DNA of 64,000 nt from Thermodesulfobacteriota bacterium (lineage in GTDB: Bacteria > Desulfobacterota_D > UBA1144 > Nemesobacterales > Nemesobacteraceae). The translations under genes were made by a program, and so were the position numbers. Position 1 is the first letter of the stretch. Each line of letters begins with the position of its first letter. Location of the stretch: assembly GCA_965204665.1 (NCBI GenBank), contig OZ242002.1, positions 1,367,150-1,431,149 on the forward strand. Direction: 5' to 3'. This document shows, one piece after another, positions 1 through 64,000 of the stretch. Below the pieces are notes generated by a model. That model made no database searches and had not been told where the DNA came from. It was given only the letters and a program-made list of their open reading frames with translations.

Positions 1-1
1 G

Positions 2-688
2 GTGGACGAAGCGGGCAGGAAGCACTTCCTTTCCATTGAAAACGGAGTCAGGGAATCAAAGCAGAGTCGGCGCGAAGTGCTGCCGGACCTCAGGGCCCGC
101 GGGATGGAAGAGCCGAAGCTTGCAGTGGGCGACGGAGCTCTCGGGTTCCGGTCCGCCCTTTCGGAAGTTTACGGGGAAACGCGGGAGCAGCGCTGCCGGG
201 TGCACAAGACTGCGAATGTTCTGAACTGTCTTCCGAAGACTTCTCGGAAAAAAGCGAAGAGGAATCTTCACGACATACGGCAGGCGGAAACGAAGGAGGA
301 AGCGAGGAAGGCTTTCGATCTGTTCATAAGGATGTACAGGGACAAATACCCGAAGGCTGTTGAATGTCCGGAGAAGGATCATGAACGGCTTCTGACCTTT
401 TACGACTTTCCGGCTCAGCTCTGGAGAAGCATAAGGACGACGAATCCGATAGAGTCCGCCTTCGGAACCATACGGCACAGGACAAGTAGAACCAGGGGGT
501 GTCTGAATTCCGAGGGGATGCTGCACATGATATTCAAGCTGGGGATGTGCGCGGAGAAAAGCTGGCGGAGGCTCAACGGATTCGACTTCGTGGGGAAAGT
601 GATAACGGGTGTGAAATTCAAAGACGGGATTGAGGAGACGGATCAGGAAAACGAAGAGGTGAATTCAAATAACTGGAGCGCCGCTTGA
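2..688 (+). CDS. IS256-family (Mutator-type) transposase, C-terminal ~228 aa; the 5' part lies outside the window
   Basis: Translation shows IS256/Mutator-family motifs (GDGALGF, QRC-VHKTANVLN, FYDFPAQLWRSIRTTNPIESAF, AEKSWRRLNG). The ORF is open to the window edge. Confidence 0.85.
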   Translation: MDEAGRKHFLSIENGVRESKQSRREVLPDLRARGMEEPKLAVGDGALGFRSALSEVYGETREQRCRVHKTANVLNCLPKTSRKKAKRNLHDIRQAETKEEARKAFDLFIRMYRDKYPKAVECPEKDHERLLTFYDFPAQLWRSIRTTNPIESAFGTIRHRTSRTRGCLNSEGMLHMIFKLGMCAEKSWRRLNGFDFVGKVITGVKFKDGIEETDQENEEVNSNNWSAA

Positions 689-1142
689 TCACGCAAACAC
701 CAGATTTGACAATAACTCGGGAACTATTTTACTGCGTCACATCAGGTGGAGTAGTAGTTCTTTCGTGTTTTGGTACGGCGAATGAACATGGAAAGGAAAA
801 ATAAACGGCGGAAAAACTATTGTCAACAGACAGAGAGTATGCTATGGCACTACATTCCGTGTTCAGAATTCAAAAATGATTGTATATCAATGATGAGATC
901 TCATATGTACGAGAAAAGCCGAATTCGGTCCGATTTCAGCGGATTTTGGGTAAACTTGAGTTAACTCAACATATCTGAGAAAGACTCCATTTCAGGACAG
1001 TATCCGTTTTGTCTTCCTCGGTTCTTCTGCATGAGTTTTCCTGATGTGTAAAAAAGAATTTCTCGGATCGGATGCAGAACAATGTCTTTGCGGTCGGAAT
1101 CAGATTTTGGAATTTTCACCCGGTTAGTTCTTATAGTTGCAC

Positions 1143-1445
1143 TCATAATAACAAAGGCTTTGCGAATTGGTCAATATGAGTTTTCAAAGAGGCGGAGTTC
1201 ACCAAGTTGTATGCCACAAGATCTACCTTGTAAGGTAGACTACTTTCGTTGAAGCATGTCCACAAACGGTCAACGGTATGTTCCTGGACATCTCCATAAA
1301 GGACCATATCTATGTCTGAATAACTTTTGTGGGAACCCATTGCTCTTGAACCGAATAAAGATACGGTTTCAACATCGGGACCGAATTTCTTTATGATTTC
1401 TCTGATAAGTTTCAGATGTCTTTCATTCAGGCCGTGATCAATCAT
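1143..1445 (-). CDS. Minimal nucleotidyltransferase (MNT partner of a HEPN/MNT toxin-antitoxin pair)
   Basis: GS-x10-DxD motif (LFGSRAMGSHKSYSDIDMV). Likely start is MIDHGL at 1445 (alternatives 1460 or 1514), giving an 8-nt overlap with the upstream HEPN ORF. Confidence 0.75.
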   Translation of the reverse strand: MIDHGLNERHLKLIREIIKKFGPDVETVSLFGSRAMGSHKSYSDIDMVLYGDVQEHTVDRLWTCFNESSLPYKVDLVAYNLVNSASLKTHIDQFAKPLLL

Positions 1446-1875
1446 AGTCCAAACTTTCATTCTCTTTTGATAGTTTTTCATATAACTCGTCGAGATAGCT
1501 AAGATACATATCATGTATCTTCCCCACTATATCTTCAAATTTTCTGAGGTCATACGTATGACTCATTTTATTGCGTGCGTCAAGTGCGCTCATCCAGCCT
1601 TCTCCATCAGATACCAGTTTAGTCGCGATTGATTCTTTTAGCACCATCCTTGGAGTAATCTGAGAAAATATAACATTTTGGCTTTCTAAGTAGTCTTTCA
1701 TTGTTTTCCAAGCCAATTCTATGCAAATCTCAAACCTCTGAATCATCCCATCCTTTCCTAATTGGTCCAGTTCTCCATCCTCATCTCTCCGCACGGCTTC
1801 TCGTAGAAAATAGTAGGCTCTACTAAACTGAACTTCCAGAGAAAAAACATCTGTTTTTGAACATAACCTGCTCAT
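1438..1875 (-). CDS. HEPN-domain protein, HI0074-type nucleotidyltransferase substrate-binding family
   Basis: RFEICIELAWKTMKDYL helix and an R-x4-H motif (RNKMSH). Overlaps and is co-oriented with the MNT gene. Confidence 0.75.
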   Translation of the reverse strand: MSRLCSKTDVFSLEVQFSRAYYFLREAVRRDEDGELDQLGKDGMIQRFEICIELAWKTMKDYLESQNVIFSQITPRMVLKESIATKLVSDGEGWMSALDARNKMSHTYDLRKFEDIVGKIHDMYLSYLDELYEKLSKENESLDYD

Positions 1876-1933
1876 AATACTTTACTTTTACCTGTTTTTC
1901 AGCTGACAGCCTGTTCATGTATATTATAATATT

Positions 1934-3757
1934 CCTGTTATTATTACTTGACATTGTTTATTTCTTTGTTTACTATCCTAATCATGTACATAGAACGCGT
2001 ACCCAACAGAAACTCCCCACCCGCTGTCCTGCTGCGTGAATCCTATTGGAAAGACGGAAGAGCACATAAACGTACACTCGCCAACTTATCCAAATGGCCG
2101 CCGGAAATAATTGAAGGATTGCGCGTGCTGCTCAAGGGCGGTCGTGCTGTTTCCGACCCCTGCGAAGCCTTTGATATAATTCGGTCCCTTCCACACGGAC
2201 ATGTCGCCGCCGTTCTCGGAACATTACGTAAATTAAAGCTTGACCGCATAATCGACTCTTCCGCCTCCGCTCAACGTGAACGCGCTGTTGCCCTCATTGT
2301 CGCCCGTATACTCGCTCCGGGGTCAAAACCGGCAACTGCACGAGGATTATCTTCCAAGACTGCAGGCAGTTCCCTTGCAGAGATGCTCGACATAGAGAAT
2401 GTCGACGAGAACGAACTTTACGATGCTGTGGACTGGTTGTTGCAGCGCCGAGGTACCATTGAACGGCGTTTGGCCGAACGTCATCTGCGCGACGGGTCGC
2501 TGATACTCTACGATCTCACGTCCGCATACCTTGAGGGGAAGTGCTGTTCTCCTGCGCAGTTCGGATACTCGAGAGACCGCAGGAAGGGGAAGATGCAGAT
2601 AGTATTCGGTCTGCTGTGCAATGACGAGGGATGTCCTGTTGCTGTCGAGGTCTTTGAAGGAAACACAGCTGACCCGGGAACGTTGAGTGTACAGATCGAC
2701 AAGATACGTAATCGCTTCGGACTGTCCCGTATTGTACTTGTAGGCGACCGAGGCATGCTGACGGAGGCTCGCATCCGCAATGAGGTCGAGCCTGCGGGGC
2801 TTGACTGGATCAGTGCATTGCGAACAACGGCTATCAGTGATCTGGTTGTATCGGGTGCCGTGCAGCTTCCGCTGACCAGCAGGACGGACCCGGCCGAGAT
2901 CAGAAGCGATGACTATCCCGGGGAGCGTCTGGTGGTGTGTCACAACAAACATCTGGCGTTTGAGCGGAAGAACAAACGTGAGATTTTATTGAAGTCTACC
3001 GAAAAGCTGCTTGATTCCATTGTTGATGCGACCAGGCGGGACAAACGTAAACTCAAAGGCAAGGAAAAGATTGCGCTTCGGGTGGGGAAGGCGATAGGCA
3101 GATACAAGACGGCGAAGCACTTTGAGTTTGAGATCACGGACAATACATTTGAATATCGGCGTAAAAGCGATTCCACAGCAGCTGAATCAGCCCTTGACGG
3201 TATATACATAGTGCGCACCGGTATGCCTGCCGATGAACTTGATGCCGAGCAGGCTGTGCGCGCCTATAAGAATCTGAGTGCGGTGGAGCGTGCATTCCGC
3301 AGTTTCAAGACTGTGGATCTTAAAGTGAGACCTGTATATCACTACAAAGCCGACCGAGTACGTGCACACGTATTGTTGTGCATGCCGGCCTATTACGTAG
3401 AATGGCACATGCGTCGGAGCCTCAAGCCGTTGCTGTTTGATGACGAAAAGCCTGAAGAGGCGCAGGAAGCACGATCATCTGTAGTGGATAAGGCGAAGGT
3501 TTCGTCTTCAGCCGAAGAGAAATCCCGGAGCAAACGCACGGTTACGGGAGAACCTGTGCACAGTTTCCGCACACTGCTTGAAGACCTGGCCACGATCTGC
3601 AGGAATCGTATGGTAGCACCCTTGGACAACGCCGAGCCGTTTGAAGTCATGACTAAACCCACTGAGCTGCAGCAGAAAGTTTTCGAATTATTGGGGGTCA
3701 AACTGAAACCTGTCCAGTAACGAACATGTCTATTTTTTACTTTGTCAATAATACCAG
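1934..3757 (+). mobile_element. IS1634-family insertion sequence (boundaries approximate)
   Basis: Single transposase ORF flanked by imperfect inverted repeats: CCTGTTATTATTACTTGACA at 1934-1953 and TGTCAATAATACCAG at 3743-3757 (reverse complement CTGGTATTATTGACA). No target-site duplication recognised. Confidence 0.4.
1984..3720 (+). CDS. IS1634-family (IS4-like DDE) transposase
   Basis: N-terminus YIERVPNRNSPPAVLLRESYWKDGRAHKRTLANLSKW is typical of IS1634 transposases. Candidate DDE residues lie in LILYDLTS, VLVGDRGM and YKNLSAVERAFRSFK. Start taken at MYIERV; the ORF track starts at TTG 1948. Confidence 0.8.
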   Translation: MYIERVPNRNSPPAVLLRESYWKDGRAHKRTLANLSKWPPEIIEGLRVLLKGGRAVSDPCEAFDIIRSLPHGHVAAVLGTLRKLKLDRIIDSSASAQRERAVALIVARILAPGSKPATARGLSSKTAGSSLAEMLDIENVDENELYDAVDWLLQRRGTIERRLAERHLRDGSLILYDLTSAYLEGKCCSPAQFGYSRDRRKGKMQIVFGLLCNDEGCPVAVEVFEGNTADPGTLSVQIDKIRNRFGLSRIVLVGDRGMLTEARIRNEVEPAGLDWISALRTTAISDLVVSGAVQLPLTSRTDPAEIRSDDYPGERLVVCHNKHLAFERKNKREILLKSTEKLLDSIVDATRRDKRKLKGKEKIALRVGKAIGRYKTAKHFEFEITDNTFEYRRKSDSTAAESALDGIYIVRTGMPADELDAEQAVRAYKNLSAVERAFRSFKTVDLKVRPVYHYKADRVRAHVLLCMPAYYVEWHMRRSLKPLLFDDEKPEEAQEARSSVVDKAKVSSSAEEKSRSKRTVTGEPVHSFRTLLEDLATICRNRMVAPLDNAEPFEVMTKPTELQQKVFELLGVKLKPVQ

Positions 3758-4214
3758 TACTTTAAGTCGATTCTGCTCTGGAAGTTGAGACTAAAGTTAT
3801 CAAACCTGTATTGCCATCTTTTCCTTGGTTGCATAATCGTAACTCAGAACTTTTTAAGACATCCTTACAATGAAAACCGAGAATAGTCTAAGCCCGAAAC
3901 TTTCAGGGGCGATTGAAAAATATTCACACATTTTTAGCCAGTGATCAGTATTATAATCATATACACATTACTTACTGTGCCGAGGTTTAATCTATCGAAT
4001 TAAACTGAAATTTTGCACTCACGGAGTAGTTATGACCGATAACCTGTTTCTTTAACCCTCTGCATTATGTCGAAAACATCCTGGAAGACACGGCGGCACC
4101 CAAAATCAAACTCAATTCAATTTGGTAATACTATGAATGTTAGGTTATGGGCCGATCGTTTTGCAATAGTATTTTTCTACATCAGGATTGTAACGGTTAG
4201 AGCAAAGACCTAGT

Positions 4215-6080
4215 TCATCGTTTTTTCGAAGCGGTAAGTTTCTTCGCACGACGCAGGTGCCATTCCGCTTCCTTGTCTCGTCCTCCCATATTCAGAAGTG
4301 CTCTTCCGATAAGATTATGCATCCTGGGAGCCATCTCCAGATAAGGATTCAACGAAAATGCATGCTTAAGGTTTGAGACAGCCTCCTCATATCGCTTAAG
4401 CTCAAAAAGCATATACCCCTTACCGACATAAGGAAGCGGGTAATCCGGATTTATTCTTATAGCCTCATCATAAAGTTCAAGCGCTTCTTCATAATACTTG
4501 CGCCCTCTAAAGTTTTCGGCAAGATTCAGATACGCCGGTGCGTACTCCGGTTTCAATTTAATAGATCTCTTAAGGTGTTTTTCCGCTTCTTCGTGCTCGC
4601 CCAGTACGGACAGGACCGCCCCCAGAACGTTATGAGAGCTGTAATAGTTCGGTTGCTGTCTCACCGCCTCACGGGCTATCGGGAGAGCTTCCCGCTGCCC
4701 TCCGTCGCTGCGAAGTAAAGCGTATGCGAGGTTGAGATGAGCGGTGTGAGCCTGCGGGTTAAGAGAGATGATATGTCTGAACAGAGTGATTTCATTCTTG
4801 AAGTTGTTCGTATGATTCCATGCCGCCGCACCCAGAACGGCAAGCAGCGCCAGACAGAAGAATTTCTTCACTGCGCTTTGAATGCCCGCCGGTCTGAAGG
4901 ACTGCAATGCTGCGGCGAAAAGCACGATCACGCCGGTGCCCGCCAAGTACTGATAGCGGTCGGCGACAAAAGAGTAGGTCATATAGCCGTAATCAATGAA
5001 ACCGAGCACGGGCAGGAGAGTAATCCCGAAAAAGAGCGCGCACGCAAGCGGCCCCCGTCCTGATCTGTGACGGAGAAGCCATAAGGCGGAAACAGAAGCG
5101 ACCACTGCGACGAAGTACAACCAGTCGACCGGGTCCGAGGCGCTTACATCCCAGCGAGGATATATTACGGCCAGTTCCGCGGGCCAGAACAGCTTGCCCG
5201 CATAAAAGCAGAGAGACTGCGCCGCTATAAGCACCCTCTCTATGACTGAATGATCAAAAGAGACGGGTTGTATGTTTTTGTAGAACAGCATGTCCGCAAC
5301 GGCTATGGAGAATCCCAAGAGGAAGAACGGGAGTACCCGCAGCAGGTATGTCCGGGTGATGAAACCTTCCTGCCACCACCGGATGATCATCATGGTTGCG
5401 GGGAAGACAACCGCAACCGGCTTGCAGAGCATGGCCGCCGCGAACAGCAGGAGCGACCCTGCGTAGTGCATATAGCTGCGGGAATCGAGATAGCGGAGCC
5501 ATACCGCCAGGGAGGAGAGGCAGAACAGTGTGGACAGCGTATCTTTTCTCGCCATTATCCAAGCGACGGACTCCGCGTGCAGCGGATGAACGGTGAAGAC
5601 GGCTGCGGCGAACCATGCGCCCGGGACTGACAGGCGTCTGAGCAGACGCCATACCAGGGCGGTGTTCGCGAAATGAATCAGTATATTGACTGTATGATAG
5701 CCTGCGGGGGAAAACCCCCAGAGTTTGTGTTCTATCCAGAAGGTAGTATAGAAAAGCGGCCAGTAATGTCCCTCTCTCCATCTTCCCTCCTGAGTGTAGG
5801 CGGTTTCGGGGTCGAACCAGAACTGCCATATTCCTTCCCAGGAGGAAACGGCTTTCAACTCTCTCATTATAGAGTCATCCCAGACGAAACCCGCATTGAC
5901 GGCGGGAAAGTAGACAACGCATGTGAGCAGGAAGAGAGACAGCAGCGCGAAAGCGTGCTGTCTCCGAGGACTGAGATTACCGGGTAAAGCGTACGAAGTG
6001 TTGTGAAATTTTGGAGCTTTTCTCTCTACTTCGGCCGACAACTCCGCCCTCTGTTTTTTTCTTTCCTTCAAGTTGGTCAA
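4215..6080 (-). CDS. Polytopic membrane glycosyltransferase-like protein (TMTC/PMT-like, DUF1736-type motif) with C-terminal TPR repeats
   Basis: About 10 predicted TM segments. Motifs FVWDDS and TVHPLHAESVAWIMARKDTLSTLF resemble TMTC/DUF1736 proteins. The C-terminal ~200 aa are TPR repeats (e.g. YEEALELYDEAIRINPDY). Confidence 0.65.
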   Translation of the reverse strand: MTNLKERKKQRAELSAEVERKAPKFHNTSYALPGNLSPRRQHAFALLSLFLLTCVVYFPAVNAGFVWDDSIMRELKAVSSWEGIWQFWFDPETAYTQEGRWREGHYWPLFYTTFWIEHKLWGFSPAGYHTVNILIHFANTALVWRLLRRLSVPGAWFAAAVFTVHPLHAESVAWIMARKDTLSTLFCLSSLAVWLRYLDSRSYMHYAGSLLLFAAAMLCKPVAVVFPATMMIIRWWQEGFITRTYLLRVLPFFLLGFSIAVADMLFYKNIQPVSFDHSVIERVLIAAQSLCFYAGKLFWPAELAVIYPRWDVSASDPVDWLYFVAVVASVSALWLLRHRSGRGPLACALFFGITLLPVLGFIDYGYMTYSFVADRYQYLAGTGVIVLFAAALQSFRPAGIQSAVKKFFCLALLAVLGAAAWNHTNNFKNEITLFRHIISLNPQAHTAHLNLAYALLRSDGGQREALPIAREAVRQQPNYYSSHNVLGAVLSVLGEHEEAEKHLKRSIKLKPEYAPAYLNLAENFRGRKYYEEALELYDEAIRINPDYPLPYVGKGYMLFELKRYEEAVSNLKHAFSLNPYLEMAPRMHNLIGRALLNMGGRDKEAEWHLRRAKKLTASKKR

Positions 6081-6083
6081 TTT

Positions 6084-7154
6084 CTATGTCGGGTCAACTT
6101 CGGTTGTTTCAGGAAATACTAAACGATAACTCCAAGATTTCAGAGTCGGCGTTTTCTCCAGTAAGTACTCTTTGGCGAATGAATAATTTTTCTCCGTCAT
6201 ACCCTTCTCAAGCAGGATTGAAAGCGCAACTGCAGCTGATATCTGCACCAAGAACACTCCCGGAAGTAAGACAAGCGCCCCGGAAATAATCGAAGTTTTT
6301 ACAATTCCTCCCGTAGCTGCCCCTGCATTCAGGTCGGTCCCAGTCGCAATTGCGTATGCGACGGCGGATATCATGACCAGAGCAAGGATCGGATTGGCGG
6401 AAAGAATACTTACAACCCCCATTGCGCCTAGCGCCTCGGACAATTCTTCAATCTGCTCCGTTTTAAGAAAATACACTACCGCCGCTGCTGATATTCCCGC
6501 TGCGAGAACCTCCAGAGCATCATAAGAAAGAGCATCATAAGTCCAGTTTTTGCTGATTCCGTACTTGTTTAATCTTTGAGCTATAGAATCATAAGTCTGC
6601 TTCTCCATGGTCATAAAAGGTAACCCTTTGGGTGTAGTCGCATCTTTCCACAAGGCTTTAAAATACCCGTCGATCTGCTCTTTGTTCGAGCATCTGGTTT
6701 CGGCACACATACGGGCGACATTCGACCATGCACCTCCGATGGTGTGCCCTCCGTCGAACATTCTGTGGTTGCCTCCACCCACAGCGGTCTGCAGGTATCT
6801 GGCATCCAATGCCTTATCGAATTTCGTGGCGGCTGATGCTGTCATACCTTCAAGATATTTAAGCCATTGAGTTTGAGAAAGAAGAGGCAGGACAGTCGGT
6901 AGAGTATTCGCCGTTTCGGCTGCAGAATCTTTTGCAGCAGACAGAACAGGAGCCGTTTTTTCTTTTAGGTCCGTCATACGGCTCAATATATTCTTTGCCT
7001 CGACCCGCATAAAACTGAGGCCGGACTGAACACCTTCAGATACTTGTGAAAGAAATCCACCATCTTGTGGAACTGTATTCACAGGCTCGGAATATGCTTG
7101 CCAATACGGATTTAAAATCAAAAAACATCCTAACGATATCGCACAGATTTTCAT
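6084..7154 (-). CDS. Hypothetical secreted/membrane protein (N-terminal signal peptide, Gly/Ala-rich C-terminal TM helices)
   Basis: 356-aa ORF ending 3 nt from the start of the downstream TPR gene. Signal-like N-terminus MKICAISLGCFLILNPYWQAYS and C-terminal hydrophobic helices. No family recognised. Confidence 0.5.
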   Translation of the reverse strand: MKICAISLGCFLILNPYWQAYSEPVNTVPQDGGFLSQVSEGVQSGLSFMRVEAKNILSRMTDLKEKTAPVLSAAKDSAAETANTLPTVLPLLSQTQWLKYLEGMTASAATKFDKALDARYLQTAVGGGNHRMFDGGHTIGGAWSNVARMCAETRCSNKEQIDGYFKALWKDATTPKGLPFMTMEKQTYDSIAQRLNKYGISKNWTYDALSYDALEVLAAGISAAAVVYFLKTEQIEELSEALGAMGVVSILSANPILALVMISAVAYAIATGTDLNAGAATGGIVKTSIISGALVLLPGVFLVQISAAVALSILLEKGMTEKNYSFAKEYLLEKTPTLKSWSYRLVFPETTEVDPT

Positions 7155-7302
7155 TTTCTCGGTTTTTTTGAGCAGTTAATCTGAATTTTCATAGATACTG
7201 TTAAATTGCCTCTGTTCTATAGAGTGTGATTGACACCTTAGAGAACTGAAATTACAACAATCTGTATTTTAACAAGAATCAGTCTGAATTTCGACCCTGT
7301 TG

Positions 7303-8424
7303 CTAACCATCCGGACTTGCCTGGCGGAATGTCCAGCGAGAATTCAGGCGATAATTAAGCAGGGCGCTTGGAATAATCGCGCACGCTTGGAACAGCACGG
7401 GAAAAACTTCGGGAAAAAAGTTCGAGAGGGCGACGAAGACAGAGTAGCTGAGCAGAAGAGTAGCAAGAGATACTGCGGTGAACTTCAAACCTCTCAAGGA
7501 CTTGGTCCCGTTCATTGTTCGGTTGCCGAAAGTCCAGTAGTTATTCATCACGAAGTTTGAAAAAATTGAAATTATTATGGCCGCGGGAGAGGCGAGAAAC
7601 TTGTGAAAACCGAACATGATCATCAGATAAAAAGAAACCAGGTTGATTACCGCTCCGCAAAAACCGGTTATGCAGAACTTTACCAGTGCAATATGATTCT
7701 TAAGCCGAATCCATAGAACATTGAGTAAAAACTCTACCATGTTCGCCATTCCAAGTTTCGTTTTTCCGTGTTCGCGTTCGCGAAAATGGATCGGCTCTTC
7801 GACCACCCTTGCGCCGCAAAGCATTAATCTGTGCAGAAGTTCAACTTGAAATACATAGCCCCGCGACCGGATATTCGCCGGCCTCACATCTCTGAGTTTC
7901 TCCGTTCTTATCGCCTTGAACCCCGCCGTGCAGTCGGAAACTCCCTTCAATCCGGCGATCCATCTGGCCAGATGATTCCCCCACCGCGAAAGCAGCCGCC
8001 TCCATAACCGCCAGCGTTCATCAAGCGACCCTCCGACAACATAGCGGCTTCCGATAACTACATCCGCCCCCTCGGATATGCGCAGAAGCAGTCTTTCCGC
8101 ATCATCCGGATTATGGGAGAAATCCGCATCCATCTGCACCACGATATCGGCGTTAAGAACATCCATAGCATAGGTCATTCCGCGTATATAAGCATCTCCC
8201 AGACCACGCCGTTTTCCCTCAAGCAAATGCACGCGTCCGTTTGCTCGGGCGGAGAACCCGCGCACCAGATCCGCAGTACCGTCCGGACTCGAGTCGTCAA
8301 CCACAAGAAACAAAACATCAGGGTGCGGATAAGTTTCGGCAAGCCGTTCGAGGAGCGGTGTTATGTTGAGCGCTTCATTATAAGTAGGTATAATAAAGCA
8401 CACTTTTTTTTCGGTTGAACTCAA
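7303..8424 (-). CDS. Polyprenol-phosphate glycosyltransferase (GT2, Dpm1-like) fused to a GtrA-like membrane domain
   Basis: IIPTYNEALNI, VVDDSSPDGT and DxD in QMDADFSH, GLGDAYIRG. The C-terminal ~120 aa form four hydrophobic helices typical of GtrA. Confidence 0.8.
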   Translation of the reverse strand: MSSTEKKVCFIIPTYNEALNITPLLERLAETYPHPDVLFLVVDDSSPDGTADLVRGFSARANGRVHLLEGKRRGLGDAYIRGMTYAMDVLNADIVVQMDADFSHNPDDAERLLLRISEGADVVIGSRYVVGGSLDERWRLWRRLLSRWGNHLARWIAGLKGVSDCTAGFKAIRTEKLRDVRPANIRSRGYVFQVELLHRLMLCGARVVEEPIHFREREHGKTKLGMANMVEFLLNVLWIRLKNHIALVKFCITGFCGAVINLVSFYLMIMFGFHKFLASPAAIIISIFSNFVMNNYWTFGNRTMNGTKSLRGLKFTAVSLATLLLSYSVFVALSNFFPEVFPVLFQACAIIPSALLNYRLNSRWTFRQASPDG

Positions 8425-8438
8425 CTGTCTGCGCTTTT

Positions 8439-8786
8439 TCAGATAAGGTAGTAGATCAGCATGAAGATATACCGCATATTGGGACTTGAGTTGTGTGTCT
8501 CGAGTCTGGCTGATAGATCTCCGATACCCCCGAAAAAAGAGTCGTTGTAAACTGATGCTACTCTCTGGAATTCTTCAAATTCAATAATAGGCGGTTCGCG
8601 GACTGCAAGAGGCCGTACATTTTTCACAGCCGAAGTTATTCTTATTCCGTCGCCTTCCGTTGAGGCCAAAAACCATCTCTGCGAATCTTCAAGCATAAGT
8701 TCTATACCGCCTTCGGTTTTCTGCTTAAGAACTTCCCATTCATCTTTTTTTGATTCACTGAAAGGTATTTTCCTGTCTGCAAGCAT
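8439..8786 (-). CDS. Hypothetical protein (115 aa)
   Basis: ORF 14 nt upstream of, and co-oriented with, the GT2 gene. No recognisable motif. Confidence 0.35.
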   Translation of the reverse strand: MLADRKIPFSESKKDEWEVLKQKTEGGIELMLEDSQRWFLASTEGDGIRITSAVKNVRPLAVREPPIIEFEEFQRVASVYNDSFFGGIGDLSARLETHNSSPNMRYIFMLIYYLI

Positions 8787-8964
8787 GAGTGTTTCTCCAA
8801 AAACAGTTTTACTGCTATTCTACCCGATCGGAAAGCAAAAGCACCCGTAAACCGTCGACGACAAGCGGTCGTCTATAACGTTTTCCGCACAACTACAAGC
8901 CTCCGGACTCAACAATCCGTTCACTGCTCGCTGCCACTGCTTCAGATGTTCCGTCATACAACGT

Positions 8965-9215
8965 TCCGGATGGACCAGGCCGAGTCTACAACGTGCATCG
9001 GCGGCCGTCATCTGCCGGTTCACACCGCGCTGACCCGCGTTGACGCTCATGAACCACACCGTCGTCTCCGTCCTCAATTCGTCCAGATCCCCGATACGCT
9101 GACTCTTCAGGCGCCGGCGTGTCAGACGACTCAGTTCGCACTCGGCACCGTTCAGCCGACTGCCGTGCTTCGGCGTGCGGCAAAGAACCGGAAATGAATC
9201 CTCAACCGCTGAAGA
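8965..9215 (-). pseudogene. IS630-family transposase C-terminal remnant
   Basis: The minus-strand frame reads ...VLCRTPKHGSRLNGAECELSRLTRRRLKSQRIGDLDELRTETTVW....VNRQMTAADARCRLGLVHP. This matches the IS630 C-terminal consensus as I recall it (YTPKHGSWLNMAEIELS..L.RQCL.RRI....L..E..AW....N....V.W.FT..DAR.KL..LYP). An in-frame stop lies just upstream and there is no N-terminal part. Confidence 0.55.
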
Positions 9216-9244
9216 CGCTCATCCGCCACACCTTGACCGAACGC

Positions 9245-11992
9245 TTACAGAAGCTGTCTGAGGTAAGTTGCCGTGTGAGAACTTTCTACAGAAACCACTT
9301 CTTCCGGAGTTCCCACAGCCACTATTTCTCCGCCTTTCTCTCCACCTTCGGGCCCGAGGTCGATTATGTAGTCAGCGCATTTTATCACCTCAAGGTTATG
9401 CTCTATTATTACCACGCTGTTTCCTGCTTCTACAAGTCTGTTGAGAACATCGATAAGCTTTTTGGTGTCGTCCATGTGAAGACCCACAGTCGGTTCATCG
9501 AGAATGTAGAGTACGTTATCTTTTTCCTTTCTTGAAAGTTCTCTCGCTATTTTCATTCTCTGCGCTTCCCCGCCGGAGAGCGTGGTGGCAGGCTGACCGA
9601 GTTTCAGGTAGCCGCACCCCACATCCTGCAGAACTTTGAGTTTCTTCGTGACGGAAGAACTTTCTGAAAAGAAATCCACGGCCTCATCAACTGTGAGACT
9701 TAATATTTCATCTACACTTTTTCCCTTGTATTTGTATTCCAGAACCTTTTTCCCGAACCTTCTCCCCCCGCACTGCTCGCATGTGACCATGACATCCGCA
9801 AGAAAATGCATCTCTACCCTGTACGCACCCTCTCCCAGGCATTTTTCGCATCTTCCTCCGCTCACGTTGAACGAAAAATCAGAAGGAGAAAGACCGCGGA
9901 GTTTCGCCTGGTAGTGACTTGCGAGAATTTTCCTTATATCGTCATAGACCTTTATGTATGTGACCGGGTTTGATCTGGAGCTTTTTCCTACACTTCCCTG
10001 ATCAAGGATCACCACATCATTTATTTCTTCTGCGCCTTCAATGCTTCCATGCTTTCCGACCCGTTCCGTTTTTCTTCTGAACTTCCGCAAAAGCCCGTTG
10101 TATAGAATATCGTTTACGAGAGAACTTTTTCCGGAACCCGATACGCCTGTGACGCAGATGATGGTTCTCAAGGGAAATAGAATGTCTATGTTTCTAAGAT
10201 TGTTTTCGGAAGCTCCTTTGATGTTTATAAAGCGTCCGTTACCGGTTCTTCTCTTCTCGGGCACTTCTATTTTCTCTTCACCGACAAGATATTTTCTCGT
10301 GGCTGAGTTTTCTGCAGTGCGCAGAAAATTCTCGACGGTTCCCTGATATACCACTTCTCCTCCCCCTGCGCCGGCCTCGGGGCCGAGTTCCACCACATAG
10401 TCGGCGCATCTTACAGTGTCCAGGTCGTGCTCTATCATTATAACGGTGTTGTTCCTGCTGCGAAGTTCCACTATGAGGGAGTTGAGACGGTTTATGTCTC
10501 TCGGATGAAGTCCTATCGAGGGTTCATCAAGTATGTACAGAGTTTCCGTCAGACGGGAACTCATTTGGCAGGCGAGATTTATTCTCTGGGCTTCTCCCCC
10601 GGAAAGGGTGCGAGTAAGTCTTGACGGGGTGAGGTAGTCAAGCCCGACATGTATGAGAAAATCAAGTCGGGAATCTATTTCCCTTATTATGTCGGATGCG
10701 ACCTCCTGTTCGCTGCTCTTGAGCGAGAGGTCGCTGAAAAAGGATTTCAGGTTCTTTACGGACATCTCCGCGAGTTCGAAAATATTCCTCTTCCCCACGC
10801 GAACCCAGAGGGCTTCTTCTTTCAACCTGCTTCCCCCGCATTCCTCGCAGACCACCGCAGAGCGATACCTTGCGAGAAAAACGCGTATATGTGTCTTGTA
10901 TCTTTTCCTCTCAAGCGTCTTGAAATATCCTCGTACTCCGTAATAGTTCCGGTCGCCGTCGAAGATCAGTTTTTTTTCCCGTGCGGAAAGTTCTTCAAAA
11001 GGTTTTTCGGTATCTATCCCCGCACCTTTTGCAAAAGCGATCAACTTTTCTGTCTCTTCTTCCAGGTAGTAACTCCCGGCGAAAGGATCTATCGCGCCTT
11101 TTGCAAGGCTCAGCCCTGGGTCGGGAACCAGCAGTTCGGGGTCGGCCTCGAGATTTCTTCCGAACCCTTCGCACTTCCCGCATGCTCCGTGGGGGCTGTT
11201 GAATGAAAAACTGTTCGGAGTCGGTTTTTCGAACGCCGCGCCGCAATGACCGCAACGAAATTCCTTCGAGAACCGGAGGTCGGTTCCGCAGTCTGTATGA
11301 ACAATTGCGGTTATACCTTCGGAAAAAGCGGATTCAAGCCCTTCGGTTATCCTTGAGAGATGTTTTTCATCCAAAACGACTCTTGCGGTAATTATATGGG
11401 TTTTGCCGTCCGTACGTTCTACGATCTGCTCCATCTCTGAAATTCTTCCGTCGCTCCAGGCATGGAAATAGCCTTTTTTCATGTAAACGGACAGGGTTTC
11501 CCCTTCCGCCGGCTCAAAACAGATGAGCGCCTTTTTCCCCGTATATTTTTTTACAAGTAGAGAAGCCAGGGATTGAGCGGAATGGCTGAGCACCTGATCA
11601 CCGCATTCAGGACAAAAGATTTTTCCGACCTTCGCGAACAGAAGCCTCATATAGTCGTAAATTTCCGTTGCGGTTCCTACGGTTGATCGGGAATTTACAA
11701 CGTTGTTACGGCTCTCGATCGCAATCGGGGTGGGGAGACGCTCTATATCGTCCACGGAGGGTTTTTCCACTTTTTCGATGAACTGCCTCGCATAGGTGGA
11801 AAGACAGTCTATATATCTTCTGAGTCCCTCCTTGTAAACAGTGTCGAGAATGAGAGACGATTTACCGGACCCGCTCAGTCCCGTCACCACCGTGAACTTG
11901 TTTCTCGGGATAAGAACATCTATGCCCTTGAGATTGTTCTCCCCGGCGTTTCTTATTTCTATATAGTCGTTTTCAGAAGAGTTTTTCGACAT
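9245..11992 (-). CDS. uvrA: Excinuclease ABC subunit A
   Basis: Two ABC ATPase modules (GLSGSGKSSL, GVSGSGKSSL, LSGGEAQR twice, LYILDEP twice) and the characteristic CxxC zinc modules. 915 aa. Confidence 0.88.
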   Translation of the reverse strand: MSKNSSENDYIEIRNAGENNLKGIDVLIPRNKFTVVTGLSGSGKSSLILDTVYKEGLRRYIDCLSTYARQFIEKVEKPSVDDIERLPTPIAIESRNNVVNSRSTVGTATEIYDYMRLLFAKVGKIFCPECGDQVLSHSAQSLASLLVKKYTGKKALICFEPAEGETLSVYMKKGYFHAWSDGRISEMEQIVERTDGKTHIITARVVLDEKHLSRITEGLESAFSEGITAIVHTDCGTDLRFSKEFRCGHCGAAFEKPTPNSFSFNSPHGACGKCEGFGRNLEADPELLVPDPGLSLAKGAIDPFAGSYYLEEETEKLIAFAKGAGIDTEKPFEELSAREKKLIFDGDRNYYGVRGYFKTLERKRYKTHIRVFLARYRSAVVCEECGGSRLKEEALWVRVGKRNIFELAEMSVKNLKSFFSDLSLKSSEQEVASDIIREIDSRLDFLIHVGLDYLTPSRLTRTLSGGEAQRINLACQMSSRLTETLYILDEPSIGLHPRDINRLNSLIVELRSRNNTVIMIEHDLDTVRCADYVVELGPEAGAGGGEVVYQGTVENFLRTAENSATRKYLVGEEKIEVPEKRRTGNGRFINIKGASENNLRNIDILFPLRTIICVTGVSGSGKSSLVNDILYNGLLRKFRRKTERVGKHGSIEGAEEINDVVILDQGSVGKSSRSNPVTYIKVYDDIRKILASHYQAKLRGLSPSDFSFNVSGGRCEKCLGEGAYRVEMHFLADVMVTCEQCGGRRFGKKVLEYKYKGKSVDEILSLTVDEAVDFFSESSSVTKKLKVLQDVGCGYLKLGQPATTLSGGEAQRMKIARELSRKEKDNVLYILDEPTVGLHMDDTKKLIDVLNRLVEAGNSVVIIEHNLEVIKCADYIIDLGPEGGEKGGEIVAVGTPEEVVSVESSHTATYLRQLL

Positions 11993-12231
11993 TTTCGATC
12001 TGTTGTCATGTTTACTGTTTCGTCTCGCCCTTCAGTACTCATTTCACCTTGAGCTCTACATGTGCAGAAATTGAGTTTCACCGGAGCATTCAGTATTCTG
12101 TTGTGCCGGGTAGCGGGAATTCTCACGCCCGTTGAATTTTACATGATTTCTTTTTTCTATGGACGGACAACATCTTGGAACCCGTCCTGTCCGAGCGGTT
12201 TTTCAATGCTCTTTTTCGAGGTGGATGATTA

Positions 12232-13473
12232 ATGCGTCTTAGCAGAGTTGACGAGCAGATATCCGATGCGATCCGCATGGAAACGCAGAGACAGGAATGG
12301 AAGCTTGAAATGATAGCTTCAGAGAACTATGTGAGTGAAGCTGTAATGGAGGCGACGGGGTCCGTGCTTACCAACAAGTACGCGGAAGGTCTTCCGGGAA
12401 GGCGTTATTACGGGGGATGCGAGTTCGTCGACACAGCGGAGAATCTTGCGCGGGACCGAGCTCGGAAACTTTTCGGCGCGGATGCTGTGAATGTACAACC
12501 TCACTCCGGAGCCCAGGCGAACATGGCGGTGTTTTTTTCCGCAGTAGAGCCAGGAATGACGGTTCTGGGAATGAGTCTTGACCACGGCGGACATCTTACC
12601 CATGGAAGCCCTGTCAATTTTTCCGGACGGCTCTACAACAGCGTCACTTACGGGGTTTGCAGGGAAACGGGAATAATTGATTACGATGAAGTGAGAAAAC
12701 TTGCGCGGAAGCATTCACCGGCACTTATAATAGCGGGCTGGAGCGCTTATCCTAGAGATACCGATTACGCTGAATTCAGAAATATAGCCGATCAATGCGG
12801 GGCGCTGCTGATGGCCGACATAGCCCATCCCGCGGGGCTTGTAGTAGCGGGACTGTACTCTGATCCCGTACCGCACTGTGATTTCGTTACGACAACGACT
12901 CACAAAACGCTTCGAGGACCGCGCGGCGGAATGGTGATGATGAAGCAGGAGCACAGCAGGAAAGTAAACAGCAGAGTGTTCCCGGGAACACAGGGGGGTC
13001 CTCTGATGCATGTGATAGCGGCCAAGGCTGTAGCGTTCGGGGAGGCTATGCGTCCCGAGTTTGCGGAGTATCAGCGCCGGACGGTTGCAAACGCGAGGCG
13101 TCTGGGAGAGAATCTGACCGGTGCAGGTCTTAAACTTGTTTCGGGGGGAACGGATACCCACCTGGTGCTGGTTGATCTTACCGGGACTGATTTTACCGGA
13201 CAACTTGCCGAGCAGACGCTTGAAGAAGCGGGAATAACGGTCAATAAAAACGCCATTCCGTTTGACCCGCGACCCCCTATGGTTACAAGCGGTATGAGAC
13301 TGGGAACTCCGGCTATCACCACGCGGGGAATGAGGGAGGCGGAGATTGATTCGATATCCGGTTTTATAATCAAAGCTCTTGAAAACCACGAAAACGAAAA
13401 AATTCTTTCCGGAATACGGCGGGAAGTAAAAGAACTTTGCCTGCGATTTCCCGTTTACGGGCATAGACTCTGA
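12232..13473 (+). CDS. glyA: Serine hydroxymethyltransferase
   Basis: [32 protein letters not shown], and [14 protein letters not shown] containing the PLP lysine. Confidence 0.95.
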
Positions 13474-13482
13474 GAACAGAAA

Positions 13483-13941
13483 ATGAAGTGTCCCTACTGC
13501 AAGGCGGATGATACAAGAGTAGTTGACTCGCGTGAGGGCAAGGGCGGTCTTTTTGTCAGACGCCGGCGTGAATGTATGGAGTGTCAGGATAGATTCACCA
13601 CCTATGAGAGAATACAACACTCGGAATTTGTGGTGGTGAAGAAAGACGGCCGCCGCGAAGAATTTGACCGCAACAAGATAATAAACGGGATGCGCAGGGC
13701 TTGTGAGAAAAGACCGATAAGTATTGAAACAATAGAGGATTTCGCATCCTCGCTTGAAAGGGAGTTTCTCGAGGGAGGGGACAGGGAGATAGACAGTCGC
13801 AGGATAGGGGAGAGGTTGATGGCCAAGTTGTACGAGATTGATGAAGTCGCCTATGTGAGATTCGCTTCCGTATACAGATCCTTTAAGGACATAAACGAGT
13901 TTCTTGATGAGGTGAGTGATCTGCTCAAGGAGAAGAAATAG
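13483..13941 (+). CDS. nrdR: Transcriptional repressor NrdR
   Basis: [18 protein letters not shown] zinc ribbon followed by an ATP-cone ([16 protein letters not shown]). Confidence 0.95.
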
Positions 13942-13946
13942 GATTT

Positions 13947-14729
13947 ATGCTTATCGATTCACACGCGCATCTGCTGAGTCTCGAGAGTCCTGATGACGCG
14001 GTGCTGAGAGCCGAGGCAGAGGGGGTGGGCAGGATAATATCCATCGGAACAGGTGTTCAGTCATCTCTTGATACCATAGAGTTTTCTAAAGAGCACGGCG
14101 GCGTATACGTATCTGTAGGAATTCACCCCCATTCCGCTTCTGATTTCAGCGCGGAAGCGATGATTGAGATGGAGAAAATGCTTGAAGACCCTAAGGTCGT
14201 CGCGGTCGGAGAAACGGGGCTTGATTACCACTACATGAACTCGCCCAAAGAAGATCAGATAAAATCATTTGAGGCTCACGCGGAGCTCGCCAGGAAATAT
14301 TCACTACCCCTTGTCGTGCACGTAAGGGATGCGCACAGAGAACTCATTGATATGCTGCGAGGTATGGAACCGGTTGAAAAACCCGGGGTGATACACTGTT
14401 TTTCCGGTGATTACCATACGGCGAAAGAATACCTTTGTCTGGGTTTTTTCATATCGTTCTCCGGTATGGTGACTTTCAACCGGTCGGCGGAATTGAGAGA
14501 TGCCGCATCGAAAATCCCCCTCGAAAGAATCTTATGCGAAACGGATTCTCCATACCTGACCCCCGTTCCGTACAGAGGAAAGCCGAATGAACCGCGGAAT
14601 GTAGTTTATGTGGTCAGACTGATTTCGGAACTCAGAGGACTCTCCTTCGAGGAGTTTTCAAAGATTGTTTCGGAAAACGTCACGGAACTTTTTGGAAAAA
14701 TGTCTAATTATGGAAAAGGGTTTGTTTGA
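13947..14729 (+). CDS. TatD-family metal-dependent hydrolase/DNase
   Basis: IDSHAHL, GETGLDYHY, PLVVHVRDA, GVIHCFSG and ETDSPYLTP motifs. Confidence 0.9.
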   Translation: MLIDSHAHLLSLESPDDAVLRAEAEGVGRIISIGTGVQSSLDTIEFSKEHGGVYVSVGIHPHSASDFSAEAMIEMEKMLEDPKVVAVGETGLDYHYMNSPKEDQIKSFEAHAELARKYSLPLVVHVRDAHRELIDMLRGMEPVEKPGVIHCFSGDYHTAKEYLCLGFFISFSGMVTFNRSAELRDAASKIPLERILCETDSPYLTPVPYRGKPNEPRNVVYVVRLISELRGLSFEEFSKIVSENVTELFGKMSNYGKGFV

Positions 14730-14757
14730 ATTCGAGTTACTTCTCCCTGCCGCTCGA

Positions 14758-15936
14758 TCAGTATAACTCGAGCGTCAGTTTCTCCATCAATTTCGGAAGG
14801 GAAATTACAGAGGTGTTCTTTTCAATTGCAAATTCATCATGACCCCCGTAAACAACGAATTTTCTAGTTGCTTTTATGTCTTCCGACGCATGATGAAGAC
14901 CGGGTTTTATCCCGGGCGCGACTCCGTATTTGATTTCAATCGCCCATAACTCTTTGCTTGATATCTTGAGAACGAGATCAATCTCCGATACTGCAGATGT
15001 TCGGTAATAATAAGATTCCACGCTGTTCGGCAGAATTGAGACTATATTTTCAATTACGAATCCTTCCCAACTTTTTCCGAGAACGGGATTGGAGAGCAAC
15101 GAATCGTAATTCCCTATTCCGAGCAGTCTGTGCAGGATACCGCTGTCTCTGACATAGAAACGAGGTGACTTGACCAATCGTTTCCTGATGTTTCCGTACC
15201 ATGGATTCAATCGCCTTACAAGCAGTAGGTCGACGAGAATGTCCAGATAGTGTGTAACGGTTTTCCCGTCAACCTCCAGATTGTTGCCCAGTTTTGAATA
15301 ATTCAGAGTTTCTCCCTGAAGATGAGCAATCATAGTCCATAACCTTCTCAGGCGACCGGAAGGCACCCGGAATCCTACCTGCGGAATATCCTGCTCCAGA
15401 TACGTGCGGATAAGCATTTCAAGCCATTCCATGCTCTCCGAGTCTGATGAAGCAAGATAACTGTCGGGGAAGCCTCCTCTCAGCCATAATTGATTGAGGG
15501 CATCGGAGTCGGCGTGAGGCGTTTCAAGGACGTTGAATCCGCTCATGAAGACATGGCGGATGCGACCTGCCAGGCTTTGCGAAGACTGAAAAAGCAGGTC
15601 CATCGTCGCGGAACCGAGCAGAAGGAACTGCCTGGTCCTTCTGTCCTTCTGCGATTCTCGTCGATCACCCCGCGCAGAATCATAAACAGGCCGGCCACGC
15701 GATATATCTCATCAAGAATAATCAATTTTTCGCTGTTTGCGGATAGAAAGGAAACAGGGTCGCGCAGTTTAAGCAGGTCTTCCGGCGACTCCAAGTCTAG
15801 ATAGACTGAGTTCTCCTTCCAGGCAATCTTCCTGCGCCAATGTGGTTTTGCCGACCTGTCGTGGTCCTATAAGCACGACTGCAGGAACGCTGTTTATTCC
15901 TTTTTCGAGTTTCTTCTCAATCCACCTCTTAAACAT
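14758..15936 (-). pseudogene. AAA+ ATPase with DUF4143 C-terminal domain, disrupted by at least two frameshifts
   Basis: Three frames must be joined. Frame 1 runs from ATG 15936 and reads MFKRWIEKKLEKGINSVPAVVLIGPRQVGKTTLAQ (Walker A). Frame 2 reads ...YLDLESPEDLLKLRDPVSFLSANSEKLIILDEIYRVAGLF..DENRR (Walker B). Frame 3 reads QFLLLGSATMDLLFQSSQSLAGRI... through to 14758. The shifts lie near ~15815 and ~15640. Confidence 0.75.
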
Positions 15937-16216
15937 GCTTGTATTTTAAGAGGTGGACTCCGAAATTACAAGGTATTTTCCAAGAAAACTGATATTACTA
16001 CAACTGAAAGTTCCTGGTTGCTGATCCCTGAAAAATTGCCTGCGGACAAGTGCTGTGTGAAGCACCGGAGCAACGCCCGAAGGATTTATAAGGCCGAAGG
16101 ATTTAACCGTCCACTTTCGTACATGTTTCCACCGAATCAGAACCCGCCCTCCTCGACCTCGGGTTCCCTCTTTCCGTTATCTCTACTATATCGGTCGGCA
16201 ATGTTATCCGTTCCCC

Positions 16217-16657
16217 TTAAATTATACGAAGAGGCCGGCAAGCGACCTGATTGGGAAACAGGTCGGTTCTAAAACATATTTTGCGGTTGGGTGAATCGGC
16301 ATAGACACGCCAAGTTCCTCGAAAGTCCGGTGGCCGTGTTCCGTGTCTGCACTTTCTCCAGACTTCTATGTGGTTTTGATATTTGGGATAGTCGTTGAAA
16401 TTTGATTCCACACTATAGGTTCCTTCACTGTTTATTGATTGCTTGGATATGTTGCCCCTTGAGTTTCTACACTCCCAGTCACCGATAAGGTCCGCGGATG
16501 AACCTGCAACCCCGGACGGGAAAGATTGAGGCGTACGAATCCCCGAACAATCAAAATAATCGTCATCGTCTCTATAACCGCCATTATATCTGTAATCGTC
16601 GTCTGAGCCTCCACAACCGAGAGAGAACAGGCAAATAAATAATAGAACTATTTTCAT
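16217..16657 (-). CDS. Hypothetical small lipoprotein
   Basis: Signal peptide with lipobox (LFSLGCGG) followed by an Asp-rich region. No family recognised. Confidence 0.5.
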   Translation of the reverse strand: MKIVLLFICLFSLGCGGSDDDYRYNGGYRDDDDYFDCSGIRTPQSFPSGVAGSSADLIGDWECRNSRGNISKQSINSEGTYSVESNFNDYPKYQNHIEVWRKCRHGTRPPDFRGTWRVYADSPNRKICFRTDLFPNQVACRPLRII

Positions 16658-16835
16658 GGTAAAACCTCCCCTCTTTTTTCTTTCCGGAGCATTTTTCCGG
16701 GACTAAACCTGTGGTTCCTCTTTTGAAAATCCTACTTGAAGATAATTGCGGCATAAATAAATGAATTTAACAGCACTAAAAACGGGTAAAATCTCAACAG
16801 TTTTCCTGAAGCGTTTCTGTGAAGAGCAAAATTAG

Positions 16836-17813
16836 TTGAAAAAATTCAGAGGTGTTCAATTGAGCAGAAGGCCGAAAATAGCTGTGACTATGGGAGACCC
16901 GAACGGGATAGGTCCTGAGGTCTGCATAAAAGCTTTTTACGACGGTTTCTTTGAGGAAATATGCGACGTAGTATTTATCGGGAGTGAATCAGTATTTGTC
17001 AAAGCCAATGAAGAGTTCGGAAAAAACAGTCATCTTTCAATAGTTGACCCCACGGACTTTACTCTTGAAAATCTTCAGCCCGGAGTGATTTCAGCGGAAG
17101 CCGGTCGGGCCTCCGTACTCTGCATAGAAAAGGCTGTAGGTATGGCTCTTGCGGGTGAGGTTGACGTTGTAGTTACCGGTCCCATCAGTAAGAAATCCAC
17201 ACATCTCGCCGGTTCTCGGTATCCGGGACACACGGAAATGATTATGGACCTTACCGGAGCTGAGAAAGTTGTCATGCTTTTTGAAGGAACAAGGTTCCGT
17301 GTGGTGCCTGTTACCATACATGTTCCTCTCCGCGAGGTTCCGGATTTGATAACGGAAGAAAATGTCTATTCCACGGTTTTGATCTCGGCGCTGGAACTGA
17401 GAAAAAGATTCGGCATAGAAAATCCCAAGATAGTGGTTTGCGGGCTCAACCCCCATGCCGGGGAATCTGGAGCCTTCGGGACTGAGGAGGAAGAGTTTAT
17501 CATCCCTGCTCTCGAAAGAGTGAGAGCAGAAGGCATATCGGTTGAAGGACCTCTTCCCGCCGACACTCTTTTTTACGATGCTCTTCGCGGCAAATGGGAC
17601 CTTGTTGTTTCCATGTACCACGATCAAGGCTTCGCTCCTTTCAAGATGCTTTCATTTGATACGGGGGTTAACGTGACGCTCGGACTTCCGATACTGAGAA
17701 CATCTCCTGACCACGGGACAGCTTTTGATATAGCGTGGAGGGGTGCCGCGCGTCCCGAGAGCATGGTCCAGGCCGTAAAGGTCGCAATGGAGATATGCGA
17801 TGTTGCGACCTGA
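16836..17813 (+). CDS. pdxA: 4-hydroxythreonine-4-phosphate dehydrogenase
   Basis: IAVTMGDPNGIGPEV, GLNPHAGE, MYHDQG, TSPDHGTAFDIAWRG. The start codon is uncertain (TTG 16836 or a downstream alternative). Confidence 0.9.
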   Translation: MKKFRGVQLSRRPKIAVTMGDPNGIGPEVCIKAFYDGFFEEICDVVFIGSESVFVKANEEFGKNSHLSIVDPTDFTLENLQPGVISAEAGRASVLCIEKAVGMALAGEVDVVVTGPISKKSTHLAGSRYPGHTEMIMDLTGAEKVVMLFEGTRFRVVPVTIHVPLREVPDLITEENVYSTVLISALELRKRFGIENPKIVVCGLNPHAGESGAFGTEEEEFIIPALERVRAEGISVEGPLPADTLFYDALRGKWDLVVSMYHDQGFAPFKMLSFDTGVNVTLGLPILRTSPDHGTAFDIAWRGAARPESMVQAVKVAMEICDVAT

Positions 17814-17815
17814 CA

Positions 17816-18586
17816 TTACATCCGGTTGTCCGGAGTCCGGTCCTCAACCAGCAAAGGAAGCACTTCTCCTGATTTTCCCATCACGGTCGCGTCGTACAGT
17901 CCGGTGCCCGGGGTTATTTCCATGTTTATTTCAACTACAGGTTTTTCGCTCTTTTTCGCGATAAGTCCCATTGAAGCTGCCGGCTCGACCACCCCTGAGG
18001 TGCCCACTATGAGTAGCAGGTCGCACTGTTCTATCGCGAACAGGCATTTGTCTATCCTTTCCATGGGAATGATTTCTCCGAACCAGACCGTGTTCGGCCT
18101 CATTACCGCTTCGCATATACTGCATCTCGGAGGACTCTCGGGAAGAGGTACCTGATAGTTTCTTTCCGTTTTTTCACACTCAACGCATTTTATTTCCCAG
18201 ATGCTTCCGTGTAGTTCTATTACATTTCGTGTTCCGGCAGAGAAATGTAGACCGTCTACATTCTGTGTGATCAGAATAAAATCCCGTTTTTCTCTTTCAA
18301 GTGCGGTTATGGCAAAATGTCCCGGATTAGGTCTTGCGTTTTTCATTATCTTGCGTCTTGATTCATACCACTCCCATACCAGTTCAGGGTTTCTGGCGAA
18401 TGCGGCCGGAGTGGCAAGTTCCTGAGGGCTGTAATTTTTCCAGAGACCTTCTTCTCCCCGATAGGTCGGGATCCCGCTTTCAGCCGATATCCCTGCTCCG
18501 GTGAGAACAACTATGTCCTCGGCTTTACCTATAAGTTCGTAAGCCTTAGCCATATCTTTTTCCATGGTCGGACATATTCTAACCAT
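17816..18586 (-). CDS. cobB: NAD-dependent protein deacylase (Sir2 family)
   Basis: GAGISAESGIPTYRG, TQNVDGLH, and a Zn-binding CxxC...CxxC (CVECE, CSICE). Confidence 0.9.
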   Translation of the reverse strand: MVRICPTMEKDMAKAYELIGKAEDIVVLTGAGISAESGIPTYRGEEGLWKNYSPQELATPAAFARNPELVWEWYESRRKIMKNARPNPGHFAITALEREKRDFILITQNVDGLHFSAGTRNVIELHGSIWEIKCVECEKTERNYQVPLPESPPRCSICEAVMRPNTVWFGEIIPMERIDKCLFAIEQCDLLLIVGTSGVVEPAASMGLIAKKSEKPVVEINMEITPGTGLYDATVMGKSGEVLPLLVEDRTPDNRM

Positions 18587-19085
18587 TAGGCTCCTTTTTT
18601 ACATCGGTCTGAATAGTCTCTTCTCATTGCCGACATCTATAAGGTTTAACAGATGTGGTTGTTGTCGGGCTGGATATAAAACCGTTCGGTCAAGGTGTGA
18701 TGGATCGGAAAGTTTCAGCCCTTGTGACCCGACAGCACAGTCTCAGTTCTACGTGACAGTGTACGGATTCTCTTGATCAGAACATATCAATCCGTCATCA
18801 GGCGATATGTACGGCTGTGACCGCGGATGTGCTCGGCTCTGGTCCCATGCCCGCGCCTCGGCTTCCGGAGCCTTGTCTGTAAGACGGATGCTGCTCACCT
18901 CATCACGGTGCTCATTCCGCCGGACCTGATCCCGTCGAAACCGCTGCTTTATAAAATTCTCCGCCTCATACCGTACCTGCACCTACGGGAGACCATCCGG
19001 CCGGAAATCCTTCTCCACATTAGGGAACATCCGAAATCATGCCTTATATTCAACCCGGTCGGATAAGCGGGTCGGGTATCTGTCC

Positions 19086-19113
19086 TTGACACAGGTAGGG
19101 GGGGGGGTAGAAT
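19086..19113 (+). promoter_or_regulatory. Sigma70-like promoter with a G10 tract inside the 16-nt spacer
   Basis: TTGACA (19086-19091), then the 16-nt spacer CACAGGTAGGGGGGGGGG, then TAGAAT (19108-19113). The RBS AAGGAGG (19144-19150) and ATG 19158 follow. Confidence 0.5.
19098..19107 (+). repeat. Homopolymeric G10 tract
   Basis: Counted directly: ten consecutive G between the -35 and -10 hexamers. Confidence 0.95.
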
Positions 19114-19157
19114 TGGATTTGCATTGCAGTAGAGGCATATCATAAGGAGGTTGTGTT

Positions 19158-20462
19158 ATGAAGTTATGTAATTTCTTAGTTTTGTTGTTTCTGCTCGGCG
19201 GAGCGGTTTTCCTTGCTGCCTGTGAAGGGGATATGGGGCCGGCAGGCCCGAAGGGGGAAACAGGGCCGGCAGGTAAAGACGGGGCGAAAGGAGATAAGGG
19301 GGATAAAGGAGACTCGGGAACACCGGGAGCGGCGGGCCCGCAGGGAGATCAGGGAAAGTCCTTCGGTGACCCCAGATGCGACGTGAGCAACGGTATAAAT
19401 GCGCTGCCCGGTGTCTCCAACGACATCACGGGGACTGCGGACGACGATGTCATATGCGGAAATCAGTACAAAAACACGATCAGTGCCGGAGACGGCGATG
19501 ATACTGTCTACGCCGGTGCCGGAAACGACAAGATAGTCGGCGGAGCCGGCACGGATACGATATATGGTGAAGACGGAGATGACCACATTGATGCTCATAT
19601 TGAAAACGACCTCACGGGAACTACCGACGACATCATCTACGGCGGAGACGGCGCTGATACAATCTGGGCCACCGCCGGCGCCAACACCATCCATGGCGGA
19701 GACGGCACTGATTACATCCGGGGAGCAGGCGGCGATGATACGATCAACGGCGATGCGGGGCGGGACGCAGTTGACGGCGGCGAAGGTAATGATACGCTCA
19801 ACGGTGGAGATGGAGCTGATGTTTTCTATCTCGCCGGACCAGGCAATGACAGTTTTAACGGCGGCGCCCCGACAGGGACTGTTCTCAGTAATAATCGTCT
19901 AGCTGATACTGTGACCATAGGTCCCGTGCCTGGTGCTGCAGCAACAGTACAGGGGTTGAAGGGTATTGCATTCTTCTTCCAACCAGTGAGTGTGAATTCA
20001 ACCTTTGATCTTTCCACGGGGACTTTTGACGGCAGTACTCATGGTTGGGGAATAACTACATTTACAGGTATTGAGAACGTTTACGGCAACAACGGCAATG
20101 AGACCCTTCTCGGAGACGCTCTGGGAAATTATTTTCTCGGTCACGGTGGAAACGATACCATTGACGGAAGAGGCGGAAATGATCTGATCGACGGACAAGC
20201 TGGTGCTGATGCTCTTACAGGTGGTGCTGGTGCCGACACCTTTCAAATCAGGTACGCGCACAGAAGCAACAAGGATAATATTAAAGACTTTAACGCATCA
20301 CAGAATGACAAGATACACTTCAAGGGTTTTCCAAACGGGTCTACGGTAACAGGGTCGGGTCGCACGATCACTATAGGATCAGACAATGTAGTTGATGTGC
20401 AGGATGACGCCACGGCGAAGGCAATCCGTGAGACACCGGCCCTGTATAGATTCGTGGACTGA
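19158..20462 (+). CDS. Lipoprotein with a collagen-like G-X-Y region and RTX-type (GGxGxD) calcium-binding repeats
   Basis: Signal peptide plus lipobox (FLAAC). About 14 G-X-Y triplets (GPAGPKGETGPAGKDGAKGDKGDKGDSGTPGAAGPQGDQG). Multiple nonapeptide repeats (GGAGTDTIYGEDGDD, GGDGADTIW, GGDGTDYIRGAGGDDTINGDAGRDAVDGGEGNDTLNGGDGAD, GHGGNDTIDGRGGNDLIDGQAGADALTGGAGAD). Confidence 0.8.
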   Translation: MKLCNFLVLLFLLGGAVFLAACEGDMGPAGPKGETGPAGKDGAKGDKGDKGDSGTPGAAGPQGDQGKSFGDPRCDVSNGINALPGVSNDITGTADDDVICGNQYKNTISAGDGDDTVYAGAGNDKIVGGAGTDTIYGEDGDDHIDAHIENDLTGTTDDIIYGGDGADTIWATAGANTIHGGDGTDYIRGAGGDDTINGDAGRDAVDGGEGNDTLNGGDGADVFYLAGPGNDSFNGGAPTGTVLSNNRLADTVTIGPVPGAAATVQGLKGIAFFFQPVSVNSTFDLSTGTFDGSTHGWGITTFTGIENVYGNNGNETLLGDALGNYFLGHGGNDTIDGRGGNDLIDGQAGADALTGGAGADTFQIRYAHRSNKDNIKDFNASQNDKIHFKGFPNGSTVTGSGRTITIGSDNVVDVQDDATAKAIRETPALYRFVD

Positions 20463-20534
20463 GTTCAGTCGGTTCCGGTGAAGCTGTTCCCCCGAAAGGA
20501 ACAACCTGTATCCGGTAAGTTCCGTTTTAAGAAT

Positions 20535-20566
20535 CAGGGTCTCAAGAAATTGAGGCCCTGTTTTTT
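20535..20566 (+). terminator. Rho-independent terminator downstream of the collagen/RTX gene
   Basis: 11-bp stem CAGGGTCTCAA / TTGAGGCCCTG (one G-U pair), GAAA loop, then TTTTTT. Confidence 0.7.
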
Positions 20567-20974
20567 CTGCAGTGAGAAGATATGAGTTCCGACCGGTGAA
20601 CAGGACTTTTCAGTTGTCTGCAGGTTTTTAGACGGTAATTCAGTTCGTGATGTGGTATGGTGCAGATCATGGACGGACAGCCGTCTCGGGACAATGAGAT
20701 TGACCTGCGCAGGATCACGGTGCGTCCGACATTCGGGGAGGCTGAACGCAGGCACCGGAACCATCCGGTCAGTCTGCATCACTACCTTCCGTTTCACAGC
20801 ATATTCGGTAAGGGGCTGCCCTCGTCGGCCGGCCGGCAGGGTCATTCAAACCGGCGTTACCCTGGTCAACCCGAGGAGGTCTTCATGTCTGAGCTTACTG
20901 ATGATGCCGCTGAAGTGCCGAGCGAAGAAGAGCTGCCGGAAGAATGGACGGACAGGGTCCGCAGGAAGCCGATG

Positions 20975-21445
20975 ACGGCACCGGAGTTCCGGCAGGCTCG
21001 GGGCAGACGCTGTCCACTAGTCGCAATGCTTGTGCCCGGTGTCGCCGCCCGCCCGGCTTGCTCGATCAGAAGCAGCTTGAGGCCGTAGGCGCGTTCTGCA
21101 GCCCTAGCAGAAGATGCTTCACCGCACCGGTGACAGGCACCTTCCACGCAGTCTTCACACAGCTGCCTCCCGACACGCCTGAAGATGCGCTCGGTCTGCA
21201 GGAGGCCCGCAACAACGCATCGGGGATGCCGCCGGCCGTGGACGGGAGGCGATTCGGGGTGCCACGAAGCAGACCGCGGGAGGAAGTCGGATGATGGTCG
21301 GTCGGGTGGCGACCGACAGGAATAGCAACGAGATACAGGCCGTGCGCGATTTGGCCGGCAGACTTGACCCCAAGGGTCGTATCGTAACTCTTGATGCCGT
21401 GCACATTCAGCAGAATACGGCGCGGTTTCTGCCTGAGCAGGTTCC
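20975..21445 (+). pseudogene. ISAs1-family transposase remnant (multiple stops and frameshifts)
   Basis: Fragments resemble ISAs1 transposases: ...TFHAVFTQLPPDTPEDAL.. / AVDGRRFGVPRS (cf. AIDGKTLRGS) / VATDRNSNEIQAVRDLAGRLDPKGRIVTLDAVHIQQNTARFL (cf. KSNEITAIP.LL..LDL.GAIVTIDAMGCQ..IA). The reading frame is broken repeatedly. Confidence 0.6.
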
Positions 21446-21888
21446 GCCGTATACCTGAAACCGACTGCCGCTTCGCGGCCCGGCCGCAGGATGCTTCGGA
21501 CCTGATACTGAAGCCGCCGGTCTGAACCGACCGACTGAAACCTGCAACTCGGACAACAGGATATGACAGACTGCATCCGCTGCACAGATGCAGTCTGTCA
21601 TGCAAGTCAGAATTACGTCGGACAGACCCTGTTTACCTGCCGGGACACCTTGTCCAGAGTCCGAATCACGACCTGAACACTCCGAAACCACTTCCAAGAG
21701 ACAGATACAAAACATCCGTCACGACAACTGAATGTTCCTGGACCGATGAATTTGTCAGATACCTTTTAATTGTGACGGGCGTGTGTATATATTCGACATT
21801 TCAAATGTCTTTATTGCAGCGACACTGAATAAATCGGTACTCGGCTGCTCTTGACAATTTTCGCTCCGGCAATACCATTTTCAGTGTT

Positions 21889-22248
21889 GTGCTTGATCAA
21901 TACATCCCCATTCTTCTTATAATCGTGATAGCGATTGTTCTCGCATCGGCGTTGCTCGGCATCTCATATCTGCTCGGTCCCAGAAGGTATGAGAGTTGGC
22001 GAAAACTTATTCCCTATGAATCTGGAATGATTCCCGAGGGAGATGCCAGAGAAAAGGTGTCTCTCAGGTACTACCTGATAGGGGCTCTGTTCATATTGTT
22101 TGACGTGGAAATCGTTTTTCTCGTGGCTTGGGCCGTAGTATTCAGAGAACTCGGACTTGTAGCGTTGATAGAAGTGATTGCGTTTTTGGTTGTAGTAATG
22201 GGAGGATATTTATATGTTCTCAAAAGGGGGGCTCTGGAATGGGAGTAA
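21889..22248 (+). CDS. nuoA: NADH-quinone oxidoreductase subunit A
   Basis: [42 protein letters not shown] start. Confidence 0.9.
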
Positions 22249-22724
22249 ATACAGGGTCGCTTCTTGGCGGGGATGGTTTTCTGACGACTAAAGTATCGGC
22301 GATTGCCAACTGGGGAAGGAAAAACAGCCTCTGGCCCATGCCTTTCGGGACTGCATGCTGCGCGATTGAGATGATGGGGACTTTTTCGTCCAGGTTCGAT
22401 ATCGCGAGATTCGGTGCCGAAGCCGTGAGATTCTCACCGAGACAGGCCGACCTGATGATAGTCTCCGGAACTATAACCTACAAGATGGCATCGGTCTGCA
22501 GGAGAATTTACGAGCAGATGTCCGAACCGAAGTGGGTGATCGCCATGGGATCCTGCACCTGCGGTGGAGGCCCTTTCGACAGTTACGCCGTTGTTCAGGG
22601 AATTGATGAATTTCTGCCCGTGGATGTTTATGTGGGCGGATGTCCTCCGAGACCCGAAGCGCTTATCGACGCCGTGATGAAAATTCAGGAAAAAATAGAC
22701 AACGAGAGTCCGCCGGTCGTATGA
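22239..22724 (+). CDS. nuoB: NADH-quinone oxidoreductase subunit B
   Basis: [18 protein letters not shown] and [10 protein letters not shown] with GGCPPRPE. Start taken at MGVNTG, overlapping the end of nuoA. Confidence 0.9.
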
Positions 22725-23239
22725 TGCCCAGATCCGATTCTTTAGATTTGATAAGGGAGAAACTGGGTGATTTCATCCTATCGGAAAACGATTTTCGCGC
22801 GGAGACCAGTTTCACCGTAAACGCTGAGTCCGTAGTTGAATGTTGCTCGATTCTCAAGCACAAACTCGGTTTTCTGTACCTGGTGGATATTACCGTTGTG
22901 GACTACTTGACCGTTCGATTTCCCAGATATGAAGTCGTTTATCTGGTTCACCGGTTCGGCGAGAACTACGAGGAAAATCTCAGAATAAGGCTCAAAGCTT
23001 CACTTGAACAGGACTCGGCGGTAATTGATTCGGTAACTTCTATCTGGTCGGGAGCTAACTGGCTTGAAAGAGAAGCTTACGATATGTTCGGAATTACTTT
23101 CAGAGGCCACCCTGACCCGAGAAGGATATTGATGCCTGAGGATTACGATGAGTTTCCCCTGAGAAAGGATTTTGACGTGAGGAATAGAGAATCTTCCAAA
23201 AAATGCTTTCACCGCGCTCTCGAGCAGGGGTCCGAGTAG
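22721..23239 (+). CDS. nuoC: NADH-quinone oxidoreductase subunit C
   Basis: [26 protein letters not shown]. The ATGA start overlaps the nuoB stop. Confidence 0.88.
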
Positions 23240-24462
23240 TGGAAAGAGTAGAGATTGTCACAGAGGGAGATTCTTCGGCGGACAGCACCTCGGTGCAGAC
23301 CATGATGCTCAACATGGGGCCTCAGCATCCTTCGACCCACGGTGTGTTGCGGGTCGTACTGCATCTTGACGGCGAGACGGTAAAGGACGCTGTTGCTCAC
23401 GTGGGGTATCTGCACAGGGGTATAGAGAAACTGTGTGAGGATATAACTTATCAGAAATGCATTCCTTATACGGACAGGATGGATTACCTTGCATCTATAT
23501 GCAACAACATAGGTTTCATACTCGCAGTTGAGAAACTTCTCGGAATAGAGGATGAAATTCCTCCCAGAGCCAAGGTCGCCGAGGTCATAATGTTCGAGCT
23601 CGGAAGAATAGAATCCCACCTGATAGGCATAGGTGCCAACGCCATGGACCTCGGGGCTATGAGCGCCTTTCTTTTCTGCTTCAAGGAAAGAGAAAGAATT
23701 TATGAGATACTCGAGATGGTCTGCGGCGCTAGACTCACCACTTCTTACCCCAGGGTGGGAGGGTTGCCGAAAGATCTTCCGGAAGGGTTCGCGGACACTG
23801 TAAGGAATTTTCTGAAGTTGTTTCCCGAAACACTGGACGAAGTGGACGGACTTCTCACGCGAAACAGGATATGGGTCGACCGCACCAAAGGAGTGGCGGT
23901 TATAAGTGCCGAGCGGGCGGTTGATCTGGGCATCACCGGTCCCATACTGAGAGCAAGCGGGGTTCCGTATGATGTGAGAAAAGCGATACCCTACCTTGAC
24001 TACCAGGACTATGATTTCGACATCCCCGTAGCGAGTGAAGGAGACGCCTATTCGAGGTATCTTTGCAGGATGGAGGAGATGAGGCAGAGTCTTAGGATAA
24101 TCTCCCAGGCGATAGACAATCTCCCCGACGGACCCTATGTGGCCGATCTTCCCGATATAGTTCTTCCTGAAAAAGATCTTGTATACACTAAGATGGAATC
24201 GCTGATCAGACATTTCGTTCTGGTTTACAACGGGTTTGAGACTCCTGCGGGGGAAATATATCACGCTGTTGAGAATCCCAAGGGAGAACTCGGCTATTAT
24301 ATAGTGAGCGACGGTACGGCGAAGCCTTACAGAATGCATGTCAGAGGGCCGTCTTTTGTTAATCTGCAGTCCCTTGAAGGAATGGTAAAGGGTGGTTTTG
24401 TCTCGGATGTCGTAGCCGCCATCGGCAGCATAGACATAGTGCTCGGGGAAGTGGACAGGTAG
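23239..24462 (+). CDS. nuoD: NADH-quinone oxidoreductase subunit D
   Basis: LNMGPQHPSTHGVLRV, GYLHRGIEK, and C-terminal VAAIGSIDIVLGEVDR. GTG start overlaps the nuoC stop (start uncertain). Confidence 0.9.
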   Translation: MERVEIVTEGDSSADSTSVQTMMLNMGPQHPSTHGVLRVVLHLDGETVKDAVAHVGYLHRGIEKLCEDITYQKCIPYTDRMDYLASICNNIGFILAVEKLLGIEDEIPPRAKVAEVIMFELGRIESHLIGIGANAMDLGAMSAFLFCFKERERIYEILEMVCGARLTTSYPRVGGLPKDLPEGFADTVRNFLKLFPETLDEVDGLLTRNRIWVDRTKGVAVISAERAVDLGITGPILRASGVPYDVRKAIPYLDYQDYDFDIPVASEGDAYSRYLCRMEEMRQSLRIISQAIDNLPDGPYVADLPDIVLPEKDLVYTKMESLIRHFVLVYNGFETPAGEIYHAVENPKGELGYYIVSDGTAKPYRMHVRGPSFVNLQSLEGMVKGGFVSDVVAAIGSIDIVLGEVDR

Positions 24463-24463
24463 G

Positions 24464-25135
24464 TTACGGAAAAGTAACTGTCTTTGCTCCCTGCGGTTCT
24501 GCGAGAACGAAAAGCGAATCGGAAAGGTTTTTGTTTATCTGCGCGGGGCCGAGAGATATGACCGTCGTGGTTCCGAATATGTCGGTGATGATGATTTTCT
24601 CGACAGAGAAAGTTTCAGGGTCTACGGCTATCGTCACTTCTTTTGACTGATCGAGGGTCTGCTTCGGCTTGAGAACGAGAAGCGTGTTTCCGTTTTTGTC
24701 GGGTCCTGCGGACCCTCTGCTGATATCGAATAACCGGTCGAGGTCTCTGAGTACGGATACGAACGCATAGTGGTCGAACTGGTTCGTTCGGGTATCCTCA
24801 AGCGATGTTTCCGTAATCTGATTTTCCCTGCTGTCGAGGTAGCGGACCGTGGACCCGTCTGAAACGACTATGTCTTTCCAGGGCGTTTCGTATTCCCATC
24901 TCATCATCGCAGGGCGTTTAAACCATACCTTTCCCGATGAGATGATTTCTTTCGCGGGATTTCTGACAGTAGTCTCCTGGGTGAAAGTGGAGTGAAAGTC
25001 ATTTACGGCCCCGTACTTTTTCTGTATGCCGTCCACGACCAAAGAGACATCCGTCGTCTGAGCGACGGAGAAAGAAACGCAGAAGTGAATGCAGAAACAG
25101 AGAACATACGGAACGAGTAATGAGAGTTTTCTCAA
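24464..25135 (-). CDS. lolA: Outer-membrane lipoprotein carrier LolA-family protein
   Basis: Signal peptide, then FTQETTV....GKVWFKRPAMMRWEYETPWKDIVVSDGSTV, as in LolA. 4-nt overlap with ftsK. Confidence 0.75.
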   Translation of the reverse strand: MRKLSLLVPYVLCFCIHFCVSFSVAQTTDVSLVVDGIQKKYGAVNDFHSTFTQETTVRNPAKEIISSGKVWFKRPAMMRWEYETPWKDIVVSDGSTVRYLDSRENQITETSLEDTRTNQFDHYAFVSVLRDLDRLFDISRGSAGPDKNGNTLLVLKPKQTLDQSKEVTIAVDPETFSVEKIIITDIFGTTTVISLGPAQINKNLSDSLFVLAEPQGAKTVTFP

Positions 25136-27315
25136 TCCCTGCTCCTTCTTTCCGCGTTTATCGCGTCCGTGTAGACTTCTCTCGGTTTTCCCGCGGCGCC
25201 CTGAGGTCCCACAACGCCTTCTCTTTCCATTACTTCCACTATCCTTGCCGCGCGGTTGTATCCTATCTTGAGTTTGCGCTGGATCATTGATATCGACGCC
25301 TGCCCGGACTCCGCTATTATTTCAAGAGCCTCATCATAGAGGTCGTCTTTTTCCATATCGTCCGCCTCCGACTGCTCCGAGGTATCTCTGGTTATCTCCG
25401 TTATATATGTGGGTTGTGCCTGGGATCTGAGAAAATCGGTTACAACCGTTCTTTCCGCATCGGATATGAAAGCTCCCTGAAGCCTGACGAGATTGCTTCC
25501 TCCCGAACTGAGAAGCAGCATATCACCTCTTCCCAGAAGCGTTTCCGCACCCGCGGTATCAAGGATGATTCTTGAGTCCACCTTGGAAGAGACCAGAAAG
25601 GATATGCGCGCCGGAAAATTGGCCTTTACGAGGCCCGCCACCACATCCGCCGACGGACGCTGGGTCGCCACTATTATATGTATTCCCGCCGCGCGGGCCT
25701 TCTGCGCGAGTCTTATTATCGAGTCCTTCACGTCAGAGGGAGAAACCATCATCAGGTCCGCAAGCTCGTCTATTATGACCACTATATACGGAAGCCACCT
25801 CGACTGTTTTTCTCCGTCGTCAAGGTCGAGGAGTTTGCGGTTGAATCCGTCTATATTCCTTACGCCCTGTTCCGACAACATCGCGTATCTGGAGTCCATC
25901 TCCTCGACAAGCCACCGCAGCGCGGCGACGGCTTTTTTCGAATCGGTAACCACGGGGTGCAGAAGATGCGGAATTTCATCGTATATGGACAACTCCAGCA
26001 TCTTGGGATCTATCATTATCATCTTCAGTTCATAGGGGGTCGCCCTGTAAAGCAAACTGGTGATTGCGGCATTGAGAAGAACGCTTTTGCCGGAACCGGT
26101 GGTTCCCGCGATCATCAGATGGGGCGCGGTCTGCAGGTCCATGTAATGCGCTTTTCCCGATATGTCTTTTCCTAGCGCTATGGTGAGCATCGATTTTTTC
26201 GCCGCGAATTCCTTGTTTTCAAAAAGCTCGCGGAGCACGACCGCCTCCCTGACATCGTTGGGCACCTCTATCCCTACCACATCCTTTCCGGGTATGGGAG
26301 CTATAATTCTTATGCTGAGCGCGGAAAGGCTCATGGCAAGGTCGCCTTCAAGTGAAGATATTCTGTTTATTTTTATGCCCGCCGCGGGTTTGTACTCAAA
26401 CATCGTGATGACCGGGCCGGGACGTATCTCAACCACTTTCCCGCTCACGCCGAAGTCAGCCAGTTTCCGCTCGATCATTTCCGCCTTGCGGTACATAAGA
26501 TCCTTGTCTATTTCCGCCGTCTCTTCGATTTTGGGGTCAAGCAGATCAATCGGAGGAAGGGAAAAATCAAGCCATCCGCTCTCGGGTGCGGACAGTTGCC
26601 CGCTGATTTTTTCCTCGGATACAGGGCGGCTTATGACTATATCGGGTTCCGTTTCAGATTCTTCTCGGAGAGGTTCCCGTTTCGTGACTCCGTTTACGCT
26701 GCTTTGCGGCTCGGTCTTCACATGCGACCGCTTGTTTTTTCCCGTGGAAAGTCTTAAAACGTTTCTACGTGCGATTGCGGCGATTTTCAGGGTTTTCAAG
26801 AGTGTGGAGCGCAAGGCGTTCTCTATGCGTCCGATGCTTATTTCCGTCGCTATAGCCATAGAGATAAATATCCCTATAAAAGCGATTATATATGATCCGA
26901 ACGTGCCCAGGACGCTTTCCGTGAGTCCCAGAAAAACAGTTGATAAGCCACCTCCTGCGGGAGAGTAGCCCAGCAGGGATTTTTCCCCGAAGACAAGTTT
27001 CAGCAGGATGGCCGAGGAGAACAGAAACAGTATGGTGGAGCAGATCTTCCAGTATATCCCGGAAGCGGATTGCCTTTTCAGTACCACGTACGAGCAGTAA
27101 AGCACGAGTACCGGAAATACGAAGGAACTCACGCCGAAGGACTTTCCCAGTGATTCTGATACGAACACACCGACTTTGCCCAACATACCCATAGAATCAA
27201 TTTCCACAAGGTTGCTGAAAATGACGAGGCTTGCGAAGATGAACACCCCGAGGGCGAACAGAAATACCGCAACCACCTCGGTCAGCACTTTGTTTGAGTC
27301 GCTCCGGTTTGTCAT
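25132..27315 (-). CDS. ftsK: DNA translocase FtsK
   Basis: N-terminal TM helices, motor-domain Walker A GTTGSGKS, VVIIDELADLM, and a C-terminal gamma winged helix (ISMIQRKLKIGYNRAARIVEVME). Confidence 0.92.
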   Translation of the reverse strand: MTNRSDSNKVLTEVVAVFLFALGVFIFASLVIFSNLVEIDSMGMLGKVGVFVSESLGKSFGVSSFVFPVLVLYCSYVVLKRQSASGIYWKICSTILFLFSSAILLKLVFGEKSLLGYSPAGGGLSTVFLGLTESVLGTFGSYIIAFIGIFISMAIATEISIGRIENALRSTLLKTLKIAAIARRNVLRLSTGKNKRSHVKTEPQSSVNGVTKREPLREESETEPDIVISRPVSEEKISGQLSAPESGWLDFSLPPIDLLDPKIEETAEIDKDLMYRKAEMIERKLADFGVSGKVVEIRPGPVITMFEYKPAAGIKINRISSLEGDLAMSLSALSIRIIAPIPGKDVVGIEVPNDVREAVVLRELFENKEFAAKKSMLTIALGKDISGKAHYMDLQTAPHLMIAGTTGSGKSVLLNAAITSLLYRATPYELKMIMIDPKMLELSIYDEIPHLLHPVVTDSKKAVAALRWLVEEMDSRYAMLSEQGVRNIDGFNRKLLDLDDGEKQSRWLPYIVVIIDELADLMMVSPSDVKDSIIRLAQKARAAGIHIIVATQRPSADVVAGLVKANFPARISFLVSSKVDSRIILDTAGAETLLGRGDMLLLSSGGSNLVRLQGAFISDAERTVVTDFLRSQAQPTYITEITRDTSEQSEADDMEKDDLYDEALEIIAESGQASISMIQRKLKIGYNRAARIVEVMEREGVVGPQGAAGKPREVYTDAINAERRSRD

Positions 27316-27363
27316 TTCAAATGTTGCTGCGGTCGGAAAAACGGACCTCGGTTAAAAAAGCAC

Positions 27364-28812
27364 TCATAGCGTAAGCGCGCCCGACGCCCGTACCGCAAGA
27401 TCCCATGACAGGAGAGGAAATACGCCGAAAAAAACAGAGGCTGCGGCAAGCGCGGCGATGGTGATTCCCGAAAGGGGCTTGTTTGCGCCCGCTTCATAAC
27501 TATCCTCCTTCATAAACGCGCAGACCAGAACCCTGAGATAGTAGTAGACGGAAACTATGCTTGCCAGTATTCCTATTACGGCAAGAGGCACCAGGTCTGC
27601 GTCGACCGCCGCGGAAAACACCCTGTATTTGCCGAAAAATCCTATAGTGGGAGGAATTCCCGCAAGTGAAAACATAAACACGCCGAGCGCGAGAGCAGCC
27701 GCGGGACGTCTTTTCCAGAGTCCCGACAGTCTTTCAAAATTGTCGCAGTCGTTTCTCGTTGCGCTCGCGTAAGCCAGTATGCCGAAAGCTCCCAGATTCA
27801 TGAATGAATAAGCGAATAAGTAGTAGAGAACGTTATCCGCTCCGACGGAAGGTTCGGAAACAAACGCCGCGACGCCCACAAGCGCGTATCCTGCATGAGC
27901 GATGCTCGAGTACGCAAGCATTCTCTTTATGCTCTTCTGGTATATCGCGGCTACGTTACCCGCAACCATCGTCAGTACGGCAAGAATCTGTATTGCTGTC
28001 TCCGCGTGGTTTTCAATGTCCGCGTACATGACGGTGAAAATCCGGAAGAGCAGCACGAAAGCCGCAGCTTTTACCGCAACCGACATATGACCCGCGACCG
28101 TGAGCGGAGCACCTTCATAGATGTCGGGTACCCACTGGTGAAGCGGTACCGCGCCTGCCTTGAAGAATACTCCTGCGGCCGCAAGCACGATCCCGCATAC
28201 GTACATGGGCATATTTTCCGAAGCGGGAGATCCGATCTGCGCAAGAAAAGTCGAGCCGCATGCTCCGTAAAGGAAAGCGATTCCCAGAAGCAGTATTGCG
28301 GATGAAAATCCGCCGAGAACCAGATACTTGACTCCGGATTCTATCGAACCCGGAGAACCTCTCATAAATCCCGACAGTATGTAGACGGCGATCGACATGA
28401 TCTCAAATCCCATGAACAGAGTCATCAACTCAACCGATGACGCCAGGATCATCATTCCGCAGGCGCAAAGAAGCACAAGCGCGTAAAATTCCTCAATCCA
28501 CTGCGATTTGCCCTTGAGATAGTCTCTTGAAAGAAAAACAGTCACCAGAGCGGAGATGAGAAAAATCGAGTTGAAATAGGCGGAGAAGGAATCGGCGACC
28601 ACCGCGCCTGAAAACGCCGTAGCCGGTTCAGAAAATCTTCCGAAATTAAGAACGAACGCCGTCGCGATTGCAAGAACGGACAGCGTGCAGAACGCGTCGC
28701 TTCTTTTTCTTTTAAGAAAAGAGGAGAACAGGAGTACGAGCAGCGCACCCAGTATGAGCGTGATCTCGGGAACGACCACCAAAGTGCTGGAGACAAGTGT
28801 TTCGATGTTCAT
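27364..28812 (-). CDS. nuoN: NuoN-family (NADH-quinone oxidoreductase chain N / antiporter-like) membrane subunit
   Basis: 482-aa polytopic protein with typical NuoN segments (EFYALVLL..GMMILASS.ELMTLFMGFEIMS, KAGAVPLHQWVPDIYEGAP, LAYSSIAHAGY). The ATGA start overlaps the stop of the upstream JAMM gene. Confidence 0.8.
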   Translation of the reverse strand: MNIETLVSSTLVVVPEITLILGALLVLLFSSFLKRKRSDAFCTLSVLAIATAFVLNFGRFSEPATAFSGAVVADSFSAYFNSIFLISALVTVFLSRDYLKGKSQWIEEFYALVLLCACGMMILASSVELMTLFMGFEIMSIAVYILSGFMRGSPGSIESGVKYLVLGGFSSAILLLGIAFLYGACGSTFLAQIGSPASENMPMYVCGIVLAAAGVFFKAGAVPLHQWVPDIYEGAPLTVAGHMSVAVKAAAFVLLFRIFTVMYADIENHAETAIQILAVLTMVAGNVAAIYQKSIKRMLAYSSIAHAGYALVGVAAFVSEPSVGADNVLYYLFAYSFMNLGAFGILAYASATRNDCDNFERLSGLWKRRPAAALALGVFMFSLAGIPPTIGFFGKYRVFSAAVDADLVPLAVIGILASIVSVYYYLRVLVCAFMKEDSYEAGANKPLSGITIAALAAASVFFGVFPLLSWDLAVRASGALTL

Positions 28813-29291
28813 CGGTCGGTTTCTCCCGTCTTCGTTCCGATCACCTGAAAGACTCTTTCCTCAAACTGCCCGCTCCTCTCGTTCAGATACCACAGTCTTG
28901 AACCGGCGAGGTCGCCCTGGATTACAGAAAAAATTATATACGCCCATCCGACGGACGCCATTTTTCTGTCGGTTTCCGACGGAATCGGAAGGTGGTCGGG
29001 ATGCGAGTGGTATATACCCACGATCTCGAGTCCTCTGTCGCCTGCCCATAAGTCCGCCTCTACGTAGGAACGCGGGTCAAGTTCGAAACGGTCTCTCCGC
29101 CTTTCGCTGTCGATGCCGGAATTTCTCTTGAACGCCGTATCCGCGCCGTCATCCGCCACCAGGTTTTCGCACTTGCGGAAATGGGTCACGATATTTTTTC
29201 CCCCGATCATAACTCCGCATACCTCGTAGGGATAACCTGATTCGGCATCCCGAGTCATGCCTTCGTACGCTGCCCTGTCTATTTTCACCAC
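28809..29291 (-). CDS. JAMM/MPN+ metalloprotease (Mec-like)
   Basis: EVCGVMIG and the JAMM motif GIYHSHPDHLPIPSETD. Confidence 0.8.
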   Translation of the reverse strand: MVKIDRAAYEGMTRDAESGYPYEVCGVMIGGKNIVTHFRKCENLVADDGADTAFKRNSGIDSERRRDRFELDPRSYVEADLWAGDRGLEIVGIYHSHPDHLPIPSETDRKMASVGWAYIIFSVIQGDLAGSRLWYLNERSGQFEERVFQVIGTKTGETDR

Positions 29292-30229
29292 CAGAGATTT
29301 TCGCTCAGGTATCTTTTCCCGGAGTCGGGAAGAATCGTTACCAGAACCCCCTCCTCGAGTTTCCTTGCGTGCTCGACGGTCACGCAGACGGCGGCTCCGC
29401 CTGAGTGGCCGACGAATATTCCCTCTTTTTCCATCAGACGCTCCATCATTTCATATGCCTTTTCAGTGGAGATGAAAACCACTTCGTCCGCCTGCGTCTC
29501 GTCGTATATGCCGGGAACTATGGAAGAGGGCATATGCTTCATTCCCTCAAGCCCGTGCAGACTTTCCTGCGGCTGGATAGCGACTGTCTTTATGGAGGGA
29601 TTATACTCCTTCAGTCTCCTGCCGGTCCCCATAAACGTGCCTGATGTTCCCACGCCCGCAAAGAAATGAGTCACCGCGCCGCCGGTCTGCTCCCATATCT
29701 CCGGAGCCGTGGTGTGATAATGGGAAAGCAGGTTTTCCGGGTTGTTGTACTGGTCCGGCATGAAATATCTGTCGGGATTTTCCGTCTTGAGTTTCCGAGC
29801 CATCCTTATCGCTCCGTCCGAGCCTTCAAGCGGGTTTGAAAATAGTATCTTGGCTCCGTATGCCTCTATGGCTTTTTTCCTCTCGGTGTTTATGTTTTCA
29901 GGCGTCACGATTTCGACTCCGTAACCCAGAGCCGCGCCCAGCATCGAGTATGCGATTGCGGTGTTTCCGGAGGATGAATCCATTATGATCTTGTTTTTTG
30001 TAAGTTCGCCCGAGCGTATGGCCTCGAGAATCATCCGTTGCGCGGGACGGTCCTTTATTGATCCTCCGGGGTTGAACCATTCGGCTTTCGCGTAGACCCT
30101 GACTCGCGAAGGAAACTCCTTCGAGATCTCGGAGAGTTCAAGCAGCGGGGTGTTTCCTATAAGGTCAACCACCGATTCGACCCTGTGTTTCCGAGTTATG
30201 GACTCTACCGTTTCATCGGTTCCGTACAT
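29285..30229 (-). CDS. cysM: PLP-dependent cysteine synthase (CysM-like sulfhydrylase)
   Basis: IGNTPLL, NPGGSIKDRPA (PLP lysine), SSGNTAIAYS, GVGTSGTFMG. Confidence 0.85.
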   Translation of the reverse strand: MYGTDETVESITRKHRVESVVDLIGNTPLLELSEISKEFPSRVRVYAKAEWFNPGGSIKDRPAQRMILEAIRSGELTKNKIIMDSSSGNTAIAYSMLGAALGYGVEIVTPENINTERKKAIEAYGAKILFSNPLEGSDGAIRMARKLKTENPDRYFMPDQYNNPENLLSHYHTTAPEIWEQTGGAVTHFFAGVGTSGTFMGTGRRLKEYNPSIKTVAIQPQESLHGLEGMKHMPSSIVPGIYDETQADEVVFISTEKAYEMMERLMEKEGIFVGHSGGAAVCVTVEHARKLEEGVLVTILPDSGKRYLSENLWW

Positions 30230-30468
30230 CAGCAGCGCTCAATTATTATCTTGTGCTGACGGCCCTGCTGTCTGGTTATGGAAACGACCCTGTGGCCTTC
30301 CTGGATCACGCTCCTCGGCAGATTGGAAAGAGGCTCCCCTTCGCAGAGCATGACTTCAAGCAGTTCTCCGGGCTTCATCTTCTCAAGTTTGAGTTTTGTT
30401 TTTACGAAAGTCATCGGACATATGTCGCCCGTTATGTCTATACTTTCTCTGTTTTCAGCACCGCTCAT
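30229..30468 (-). CDS. TusA/SirA-family sulfur-carrier protein
   Basis: 79 aa with the active-site region IDITGDICPMTFVKTKLKLEKMKPGELLEV, typical of TusA-like proteins. 1-nt overlap with the cysM start. Confidence 0.75.
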   Translation of the reverse strand: MSGAENRESIDITGDICPMTFVKTKLKLEKMKPGELLEVMLCEGEPLSNLPRSVIQEGHRVVSITRQQGRQHKIIIERC

Positions 30469-30532
30469 CGCTACGAGTCCTCATTATGACGCACGGCAAT
30501 CCCGCTTAAGAGTAACACAGCCCGCGTTTTAC

Positions 30533-31243
30533 TCAAACCGCATTCATGCTGTTTTTACGGGATTCTATCCATGATATGACGCACTCGAATATCTTCCGTC
30601 CGTCCCGCGAGCCCAGAATGTCTTCGACTCCCCGCTCCGGATGGGGCATCATGCCAAGAATGTTGCCGTTGTCGTTCGCTATTGCCGCAATGTTGTCCTC
30701 CGCTCCGCTGGGATTGGCGCGGACAACGGTCCTTCCGTCCTGATCACAGTACCGCAAAACCACTTTCCTCCGTTTTCCGTCTTCTTGCGGCGGGAGCAGG
30801 AAATTGCCCTGAGCATTGGCCACGGGGAGTTTCAAGATTTCCTTTTTTTTCAGCAGATGAGTAAACGGAGTATCCGTATCCTCGACCCTGAGGTTTGTCC
30901 ATCTGCATACGAACCTGAGCGAAGAGTTATGGGTGAATGCTCCGGGAAGAAGACCTGATTCAACCAGTATCTGAAAACCGTTGCATATTCCTATTACCGG
31001 AGTTCCGCCCGCAATCATTTTCCGAAGGGGAGTCATCACCGGAGAGAACCGCGCTATCGCCCCGGCGCGGAGATAGTCTCCATAGGAAAATCCACCCGGC
31101 ACGACGACGCAATCCGCTCCGTCAAGCGATTCTTCCTCATGCCAGACCATTTCACACGGCTGGCCCAGAACCGTCTTTATCGCGTGAAGGCAGTCCCGGT
31201 TGCAGTTGGAACCCGGAAAGATGAGGATTCCGAAACTGGGCAT
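30533..31243 (-). CDS. purQ: Phosphoribosylformylglycinamidine synthase, glutamine amidotransferase subunit
   Basis: ILIFPGSNCNRD, GGFSYGDYLRAGAIA, GICNGFQIL, MMPHPER. Confidence 0.9.
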   Translation of the reverse strand: MPSFGILIFPGSNCNRDCLHAIKTVLGQPCEMVWHEEESLDGADCVVVPGGFSYGDYLRAGAIARFSPVMTPLRKMIAGGTPVIGICNGFQILVESGLLPGAFTHNSSLRFVCRWTNLRVEDTDTPFTHLLKKKEILKLPVANAQGNFLLPPQEDGKRRKVVLRYCDQDGRTVVRANPSGAEDNIAAIANDNGNILGMMPHPERGVEDILGSRDGRKIFECVISWIESRKNSMNAV

Positions 31244-31244
31244 C

Positions 31245-31499
31245 TTATATCTCCCTTATCTCTATTGATGAATCTTCAATGACCGGATTACAGAGAAATC
31301 TGCTGCACATCCGGCGGGCCTGTTCTCGTATGTCTTCTTCGGACGCTCCTTCCATGAACAACTCGATTATCTTTCCCACTCTTGCGCCGGAGACGCTCTC
31401 GAACCCGAGGCCGCAGAGGGCGTTGCGCACAGCCTTGCCCTGGGGATCAAGCACGACGGGTCTGAGCATAATTTCTATTTTTACCGAAAACCGCTTCAT
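31245..31499 (-). CDS. purS: Phosphoribosylformylglycinamidine synthase subunit PurS
   Basis: VKIEIMLRPVVLDPQGKAVRNALCGLGF. Start taken at MKRF (the ORF extends to 31517). Confidence 0.85.
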   Translation of the reverse strand: MKRFSVKIEIMLRPVVLDPQGKAVRNALCGLGFESVSGARVGKIIELFMEGASEEDIREQARRMCSRFLCNPVIEDSSIEIREI

Positions 31500-31538
31500 T
31501 GATTCATCTTGCGGCAAATACGCCGGTGCGGGGGGATA

Positions 31539-32402
31539 TTACCCGTGTGAAAGAAGTATGCCAACAATCCTGTCGAGTTCCTCGGGGGAATAGTACTGTA
31601 TCTCTATTCTCCCCTTTTTTTCTCCCCCGTTTATGATCACCTTGGTCGAGAATTTCCCGGAAAGCCTCTGGACAAGGTCTTCGGTGAAAATGTCCCGTTC
31701 CCGTTGCGCATCCGCGGGGCGTGGCGACACGGATTCTTTTTCCAGTTTTTTTACAAGCGCTTCGGTTTTCCTTACGGTGAGGTCTTTTCTCAGCACCTCG
31801 GCCAGCAGGGAATCCATCGCCTCGCGGGAGCGCGCAGCAAGAAGGGCCCTTGCGTGTCCGGGGGTTATTTCGCCCGAATCAAGCGCCTGTTTTGATTTTT
31901 CCGACAGATTAAGAAGTCTCAGCCGGTTTGTGACGGTCGATCGGTTCTTACCTGTTTTTTTCGATATTTCTTCATGGGTGAGATTAAAATCCCGTATCAG
32001 TTTTTCGTAAGCCCGAGCCTCTTCAACAGGGGTCAGATTCTCTCTCTGAATGTTTTCCACAAGCGTGATTTCCGCCGCCGCGAGATCAGAAACGGTTCTC
32101 ACAACCACGGGAACTTTCTTGAGACCCGCCATTCTGGCGGCTCTCCATCTGCGTTCTCCGGCCACTATTTCATAACGCCCGTTTTCGTGTCTCACGACGA
32201 TAGGTTGTATCATCCCGTTTTCTCTTATGGAATCGGCCAGTTCCGATAGGGATTTCTCCGAAAAACGCTTTCTCGGTTGCGACGCGCTGGGTTGCAGCAG
32301 TTCCGTACTCAGGGAACTGCGCTCCGCGTCCGCGCTTTCAGTGTCTTTGGGTATGAGCGAGTCGAGCCCCCTTCCCAAGCTTTTTCTTTTCACGTCAGAC
32401 AC
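31539..32402 (-). CDS. parB: Chromosome partitioning protein ParB
   Basis: GLDSLIP, IQPIVVR....YEIVAGERRWRAA, LVENIQRENLTPVEEA, and an HTH segment. Confidence 0.92.
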   Translation of the reverse strand: MSDVKRKSLGRGLDSLIPKDTESADAERSSLSTELLQPSASQPRKRFSEKSLSELADSIRENGMIQPIVVRHENGRYEIVAGERRWRAARMAGLKKVPVVVRTVSDLAAAEITLVENIQRENLTPVEEARAYEKLIRDFNLTHEEISKKTGKNRSTVTNRLRLLNLSEKSKQALDSGEITPGHARALLAARSREAMDSLLAEVLRKDLTVRKTEALVKKLEKESVSPRPADAQRERDIFTEDLVQRLSGKFSTKVIINGGEKKGRIEIQYYSPEELDRIVGILLSHG

Positions 32403-33180
32403 CCTCCGCTCTGCAGATTATTTCGTTCGCCAGTTTCAGGTAGTTTTGAGCTCCTGTAGATTTGATTTCATAGAGCAGAAGCGGTTTACCGTAACTCGGG
32501 GATTCGGCAAGCTTCACGTTTCTGTTTATAACGGTTTCGAAAGTCCGGTTGCCGAAGTGGCTTTTCACTTCATCGACTACCGAGCGGCATATGTTGTTTC
32601 TGGAGTCGAACATTGTGAGAAGATAGCCCTCCACCTCAAGTGACGGGTTGAGTCTCTGCCTTACAAGCGTGATAGTCTTCTGCAAAGCTCCTATACCTTC
32701 AAGGGCGTAGTATTCGCACTGCACGGGAACCAGTACCCTGTCGGCTGCGGCAAGCGCGTTTATCGTGAGCAGACTGAGCGATGGAGGACAGTCTATGAAT
32801 ATATAGTCATACAAGTCTCTTACCGAGTCAACCACTTTTTTCAGCAGATACTCCCTGTTCTCCGAGTCTATGAGGAGTATTTCGATTCCCATGAGCTCCT
32901 GATTCGCCGGGCAGACGTGCAGATAGCCGTTCAACGTGTCGGGGTGGCAGTCAATCGTTACGTCCGAGATCCGCATATCTCCCAATATGACGTTGCAGAC
33001 GTTTTTCGAGTTGACCGACTCTTTGTCGACCCCGAGCCCGCTTGATGCGTTTCCCTGCGGATCGATATCTATCAGAAGAGTGCGACGGTGGGCGACCGCA
33101 AGGGAAGCCGAAAGATTAACCGCGGTAGTGGTTTTTCCGACTCCTCCCTTCTGATTTACCACGCATATTACTTTTGACAT
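32395..33180 (-). CDS. parA: Chromosome partitioning ATPase ParA/Soj
   Basis: Deviant Walker A NQKGGVGKTTTAVNL, followed by LIDIDPQGNAS and FIDCPPSL. Confidence 0.92.
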   Translation of the reverse strand: MSKVICVVNQKGGVGKTTTAVNLSASLAVAHRRTLLIDIDPQGNASSGLGVDKESVNSKNVCNVILGDMRISDVTIDCHPDTLNGYLHVCPANQELMGIEILLIDSENREYLLKKVVDSVRDLYDYIFIDCPPSLSLLTINALAAADRVLVPVQCEYYALEGIGALQKTITLVRQRLNPSLEVEGYLLTMFDSRNNICRSVVDEVKSHFGNRTFETVINRNVKLAESPSYGKPLLLYEIKSTGAQNYLKLANEIICRAEGV

Positions 33181-33265
33181 TTGTAAGTAAAATAATGATA
33201 AACTTGCCGGGGATACGAGTCAAATTGATTTATCGCGGATACGCGCCGCCGGAGGAGCAGTAGCC

Positions 33266-33739
33266 CTGATCAACAGAACATGTCTTATCCTATCAACTTT
33301 CTTCGGTCTCGGGTTTATCCCGGGGGCTCCGGGAACCTTGGGAACCCTGGGCGCGGTCGGGGTGGTGTGGATTCTGCATAATGCGGCTGCGGATACGGCG
33401 GTTCTCTATCCTGTAATCACGCTCGGCGTGGTTTTTCTCTCTTTTCCGATTGCGGGCAGAGCGTCTGCGGTTCTCGACAGGCCTGACCCGCCCCAAGTGG
33501 TTATTGACGAACTGTGCGGATATATGGTGACTATGCTTTTTATAGACCCTACCCCTTCTCTTCTTGCGCTCGGTTTTTTCCTTTTCAGATTTTTCGATAT
33601 AGCGAAACCTTTTCCCGTAAGAAAACTTGAGGCGCTTCCGAAGGGTTACGGTATTGTGATGGACGATGTCGCGGCGGGAGCGTATTCGAATATCTGCCTT
33701 CATGCGTTTATTCTTCTTTCAGCGGTTTTTTCCGGTTAG
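33266..33739 (+). CDS. pgpA: Phosphatidylglycerophosphatase A (start codon non-canonical or uncertain)
   Basis: STFFGLGFIPGAPGTLGTLG, VVIDELCGY, FRFFDIAKPFP, DDVAAGAYSN. The conserved N-terminus lies upstream of the only canonical in-frame start (TTG 33338). CTG 33266 sits 8 nt after GGAGGAG. Confidence 0.75.
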   Translation: MINRTCLILSTFFGLGFIPGAPGTLGTLGAVGVVWILHNAAADTAVLYPVITLGVVFLSFPIAGRASAVLDRPDPPQVVIDELCGYMVTMLFIDPTPSLLALGFFLFRFFDIAKPFPVRKLEALPKGYGIVMDDVAAGAYSNICLHAFILLSAVFSG

Positions 33740-33753
33740 GATTCTGCACGGCT

Positions 33754-35004
33754 ATGTGCGTTGAGATAATAACTACCGGAAATGAGTTGATGAACGGACT
33801 CACCCGGGATACCAACTTCAGTTGGTCTGCGGCGCAGCTCGCCTCGTTCGGCGTGGCTGTAAAGCACCACTGTTCTGTGAACGACGACGCGGAAGATCTT
33901 GTTCATTGCTTTCGCGTAGCAGCGGACAGATCAAGGTTCGTTGTGGTTTCAGGCGGTCTCGGTCCGACGGATGACGACCTCTGCGCCTCTGCCGCGTCGG
34001 AATTTCTCGAGTCTCCTCTCGTTTTCAACGAAAGAGCCTATCGGGTTCTCACGGATAAACTCGCCCTGAGAGGAAGAAAGCCCAACAGTCGCCACAGAAA
34101 ACAGGCGATGTTTCCCGAGATGTCGGAGATTGTCAAGAACCCCGCAGGAACCTCGGAAGGGTTCGGTTTTGTTTACAGGAACTCGAAATTCTATTTTCTT
34201 CCGGGTGTTCCTAGGGAATTTCGGGTCATGTTCTCCGAATACGTGCTTCCCGATATAGTATCCGGTTCGGAAAAAACGGGGATACTGTCCGTAAAGACCT
34301 TGAAAACGTTCGGCCTCGGCGAATCCGAGGTTGCGGAAAGACTGAAGGGGTTCTCCCCGAAGGGTGTGAGCGTCGGGTATAGAATACGTTCTCCGGAGGT
34401 TCACATACGACTTGCGGCTTCGGGGGCGCACAGCAGGAGAACAGATGAACTTATACGTGGAGCGCGGAAGCAGGCGGTAAGGAGACTCGGAAGCTTTTTC
34501 TTTGCCGAGGACGACATGACTCTTGAGGACGCGACGGTGTCTTTGCTTCTTGAAAAAGGACTGACAATCTGCTTTGCGGAATCCTGCACAGGGGGGCTGT
34601 GCGCGGACCGTATCACTAACGTTTCGGGAAGTTCCGGATGTTTTTCAGGAGGGGTTGTCACTTATTCAAACGATGCGAAGCGGAAACTGCTAGGTGTTTC
34701 CAGGGAAACTCTTTCGCAGTTCGGCGCGGTGAGCGAGCAGACGGTTTCTGAAATGGCGGTCGGAGCCAGGAATCTCTTCCGAAGCGACATCGCGGTTTCC
34801 GTATCTGGGATAGCGGGTCCGTCCGGCGGTACCCGTGAAAAGCCCGTGGGTACGGTGTGGTTCGGATTCAGTCACGGGTCCGGGACTTCGTGCGAGATGC
34901 GCAGATTTGCGGGCGCAAGGGAGGAGGTGAAGAACTTCGCGGCGTCTGCGGCAATTGATATTGTTAGAAAGTTCGGCGTTGATTATGTAGAATTGAAAAG
35001 TTAA
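33754..35004 (+). CDS. cinA: CinA-family protein (MoCF-binding domain plus nicotinamide-nucleotide amidohydrolase PncC domain)
   Basis: [22 protein letters not shown], and C-terminal AESCTGGL...VTYSN..K..LGV. Confidence 0.9.
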
Positions 35005-35020
35005 GGGAGATGATGCAAGG

Positions 35021-36052
35021 ATGGCCAGAGCGGAAGACAAGGATAAAAGCATAGATGTGGCGATTGCGACCATAGAACAACAGTTCGGCAAAGGTTCCAT
35101 AATGAGGCTGGGCAAGGACGCTTCTCCCTCGGCGATTCCGGTTATCACCTCCGGTTCCCTCGGGCTTGATATAGCGCTTGGAGTGGGCGGCTTTCCCAGG
35201 GGGAGGATCATCGAAGTTTTCGGTCCCGAATCTTCGGGCAAAACCACTATAGCTCTTCACGCGATTGCCGAGGCGCAGAAGGCGGGCGGCATCACGGCGT
35301 TTGTCGATGCCGAGCATGCGCTTTCCACAACCTACGCGGCGAATATAGGAATCAAGGTTGACGATCTTCTGATTTCTCAGCCCGATTTCGGAGAGCAGGC
35401 GCTCGAGATAGTCGATACGCTCATAAAGAGCGGAGCCGTGGATTTGATAGTGCTTGATTCCGTTGCGGCCCTTACGCCCCGCGCGGAACTTGAAGGAGAG
35501 ATGGGAGATAAGCATGTAGGTCTTCAGGCGAGGTTGATGTCACAGGCTCTGCGGAAGATAACGGCGAACGTCAATCGCTCCAAAACCATAGTGATTTTTG
35601 TCAACCAGCTCCGTATGAAGATCGGAGTGCCGGCATATGTGAACCCCGAGACCACCACCGGGGGTAACGCTCTGCGTTTTTATTCCTCAGTCAGAATCGA
35701 TATAAGGCGCATAAGTTCTCTTAAGGACGGCGACCGCATCCTGGGTAACAGGGTGAGGGCGAAACTTGTGAAGAATAAGGTGGCGCCTCCTTTCCGCGAA
35801 GCGGAATTTGATGTTGTTTTCGGTAGAGGAATATCGAGTCTCGGAGAACTTGCGGACCTGGGAACCAAGTACGGCGTGATAACTAAAAGCGGATCCTGGT
35901 ACTCGTACGGCGGGGACAGAATAGGGCAGGGCAGGGACAACTCCAAGAACTTTCTTCGCGACAATCCGGATGTCCGGAAAAAAATAAGAGAAGAGATAAT
36001 GGACGCAAGCGGGATTTTCGCTTCGGAAGAAACTCCGCAGGAACCCAACTGA
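35021..36052 (+). CDS. recA: Recombinase RecA
   Basis: [58 protein letters not shown]. Confidence 0.97.
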
Positions 36053-36109
36053 AACTCGGGAGAACTGGGGCGGGAAGGAGTTTCCGCTTCTGCGGACTGA
36101 CGGCTGATC

Positions 36110-36778
36110 ATGAACATTCTTGGAATTGAGACATCTACTTTTTCCGGGAGTGTGTCCGTATCCAGAGACGAGACCGTCCTCTGCGAGTATGTCTTCAATA
36201 CCGGTCCGAGACACAACGAGATGCTGGTTCCGACACTTGCCCGCATTATTTCAGAGTGCGGAATAAAAAAAAATGAGCTGGATGCTGTGTGCGTATCCAC
36301 CGGTCCGGGGTCGTTCACATCGCTTCGCATAGGAGTTTCCACCGCAAAAACTCTTTGTTATTCGCTGGGAACGGACCTTGCCGGGGTCTGCTCTCTTGAA
36401 GTGCTCGCTTCCTGCGCCATGTGGTCCGGCGGCGACTTATGTCTGATGATTGATGCGGGCAGAGAGGAAGTTTACTTCTCTTTTTACGACTCTGCAGTCG
36501 GCGAAATGAGCGGAGCTCGAATAACTTCCGTGAGGTCCGCGTGTGCGGAGTCGAAAGAAAAAACCGTTTTTGTCGGAAGCGGCGCGTTAATCCACAAAGA
36601 AATTATAAAGGAAGAGGTAGGGGAGAATGCTGTATTTCTTCCGTCTAATCTCAATATACCCAAGGCATCGAGTTGCGCCGAGTTGGGAAGAAAGAAGATT
36701 CTTCAAGGGAAAAAAGATGACCCTCTCACTCTTGCTCCGTTTTATCTGCGTCGTTCCGGGGCTGAACGCAATGCGTAA
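36110..36778 (+). CDS. tsaB: tRNA threonylcarbamoyladenosine biosynthesis protein TsaB
   Basis: MNILGIETST, GPGSFTSLRIGVSTAKTL. Confidence 0.85.
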   Translation: MNILGIETSTFSGSVSVSRDETVLCEYVFNTGPRHNEMLVPTLARIISECGIKKNELDAVCVSTGPGSFTSLRIGVSTAKTLCYSLGTDLAGVCSLEVLASCAMWSGGDLCLMIDAGREEVYFSFYDSAVGEMSGARITSVRSACAESKEKTVFVGSGALIHKEIIKEEVGENAVFLPSNLNIPKASSCAELGRKKILQGKKDDPLTLAPFYLRRSGAERNA

Positions 36779-37142
36779 CCGCCGGTCTGCCCCGAAAGGT
36801 TTTTTGTTGGTGAAACAGTGTGTGGGCTTGAGCAGATTCAGTTCTGCTGAAGACAGCATTTCGCGACAGGAAGATCTGAAGACATTCAGTCAGGAGAAAC
36901 ACCATTGCGGTTTTGGAGTTCACGCTCGAGCCCCTGCAGAAAGCAGCAACGATGATGACTGTTGCGCTTTAGTCGGTCTCGTGAAACACCTTGAATCTAC
37001 CTTCTGCTCATGTAATGTGGTTCGCATCTCGAAAGATTCTATATTTTCCAGTTGTCTGATTGCTGACAGATCATCGAGTCTTCTCGGCGTGAAATTTAAG
37101 ATCATGATGCGACGGATATGGTTGAGGTTGAGATAAACTAGT

Positions 37143-38312
37143 ATGATTGACCGGATAAGAGCGTGCGGAATCGGACCAATCAAGGAAGCGGACATAAGAT
37201 TCGGTGATCTGACCGTGTTTGTTGGACCACAAGCCACCGGAAAGAGCATTTTCCTGCAGTTTCTGAAACTTCTCGAAGACAAATACGCGATACACGAGAC
37301 TATGCGCAGATCCGGTCTGGTGATCAGAAATCGAGATGACCCATCCCGAGGCTTTTTCGACCTGTACTTCGGGGAGGGCATGTCCTCGATCTGGTCGGAA
37401 GGAAAAAGTCATCTGTTCTTGGGCAAGTCAAAGAAAAAAACCAAAATATCGACCTACACCCGCGTCCGTACGCCTAAAGTTCCTTCCCCGGAAAAAATGT
37501 TCTATATTCCCGCTCAACGCGTCATGAGTTTACGCGACGGCGTGCCGTATCCGTTCTCCGACTTCAAAGCGGGCGACCCGTTTGTGCTCCGGGACTTCAG
37601 CGATAAGCTCCACTACATAGTACAAAACGAAATTGGTTTTAATGAGAAAGTTTTTCCGCGGTCCCAACGGCTGGACAAAGTTTTACGGAAACCGATTGAA
37701 GAGCATGTATTCGGCGGTTTTCGCCTTCGTACTGAAATATCCGGACACCAGAGCCGTTTGGTGCTGCGCGCGGAAGCCGACACTCATCATGCTGCTCTAC
37801 CATACTTGGTCTGGTCATCCGGTCAGCGGGAATTTGTACCGCTGCTGCTCGGACTCTACTGGCTTATGCCTTCATCAAAAGTGCCTAGGCGCGGCGAACT
37901 CGAATGGGTAGTGATAGAGGAGCCCGAGATGGGACTGCATCCAAACGGCATCGGCGCCGTGATAAACCTTGTTCTGGAGTTACGACTGAGAGGCTACAGG
38001 ATTTGTCTCTCCACGCATTCATCCCACATTCTTGATATAATTTGGGCGATTCAATTCCTGCAGAAAGAGGGTGGAAATTCCGGAGATGTCGTGAAACTTC
38101 TTAACCTTCCCTCCACGCAGAAGACAAGAAGACTTGCAGGTTGTTCACTCAAAAGCGACTTCAGGACTTACTATTTCGGACGCGACGGCAAGGTTGGTGA
38201 TATATCGGGCCTCGACTCCGGCTCGGAGAATATTACCGAAGGAGGATGGGGTGGTCTGACGGAATTTTCCGGAAAAGTGGGGGATGTTGTGGCCGAAGTC
38301 GCTGAGCGATGA
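37143..38312 (+). CDS. ABC-type (AAA_15/AAA_21-like) ATPase of unknown system
   Basis: Walker A GPQATGKS, signature-like WSSGQRE, Walker B/D-loop WVVIEEPEMGLHP, H-loop LSTHSSH. 389 aa. Confidence 0.7.
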   Translation: MIDRIRACGIGPIKEADIRFGDLTVFVGPQATGKSIFLQFLKLLEDKYAIHETMRRSGLVIRNRDDPSRGFFDLYFGEGMSSIWSEGKSHLFLGKSKKKTKISTYTRVRTPKVPSPEKMFYIPAQRVMSLRDGVPYPFSDFKAGDPFVLRDFSDKLHYIVQNEIGFNEKVFPRSQRLDKVLRKPIEEHVFGGFRLRTEISGHQSRLVLRAEADTHHAALPYLVWSSGQREFVPLLLGLYWLMPSSKVPRRGELEWVVIEEPEMGLHPNGIGAVINLVLELRLRGYRICLSTHSSHILDIIWAIQFLQKEGGNSGDVVKLLNLPSTQKTRRLAGCSLKSDFRTYYFGRDGKVGDISGLDSGSENITEGGWGGLTEFSGKVGDVVAEVAER

Positions 38313-38812
38313 CCGTCCGAGAAACAATGAGTTTCGAAGATGCGGTGCGGACTGCGCGACATCCTGTCAACTGCGCATATCGGAGCGGAAAGCAGGCATT
38401 GGGTAAAAAGCACGGCAAGTCTATTCACTGCACGAATCCGCAACGATTGACCGGGAGCATCGATCTCGACCCCGCTATTAAGAGAGAACCTCGCCATGCC
38501 GATGCACCGCGTTGGGATTACGGCATAGGGTATAAACCTCCGGGAAACAAACAGCAGTGGGTAATTTGGATAGAGTTTCATCCGGCTACGACAGGGGAAG
38601 TTTCGGCGGTTCTCAAAAAGTTGCGGTGGCTGAAAGACTGGCTGAATGAAGAGGCTCGGCAACTCAAGAAAATAACTGAACGCGCCGAAAAAGATATTCG
38701 ATTTATCTGGCTTGCCGGCGGTGCCGGAATAAAAATACCGAAGAATTCTCCTCAGGCCCGGCAACTCAGCCAAAACGGTATTCGATTGAAAAAAAATCTC
38801 GAGTTGTCTTAG
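38309..38812 (+). CDS. Hypothetical 167-aa protein, translationally coupled partner of the ATPase
   Basis: Its ATG overlaps the ATPase TGA (ATGA). Basic protein with conserved-looking segments GSIDLD, RWDYGIGY and VIWIEFHPAT. No family recognised. Confidence 0.5.
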   Translation: MTVRETMSFEDAVRTARHPVNCAYRSGKQALGKKHGKSIHCTNPQRLTGSIDLDPAIKREPRHADAPRWDYGIGYKPPGNKQQWVIWIEFHPATTGEVSAVLKKLRWLKDWLNEEARQLKKITERAEKDIRFIWLAGGAGIKIPKNSPQARQLSQNGIRLKKNLELS

Positions 38813-38994
38813 TCTCAACTTCAGGGAAACAGAGAAATACCACTCGGTTATTTTTTCGCCCTTTGAGCATGATTGATGATCTTTCTGTCTCTTTACCTCG
38901 GAAGTATACAGTGAGAAAACCGAAGTGAATGTTTTGATAATTGAAGCAATTTCCACCCTCAATCTTGAAGTTGCTTTCTTTCAGTGATACATTT

Positions 38995-39022
38995 ACCCTG
39001 TTTTTTCAGGGTGGTTTTCGTT
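38995..39022 (+). terminator. Weak hairpin plus U-rich tail ~30 nt upstream of ilvB (terminator of the upstream cassette or an ilvB attenuator)
   Basis: ACCCTG-TTTTTT-CAGGGT followed by GGTTTTCGTTT. The stem is short, so confidence is low. Confidence 0.3.
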
Positions 39023-39052
39023 TAAGATCATTAGCAGGGAGATACAGTTGAA

Positions 39053-40759
39053 ATGGCCAAGATGCTAGGCGCACAGATGTTTTTTGAGACGCTTCTTCAC
39101 CAAGGTATTGATGTGGTTTTCGGACTGCCGGGAGGTTACGTTCTCAAAGTGTACGACGTGATGACCGGCTATACGGATAGAATGAAACACGTACTGGCTA
39201 GACACGAGCAGGGAGCTACGCATATGGCTGACGGATACGCCAGAGCCTCGGGCAAACCCGGAGTGGTGCTCTGTACATCGGGTCCTGCCGCCACCAACAC
39301 GGTTACCGGAATAGCGACAGCGCAGATGGACTCGTCTCCCATAGTTATTTTCACGGGACAGGTTCCGACCCAGTATCTGGGAAGCGACGCTTTCCAGGAG
39401 GCTGACCATATCGGCATAACCAGACCCTGCACGAAGCATAATTACTTGGTACGCAGAACCCGCGACCTTCCTAAAGCCATGAAGGAAGCCTTCCATATAG
39501 CCGGTACCGGAAGACCAAGCCCGGTCTTGGTGGATATGCCGAAGGATGTGCTTATAGGGGAAGACGAACTCGTTATCCCCGAAGATATAGATATTCAAGG
39601 TTATAAACCCAATGTGAGGGGAAACCCGTCTCAGATAAAAAGAGCGGTCGGGATGTTGCTCGCGGCAAAGAGGCCTGTTGTTTATTCCGGAGGCGGAGTC
39701 ATATGGTCTGATGCCACAAAGCAACTGCTGGAGTTTTGTCACAGGCTCCAGATACCGGTTGCATCAACCCTCATGGGGCTTGGAGGTTATCCGGCAAGCG
39801 ACCCGCTTTTTATAAGCATGCTCGGCATGCACGGCTCTTATGCCGCGAACATGGCGATAACCGAATCGGATCTTGTGATCTCCGTCGGCGGACGGTTTGA
39901 CGACAGGGCCACGGGAGGAAATTTCGAGGATTTCGCTCCCAACGCGCGGATTATCCACATAGACATAGACCCTTCTTCAATAGACAAGAACATAATGGTT
40001 GACTGTCCCATAGTCGGAGATGCGAAGATTGTGCTGAACCAGATACTTGAAGCTCTTCCGGGAGAAATTGATCTTGATGGGAGAGAACAGTGGCTCAGGC
40101 GGATAAAGCAATGGAGCATAGATCATCCGCTTACCTATCACCAGGGAAGCGACAGGATACTCACCACTTTCGCCATAGATACTCTTTATCAGGTCACGAA
40201 GGGAGACTCCATAATAGTTTCTGATGTCGGACAGCACCAGATGTGGGTGGCTCAGTTCTACAAGTTCGAGAGACCGAGGACGCATCTTACGTCCGGGGGA
40301 CTCGGAACTATGGGATTCAGTTTCCCCGCGGCTATGGGGGCTAAATACGCAAGACCGGACGAACGCGTCATATGCGTTGCGGGAGACGGAAGTTTCCAGA
40401 TGAATTTCCAGGAACTCGCCACCGCGGTTGAAAACAATCTCGATCTCAAGATAATCGTATTCAACAACGGTCATCATGGAATGGTAAGACAATGGCAGAC
40501 GATGTTTTTCGAGAGCAACTATTCCGCGTCCCGATTTGGGGTTCTGCCGGATTTTGTGAAGCTGGCGGAGGCGTTCGGGGCGAGAGGGTTTCGGGCGGAG
40601 AGACCGGAAGAACTTGAATCAACGCTGAGAGAGGGACTTAACGCTCCCGGGGTGGTTCTTATGGAAGTTTTAGTTGACGAGACGGAGATGGTCTACCCGA
40701 TGATAGCTCCCGGCGCGAAAATGGACGAAATGATTCTGCTTCCCGCCGACCTGGCCTGA
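39053..40759 (+). CDS. ilvB: Acetolactate synthase (biosynthetic type), large subunit
   Basis: TPP-enzyme motifs: VFGLPGG, RHEQGATHMADGYARASGKPGV, GGLGTMGFSFPAAMGAK, GDGSFQMN. Confidence 0.9.
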   Translation: MAKMLGAQMFFETLLHQGIDVVFGLPGGYVLKVYDVMTGYTDRMKHVLARHEQGATHMADGYARASGKPGVVLCTSGPAATNTVTGIATAQMDSSPIVIFTGQVPTQYLGSDAFQEADHIGITRPCTKHNYLVRRTRDLPKAMKEAFHIAGTGRPSPVLVDMPKDVLIGEDELVIPEDIDIQGYKPNVRGNPSQIKRAVGMLLAAKRPVVYSGGGVIWSDATKQLLEFCHRLQIPVASTLMGLGGYPASDPLFISMLGMHGSYAANMAITESDLVISVGGRFDDRATGGNFEDFAPNARIIHIDIDPSSIDKNIMVDCPIVGDAKIVLNQILEALPGEIDLDGREQWLRRIKQWSIDHPLTYHQGSDRILTTFAIDTLYQVTKGDSIIVSDVGQHQMWVAQFYKFERPRTHLTSGGLGTMGFSFPAAMGAKYARPDERVICVAGDGSFQMNFQELATAVENNLDLKIIVFNNGHHGMVRQWQTMFFESNYSASRFGVLPDFVKLAEAFGARGFRAERPEELESTLREGLNAPGVVLMEVLVDETEMVYPMIAPGAKMDEMILLPADLA

Positions 40760-40983
40760 ACGGAGAATCGCTCGGTAGTCCTTCTTGGATTGCCGGCGTT
40801 GTCCTCGGCAGTTGTCATCCGCTTTGTATCTGTGTTTCTTCCTGAGTTTTCATATAAGCGCGAGCGTCCGGAGACTCTTTATTTCTAACTTCATAAAAAC
40901 GCCGGTCGGCACAACAGCCCTTTCTCTTAAAAAGAGTTGCGGCGGCTGCAAGAATATAGTCCTTTAGATTTTTCCATACCGCC

Positions 40984-43407
40984 ATGGGTTCAGAGAAGAC
41001 AGTTCAGGTGGCTCTGCCGATTTCTTCCGAGCAACTTTTCACATATTCGGTTCCGGACCATCTCATCGAAGGGCTCGCTCTGGGAAAACGGGTGTTTGTT
41101 CCCTTCGGAAATCGCAAGGCGATAGGGTACGTGGTGAAGGAAGATTCGGAGCAGGAAGTCGGTTTCAAACTGAAGGACATAATTGACATTCTGGACGAAT
41201 CCCCGCTTTTCGATGAAAAGAGGCTTGAGTTCTTCAGACGCGTTTCCGAGTATTACATGACGTCTCTGGGAGTTGTCCTGAAGTTCGCGCACCCTCTGGG
41301 TCTGGGTAAAAGCGTTGCCAGGACCGTCCGTATCACGGAGCAGGGAAAAGACCGGCTGAGTAACGGAGATTCAAGAGGTCCCGAGAAAAAAATCCTGCAG
41401 ACGCTGCTGCTCGAATCTCCGTTGCCTCTGGAGAAAGTTCTGGATCTGAGCGAAGGGATAACGATTGAGAACATAAACTCCGTTCAGAGGAAAAAATACG
41501 TGGAGTTTGATTACAGGATAGTAAGCGGCGAGAAGAAAAAGTATGAAAAAATATACAGTTCTTCCTGCGAAGCCGGAAAAATTCAGGAAGTGAAGAAAAA
41601 AACTCCCGCCAAAGGCGCCGTACTGGAGTTTATATGCGGGCACGGCCCGGTTGCGGCCGCAGAACTCAAAGAAATATTCGGCGGATTCTCATCCCATATA
41701 AAATGGCTTCTCGATAACGGGTTCGTTTCTCTGCATCTCAAAGAAATCAGAAGAGACCCTTACGGGTCTTTTGATATTAAGGAAAGCGCTCCGTCGGAAC
41801 TCACTCAAGATCAGCGGATGGCCGTTGAACGCATTACGCCGTATGTGGAGAACCAGCGGTATAGATGCTTTCTTCTCCACGGGGTCACGGGAAGCGGAAA
41901 AACCGAGGTTTACATGAGAATTGCGAGCGAGGTTGTCAGGAGAAAAAAACAGGTGCTGATCATGGTTCCGGAAATAGCGCTTACCCCGCTTCTTGTACGC
42001 AGGTTCCGCTCCCGTTTCGGTGACGTCGTATCCGTGCTTCACAGCCTCCTCAGCGAAGGTGACAGGTTCAGTGTCTGGAGGAGGATTCGGAGCGGGGACA
42101 TAAGCGTGGTGATAGGTCCGCGCTCCGCTGTTTTTGCCCCTTTCCCCTCACCCGGACTGGTGGTGGTGGACGAAGAGCACGACTCTTCTTACAAACAGAG
42201 CAGTTCCCCGTGCTACAACGCTCGAGATGCCGCCGTCATGCTCGGAAGTTTGTACCGATGCCCAGTGATTCTCGGTTCCGCCACTCCTTCGCTCGAGTCT
42301 TATGCGAACACCCTGCGGGGAAAATATGAATACCTTTCGCTTCCGGCCAGGGTCGGAAAGAGCAGACTGCCCGAGGTGAAACTCGTGGATATGAAAAACA
42401 TAAAGGAAAAGATATTCTCCCGGGCCCTTAAAGATGCTCTTTCAAGCAATTTCGCCCGCGGCGAGCAGTCGGTCTTATTTATCAACAGAAGAGGTTTTTC
42501 CAATTTCCTCGTATGCGCGGACTGCGGAGACCTTTTCAAGTGTCCGAACTGCTCGACCACTCTTACCTTTCATAAGAAAGATGTCTCCATCAGATGTCAT
42601 TACTGCGGAATCAGGGAGAAGTTCAGGAATATATGCGCAGCCTGCGGCGGGGTGTATATGGCTGCGGGGCTCGGAACCCAGAGAATCGAGGAAGAGACGA
42701 GAAAGATTCTTCCCGCCGCCGATATTTCCGTTATGGACAGGGACACCGCCGGGGGAAAGACGAAACTTCTCGACCTTTACCGGAATCTCGAGTCGGGGAA
42801 AACAGATGTTCTCATAGGAACCCAGATGATCGCCAAGGGACATGACTTGCCCGGGGTTACGCTGGTCGGAGTGGTTTCCGCCGACCATATGCTCGCCATC
42901 CCTGATTTTCGTTCGGGAGAAAGGACGTTTCAGATGCTTACCCAGGTGGCCGGAAGGACGGGAAGGGGAAAAAAACCGGGCAGGGTTATTCTGCAGACCT
43001 ACAATCCAGAACATCCTTCCGTGGAGTTTGCCGTCACGCATAACAGTTCGGGGTTTCTGGAAGAGGAGCTCGAACTCAGAAAATCACTTGATCAACCTCC
43101 CTTCACCAGGCTCGTATCCATAAGAATGAGCGGTATGAAAGAGGAGATGACAAGAATTTTCACGGAAAAAGCGAGACGAACCGCAGAGAAGCTCACACGC
43201 CCGTTTCCGCCCGGAGAGCTCAGAGTGCTGGGTCCTTCGGAAGCGCCTATATATAAAATGAAAAACAGATTCAGATGGCAGATGATTCTGGCTTCGCGTA
43301 ATATCGCCGTGCTCAGAAAATACTCACGCGTTCTTTATGATTCATTGAAAAATGATGCCGAGGGAATTAACCTTACGCTCGATATAGACCCTCATGAATT
43401 CATGTAA
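40984..43407 (+). CDS. priA: Primosomal protein N' (replication restart helicase PriA)
   Basis: GVTGSGKTEVY, VVDEEHD, and Cys-rich zinc region CADCGDLFKCPNCSTTLTFHK..RCHYCG..CAACG. Confidence 0.92.
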   Translation: MGSEKTVQVALPISSEQLFTYSVPDHLIEGLALGKRVFVPFGNRKAIGYVVKEDSEQEVGFKLKDIIDILDESPLFDEKRLEFFRRVSEYYMTSLGVVLKFAHPLGLGKSVARTVRITEQGKDRLSNGDSRGPEKKILQTLLLESPLPLEKVLDLSEGITIENINSVQRKKYVEFDYRIVSGEKKKYEKIYSSSCEAGKIQEVKKKTPAKGAVLEFICGHGPVAAAELKEIFGGFSSHIKWLLDNGFVSLHLKEIRRDPYGSFDIKESAPSELTQDQRMAVERITPYVENQRYRCFLLHGVTGSGKTEVYMRIASEVVRRKKQVLIMVPEIALTPLLVRRFRSRFGDVVSVLHSLLSEGDRFSVWRRIRSGDISVVIGPRSAVFAPFPSPGLVVVDEEHDSSYKQSSSPCYNARDAAVMLGSLYRCPVILGSATPSLESYANTLRGKYEYLSLPARVGKSRLPEVKLVDMKNIKEKIFSRALKDALSSNFARGEQSVLFINRRGFSNFLVCADCGDLFKCPNCSTTLTFHKKDVSIRCHYCGIREKFRNICAACGGVYMAAGLGTQRIEEETRKILPAADISVMDRDTAGGKTKLLDLYRNLESGKTDVLIGTQMIAKGHDLPGVTLVGVVSADHMLAIPDFRSGERTFQMLTQVAGRTGRGKKPGRVILQTYNPEHPSVEFAVTHNSSGFLEEELELRKSLDQPPFTRLVSIRMSGMKEEMTRIFTEKARRTAEKLTRPFPPGELRVLGPSEAPIYKMKNRFRWQMILASRNIAVLRKYSRVLYDSLKNDAEGINLTLDIDPHEFM

Positions 43408-43412
43408 GAGCC

Positions 43413-46277
43413 GTGGAGAAAAAAGCAATCATTGTCGATGCGGAAAACGCCGAGCGGACCGTCGGGAGATTCGAGGAAGTAAACGGCCCGCTTGATGCGG
43501 AAAAAAAGAAGATACTGCAGATGGTATCCTCCCACAGCAGGTTCCTGGGCAACTCGATCATACGGAATCCCCGCACCCTTGGTATGCTCGCCAACGAGAA
43601 ATCTCTTGTGAAAAAAAGGACGCTCTCCGCTCACCGCGGTCCGCTTCGTACAATCGTGAAAAACTCCAGGGACTCCGCTCATCTGTCGGAAAAACTCAAG
43701 GAGTACAAATATAAAGAGCTCTGTAGAATAATTTACAGAGAGATCGGAGGGTTGTGCGAATTCCGGCATACCCTTGAGGAGATATCCGATCTGGCCGTTG
43801 CTATAGTGAGGGCTGTACTTGATTTCTACAGACAGTCGGTGCGGGGCTCGGAAGAATTCGAGTTCGTGGTGCTCGGCATGGGGAAGTTGGGCGGTCGCCT
43901 TCTTAATCTGAGTTCCGATATAGACTTGATCTATCTGTACAGAAACGAGCAGTACTCGGAGGAGATACTCAGGCTTTCTTCTTCCATAACCAAGGCGATA
44001 AGTTCCATCTCGGCCGGAGGTTTTCTGTACAGGGTCGACCTGGGGCTCCGTCCCGGAGGCAACATGAGTCCCGTCGCGGTGTCGATTGACGGCGCTCTTG
44101 AACATTACTTCCATTGGGCGGAAACATGGGAAAGAGCGGTGCTGCTGAAGACCACGCCTATAGCCGGAGACCTGGAACTGGGTTTCGAGTTCATACGGGA
44201 GGTTGAACCGGTCGTATACCGTAAGCTGCTTGATTACGAGTCCATAGAGGATCTCAAGAGCATGAAGGAGAGACTTGAGGGCCTGCGCAAAAAAAACGAC
44301 GTGAAGCTCGGTCGGGGAGGCATCAGAGAGATTGAGTTTTTCGTGCAGGTGACTCAACTTATAAGCGGCGGGACGGTGAAGAAGTTCAAGGGTCTTCTCA
44401 ACACCCTCGACGGTCTTGAGGCTATGGCCGAATCCGGATTCATAACTCGAAGCGTGGGACAGGAGATGTCCCGCTGTTATCTTTTTCTCAGGAAGGTGGA
44501 GCATTCCGTTCAGTTGTGGGAAGAGAGGCAGACTCACATGATTCCCGAGGATGAGGAGGCGTTGTCGAGAATTTCCGCCAGGATGGGTTTTGCGAACAAT
44601 ACGGATTTTATGTCCGCTTACGAAGAAATCACTTCCCTTGTTCTCAAAAACTACAGGGACTTGTTCTTCAAGCCCAGCATGGAGGTTGAGGAGAAGGGAA
44701 AGGAGTTCTGGGAAGTTGCGGAGTTCGCGGCTACGGAGGACATAGACCGTGAAGAGGCGGCCGTTTCACTGCGGTTCTTTGTCTTCCAATTGCTGCTGGA
44801 GGGAGACATAGACCGCGAGGAGGCGGTCGTTTCACTGCAGAATCTCGGTTTCGAGTCTCCTGACACCGCAGCCGACATCATATTGAAACTTCTGGATCCG
44901 AGGAGGTCCGGACTTACCGAAAAGGGCAGGATGCTTTCAAAGAAAGTGGTGCCGGCTTTTCTTTCGGAGATTCTTAAGCAGAGCAGTCCGGATACGACCC
45001 TTCTCAACCTCGACAGGTTTCTCTCCGGTATCAGCTCCAAAATGTCCGTCTATGCGCTTCTCAATGAAAACTCCAGAATCATATCACTCCTTACGAAACT
45101 TTTCTCAAGAAGCGGAATGCTCTCGGATTTTCTCATAAGACATCCCGAGTATCTCGACTCGGTCATTCTTAAGGATGTGGCCGGCTTTTACGACTCGAAA
45201 GAGTCCATGGATGCCGCGCTTCGCGAAGAATTGCGCAGTCAGGAGTTTTTCGAGGACAGGTTGGATGCTCTGCGCAGTTTCAAGAACATCGAGTCGCTCA
45301 AACTCTGCTTCAGAGAACTTTCCGGAGATATTGATCCCCTGCATGTGGGCAGGTATCTGTCCATGGTCGCCGATGTGGTGATGGACTCGAGCCTCGAGAT
45401 GGCCAGGGAAAATCTCCAGGTTTCCCCGGAGAAAAGGGAACTGGTCAAAAACATGATAGTGCTCGGACTCGGAAAACTCGGAGGCGGGGAGATGAGTTAC
45501 ACTTCCGACCTTGATATAATATTCATCTACGAAGGGAACGACCACGAACTTTTTTCCAGATACGGACAGAGGTTCATATCCAATCTTTCGGTCTACACAT
45601 CCAAAGGGTTCTGCTACAAGGTGGATCTGGAGTTGCGCCCCTCGGGGAAATCGGGCGCTCTCGTCACGTCGCTGGACGCTTTCGCGGACTATCATGCTTC
45701 AAGCGCCCTTACTTGGGAGAGACAGTCCCTCGTCAAGGCGAGAGTGGTGGCGGGCAACCGCGAGTTGGGTAAAAAAGTGACGACCATCATAGACAATTTC
45801 GTTTACTCGGGACCTATTGCCGAGGATTTTCACGAGGAGATATACAGACTGCGCCTGAGAATCGAGAACGAACTGTCGAACGAAAATGAATCCATGTTCA
45901 ATCTCAAGTCCGGCAAGGGCGGGATAATAGACATCGAGTTTCTGGTACAGATGCTTCAACTTGCGCACGGCAGGGAAAATCCGGCCGTAAGAACCGTAAA
46001 CACCATGGAGGCCGTACGCGCTCTCGGCGATGCCGGGTTCATGGAGAGCGCGGAATCCGAGACTCTCGCCGAAGGATATATCTTTCTCAGAAGAATGGGC
46101 AACCTTCTCAGTCTGCTGAACGAGAGAACAAAAAATGAAATATCCCGGACCGACTTCGAAAGAATGGCGGAGGAATTCGATTTCGGCGGACGAGGAGATT
46201 CGCTTAGAACCGAATATCTTCGCGTGACCGGGGAAATCAGGGCTATTTACGACAAGTATTTCCTCGGAACATCCTGA
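43413..46277 (+). CDS. glnE: Bifunctional glutamine synthetase adenylyltransferase/adenylyl-removing enzyme
   Basis: Two nucleotidyltransferase modules (GMGKLGGRLLNLSSDIDLIYLY and GLGKLGGGEMSYTSDLDIIFIY), each followed by YRVDLGLRP / YKVDLELRP. Confidence 0.9.
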   Translation: MEKKAIIVDAENAERTVGRFEEVNGPLDAEKKKILQMVSSHSRFLGNSIIRNPRTLGMLANEKSLVKKRTLSAHRGPLRTIVKNSRDSAHLSEKLKEYKYKELCRIIYREIGGLCEFRHTLEEISDLAVAIVRAVLDFYRQSVRGSEEFEFVVLGMGKLGGRLLNLSSDIDLIYLYRNEQYSEEILRLSSSITKAISSISAGGFLYRVDLGLRPGGNMSPVAVSIDGALEHYFHWAETWERAVLLKTTPIAGDLELGFEFIREVEPVVYRKLLDYESIEDLKSMKERLEGLRKKNDVKLGRGGIREIEFFVQVTQLISGGTVKKFKGLLNTLDGLEAMAESGFITRSVGQEMSRCYLFLRKVEHSVQLWEERQTHMIPEDEEALSRISARMGFANNTDFMSAYEEITSLVLKNYRDLFFKPSMEVEEKGKEFWEVAEFAATEDIDREEAAVSLRFFVFQLLLEGDIDREEAVVSLQNLGFESPDTAADIILKLLDPRRSGLTEKGRMLSKKVVPAFLSEILKQSSPDTTLLNLDRFLSGISSKMSVYALLNENSRIISLLTKLFSRSGMLSDFLIRHPEYLDSVILKDVAGFYDSKESMDAALREELRSQEFFEDRLDALRSFKNIESLKLCFRELSGDIDPLHVGRYLSMVADVVMDSSLEMARENLQVSPEKRELVKNMIVLGLGKLGGGEMSYTSDLDIIFIYEGNDHELFSRYGQRFISNLSVYTSKGFCYKVDLELRPSGKSGALVTSLDAFADYHASSALTWERQSLVKARVVAGNRELGKKVTTIIDNFVYSGPIAEDFHEEIYRLRLRIENELSNENESMFNLKSGKGGIIDIEFLVQMLQLAHGRENPAVRTVNTMEAVRALGDAGFMESAESETLAEGYIFLRRMGNLLSLLNERTKNEISRTDFERMAEEFDFGGRGDSLRTEYLRVTGEIRAIYDKYFLGTS

Positions 46278-47689
46278 TGGGAAGAAGATGCGTATTCTTC
46301 CTTGCCGACGGAGCCAGATTGGACGTTATGTCCCGCCTGCTTCAGAAAGGGGACCTCGAGAATATACAGAAGTACGTGGTCGAGCCCGGAGCGCTTATCA
46401 GGGGAGTGACCGTTTTCCCGTCCACTACCGGCCCCGCATATGTTCCCTATCTTTTCGGTAGGTTTCCGGGCAGATGCAATCTCCCGGGTATCAGATGGTT
46501 CGACAGAAGGTACTATGAAGGGAATCCGTTTTCTCTCAGAAGGTTCAGAAGTTATGCGGGGCCGCAGTCATTTCTCGTAAACAGGGATCTGGAGAGTTCC
46601 ACTCCCTCGCTCTTCAATCTGATCCCGAAAAGCGTGAGCATACTCAATGAGATGACCGGCGGTATGGGGGCTTCGGGAAAGAACAGGACCAGATATCTGA
46701 AGTACTATCTGATGATGAAGAGCCATTTCACCGAAAGAAGCGACAGTGTCGACGAAGTAGCCGGAAAAATACTCGAGGATTCTCTGGACAGTTCTCCGGA
46801 GTTCATATTCTGCGTTCTGACAAGCATTGATTCCTACTCTCACCGGTATCACCCTTTTCACCGCAGGGTCATTGATTCCTACAGAAGGCTCGACCGTTCT
46901 GTGGGGGCGGTCGCGGAGAAAATCAGGAAATCCCGGGGGCTTGACGATACACTTTTTGTCATCGGAAGCGATCATGGACTTACCGCCACCCACTCTCATT
47001 TTGATTCCCTGGGTTTTTTACGCAACAGGGGGTTTCGGCCTCTTTACTATACGAACGTGCTGAGACATTATCTTGATGCGGATTCATCCGTCATGGTGTC
47101 GGGAAACTCGATGGCTCATTACTATTTCAGGGGAGAGAAGGGGTGGACAGAACGCGCGGCGGCTGACAGAACTCGGGAGATTTCGGACAGTCTCTGTTCT
47201 CTTCCGGCGACGGACCTCGTCTGCGTTGCATCGGGCGGCGACGGACAGGAGGTAAGCGTGAGGAACTCCGGCGGAGAGGCGGCTCTCGGATTCTGCGGTG
47301 AAGACCGAATTTATTATCGCTGTATTTCCGGAAACCCTCTAGGATACGACTTCCGCTCACGGGAGATGACTTCTTCTGAGTCCCTAGACCTCACCATCAA
47401 TTCGGATTACCCCGACGCGCCGATGCAGATTCTGCAGCTTTTCGAGTCGTCCAGAACGGGAGATGTGGTGTTGAGCGCAAGACCCGGCTACGACCTCCGG
47501 TCAGCGCACGAGAACCCCGAACACCGCGGTTCTCACGGCTCTCTGCATAAAGACCATATGCTGGTCCCCGTACTTTTGAGCATTCCCGCAGTCCGCGATT
47601 ACGCGCGTACCGCGGATGTCTTTCCGACCATTCTGCGTTATCTGGATATTGATGTTCCCGAGGGTATCGACGGGTGCGGTCTGTCCTGA
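46277..47689 (+). CDS. Alkaline-phosphatase-superfamily protein (nucleotide pyrophosphatase/phosphodiesterase-like)
   Basis: FFLADGAR, FPSTTGPAYVPYLFG (nucleophile Thr region), GSDHG, HRGSHGSL. Its ATG overlaps the glnE stop by 1 nt (TGATG). Confidence 0.75.
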   Translation: MGRRCVFFLADGARLDVMSRLLQKGDLENIQKYVVEPGALIRGVTVFPSTTGPAYVPYLFGRFPGRCNLPGIRWFDRRYYEGNPFSLRRFRSYAGPQSFLVNRDLESSTPSLFNLIPKSVSILNEMTGGMGASGKNRTRYLKYYLMMKSHFTERSDSVDEVAGKILEDSLDSSPEFIFCVLTSIDSYSHRYHPFHRRVIDSYRRLDRSVGAVAEKIRKSRGLDDTLFVIGSDHGLTATHSHFDSLGFLRNRGFRPLYYTNVLRHYLDADSSVMVSGNSMAHYYFRGEKGWTERAAADRTREISDSLCSLPATDLVCVASGGDGQEVSVRNSGGEAALGFCGEDRIYYRCISGNPLGYDFRSREMTSSESLDLTINSDYPDAPMQILQLFESSRTGDVVLSARPGYDLRSAHENPEHRGSHGSLHKDHMLVPVLLSIPAVRDYARTADVFPTILRYLDIDVPEGIDGCGLS

Positions 47690-47698
47690 ATGCGGTTT

Positions 47699-48196
47699 TC
47701 AGGAAAAGATTTCCTCTATCTTGGAATTCACCTCGTCTTCTTTCTCTCCGAGCGCTATGGAAACTTCCTTCACCAGATGTGAAAGCGCGTTTTCCCTTAT
47801 CCTCTTTTCGCCGAAAGAAAGATTCTTCACTTCTCTCAGGTGGTTTATGTCTCTTAGCACCGTTGCTATCTCGTAGATGTCGCCGCTTTTCACCTTGTCT
47901 GCGTACTCCTTGTATCTCTTGTTCCAACTCTGTCCTCCGGGATTGGGAGTGTCGGGAGCCTGCTTCCGGAGTATGTCCAGGATTTTCTTGACCTCCTTTT
48001 TTCCGATGACTGGCCTCAGTCCGACCGAGTCCACGTTGTCGGTGGGAACCATGAGTGTCACGTTGCTTTGAAGAACATTGAGTACATAGAAAAATTTCTT
48101 GGAGCCCAGTATTTCTTTTTCCTCGACCCCCTGAACTTCAACTACTCCGTGCACCGGGTATACGGCATTCTGTCCTACTTCAAATTGAGTGCTCAT
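47699..48196 (-). CDS. carD: CarD/CdnL-family transcriptional regulator
   Basis: FEVGQNAVYPVHGVVEVQGVEEKEILGSKKFFYVL is typical of the CarD N-terminal RNAP-interacting domain. 165 aa. Confidence 0.85.
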   Translation of the reverse strand: MSTQFEVGQNAVYPVHGVVEVQGVEEKEILGSKKFFYVLNVLQSNVTLMVPTDNVDSVGLRPVIGKKEVKKILDILRKQAPDTPNPGGQSWNKRYKEYADKVKSGDIYEIATVLRDINHLREVKNLSFGEKRIRENALSHLVKEVSIALGEKEDEVNSKIEEIFS

Positions 48197-48273
48197 TATT
48201 AGTTAAATTATATGGGCTACAACTATAACCGATTAACCGGCAGATTGCCAAAAAACGCACATGGAAAGCTGTT

Positions 48274-49476
48274 TTGACGGATAAAACCTGTGATTTTCTC
48301 ATCGTCGGGGCCGGGGTTCTGGGTCTTGCCGCAGCGAATGAACTTCTTGCTCGCGGTCTTAAGGATATAATCGTACTGGAGAAGGAAAAAAGTCTGGGCA
48401 TGCACGGAAGCGGCCGCAACAGCGGTGTTCTGCATGCCGGAGTGTACTATCCCCCGGATTCCTTGAAAGCCGGACACTGTGTGGAAGGCAACGGACTTCT
48501 GAGGAGTTTCTGTGAGGAGAACGGTGTTGATATCCGTCTCTGCGGGAAGGTTATAGTCGCTTCATCCGAAGAGAAACTGGACGGGCTTCTGTCGCTGCAG
48601 AAAAGAGCTGAAAAAAACGGAGTCAGATCATATCTTGTCGATGAAGAGGAACTTGCGGAAATAGAACCTCACGCAACTACGTTCGAAAAGGCCATATATT
48701 CTCCCGATACGGCCGTATTCGATCCCATGGGAGTTCTTCATGCCATGCGCGCAAGGGTGACTGAAAAAGGTAAAGTCCGCATTCTTTTCAATACGGCTTT
48801 TACAGGAAGAAAAGACGACAGCACGGTTCTTACCAGCAGAGGGGAGATAGGATACGGAAAACTCGTAAACATGGCGGGTCTTCATTCGGACACGGTCGCG
48901 CGCAGTTACGGCATCGGATCCCGATACAGAGCTATTCCCTTTATGGGGACCTACAGAGAAGTTGTGCGGAGCGGTTCTCATCTGGTCCGCGGCAACATCT
49001 ATCCTGTTCCTGATCCCGAAATGCCTTTTCTGGGAGTGCATTTTACGAAAAGCACATCCGGAAGAGTGTTCGCCGGTCCCACGGCCGTACCGGTTTTCGG
49101 CAGGGAGAGTTACAGGTTCGCGGAAGATCTCGGGCTTGAATCGTTTCAGTTTCTTTACAGAAATTTGACAATGTTGATAACCGATGATGCTTTCAGGGCC
49201 AATGCGTTTTCGGAGGCGAAGAAATACCTCGGGGAGTATTTTTACAAGGAAGCCCGGAAACTTGTTCCCGCGCTTCTGCCCGAACACCTCGAACCTTCCG
49301 GTAAAACCGGTATCCGTTCCCAACTTGTGGACTGGAAGAAGAAAAAACTTGTTACGGATTATGTCGTCTGCAGGGAGAAAAACAGCGTCCATGTGTTGAA
49401 CGCCGTATCGCCGGCCTTCACGTCCTCAATGTCGTTTGCAAAGCATGTGGTGGATTTCCTGATTGAAGAAGAATAG
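48274..49476 (+). CDS. lhgO: FAD-dependent L-2-hydroxyglutarate oxidase-like oxidoreductase
   Basis: FAD fold DFLIVGAGVLGLAAA, then GRNSGVLHAGVYYPPDSLKA. Confidence 0.78.
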   Translation: MTDKTCDFLIVGAGVLGLAAANELLARGLKDIIVLEKEKSLGMHGSGRNSGVLHAGVYYPPDSLKAGHCVEGNGLLRSFCEENGVDIRLCGKVIVASSEEKLDGLLSLQKRAEKNGVRSYLVDEEELAEIEPHATTFEKAIYSPDTAVFDPMGVLHAMRARVTEKGKVRILFNTAFTGRKDDSTVLTSRGEIGYGKLVNMAGLHSDTVARSYGIGSRYRAIPFMGTYREVVRSGSHLVRGNIYPVPDPEMPFLGVHFTKSTSGRVFAGPTAVPVFGRESYRFAEDLGLESFQFLYRNLTMLITDDAFRANAFSEAKKYLGEYFYKEARKLVPALLPEHLEPSGKTGIRSQLVDWKKKKLVTDYVVCREKNSVHVLNAVSPAFTSSMSFAKHVVDFLIEEE

Positions 49477-49647
49477 CCGGAGTTCAGTCTGTATAAATCC
49501 GTGTTTTAACCGCTTGGAATCGCTGAGAGGGAAATGACATGTCCTGATGGCTTCTTATCTTGAAAAATCCGAAGGATTCTGTTTAATATTCAGGCGGTCG
49601 TTTCGTCTTCTGGAGGCTGCGTTCAACTTTGACTGATCGGACCGAAA

Positions 49648-50919
49648 ATGCCTGAACGGATAATCCTGAGAAACTACATCAACAGGGAGAATTCACATAC
49701 CATCGAGTCATATCTTCGCTCCGGCGGATATTCCGCCGTCAGAAAAGCTTTTGCGATGGCTCCCGAAGAAGTGACCGCCGCGGTCAAGAAATCGGGTCTC
49801 AGGGGCAGGGGAGGGGCCGGTTTTCCGGCCGGTATAAAATGGAGTTTTATTCCGCCCGATTCAAAAAAACCCGTTTATCTCTGCTGTAATGCCGATGAAA
49901 GCGAGCCGGGGAGTTTCAAGGACAGGGAAATTCTGGAAAAAGACCCTCATCAGATGATAGAGGGGATAATAATCGCCTGCTACGCGATCGGTTCCCACAA
50001 GGCATACATATATATAAGAGGGGAGATGCCCTACGGGGCTAAGAGGATACAGCAGGCCATTGAAGAAGCCTACCACTATGGTTATCTGGGAAAGAATGTC
50101 CTTCTCACGGGTTTCGATATTGATTTGAAGTTGTATATCGGCGCAGGCGCCTATATCTGCGGAGAGGAAACAGGACTTCTTGAGTCCATAGAGGGGAAAA
50201 AGGGAGAACCCAGGCCCAAACCTCCTTTTCCGGCGCAGGTGGGTCTTTTCGGTTGTCCCACCATAGTCAACAATGTGGAGACGCTTGCATGCGTTCCGCA
50301 CATAATAAACAACGGCGCGGACTGGTTCTCTTCAATAGGGGTTCCGAGAAACACGGGAACCAAGATTTTCGGGCTGAGCGGATGCGTTAACAATCCCGGA
50401 CTCTATGAACTTCCCCTGGGGATAAATCTCCGTGAGTTGATTGACGAATACGGCGGCGGGATTTTCTTCGGAAGAAAGATAAAAGCTGTTTCTCCGGGCG
50501 GGTCCTCGTCGGCGGTTTTCAGTGCCGATGAACTGGATATTTCGATGGATTTTGATTCAATCGCAGCTGCGGGCTCCATGCTGGGCACAGCCGGCGTTAC
50601 GGTCATGGACGACACGGTGAGTATGATAAAAGTCGCCCGCAACCTCGCCCATTTCTACAGAGATGAGTCATGCGGACAGTGCGTTCAGTGCAGAGAAGGA
50701 ACATGGTGGCTTGAGAAGATGCTGAGAGATATTGATGAAGGCAGAGGTTCTCTTGAATACCTGGACATAATACTTGACGCATGCTCCCAGATGAGTGGGA
50801 CGACCATATGTGCTCTTGCCGACGGTTGCGCTATGCCGGTTGCGTCTATAGTCAGGAAATTCAGAGATGAGTTTGAAGGTCATATAATTGAGAACTGTGG
50901 TCGGATTTCAAACAACTAA
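49648..50919 (+). CDS. nuoF: NADH-quinone oxidoreductase subunit F
   Basis: GLRGRGGAGFPAGIKWSF, NADESEPGSFKDR, ICGEETGLLESIEG, ESCGQCVQCREG (4Fe-4S). Confidence 0.92.
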   Translation: MPERIILRNYINRENSHTIESYLRSGGYSAVRKAFAMAPEEVTAAVKKSGLRGRGGAGFPAGIKWSFIPPDSKKPVYLCCNADESEPGSFKDREILEKDPHQMIEGIIIACYAIGSHKAYIYIRGEMPYGAKRIQQAIEEAYHYGYLGKNVLLTGFDIDLKLYIGAGAYICGEETGLLESIEGKKGEPRPKPPFPAQVGLFGCPTIVNNVETLACVPHIINNGADWFSSIGVPRNTGTKIFGLSGCVNNPGLYELPLGINLRELIDEYGGGIFFGRKIKAVSPGGSSSAVFSADELDISMDFDSIAAAGSMLGTAGVTVMDDTVSMIKVARNLAHFYRDESCGQCVQCREGTWWLEKMLRDIDEGRGSLEYLDIILDACSQMSGTTICALADGCAMPVASIVRKFRDEFEGHIIENCGRISNN

Positions 50920-51123
50920 GCTGCCTATTGTGGTTCTGTTGCTCACATAATACCATGCGTTGTAAGACACTCATTGAGCAGCGCGAATATCTCCCTGCAG
51001 TCAGACCTGAAGAACCCAACGGTCAGGGGTATGGAATCGAAAGACAGTACTTTGGATTGACTGTGGTCGTGTCTTTGATATATTGCTTGAGCCATCCCAC
51101 AAATTTTTCAGGAGGAAAAACAA

Positions 51124-52371
51124 ATGACCCAACTTACGTTTAGAATGCTCCGCGATGCTGTTGTCGGCGAATCGGTTGCGTTGCGCTCCCGCATGACTTT
51201 GCAACCCGCTGGAGGCGAAGGAGACAAGGTCTTCCCGCCGTCCTACAACACTGATGCTTCTTCCGCACACAAGTACGCTGTTGAGCAAAGGCGGGTTGGT
51301 GATAGGGTGACGACCACTGTGTTGCTTGATTCTGTTGCTTCGCAGGCAAACCGTGCGGAACTCGCACTGCTCGAAGGATGGGAGCGAGGTGAACTGGTAT
51401 TTCCCGTGCCCTATGTCAATTTTTCCGATGACGGGGACATGACGGACTACGAGAAACTGACTGTGTTGGAAGTGCCCCACCGGTTGGGGGATGCAATTTT
51501 CCGCGATAGCTTGCTCAACGGCACACTGTTTCGCCTGTCCGAAATCGGCCAGGCGATTACAAATGCCACGCCTCGCAACGCCACAGACATGTTTCGCTAT
51601 TCCCCGACTTCCTTGCTGTTCGGCATGTGGGACTCAACCGGTCCGAAAGGTGGACTGGGGTCCAAGTTCCAACGTGCCTATGTGTCTGAGATCGTTGGTC
51701 TTGATGCTGAGATAGGCAAGAAGGTCGGTAGTCGTCTTGATCCATTACAGATTGAGAAAGTTACCCCTGAAGACCGTGTTTACAACAGCGCGGACAAGAG
51801 CGAGGTGTGGACTGACGATCCAAATCTAGCGGAGATGGACAGGCAGAAGAAGCCCCTATATGCTTCGCGTGGTAGCAATAGAGGCGATTCCGGACAGCCA
51901 TCAAAGATCAATCACGGCAACATCCCTCCTTCAATTGACTCCCAAGCTGGCGGTGTCACAATTTCGAGCGCTCTGCAGACTACCGTGATTTCCTTTGCCG
52001 CCCTTCGCAGGCTACGGTGCAAGGGTCATTCCAGAGAAGCGGAGGTTGCTGTACACACGGCGGTTGCGGCGCTTGGGGTCGCGGCCATAGCCTACCAACA
52101 TGAAATTGACTTCGACCTTCGGTCGCGTTGTCTGCTGCTTCCGACGCATCGTCCCAAACTTGAGTTGTTACGTCGCGACGGCTCCCCCGGAGAAGTAGTA
52201 GAGGTGGACCGAACTACCTCCGCTCAAATTCTCAAAAGTGCAGCAGCGCAGGCGGAAACGGTCGGGGTCGGCTGGGAGACTGATGAAATTCAGCTCCTGC
52301 CTGCACCGAAGCTGCTGGAGTTGATTAAACGTAGCCGCAAGATATCTGCTGCCGAGCCTACGGCGGAGTGA
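51124..52371 (+). CDS. cas7: Type I-G (I-U) Cas7, Csb1/GSU0053 family
   Basis: N-terminal LQPAGGEGDKVFPPSYN and WDSTGPKGGLGSKFQRAYVSEIVG are typical of Csb1. First gene of a tightly packed cas operon. Confidence 0.8.
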   Translation: MTQLTFRMLRDAVVGESVALRSRMTLQPAGGEGDKVFPPSYNTDASSAHKYAVEQRRVGDRVTTTVLLDSVASQANRAELALLEGWERGELVFPVPYVNFSDDGDMTDYEKLTVLEVPHRLGDAIFRDSLLNGTLFRLSEIGQAITNATPRNATDMFRYSPTSLLFGMWDSTGPKGGLGSKFQRAYVSEIVGLDAEIGKKVGSRLDPLQIEKVTPEDRVYNSADKSEVWTDDPNLAEMDRQKKPLYASRGSNRGDSGQPSKINHGNIPPSIDSQAGGVTISSALQTTVISFAALRRLRCKGHSREAEVAVHTAVAALGVAAIAYQHEIDFDLRSRCLLLPTHRPKLELLRRDGSPGEVVEVDRTTSAQILKSAAAQAETVGVGWETDEIQLLPAPKLLELIKRSRKISAAEPTAE

Positions 52372-56877
<4,506 letters not shown>

Positions 56878-56881
<4 letters not shown>

Positions 56882-57822
56882 ATGGTACACATCTACTAGG
56901 GCTCGAAGGTACGAATCCGTTGGCCTTTCTCGCTGCCCTTGGATTGCAGGTGGCATTCGCAACCGAAGACAGACAACAACCTCCGCGGTTATGGTGGAGC
57001 GATGACACTGTGCCCCATGCGGTCGTGGACAAGAACTTCACCGTCGATTTAATCGTGGACCGGGCGTTGTCTGCGTTTGAGTGCTGGAAGTGTAGTCCGG
57101 CCATCAATCCAAGAAGAGAGGACGGCTCTCCAATGCCTAAGGGTGACGAACTCAAGTTGATTCCTGAAGACATCGAGACGTATCTCAATCAAGCTGTACA
57201 GTGTGCATGGAGTGGCAGTTTGGCCACTGCTCTTCTGGCTCAAGGTAGTTTGGACAACCAGGGTGTTGCGAAGCCCTCCGATTTCTACTTTACAGCAGGG
57301 CAACAAAAATTCCTAGATGTAGCTCGTAAAGTCCTTACTGCTGCCAATTGCGATGAAATCAAGAGAGGGCTCGAAGGTCCATGGGATTACAAAAGTAAAG
57401 AGTCTTCCCTTGGATGGGATGTTACTGATGACCGTGTATATGCACTCATGAGCGGTAACCCTAGTGTAGAGGATAAATTCACCAATCCTGGGCCGGAGGC
57501 ATTGGCTCTGTTGGGGCTGAGTCTGTATCCGGTCTTCGCAGGTCGAGAGCGTACAAAAACACAGGGATGCTCAGGAAAATGGAAGAGCGGCTACTACTCT
57601 TGGCCGCTGTGGTGGAAACCGGCTTCTCTGCGTGCTGTCAAATCGCTCTTAGCACATGCTTACGATCATACAGATACGACAACTTCGAATCGTCACCGCT
57701 GGTACGGTGCTTGGGGCGTATTCACTATACTCCGGTCATCAATTCGTCGAACCGACCAAGGTGGCTATGGAACATTCGGGCCGGCAGAGGTTATTTGGCA
57801 ACATACACGACAGATGGACTAA
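56878..57822 (+). CDS. Cas8u-like protein (Csb3/Csx17-related), short form
   Basis: The N-terminus HLLGLEGTNPLAFLAALGLQVAF resembles the L.GC...PL..YLKALGVLRL start of Csx17/Cas8u proteins. ATGA overlap with cas3. 314 aa. Confidence 0.55.
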
Positions 57823-57860
57823 TCTAGGTTGCCGAACTCTATACTATAAGAGTCTGTTCA

Positions 57861-59597
57861 ATGAATTATCCACGACAAGGGGAAAATGCATCGGAATCAT
57901 CAATGATCAGCAATGAACCACTTGTGCCTGCACGAATGGTCAACGAATTTGTCTACTGTCCTCGGCTTGCTTATTTAATGTGGAGCCAAGCAGAGTGGTT
58001 GGAAACGGGAGATACAGTAGAAGGTCGACGAGTTCATGCTCGTGTGGACCGTCCTAATGAACCACTCCCAGATCCTGAGATTTTGGACACAGATTCTAAA
58101 ATAGTAAGCCGGTCTCTTATGTTGTCATCCGAGAAACTGGGTGTGATCGCAAAAATTGATATAGTTGAATCGGATAGTGGGATGATAACTCCGATTGACT
58201 ACAAAAAGGGCAAAAGACCCCATGTAGCCCAAGGGGCTTACCAACCGGAACGCGTACAAGTCTGTCTTCAAGCTATGTTACTTGAGGAGCACGGTTATCA
58301 AGTTAAAGAGGGTGCGATCTGGTACGCCAAGAGCAGAGAACGTGTTCGTGTAGTGCTCGATGAAGAATTACGCGTTGACGCATGCAAGTCGTTAGCACAG
58401 CTTCGAGGTACTGTTAAGCAGGGCCGTATCCCACCTCCGTTAGAGGACAGTCCGAAGTGTCCCCGTTGTGCGCTTGTCTCCATCTGCCTTCCAGATGAAA
58501 TGGGCTTGCTCAGTGGTTTCAATTTTGCACCACGGCCGATTGCTGTTGGGGCGGATGGATGCTTGCCTCTAGTTGTCCAGTCGCAGCGTGCCCGTATTGC
58601 TAAAGAAGGTGAGACACTCAAAATTATTGATGGAGATCAGGGAAGTAAGAATGTAAGGATGATTGAGATTTCCGATGTTGCATTATACGGGAATGTCTCA
58701 ATTACCACACCTGCGCTAAGTGCTCTTATGGACAGGGAAATTCCAGTGTCTTTTCACAGTCATGGAGGATGGTTTCGTGGGATTACTCAGGGTACTGGTC
58801 ACCGCAATGTGGAAGTACGCACCGCTCAATACAAACGGAGTTTCGACACGGAGTTTTGTCTGCGTTTTTCTCGTGATTTGATCGCGGCCAAAATTGTGAA
58901 CCAGCGAACTATACTGCGTCGTAATTGGCGCGGAGAAAAAGAAAACCGTAAGATGGTGTTGGATCATCTCAAATCATCCCGTAGGTCGGCAATTGTTGCG
59001 AGCACCATGAATGAGTTGTTAGGGCATGAAGGTGATGCTGCAGCGACTTACTTTAGGGCATTTTCAAGTCTTCTGACACCACCGAGGAAAGGAGATGCCT
59101 CGGATGATACGAATGGACTAACTCGCCCATTTCACTTTAATGCTCGAAATCGACGGCCTCCAACCGATCCTGTAAACGCTATGCTGTCTCTTGCATACGC
59201 TATGCTGACTAGATATTTTACGGTATCCCTCGCTACTGTAGGGCTTGATCCTTATCGAGGTTTATTTCATGCCTCACGTTACGGAAAGCCTGCCTTAACT
59301 CTTGATCTGATGGAGCCGTTTCGCCCGCTGATTGCTGACTCCGTAGTGCTGTCTGTTGTAAACACTGGAGAGATATCGGCAAATGATTTCGTCAGCGTGT
59401 CTACAGGGACAGCGCTTACCACTTCAGGTCGCAAGCGTTTTATCGGTGCATTTGAACGGCGAATGTCTCAAGAAACTACGCACCCATTGTTTGGTTATAG
59501 GCTCAGTACAAGGCGGCTTTTACTACTTCAGGCGCGGTTGTTATGCCGTCACTTTATGGGAGAGTTACCGGCGTATCCACATTATCTCCCGCGATGA
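57861..59597 (+). CDS. cas1: Cas4-Cas1 fusion
   Basis: Cas4 part: FVYCPRLAYLMW, IDYKKGK, CPRCALVSIC (Fe-S cysteines). Cas1 part: NAMLSLAYAML, GLDPYRGLFHASRYGKPALTLDLMEPFRPLIAD. Confidence 0.9.
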   Translation: MNYPRQGENASESSMISNEPLVPARMVNEFVYCPRLAYLMWSQAEWLETGDTVEGRRVHARVDRPNEPLPDPEILDTDSKIVSRSLMLSSEKLGVIAKIDIVESDSGMITPIDYKKGKRPHVAQGAYQPERVQVCLQAMLLEEHGYQVKEGAIWYAKSRERVRVVLDEELRVDACKSLAQLRGTVKQGRIPPPLEDSPKCPRCALVSICLPDEMGLLSGFNFAPRPIAVGADGCLPLVVQSQRARIAKEGETLKIIDGDQGSKNVRMIEISDVALYGNVSITTPALSALMDREIPVSFHSHGGWFRGITQGTGHRNVEVRTAQYKRSFDTEFCLRFSRDLIAAKIVNQRTILRRNWRGEKENRKMVLDHLKSSRRSAIVASTMNELLGHEGDAAATYFRAFSSLLTPPRKGDASDDTNGLTRPFHFNARNRRPPTDPVNAMLSLAYAMLTRYFTVSLATVGLDPYRGLFHASRYGKPALTLDLMEPFRPLIADSVVLSVVNTGEISANDFVSVSTGTALTTSGRKRFIGAFERRMSQETTHPLFGYRLSTRRLLLLQARLLCRHFMGELPAYPHYLPR

Positions 59598-59905
59598 AGA
59601 TTTCAGTCCAAATGAGTGATGAACGCACTTACATAGTTATGTATGACATATCTAATAGCAAACGCTGGCGGAGTGTCTTCAAAGTTATGAACGGATTTGG
59701 TGAATGGCTTCAACTTTCAGTCTTTCAGTGTCGTTTGTCGAAGCGACGGCGTGCTGAATTGGAAACGGAGTTATGCAGAGTGATTGAGATGGGGAAGGAC
59801 CATGTTCTGATTATCGATATTGGACCGGCAAATAAGTCTGATGTTGCTGTGGTAAGTCTTGGCAAAACATATTCCGCGATTGAACGTCAAGCCATTATTG
59901 TATAA
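59594..59905 (+). CDS. cas2: Cas2
   Basis: YIVMYDISNSKRWRSVFKVMNGFGEWLQLSVFQCRLS. The start at 59594 overlaps the cas1 stop (ATGA); alternative start 59612. Confidence 0.85.
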   Translation: MKISVQMSDERTYIVMYDISNSKRWRSVFKVMNGFGEWLQLSVFQCRLSKRRRAELETELCRVIEMGKDHVLIIDIGPANKSDVAVVSLGKTYSAIERQAIIV

Positions 59906-60170
59906 TCTTGAAGTTGAACTGAGAAATAACATGCAGAGTGAAAATCTGCAAAATTCAATAAGTATGTATTGCCGATGTAATTCGAGCGGCATGGTACTGT
60001 TAAAACCCCGTGAGGCAGTCGAAATTATAAATATTGAGTTATTTCAACACCAATTGGTCTTAAAAAAACAATGTTGATGGCTATACCTTTGTTTGTTTGG
60101 TGCAAAGAAGTACTGGTGCTCGAAAACATCCGAAAATTGCCAGAATCTTTAAAGGGTTATGCTGTAAGTC
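59906..60170 (+). promoter_or_regulatory. CRISPR leader (AT-rich, between cas2 and the first repeat)
   Basis: 265-bp AT-rich non-coding stretch directly 5' of repeat 1. Repeat orientation (3' end ATTGAAGC) agrees with transcription from this side. Confidence 0.55.
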
Positions 60171-63100
60171 CCTATCCGGGGTATAATTGCCCCGGCTTCA
60201 TTGAAGCGTTTTGAAATATGCGGTTCCGTCCAGCATCGTCAGGACCCTATCCGGGGTATAATTGCCCCGGCTTCATTGAAGCTCAGTCGGAAGGAATGAA
60301 CAGGGCAACCAGAGCAAGCCTATCCGGGGTATAATTGCCCCGGCTTCATTGAAGCTATGTGGCTGGTGAGTTGATCGAGGGTGTGACGGACCCTATCCGG
60401 GGTATAATTGCCCCGGCTTCATTGAAGCGTCGAGTTTTGTGGTTTTTGCAGGCCCGGCCAGGGACCTATCCGGGGTATAATTGCCCCGGCTTCATTGAAG
60501 CTTGAAAACATCATTTCTGAATTTCCAATGGACGAAGACCTATCCGGGGTATAATTGCCCCGGCTTCATTGAAGCACATTCACGCTGATAAGCATACTCG
60601 AGCGCTACATGCCCTATCCGGGGTATAATTGCCCCGGCTTCATTGAAGCTCGCTTATGCCGGCTTTTTCATCCAGCTCTGCATACCCTATCCGGGGTATA
60701 ATTGCCCCGGCTTCATTGAAGCTTTTACTCACCAGACCACAGTCCATCCCGCCGCAAGCCTATCCGGGGTATAATTGCCCCGGCTTCATTGAAGCGACAG
60801 CTCGGCACGGAACCGAGACGGGTGCTGGAAACCCTATCCGGGGTATAATTGCCCCGGCTTCATTGAAGCACCCATGACAAAAAATTATTTCCGAAGACGG
60901 AACCCCCCTATCCGGGGTATAATTGCCCCGGCTTCATTGAAGCGAAGTGGTGAGAGCGGACGCTTACGATATCGCGAGCCCTATCCGGGGTATAATTGCC
61001 CCGGCTTCATTGAAGCGAAAGTTTTTCAAAAATATCCTGAAGGAGATCGCTCACCCTATCCGGGGTATAATTGCCCCGGCTTCATTGAAGCCTTTCCTTG
61101 CCCGCCTTCGTTCTTGCGATCGTCTCCCCTATCCGGGGTATAATTGCCCCGGCTTCATTGAAGCCAAGCTCCATAACCAGCTCTGCCAGTTCGGGGTAGG
61201 GCCCTATCCGGGGTATAATTGCCCCGGCTTCATTGAAGCTAGCTTACATAAGCACCTACCGTCTTCAATCCGCGCCTATCCGGGGTATAATTGCCCCGGC
61301 TTCATTGAAGCTTATATTGCTGACATATGCCTCCGCCTGCTCCCGCGCCTATCCGGGGTATAATTGCCCCGGCTTCATTGAAGCCGCGTCGCATCATCGG
61401 AGTACGCTTTCGAGAACGGCGGACCTATCCGGGGTATAATTGCCCCGGCTTCATTGAAGCCGCGTCGCATCATCGGAGTACGCTTTCGAGAACGGCGGAC
61501 CTATCCGGGGTATAATTGCCCCGGCTTCATTGAAGCTGTCTCAACCTTCTACCTGTGGACTCCAGATAACCCACCTATCCGGGGTATAATTGCCCCGGCT
61601 TCATTGAAGCCAAAGATGCGATGAGAGCTTTCAATCCGCAGACCAGCCTATCCGGGGTATAATTGCCCCGGCTTCATTGAAGCGACTAAAAAAGTCATCG
61701 GCACGATCGCTCGTGATCGCCTATCCGGGGTATAATTGCCCCGGCTTCATTGAAGCGTTTTCATCCGCTTCCAGGTAATTTCCGAAAACGTACCTATCCG
61801 GGGTATAATTGCCCCGGCTTCATTGAAGCATATGAGTATACCATTGCCCCCACTCCGGTGGGGATTCCTATCCGGGGTATAATTGCCCCGGCTTCATTGA
61901 AGCATGGAAAGAACTCATCGAAGAGTTCAAACTGCCTGACCTATCCGGGGTATAATTGCCCCGGCTTCATTGAAGCATACGATATTCCCGAGCGGACTGA
62001 TGAAGGTCACGTGCCTATCCGGGGTATAATTGCCCCGGCTTCATTGAAGCAGAAGGATGCGGTGGGGCTCCGTCACGAATACGTAGACCTATCCGGGGTA
62101 TAATTGCCCCGGCTTCATTGAAGCCTATATACGGAGAAGAAGGAAAAAAGTACAGAGAAGCCTATCCGGGGTATAATTGCCCCGGCTTCATTGAAGCTCG
62201 ACTGCTTCCCCGGCAATGTCGATTTGAGTCGTCCCTATCCGGGGTATAATTGCCCCGGCTTCATTGAAGCGAGACCTCCATATAACCGACTTCGAACTTC
62301 GAAATGCCTATCCGGGGTATAATTGCCCCGGCTTCATTGAAGCAAGTCCGGGCGGTGAACAAAGAAGGGCAGAGCCCATCCTATCCGGGGTATAATTGCC
62401 CCGGCTTCATTGAAGCATCTCCGTGATGACGGGATTGGAAGTATCTTCGCCGTACCTATCCGGGGTATAATTGCCCCGGCTTCATTGAAGCTAAACGCAG
62501 ATGACATCGAAAGAATACGGCACGATGCCCTATCCGGGGTATAATTGCCCCGGCTTCATTGAAGCCCAGCGTCCAAACCGAATATATCGCTAAAGTGACG
62601 AACCTATCCGGGGTATAATTGCCCCGGCTTCATTGAAGCGAACCGTGCGCGCAACACATGGAGATGGCTTGAGATCCTATCCGGGGTATAATTGCCCCGG
62701 CTTCATTGAAGCGTCAAATGCGAGTGGTATCTGGACGGCAAAAAGGTAACCTATCCGGGGTATAATTGCCCCGGCTTCATTGAAGCGGAATCGAAAAAGA
62801 CCCTGTCGTTTACGACATTCTGACCTATCCGGGGTATAATTGCCCCGGCTTCATTGAAGCTAGTTTATCGATTCCGATTCGAACTTGCCGACCTGACCTA
62901 TCCGGGGTATAATTGCCCCGTCTTCATTGAAGCGCATAGGCTCTGTATGTCGGATCCACCGCATCATCGGCCCTATCCGGGGTATAATTGCCCCGGCTTC
63001 ATTGAAGCGAGAAAATATTCGGAGCCAGCAACCCGTATCTGGACCTATCCGGGGTATAATTGCCCCGGCTTCATTGAAGCCTCGTACAGATGCGCATCAA

Positions 63101-64000
63101 CCGGCCGAAGACTGGCCTATCCGGGGTATAATTGCCCCGGCTTCATTGAAGCGATACAGATAACGAACGAACTTGCATCGGAAGCGATCCTATCCGGGGT
63201 ATAATTGCCCCGGCTTCATTGAAGCCATTTAAGTTCGTCATCTTGCGACCTCCTTTATTGACCTATCCGGGGTATAATTGCCCCGGCTTCATTGAAGCGT
63301 CTGGCATGTGGCGCCCATGACGCAGGACGTGGCGGCCTATCCGGGGTATAATTGCCCCGGCTTCATTGAAGCATATTTGATTACGCTTGGCTGCTCATAG
63401 CCTTCGTACCTATCCGGGGTATAATTGCCCCGGCTTCATTGAAGCCGTCAGATATGTCGGCCGGCAACCGTCCCCTGCCAACCTATCCGGGGTATAATTG
63501 CCCCGGCTTCATTGAAGCGATATCTACAACCGCGCGCGTAGCGTCCTCGCCGAACCTATCCGGGGTATAATTGCCCCGGCTTCATTGAAGCATACTTTCC
63601 GGCGATATTTCGCGGGCGGTCGGAAGCCTATCCGGGGTATAATTGCCCCGGCTTCATTGAAGCCCAGGAGTGCCGGCAAAACCCCACGTGCCGGCAGGAC
63701 CTATCCGGGGTATAATTGCCCCGGCTTCATTGAAGCATCTCCATATTGTTTTGTTCTCGGAACAAGTTCGTCCCTATCCGGGGTATAATTGCCCCGGCTT
63801 CATTGAAGCGTAGAATAGACAGCCTCATTATTGAACTTGACGAAGACCTATCCGGGGTATAATTGCCCCGGCTTCATTGAAGCATCTCCATATTGTTTTG
63901 TTCTCGGAACAAGTTCGTCCCTATCCGGGGTATAATTGCCCCGGCTTCATTGAAGCGTAGAATAGACAGCCTCATTATTGAACTTGACGAAGACCTATCC
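60171..64000 (+). CRISPR. CRISPR array: 52 complete 37-bp repeats (CCTATCCGGGGTATAATTGCCCCGGCTTCATTGAAGC) plus one truncated by the window end; spacers 35-39 bp
   Basis: Repeats counted one by one (first 60171-60207, last complete 63920-63956, partial from 63994). Period 72-76 bp. One variant repeat at 62897-62933. Confidence 0.99.

Follow-up and report, generated by a model that had tools for sequence, protein, structure and literature searches.

Does an ATPase gene with a small partner of unrecognised type, lodged between two core genes, represent a defence system that has not been described? This question is raised by a locus in a 64,000-nucleotide stretch of a Thermodesulfobacteriota genome, hereafter called the window. 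The original prediction, made from the letters of the DNA, had read the two genes (A and B) as a candidate undescribed system in which an SMC/RecF-like ABC ATPase would act together with a small partner of unrecognised type. Here we report which family the pair belongs to, how the cassette sits in its genome, what fold the partner protein is predicted to adopt and which function the pair may have.

The cassette between tsaB and ilvB

Both open reading frames, the four motifs of the ATPase and the ATGA overlap were found as the original prediction had described them, on the plus strand. The neighbours are tsaB (36110-36778) and ilvB (39053-40759), with recA located upstream and priA downstream. 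The non-coding flanks, previously given as ~360 bp and ~240 bp, measure 364 bp upstream (36779-37142) and 240 bp downstream (38813-39052), and the coding DNA of the pair accounts for about 1.7 kb. The locus is composed of the following elements:

36779..37142 (364 bp), no strand: non-coding spacer 5′ of A, part of the inserted segment, absent from the empty sites L021-L023
37143..38312, + strand: gene A, a 389-aa ABC-type ATPase, PtuA-like, AAA_21/AAA_15, corresponding to PADLOC PDC-M56A (PDC-M56A profile, Pfam and fold)
38309..38812, + strand: gene B, a 167-aa basic protein corresponding to PADLOC PDC-M56B, predicted PD-(D/E)xK-like effector (PDC-M56B profile, AF2/Foldseek)
38813..38962, no strand: non-coding spacer 3′ of B, final part of the insert, without counterpart in the empty sites
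38963..39052, + strand: native ilvB promoter and leader, outside the cassette, right-hand insertion boundary, conserved with L021, L022 and L023

In the ATGA overlap, the TGA of A occupies positions 38310-38312 and the ATG of B positions 38309-38311. Homologues of B begin at the equivalent of M7 (nt 38327), where a Met is present in 87% of 256 sequences, and for this reason the true start of B may be 38327, which would yield a protein of 161 aa. In the homologous loci, the M7-equivalent start of B generates a 4-bp overlap with A.

The suggestion that the pair resembles a small insertion was borne out by three related metagenomic contigs (L021-L023), in which the tsaB-ilvB gap is about 135 bp. 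Because these contigs keep the gene order cinA-recA-tsaB-ilvB-priA and carry neither A nor B, the cassette is an indel of about 2.2 kb that has been gained or lost as a unit between tsaB and ilvB. These empty sites are new in this analysis. Intergenic homology with them restarts at TCTTGAAGTTG (nt 38963), a block that belongs to the ilvB leader common to the three contigs and that is followed by a hairpin and a T-run (38993-39014); before the ilvB ATG, the leader block TTTAAGAT..CAGGGAGATA is likewise conserved. The cassette is bracketed by an imperfect direct repeat of 31 nt (37095-37125 and 39021-39051), both copies of which contain the exact 11-mer TTTAAGATCAT, and this repeat was considered as an insertion scar. 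We rejected it as a target duplication because its second copy is part of the native ilvB leader, which is kept in the empty sites, because the sequence left of copy one shows no homology to the empty site and because one 11-mer match per 2.8 kb is close to the chance expectation. No target duplication was found at the cassette, nor was there any tRNA in the window or any integrase nearby, and the GC content of the cassette (0.49-0.54) equals that of the flanks. The upstream spacer presumably carries the cassette promoter; a scan of this spacer gave no sigma-70-like site. Neither the upstream nor the downstream spacer is conserved in 11 other loci, Rfam returned no match for them and their RNA folding is not unusual (z +1.14 for the upstream spacer).

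Membership and spread of the PDC-M56 family

Comparison with the profiles of PADLOC-DB v2 placed both proteins in a single family. A matched PDC-M56A with an E-value of 2.7e-133 and 442.7 bits (residues 5-387 on model positions 4-378 of 382), and B matched PDC-M56B with an E-value of 1.8e-42 and 142.8 bits (residues 5-166 on model positions 4-150 of 151), this being the sole PADLOC match of B. Such E-values place the observation far beyond chance. Since the two proteins match PDC-M56A and PDC-M56B over their full length, the pair cannot be called undescribed, and this part of the original prediction has to be given up: its profile matches place the pair in PDC-M56, a candidate family already catalogued by PADLOC. 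Table S8 of Payne et al. (2024, bioRxiv 10.1101/2024.01.29.577857) lists the cassette as CAS_00181 (FAM_00005>>FAM_02395), with the entry 'Assign as candidate PDC-M56'; the family was nominated because members lie embedded within loci of the BREX, DISARM or type I RM kind. It is one of 145 PDCs that the authors themselves call untested candidates, and the accessible part of the PDC-M56 listing gives neither fold nor function for component B, nor an experiment. The pair does carry a name, as the original prediction had allowed it might, but the name is that of a candidate, with no effector fold assigned to it. The searchable literature yielded no experiment on PDC-M56, no main text containing the term 'PDC-M56' and no renamed equivalent. 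Among the HEC candidates tested by Payne et al. (2024), 7 out of 9 gave defence; in another study, 4 out of 8 randomly chosen PADLOC candidates were protective, about half of those tested so far giving no protection. In practical terms, the pair is no longer to be reported as new; it is a reasonable experimental target, not a discovery. To the catalogue entry the analysis adds, for B, a predicted fold and a set of candidate catalytic residues, for A, its closest relative by structure, and for the family, its size and genomic context.

The family comprises at least 1,205 clusters at 50% identity. In the window and in all related loci the two genes are adjacent, co-oriented and arranged in the order A>>B, and wherever the DNA next to the genes is available, A lies directly upstream of B; these loci span at least six phyla. 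The co-occurrence in other genomes that the original prediction had put forward as a check was thus found throughout. The pair is present in Thermodesulfobacteriota, Alpha- and Gammaproteobacteria, Spirochaetia, Geobacter, Nitrospinota and on a Verrucomicrobial plasmid. Its phyletic spread is patchy, and its presence or absence is polymorphic. In one alphaproteobacterial clade the cassette occupies a constant syntenic position. Both genes are under purifying selection, with dN/dS values of 0.10-0.24 for A and 0.14-0.22 for B. Two loci contain damaged copies: in L037, B is a pseudogene and A is intact, and in P0162, A is truncated and fused to an intact B.

Sequence and predicted fold of the two proteins

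The motifs of A, that is, Walker A GPQATGKS (residues 28-35, nt 37224-37247), signature WSSGQRE (residues 224-230, nt 37812-37832), Walker B WVVIEEPEMGLHP (residues 255-267, nt 37905-37943) and H-loop LSTHSSH (residues 289-295, nt 38007-38027), are intact and invariant across 39 homologues. In Pfam, A matched AAA_21 (E 1.4e-15) and AAA_15 (E 1.3e-12). The AF2 model of A has a pLDDT of 70.9, with poorly modelled insert regions. Among solved structures it resembles the PtuA proteins of Septu and of retron-associated systems most (E 6e-7 to 1e-4, probability 1.00), the closest being Septu PtuA 8eea_C (E 6.1e-7, probability 1.00, TM about 0.4). These results support the assignment of A to the ABC/SMC-like ATPases, the class on which Septu, PARIS and Gabija rely, and agree with the SMC/RecF-like class originally proposed for it. 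A sequence search of solved structures gave nothing useful for A (best ArtP 6e-4, OLD 5e-3), and neither NCBIfam nor PHROGs contained anything specific for A or B.

B is a small, very basic protein (pI 10.1) that belongs to no Pfam, NCBIfam or PHROG family. Profile searches in Pfam, PADLOC, NCBIfam and PHROGs found no HNH, TOPRIM/DUF4435 or RloB signature in it, as the original prediction had stated, and a sequence search of solved structures returned spurious peptidase B matches only. The structure prediction proposed as a check on B gave a very confident AF2 model (pLDDT 95.9, pTM 0.90), and its fold matches, all of them weak, are nearly all nucleases: at least 19 of the top 22 PDB matches in Foldseek, plus several viral matches, are PD-(D/E)xK nucleases, with a best E-value of 0.037, none below 1e-3 and TM-scores of about 0.3. 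The matches include HamA, FokI, BamHI, AgeI, Card1, MspJI, SwaI, TnsA, T7 endonuclease I and PaqCI. In the model the elements follow one another as alpha-beta-beta-beta-alpha-beta, which fits the PD-(D/E)xK core, with the reserve that the individual matches are weak. In the model, D70 lies at the start of strand 71-75, E89-x-H91 lies in strand 84-93 and K104 in the following helix. Alignment of 256 homologues (31-100% identity) gave the conservation of these residues and of S50:

38456-38458, + strand: S50, conserved in 100%
38516-38518, + strand: D70, conserved in 100%
38573-38575, + strand: E89, conserved in 99%
38579-38581, + strand: H91, conserved in 100%
38618-38620, + strand: K104, conserved in 99.6%

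The position of the canonical (D/E)xK lysine is taken by the invariant H91, and an invariant lysine, K104, is found in the next helix. The two segments that the original prediction had singled out as possible hints proved well chosen, GSIDLD containing the family-invariant S50 and D54, and VIWIEFH containing E89 and H91. Its statement that B has no textbook PD-(D/E)xK signature holds in that the canonical motif is absent (ExH); it should become, according to the model, that B carries a predicted variant D...ExH...K signature on a PD-(D/E)xK-like fold. The chemistry of a site with His in place of the canonical Lys is uncertain, and S50, D70 and H91 could just as well be taken for a Ser-His-Asp set. 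Two domain fusions were considered as clues, the fusion of truncated A to B in P0162 and a chimera with a partial B (P0211), and neither was informative.

Proposed mechanism, alternatives and known systems

The reading to which we give somewhat better than even chances is that the pair constitutes a translationally coupled PDC-M56 module, in which a PtuA-like ATPase acting as sensor or scaffold controls a PD-(D/E)xK-like nuclease effector in an anti-phage role. A would most likely form ATP-dependent dimers or higher oligomers and serve as both sensor and scaffold. B, a small and very basic protein with a divergent restriction-endonuclease-like fold and a predicted pocket formed by S50, D70, E89-x-H91 and K104, would most likely be the nuclease effector, restrained or recruited by A. 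Once A sensed a phage or another invading element, B would cut nucleic acid, either DNA or, as in Septu and PARIS, tRNA. This ATPase-nuclease logic has been proven for Septu PtuAB, PARIS AriAB and HEC-02; for the present pair, the A-B complex, the nuclease activity of B, the trigger and the anti-phage role are inferred. If PDC-M56 were indeed anti-phage, it would provide a further type of effector, a minimal protein of ~160 aa that is restriction-endonuclease-like and has an unusual ExH motif, and would join the ABC-ATPase-controlled nuclease defences Septu, PARIS, Gabija, Lamassu and HEC-01 to HEC-04. Its small size and the confident model of B make the pair convenient for studying how an ABC ATPase licenses a nuclease, and the occupied and empty tsaB-ilvB sites offer a natural isogenic comparison.

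The residues of B can also be read differently. B might perform another catalysis, or none, on a restriction-endonuclease-like scaffold, for instance as a nucleic-acid-binding specificity subunit or as a Ser50-His91-Asp70 hydrolase, and the ATPase would then be the effector. The invariant His that replaces the (D/E)xK lysine and the presence of an invariant Ser would fit this possibility, as would the fact that B has no individually significant fold match and no Pfam nuclease family. However, five polar residues that are 99-100% conserved down to 31% identity argue for catalysis, D70, E89 and H91 stand at canonical PD-(D/E)xK strand positions in the model, and the proven partners of this class of ATPase are all nucleases. 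Moreover, true nucleases tolerate variants at the Lys position, such as the Glu of BamHI and the His residues of Vsr, and we regard a non-nuclease B as unlikely. It is rather improbable, too, that the pair is a selfish module of the toxin-antitoxin type, in which a toxic nuclease B would be neutralised by A and loss would be costly, with no dedicated immune role. A compact, translationally coupled cassette that moves as a unit and stands alone would suit such an addiction module, and so would a small, very basic B, a copy on a mobilizable plasmid beside a relaxase and the decay seen in L037, where B is broken and A intact, as expected if B is the toxin. Yet decay took the opposite course in P0162, and an ABC ATPase of 389 aa in which every catalytic motif is fully conserved far exceeds what an antitoxin needs. 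The distinction from defence is itself blurred, as many abortive-infection systems act like toxin-antitoxin pairs.

The genomic neighbourhood bears on two further readings. The association with defence islands that the original prediction wanted checked turned out to be weak in the contexts sampled: among about 16 distinct contexts, the only defence neighbours were a PDC-S24 Fic protein two genes from the pair (L004) and an AbiEii/AbiEi module adjoining the copy with the pseudogene (L037). Matches to 'mad3', 'mad8' and 'SspH' near homologues were discarded, the proteins being ATPases of a generic ABC-transporter or FtsK type. Within the window, 12.3 kb separate the pair from the closest defence locus, a type I-G CRISPR-Cas system. 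No copy was found in 50,697 phage records or in 2.9 million viral contigs. Most copies are solitary among housekeeping genes and some are stably inherited, and in several contexts that are unrelated to one another the pair has a gene for DNA-damage repair or tolerance no more than about 4 genes away, a pattern that would favour an accessory module for DNA damage or repair, like SbcCD, RecN or OLD, in which A recognises lesions or abnormal structures and B processes them without being dedicated to phages. In the window these neighbours are recA and priA; the Nitrospinota locus L009 has recA at a distance of two genes, and L010 has polA. The pair is immediately followed by SRAP/YedK and an AlkZ-like glycosylase in L017, and by a Y-family polymerase of the dinB type in L018-20. 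L034 contains HIRAN and a WYL regulator, and plasmid CP007054 contains umuD-umuC. But the category of DNA-repair neighbour was defined after the data had been seen, and the recurrence of recA matches the birthday-type expectation for about 110 sampled neighbours. A prediction fixed beforehand, of a repair gene in at least 2 of 4 new loci, failed in a small out-of-sample check: L037 was the only truly new context and has no repair gene, and L038 and L039 repeat the repair-free context of L011. The upstream regions are not conserved and, read by eye, displayed no LexA-box-like motif. Finally, the cassette is missing from the closest relatives, and a core repair function is for that reason excluded. 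Overall, we consider a repair module very unlikely. In a further, improbable reading, B would be an undescribed catalytic variant of the restriction-endonuclease fold, with Ser/Asp/Glu-x-His/Lys replacing D...(D/E)xK, and the pair an ATPase-nuclease sentinel, solitary in most cases and passed on vertically in some, that is triggered by aberrant or damaged DNA and not by a phage cue of the defence-island type. Such a sentinel would explain the proximity to recA, Y-family polymerases, SRAP and AlkZ in several lineages, and why defence genes are almost never neighbours.

Returning to the module with a PtuA-like ATPase and a nuclease effector, its closest counterpart is PDC-M56 itself, from which it shows no family-level difference: the order and strand are the same and both proteins match over their full length. 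In Gabija and OLD, a TOPRIM domain is fused to the ATPase in GajA and Old; A has 389 aa and no TOPRIM, the GajA and Old profiles match it only at the Walker B/D-loop (around residues 255-298), and no helicase gene adjoins it as a counterpart of the UvrD-like GajB. In PARIS and HEC-01, the ATPases belong to the same broad AAA_21/AAA_15 family as A (AriA models 1e-15, HEC-01A 2e-14), and PDC-M56A was placed with the HEC-01 ATPase in FAM_00005 (Payne et al. 2024). Their effector is of the TOPRIM/DUF4435 type, whereas B has no DUF4435, TOPRIM or AriB match. HEC-02, an ABC ATPase with a NERD PD-(D/E)xK nuclease, has been validated, both genes being required (Payne et al. 2024). It resembles the pair in having an ABC ATPase followed by a separate protein of the PD-(D/E)xK superfamily, to which B is predicted to belong, and was nominated by the same guilt-by-embedding. 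A matches the HEC-02A models weakly (E about 2e-7), B has no HEC-02B or Pfam NERD match, and its motif is ExH, in contrast to the (D/E/Q)xK of NERD.

Septu, including the retron-associated PtuAB of Ec78/Eco7 and Ec83, shares the two-gene operon of an ATPase followed by a small nuclease (a predicted one in the case of B), and the fold of A is nearest to PtuA (8eea, 8ee4, 8sux; E about 1e-6, probability 1.00). Nevertheless, no PtuA profile is among the best 25 PADLOC matches of A, the TM to PtuA is about 0.4, and no retron RT or ncRNA lies near the pair. PtuB is an HNH nuclease, whereas B has no HNH or PtuB match and is predicted to have a PD-(D/E)xK-like fold instead. For B, the best though weak fold matches are HamA, BamHI, the FokI cleavage domain, T7 endonuclease I and VRR-NUC. 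According to its model, B would share with these small restriction-endonuclease-fold nucleases an alpha-beta-beta-beta-alpha-beta core in which strand 2 begins with an acidic residue and strand 3 carries E-x-(K/H); it differs from them in having no sequence similarity and in the His that replaces the catalytic Lys. In Hachiman the partner of HamA is a helicase, whereas that of B is an ABC ATPase.

Gene content and family of the cassette

The two genes assigned to the interval between tsaB and ilvB by the original prediction were present exactly where it had placed them, the TGA of the first overlapping the ATG of the second (ATGA):

37143-38312, + strand, gene A, ABC-type ATPase of 389 aa
38309-38812, + strand, gene B, small partner of 167 aa (alternative start at 38327)

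All the motifs ascribed to A were there, namely Walker A (GPQATGKS), signature (WSSGQRE), Walker B (WVVIEEPEMGLHP) and H-loop (LSTHSSH), and alignment of 39 homologues showed the four to be invariant or nearly so. Pfam placed A in AAA_21 (1.4e-15) and AAA_15 (1.3e-12) and matched no domain in B; NCBIfam and PHROGs added nothing specific for either protein. Because homologues of B begin at the equivalent of M7, which is Met in 87% of 256 sequences and gives them a 4-bp A/B overlap, the true start of B may lie at 38327. Both genes are under purifying selection (dN/dS 0.10-0.24 for A and 0.14-0.22 for B). Near the C-terminus of A, an invariant GWGG-x-T-x-FS motif (residues 368-376, window 38244-38270) lies directly before the last helix; part of it falls in a loop of low model quality (360-372), and it could be where A contacts B or a second A subunit.

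In PADLOC-DB v2, A matched PDC-M56A (E 2.7e-133) and B matched PDC-M56B (E 1.8e-42), each match covering the whole of protein and model; B matched no other PADLOC model. Membership of the pair in PDC-M56 is nearly certain. PDC denotes a 'phage defence candidate'; the 145 PDC cassettes, derived from genes embedded in BREX, DISARM or type I RM loci, entered PADLOC explicitly as untested (Payne et al., bioRxiv 10.1101/2024.01.29.577857). The PDC-M56 ATPase belongs to FAM_00005, the broad ABC-ATPase family common to HEC-01, PDC-M07 and PDC-M55 in that study. The name PDC-M56 is not mentioned in the main texts of the literature searched, and no later paper on the family under a different name was found there. 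The pair is named and catalogued but uncharacterised. Therefore the claim of an undescribed system fails, and the pair is a further member of a catalogued candidate family; the class of system had been deduced rightly.

Predicted structures of A and B

The AlphaFold model of A was of moderate quality (pLDDT 70.9, pTM 0.76), with a confident ATPase core and poorly defined inserts at 126-170, 192-229 and 360-372. Its nearest solved structures were those of Septu PtuA (8eea, 8ee4, 8sux; E 6e-7 to 7e-6, probability 1.00), the best match for the predicted fold, but with a TM of only ~0.4. Retron-associated PtuA (Ec78/Eco7, Ec83), the OLD-type effector of retron Eco8 and an SMC head came next. By sequence, A found no informative match in the PDB.

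B was modelled very confidently from a 53-sequence alignment (pLDDT 95.9, pTM 0.90). The Foldseek search proposed for nuclease folds gave a divided answer: at least 19 of the 22 top PDB matches were restriction-endonuclease-fold nucleases, but none was individually significant, the best being Hachiman HamA (E 0.037, TM ~0.3). Besides HamA, these nucleases comprised FokI, BamHI, AgeI, Card1, MspJI, SwaI, BsaWI, TnsA, T7 endonuclease I and PaqCI, and those in a viral library VRR-NUC, DUF2726, Mrr-like, Cas4 and UL24 proteins. Secondary-structure elements are predicted in the canonical alpha-beta-beta-beta-alpha-beta order, in which D70 starts a strand (71-75), E89-x-H91 lies within the strand 84-93 and K104 in the next helix. 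Among 256 homologues at 31-100% identity, S50, D70 and H91 were conserved in 100%, K104 in 99.6% and E89 in 99%. The protein is very basic (pI 10.1). We infer a divergent PD-(D/E)xK-type active site in which histidine takes the place of the lysine; a Ser-His-Asp reading of the putative active-site residues is formally possible.

Insertion, spread and neighbourhood of the pair

The order cinA-recA-tsaB-ilvB-priA is retained in three metagenomic contigs of related organisms (identity of 84% for RecA, 90% for IlvB, 70% for PriA and 70% for TsaB), where the tsaB-ilvB gap is only ~135 bp and holds no trace of A or B. From window position 38963 (TCTTGAAGTTG) onward the sequence is again homologous to these empty sites as far as the ilvB ATG, a stretch that includes a conserved hairpin and the ribosome-binding region. 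Since A and B are absent from the three contigs and homology restarts at 38963, the cassette is an indel, ~2.2 kb (36779-38962) in place of ~40 nt, in line with the small insertion that had been proposed. No mobility signature was found at the cassette (unremarkable GC, no tRNA, no integrase), and its spacers showed no conservation in other loci, no Rfam match and no unusual structure.

An imperfect 31-nt direct repeat (37095-37125 and 39021-39051; 71% identity; exact 11-mer TTTAAGATCAT) has one copy directly 5′ of the A start and the other directly 5′ of the ilvB start. We rejected it as an insertion scar: the right copy, conserved in the empty sites, is native ilvB leader, so the repeat is best explained as chance, to which the left copy may be due. 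Some 40 nt before the ilvB start, the leader also carries a hairpin with a T-run (38993-39014), matched at the equivalent position in the relatives with empty sites; this element may be an attenuator or terminator that would also stop read-through from the cassette.

Homologues of B formed 128 clusters in a word-indexed search; every one is labelled 'hypothetical' and none has a Pfam domain. Against 1.84 billion representatives, a profile search gave 1,205 homologues at E <=1e-3 and 230 at E <=1e-30, nearly all stand-alone proteins of 145-180 aa. Wherever neighbouring DNA was present A adjoined B, so the co-occurrence on which the original prediction depended holds: A lay directly upstream in 8 of 9 reference-genome loci (the ninth ends at a contig edge), in all the metagenomic contexts inspected and on one plasmid. 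Hosts include Thermodesulfobacteriota, Alpha- and Gammaproteobacteria, Spirochaetia, Geobacter, Nitrospinota and Verrucomicrobiota. Such a scattered range is usual for accessory genes that move horizontally, although in one alphaproteobacterial clade (loci L011-13, L038, L039) the syntenic position is fixed. No copy was found among 50,697 phage genomes or in IMG/VR viral contigs.

The plasmid that carries a copy (L036) is mobilizable, of type MOBF, and comes from Opitutaceae TAV5. Its B homologue (L036 8240-8737, CP007054.1 91095-91592) is missing from the PLSDB gene table, which holds the adjoining A homologue (OPIT5_00420), and a TrwC relaxase gene lies directly upstream on the opposite strand. 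At locus L037 (9155-9854) A is intact and B is a pseudogene, its residues 2-79 and 99-158 split by a ~290-bp insertion and a frameshift; upstream is a gene that Pfam matches to DruA and transposase families. Between L011 and L038, at the same syntenic site, dS is 0.12 for A (95% aa identity) and 0.55 for B (85%); such a gap between adjoining genes suggests that part of the cassette has recombined or been replaced.

Across ~16 distinct contexts, the pair stood nearly always alone among housekeeping genes. PADLOC matched none of 20 immediate neighbours at six reference-genome loci; 'mad3', 'mad8' and 'SspH' matches farther out were discarded as generic ABC-transporter or FtsK ATPases. Truly defence-related neighbours occurred in two sampled contexts: a Fic-domain PDC-S24 protein two genes downstream of the pair at L004 (3e-189), and an AbiEii/AbiEi module directly downstream of the copy with the B pseudogene at L037. 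The window also holds a complete CRISPR-Cas locus of type I-G (formerly I-U) with its array (51124-64000), beginning 12.3 kb and 7 ORFs downstream of the cassette:

51124-52371, cas7g
52372-54066, cas5/6g
54059-56881, cas3g
56878-57822, cas8g
57861-59597, cas4-cas1 fusion
60171 to window end, CRISPR array, at least 52 repeats (CCTATCCGGGGTATAATTGCCCCGGCTTCATTGAAGC, period 73-76)

The array is truncated by the window end, and one repeat-spacer unit is exactly duplicated (61348-61423 = 61424-61499). Because weak defence association is general for embedding-derived candidates (Payne et al., bioRxiv 10.1101/2024.01.29.577857), that of the pair speaks neither for nor against a defence role.

In unrelated lineages, genes for DNA-damage repair or tolerance turn up repeatedly a few genes away from the pair:

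window 35021-36052, recA
window 40984-43407, priA
L009 11884-12903, recA
L010, polA
L017 10508-12755, SRAP and AlkZ-like glycosylase
L018-20 (L018 10519-11811), dinB-type Y-family polymerase
L034 5509-7083, HIRAN and WYL
L036 2683-4389 (plasmid), umuD and umuC (Y-family polymerase)

This recurrence would fit a module associated with DNA-damage repair or tolerance, which we consider improbable. The category was defined only after the data had been seen, and a birthday-type estimate predicts that, in a sample of ~110 neighbours, one universal gene will recur by chance. Because the category was post hoc, a repair-gene prediction was fixed before three further contexts were inspected, and it failed, none of them containing a repair gene. 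The test was weak; L038 and L039 represent a known repair-free context and L037 was the sole new one.

Proposed mechanism and known precedents

In the best-supported model, one of defence, A would be an ABC-ATPase sensor or scaffold controlling B, a putative small nuclease effector, and translational coupling would yield the two in fixed proportion. Beyond the family membership, predicted folds, pairing, conservation and indel shown above, such a system would entail an A-B complex, cleavage of a substrate by B, a trigger for that activity and a defence phenotype. Seven of nine HECs defended when tested (bioRxiv 10.1101/2024.01.29.577857) and four of eight randomly chosen PADLOC candidates protected in a separate published study; on these hit rates we give the model as a whole slightly better than even chances. 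One more ABC-ATPase-plus-nuclease candidate will not surprise a specialist; the pair is a compact and tractable target, for which an effector fold and catalytic residues are now proposed. Its logic has a precedent in HEC-02, which joins an ABC ATPase to a NERD PD-(D/E)xK protein, both needed for defence (bioRxiv 10.1101/2024.01.29.577857). The combination of ATPase and nuclease is likewise preceded by Septu, which cuts tRNA-Tyr, and by retron-Eco7 PtuAB, which degrades host tRNA-Tyr upon infection (PMC13096335, PMC12673091).
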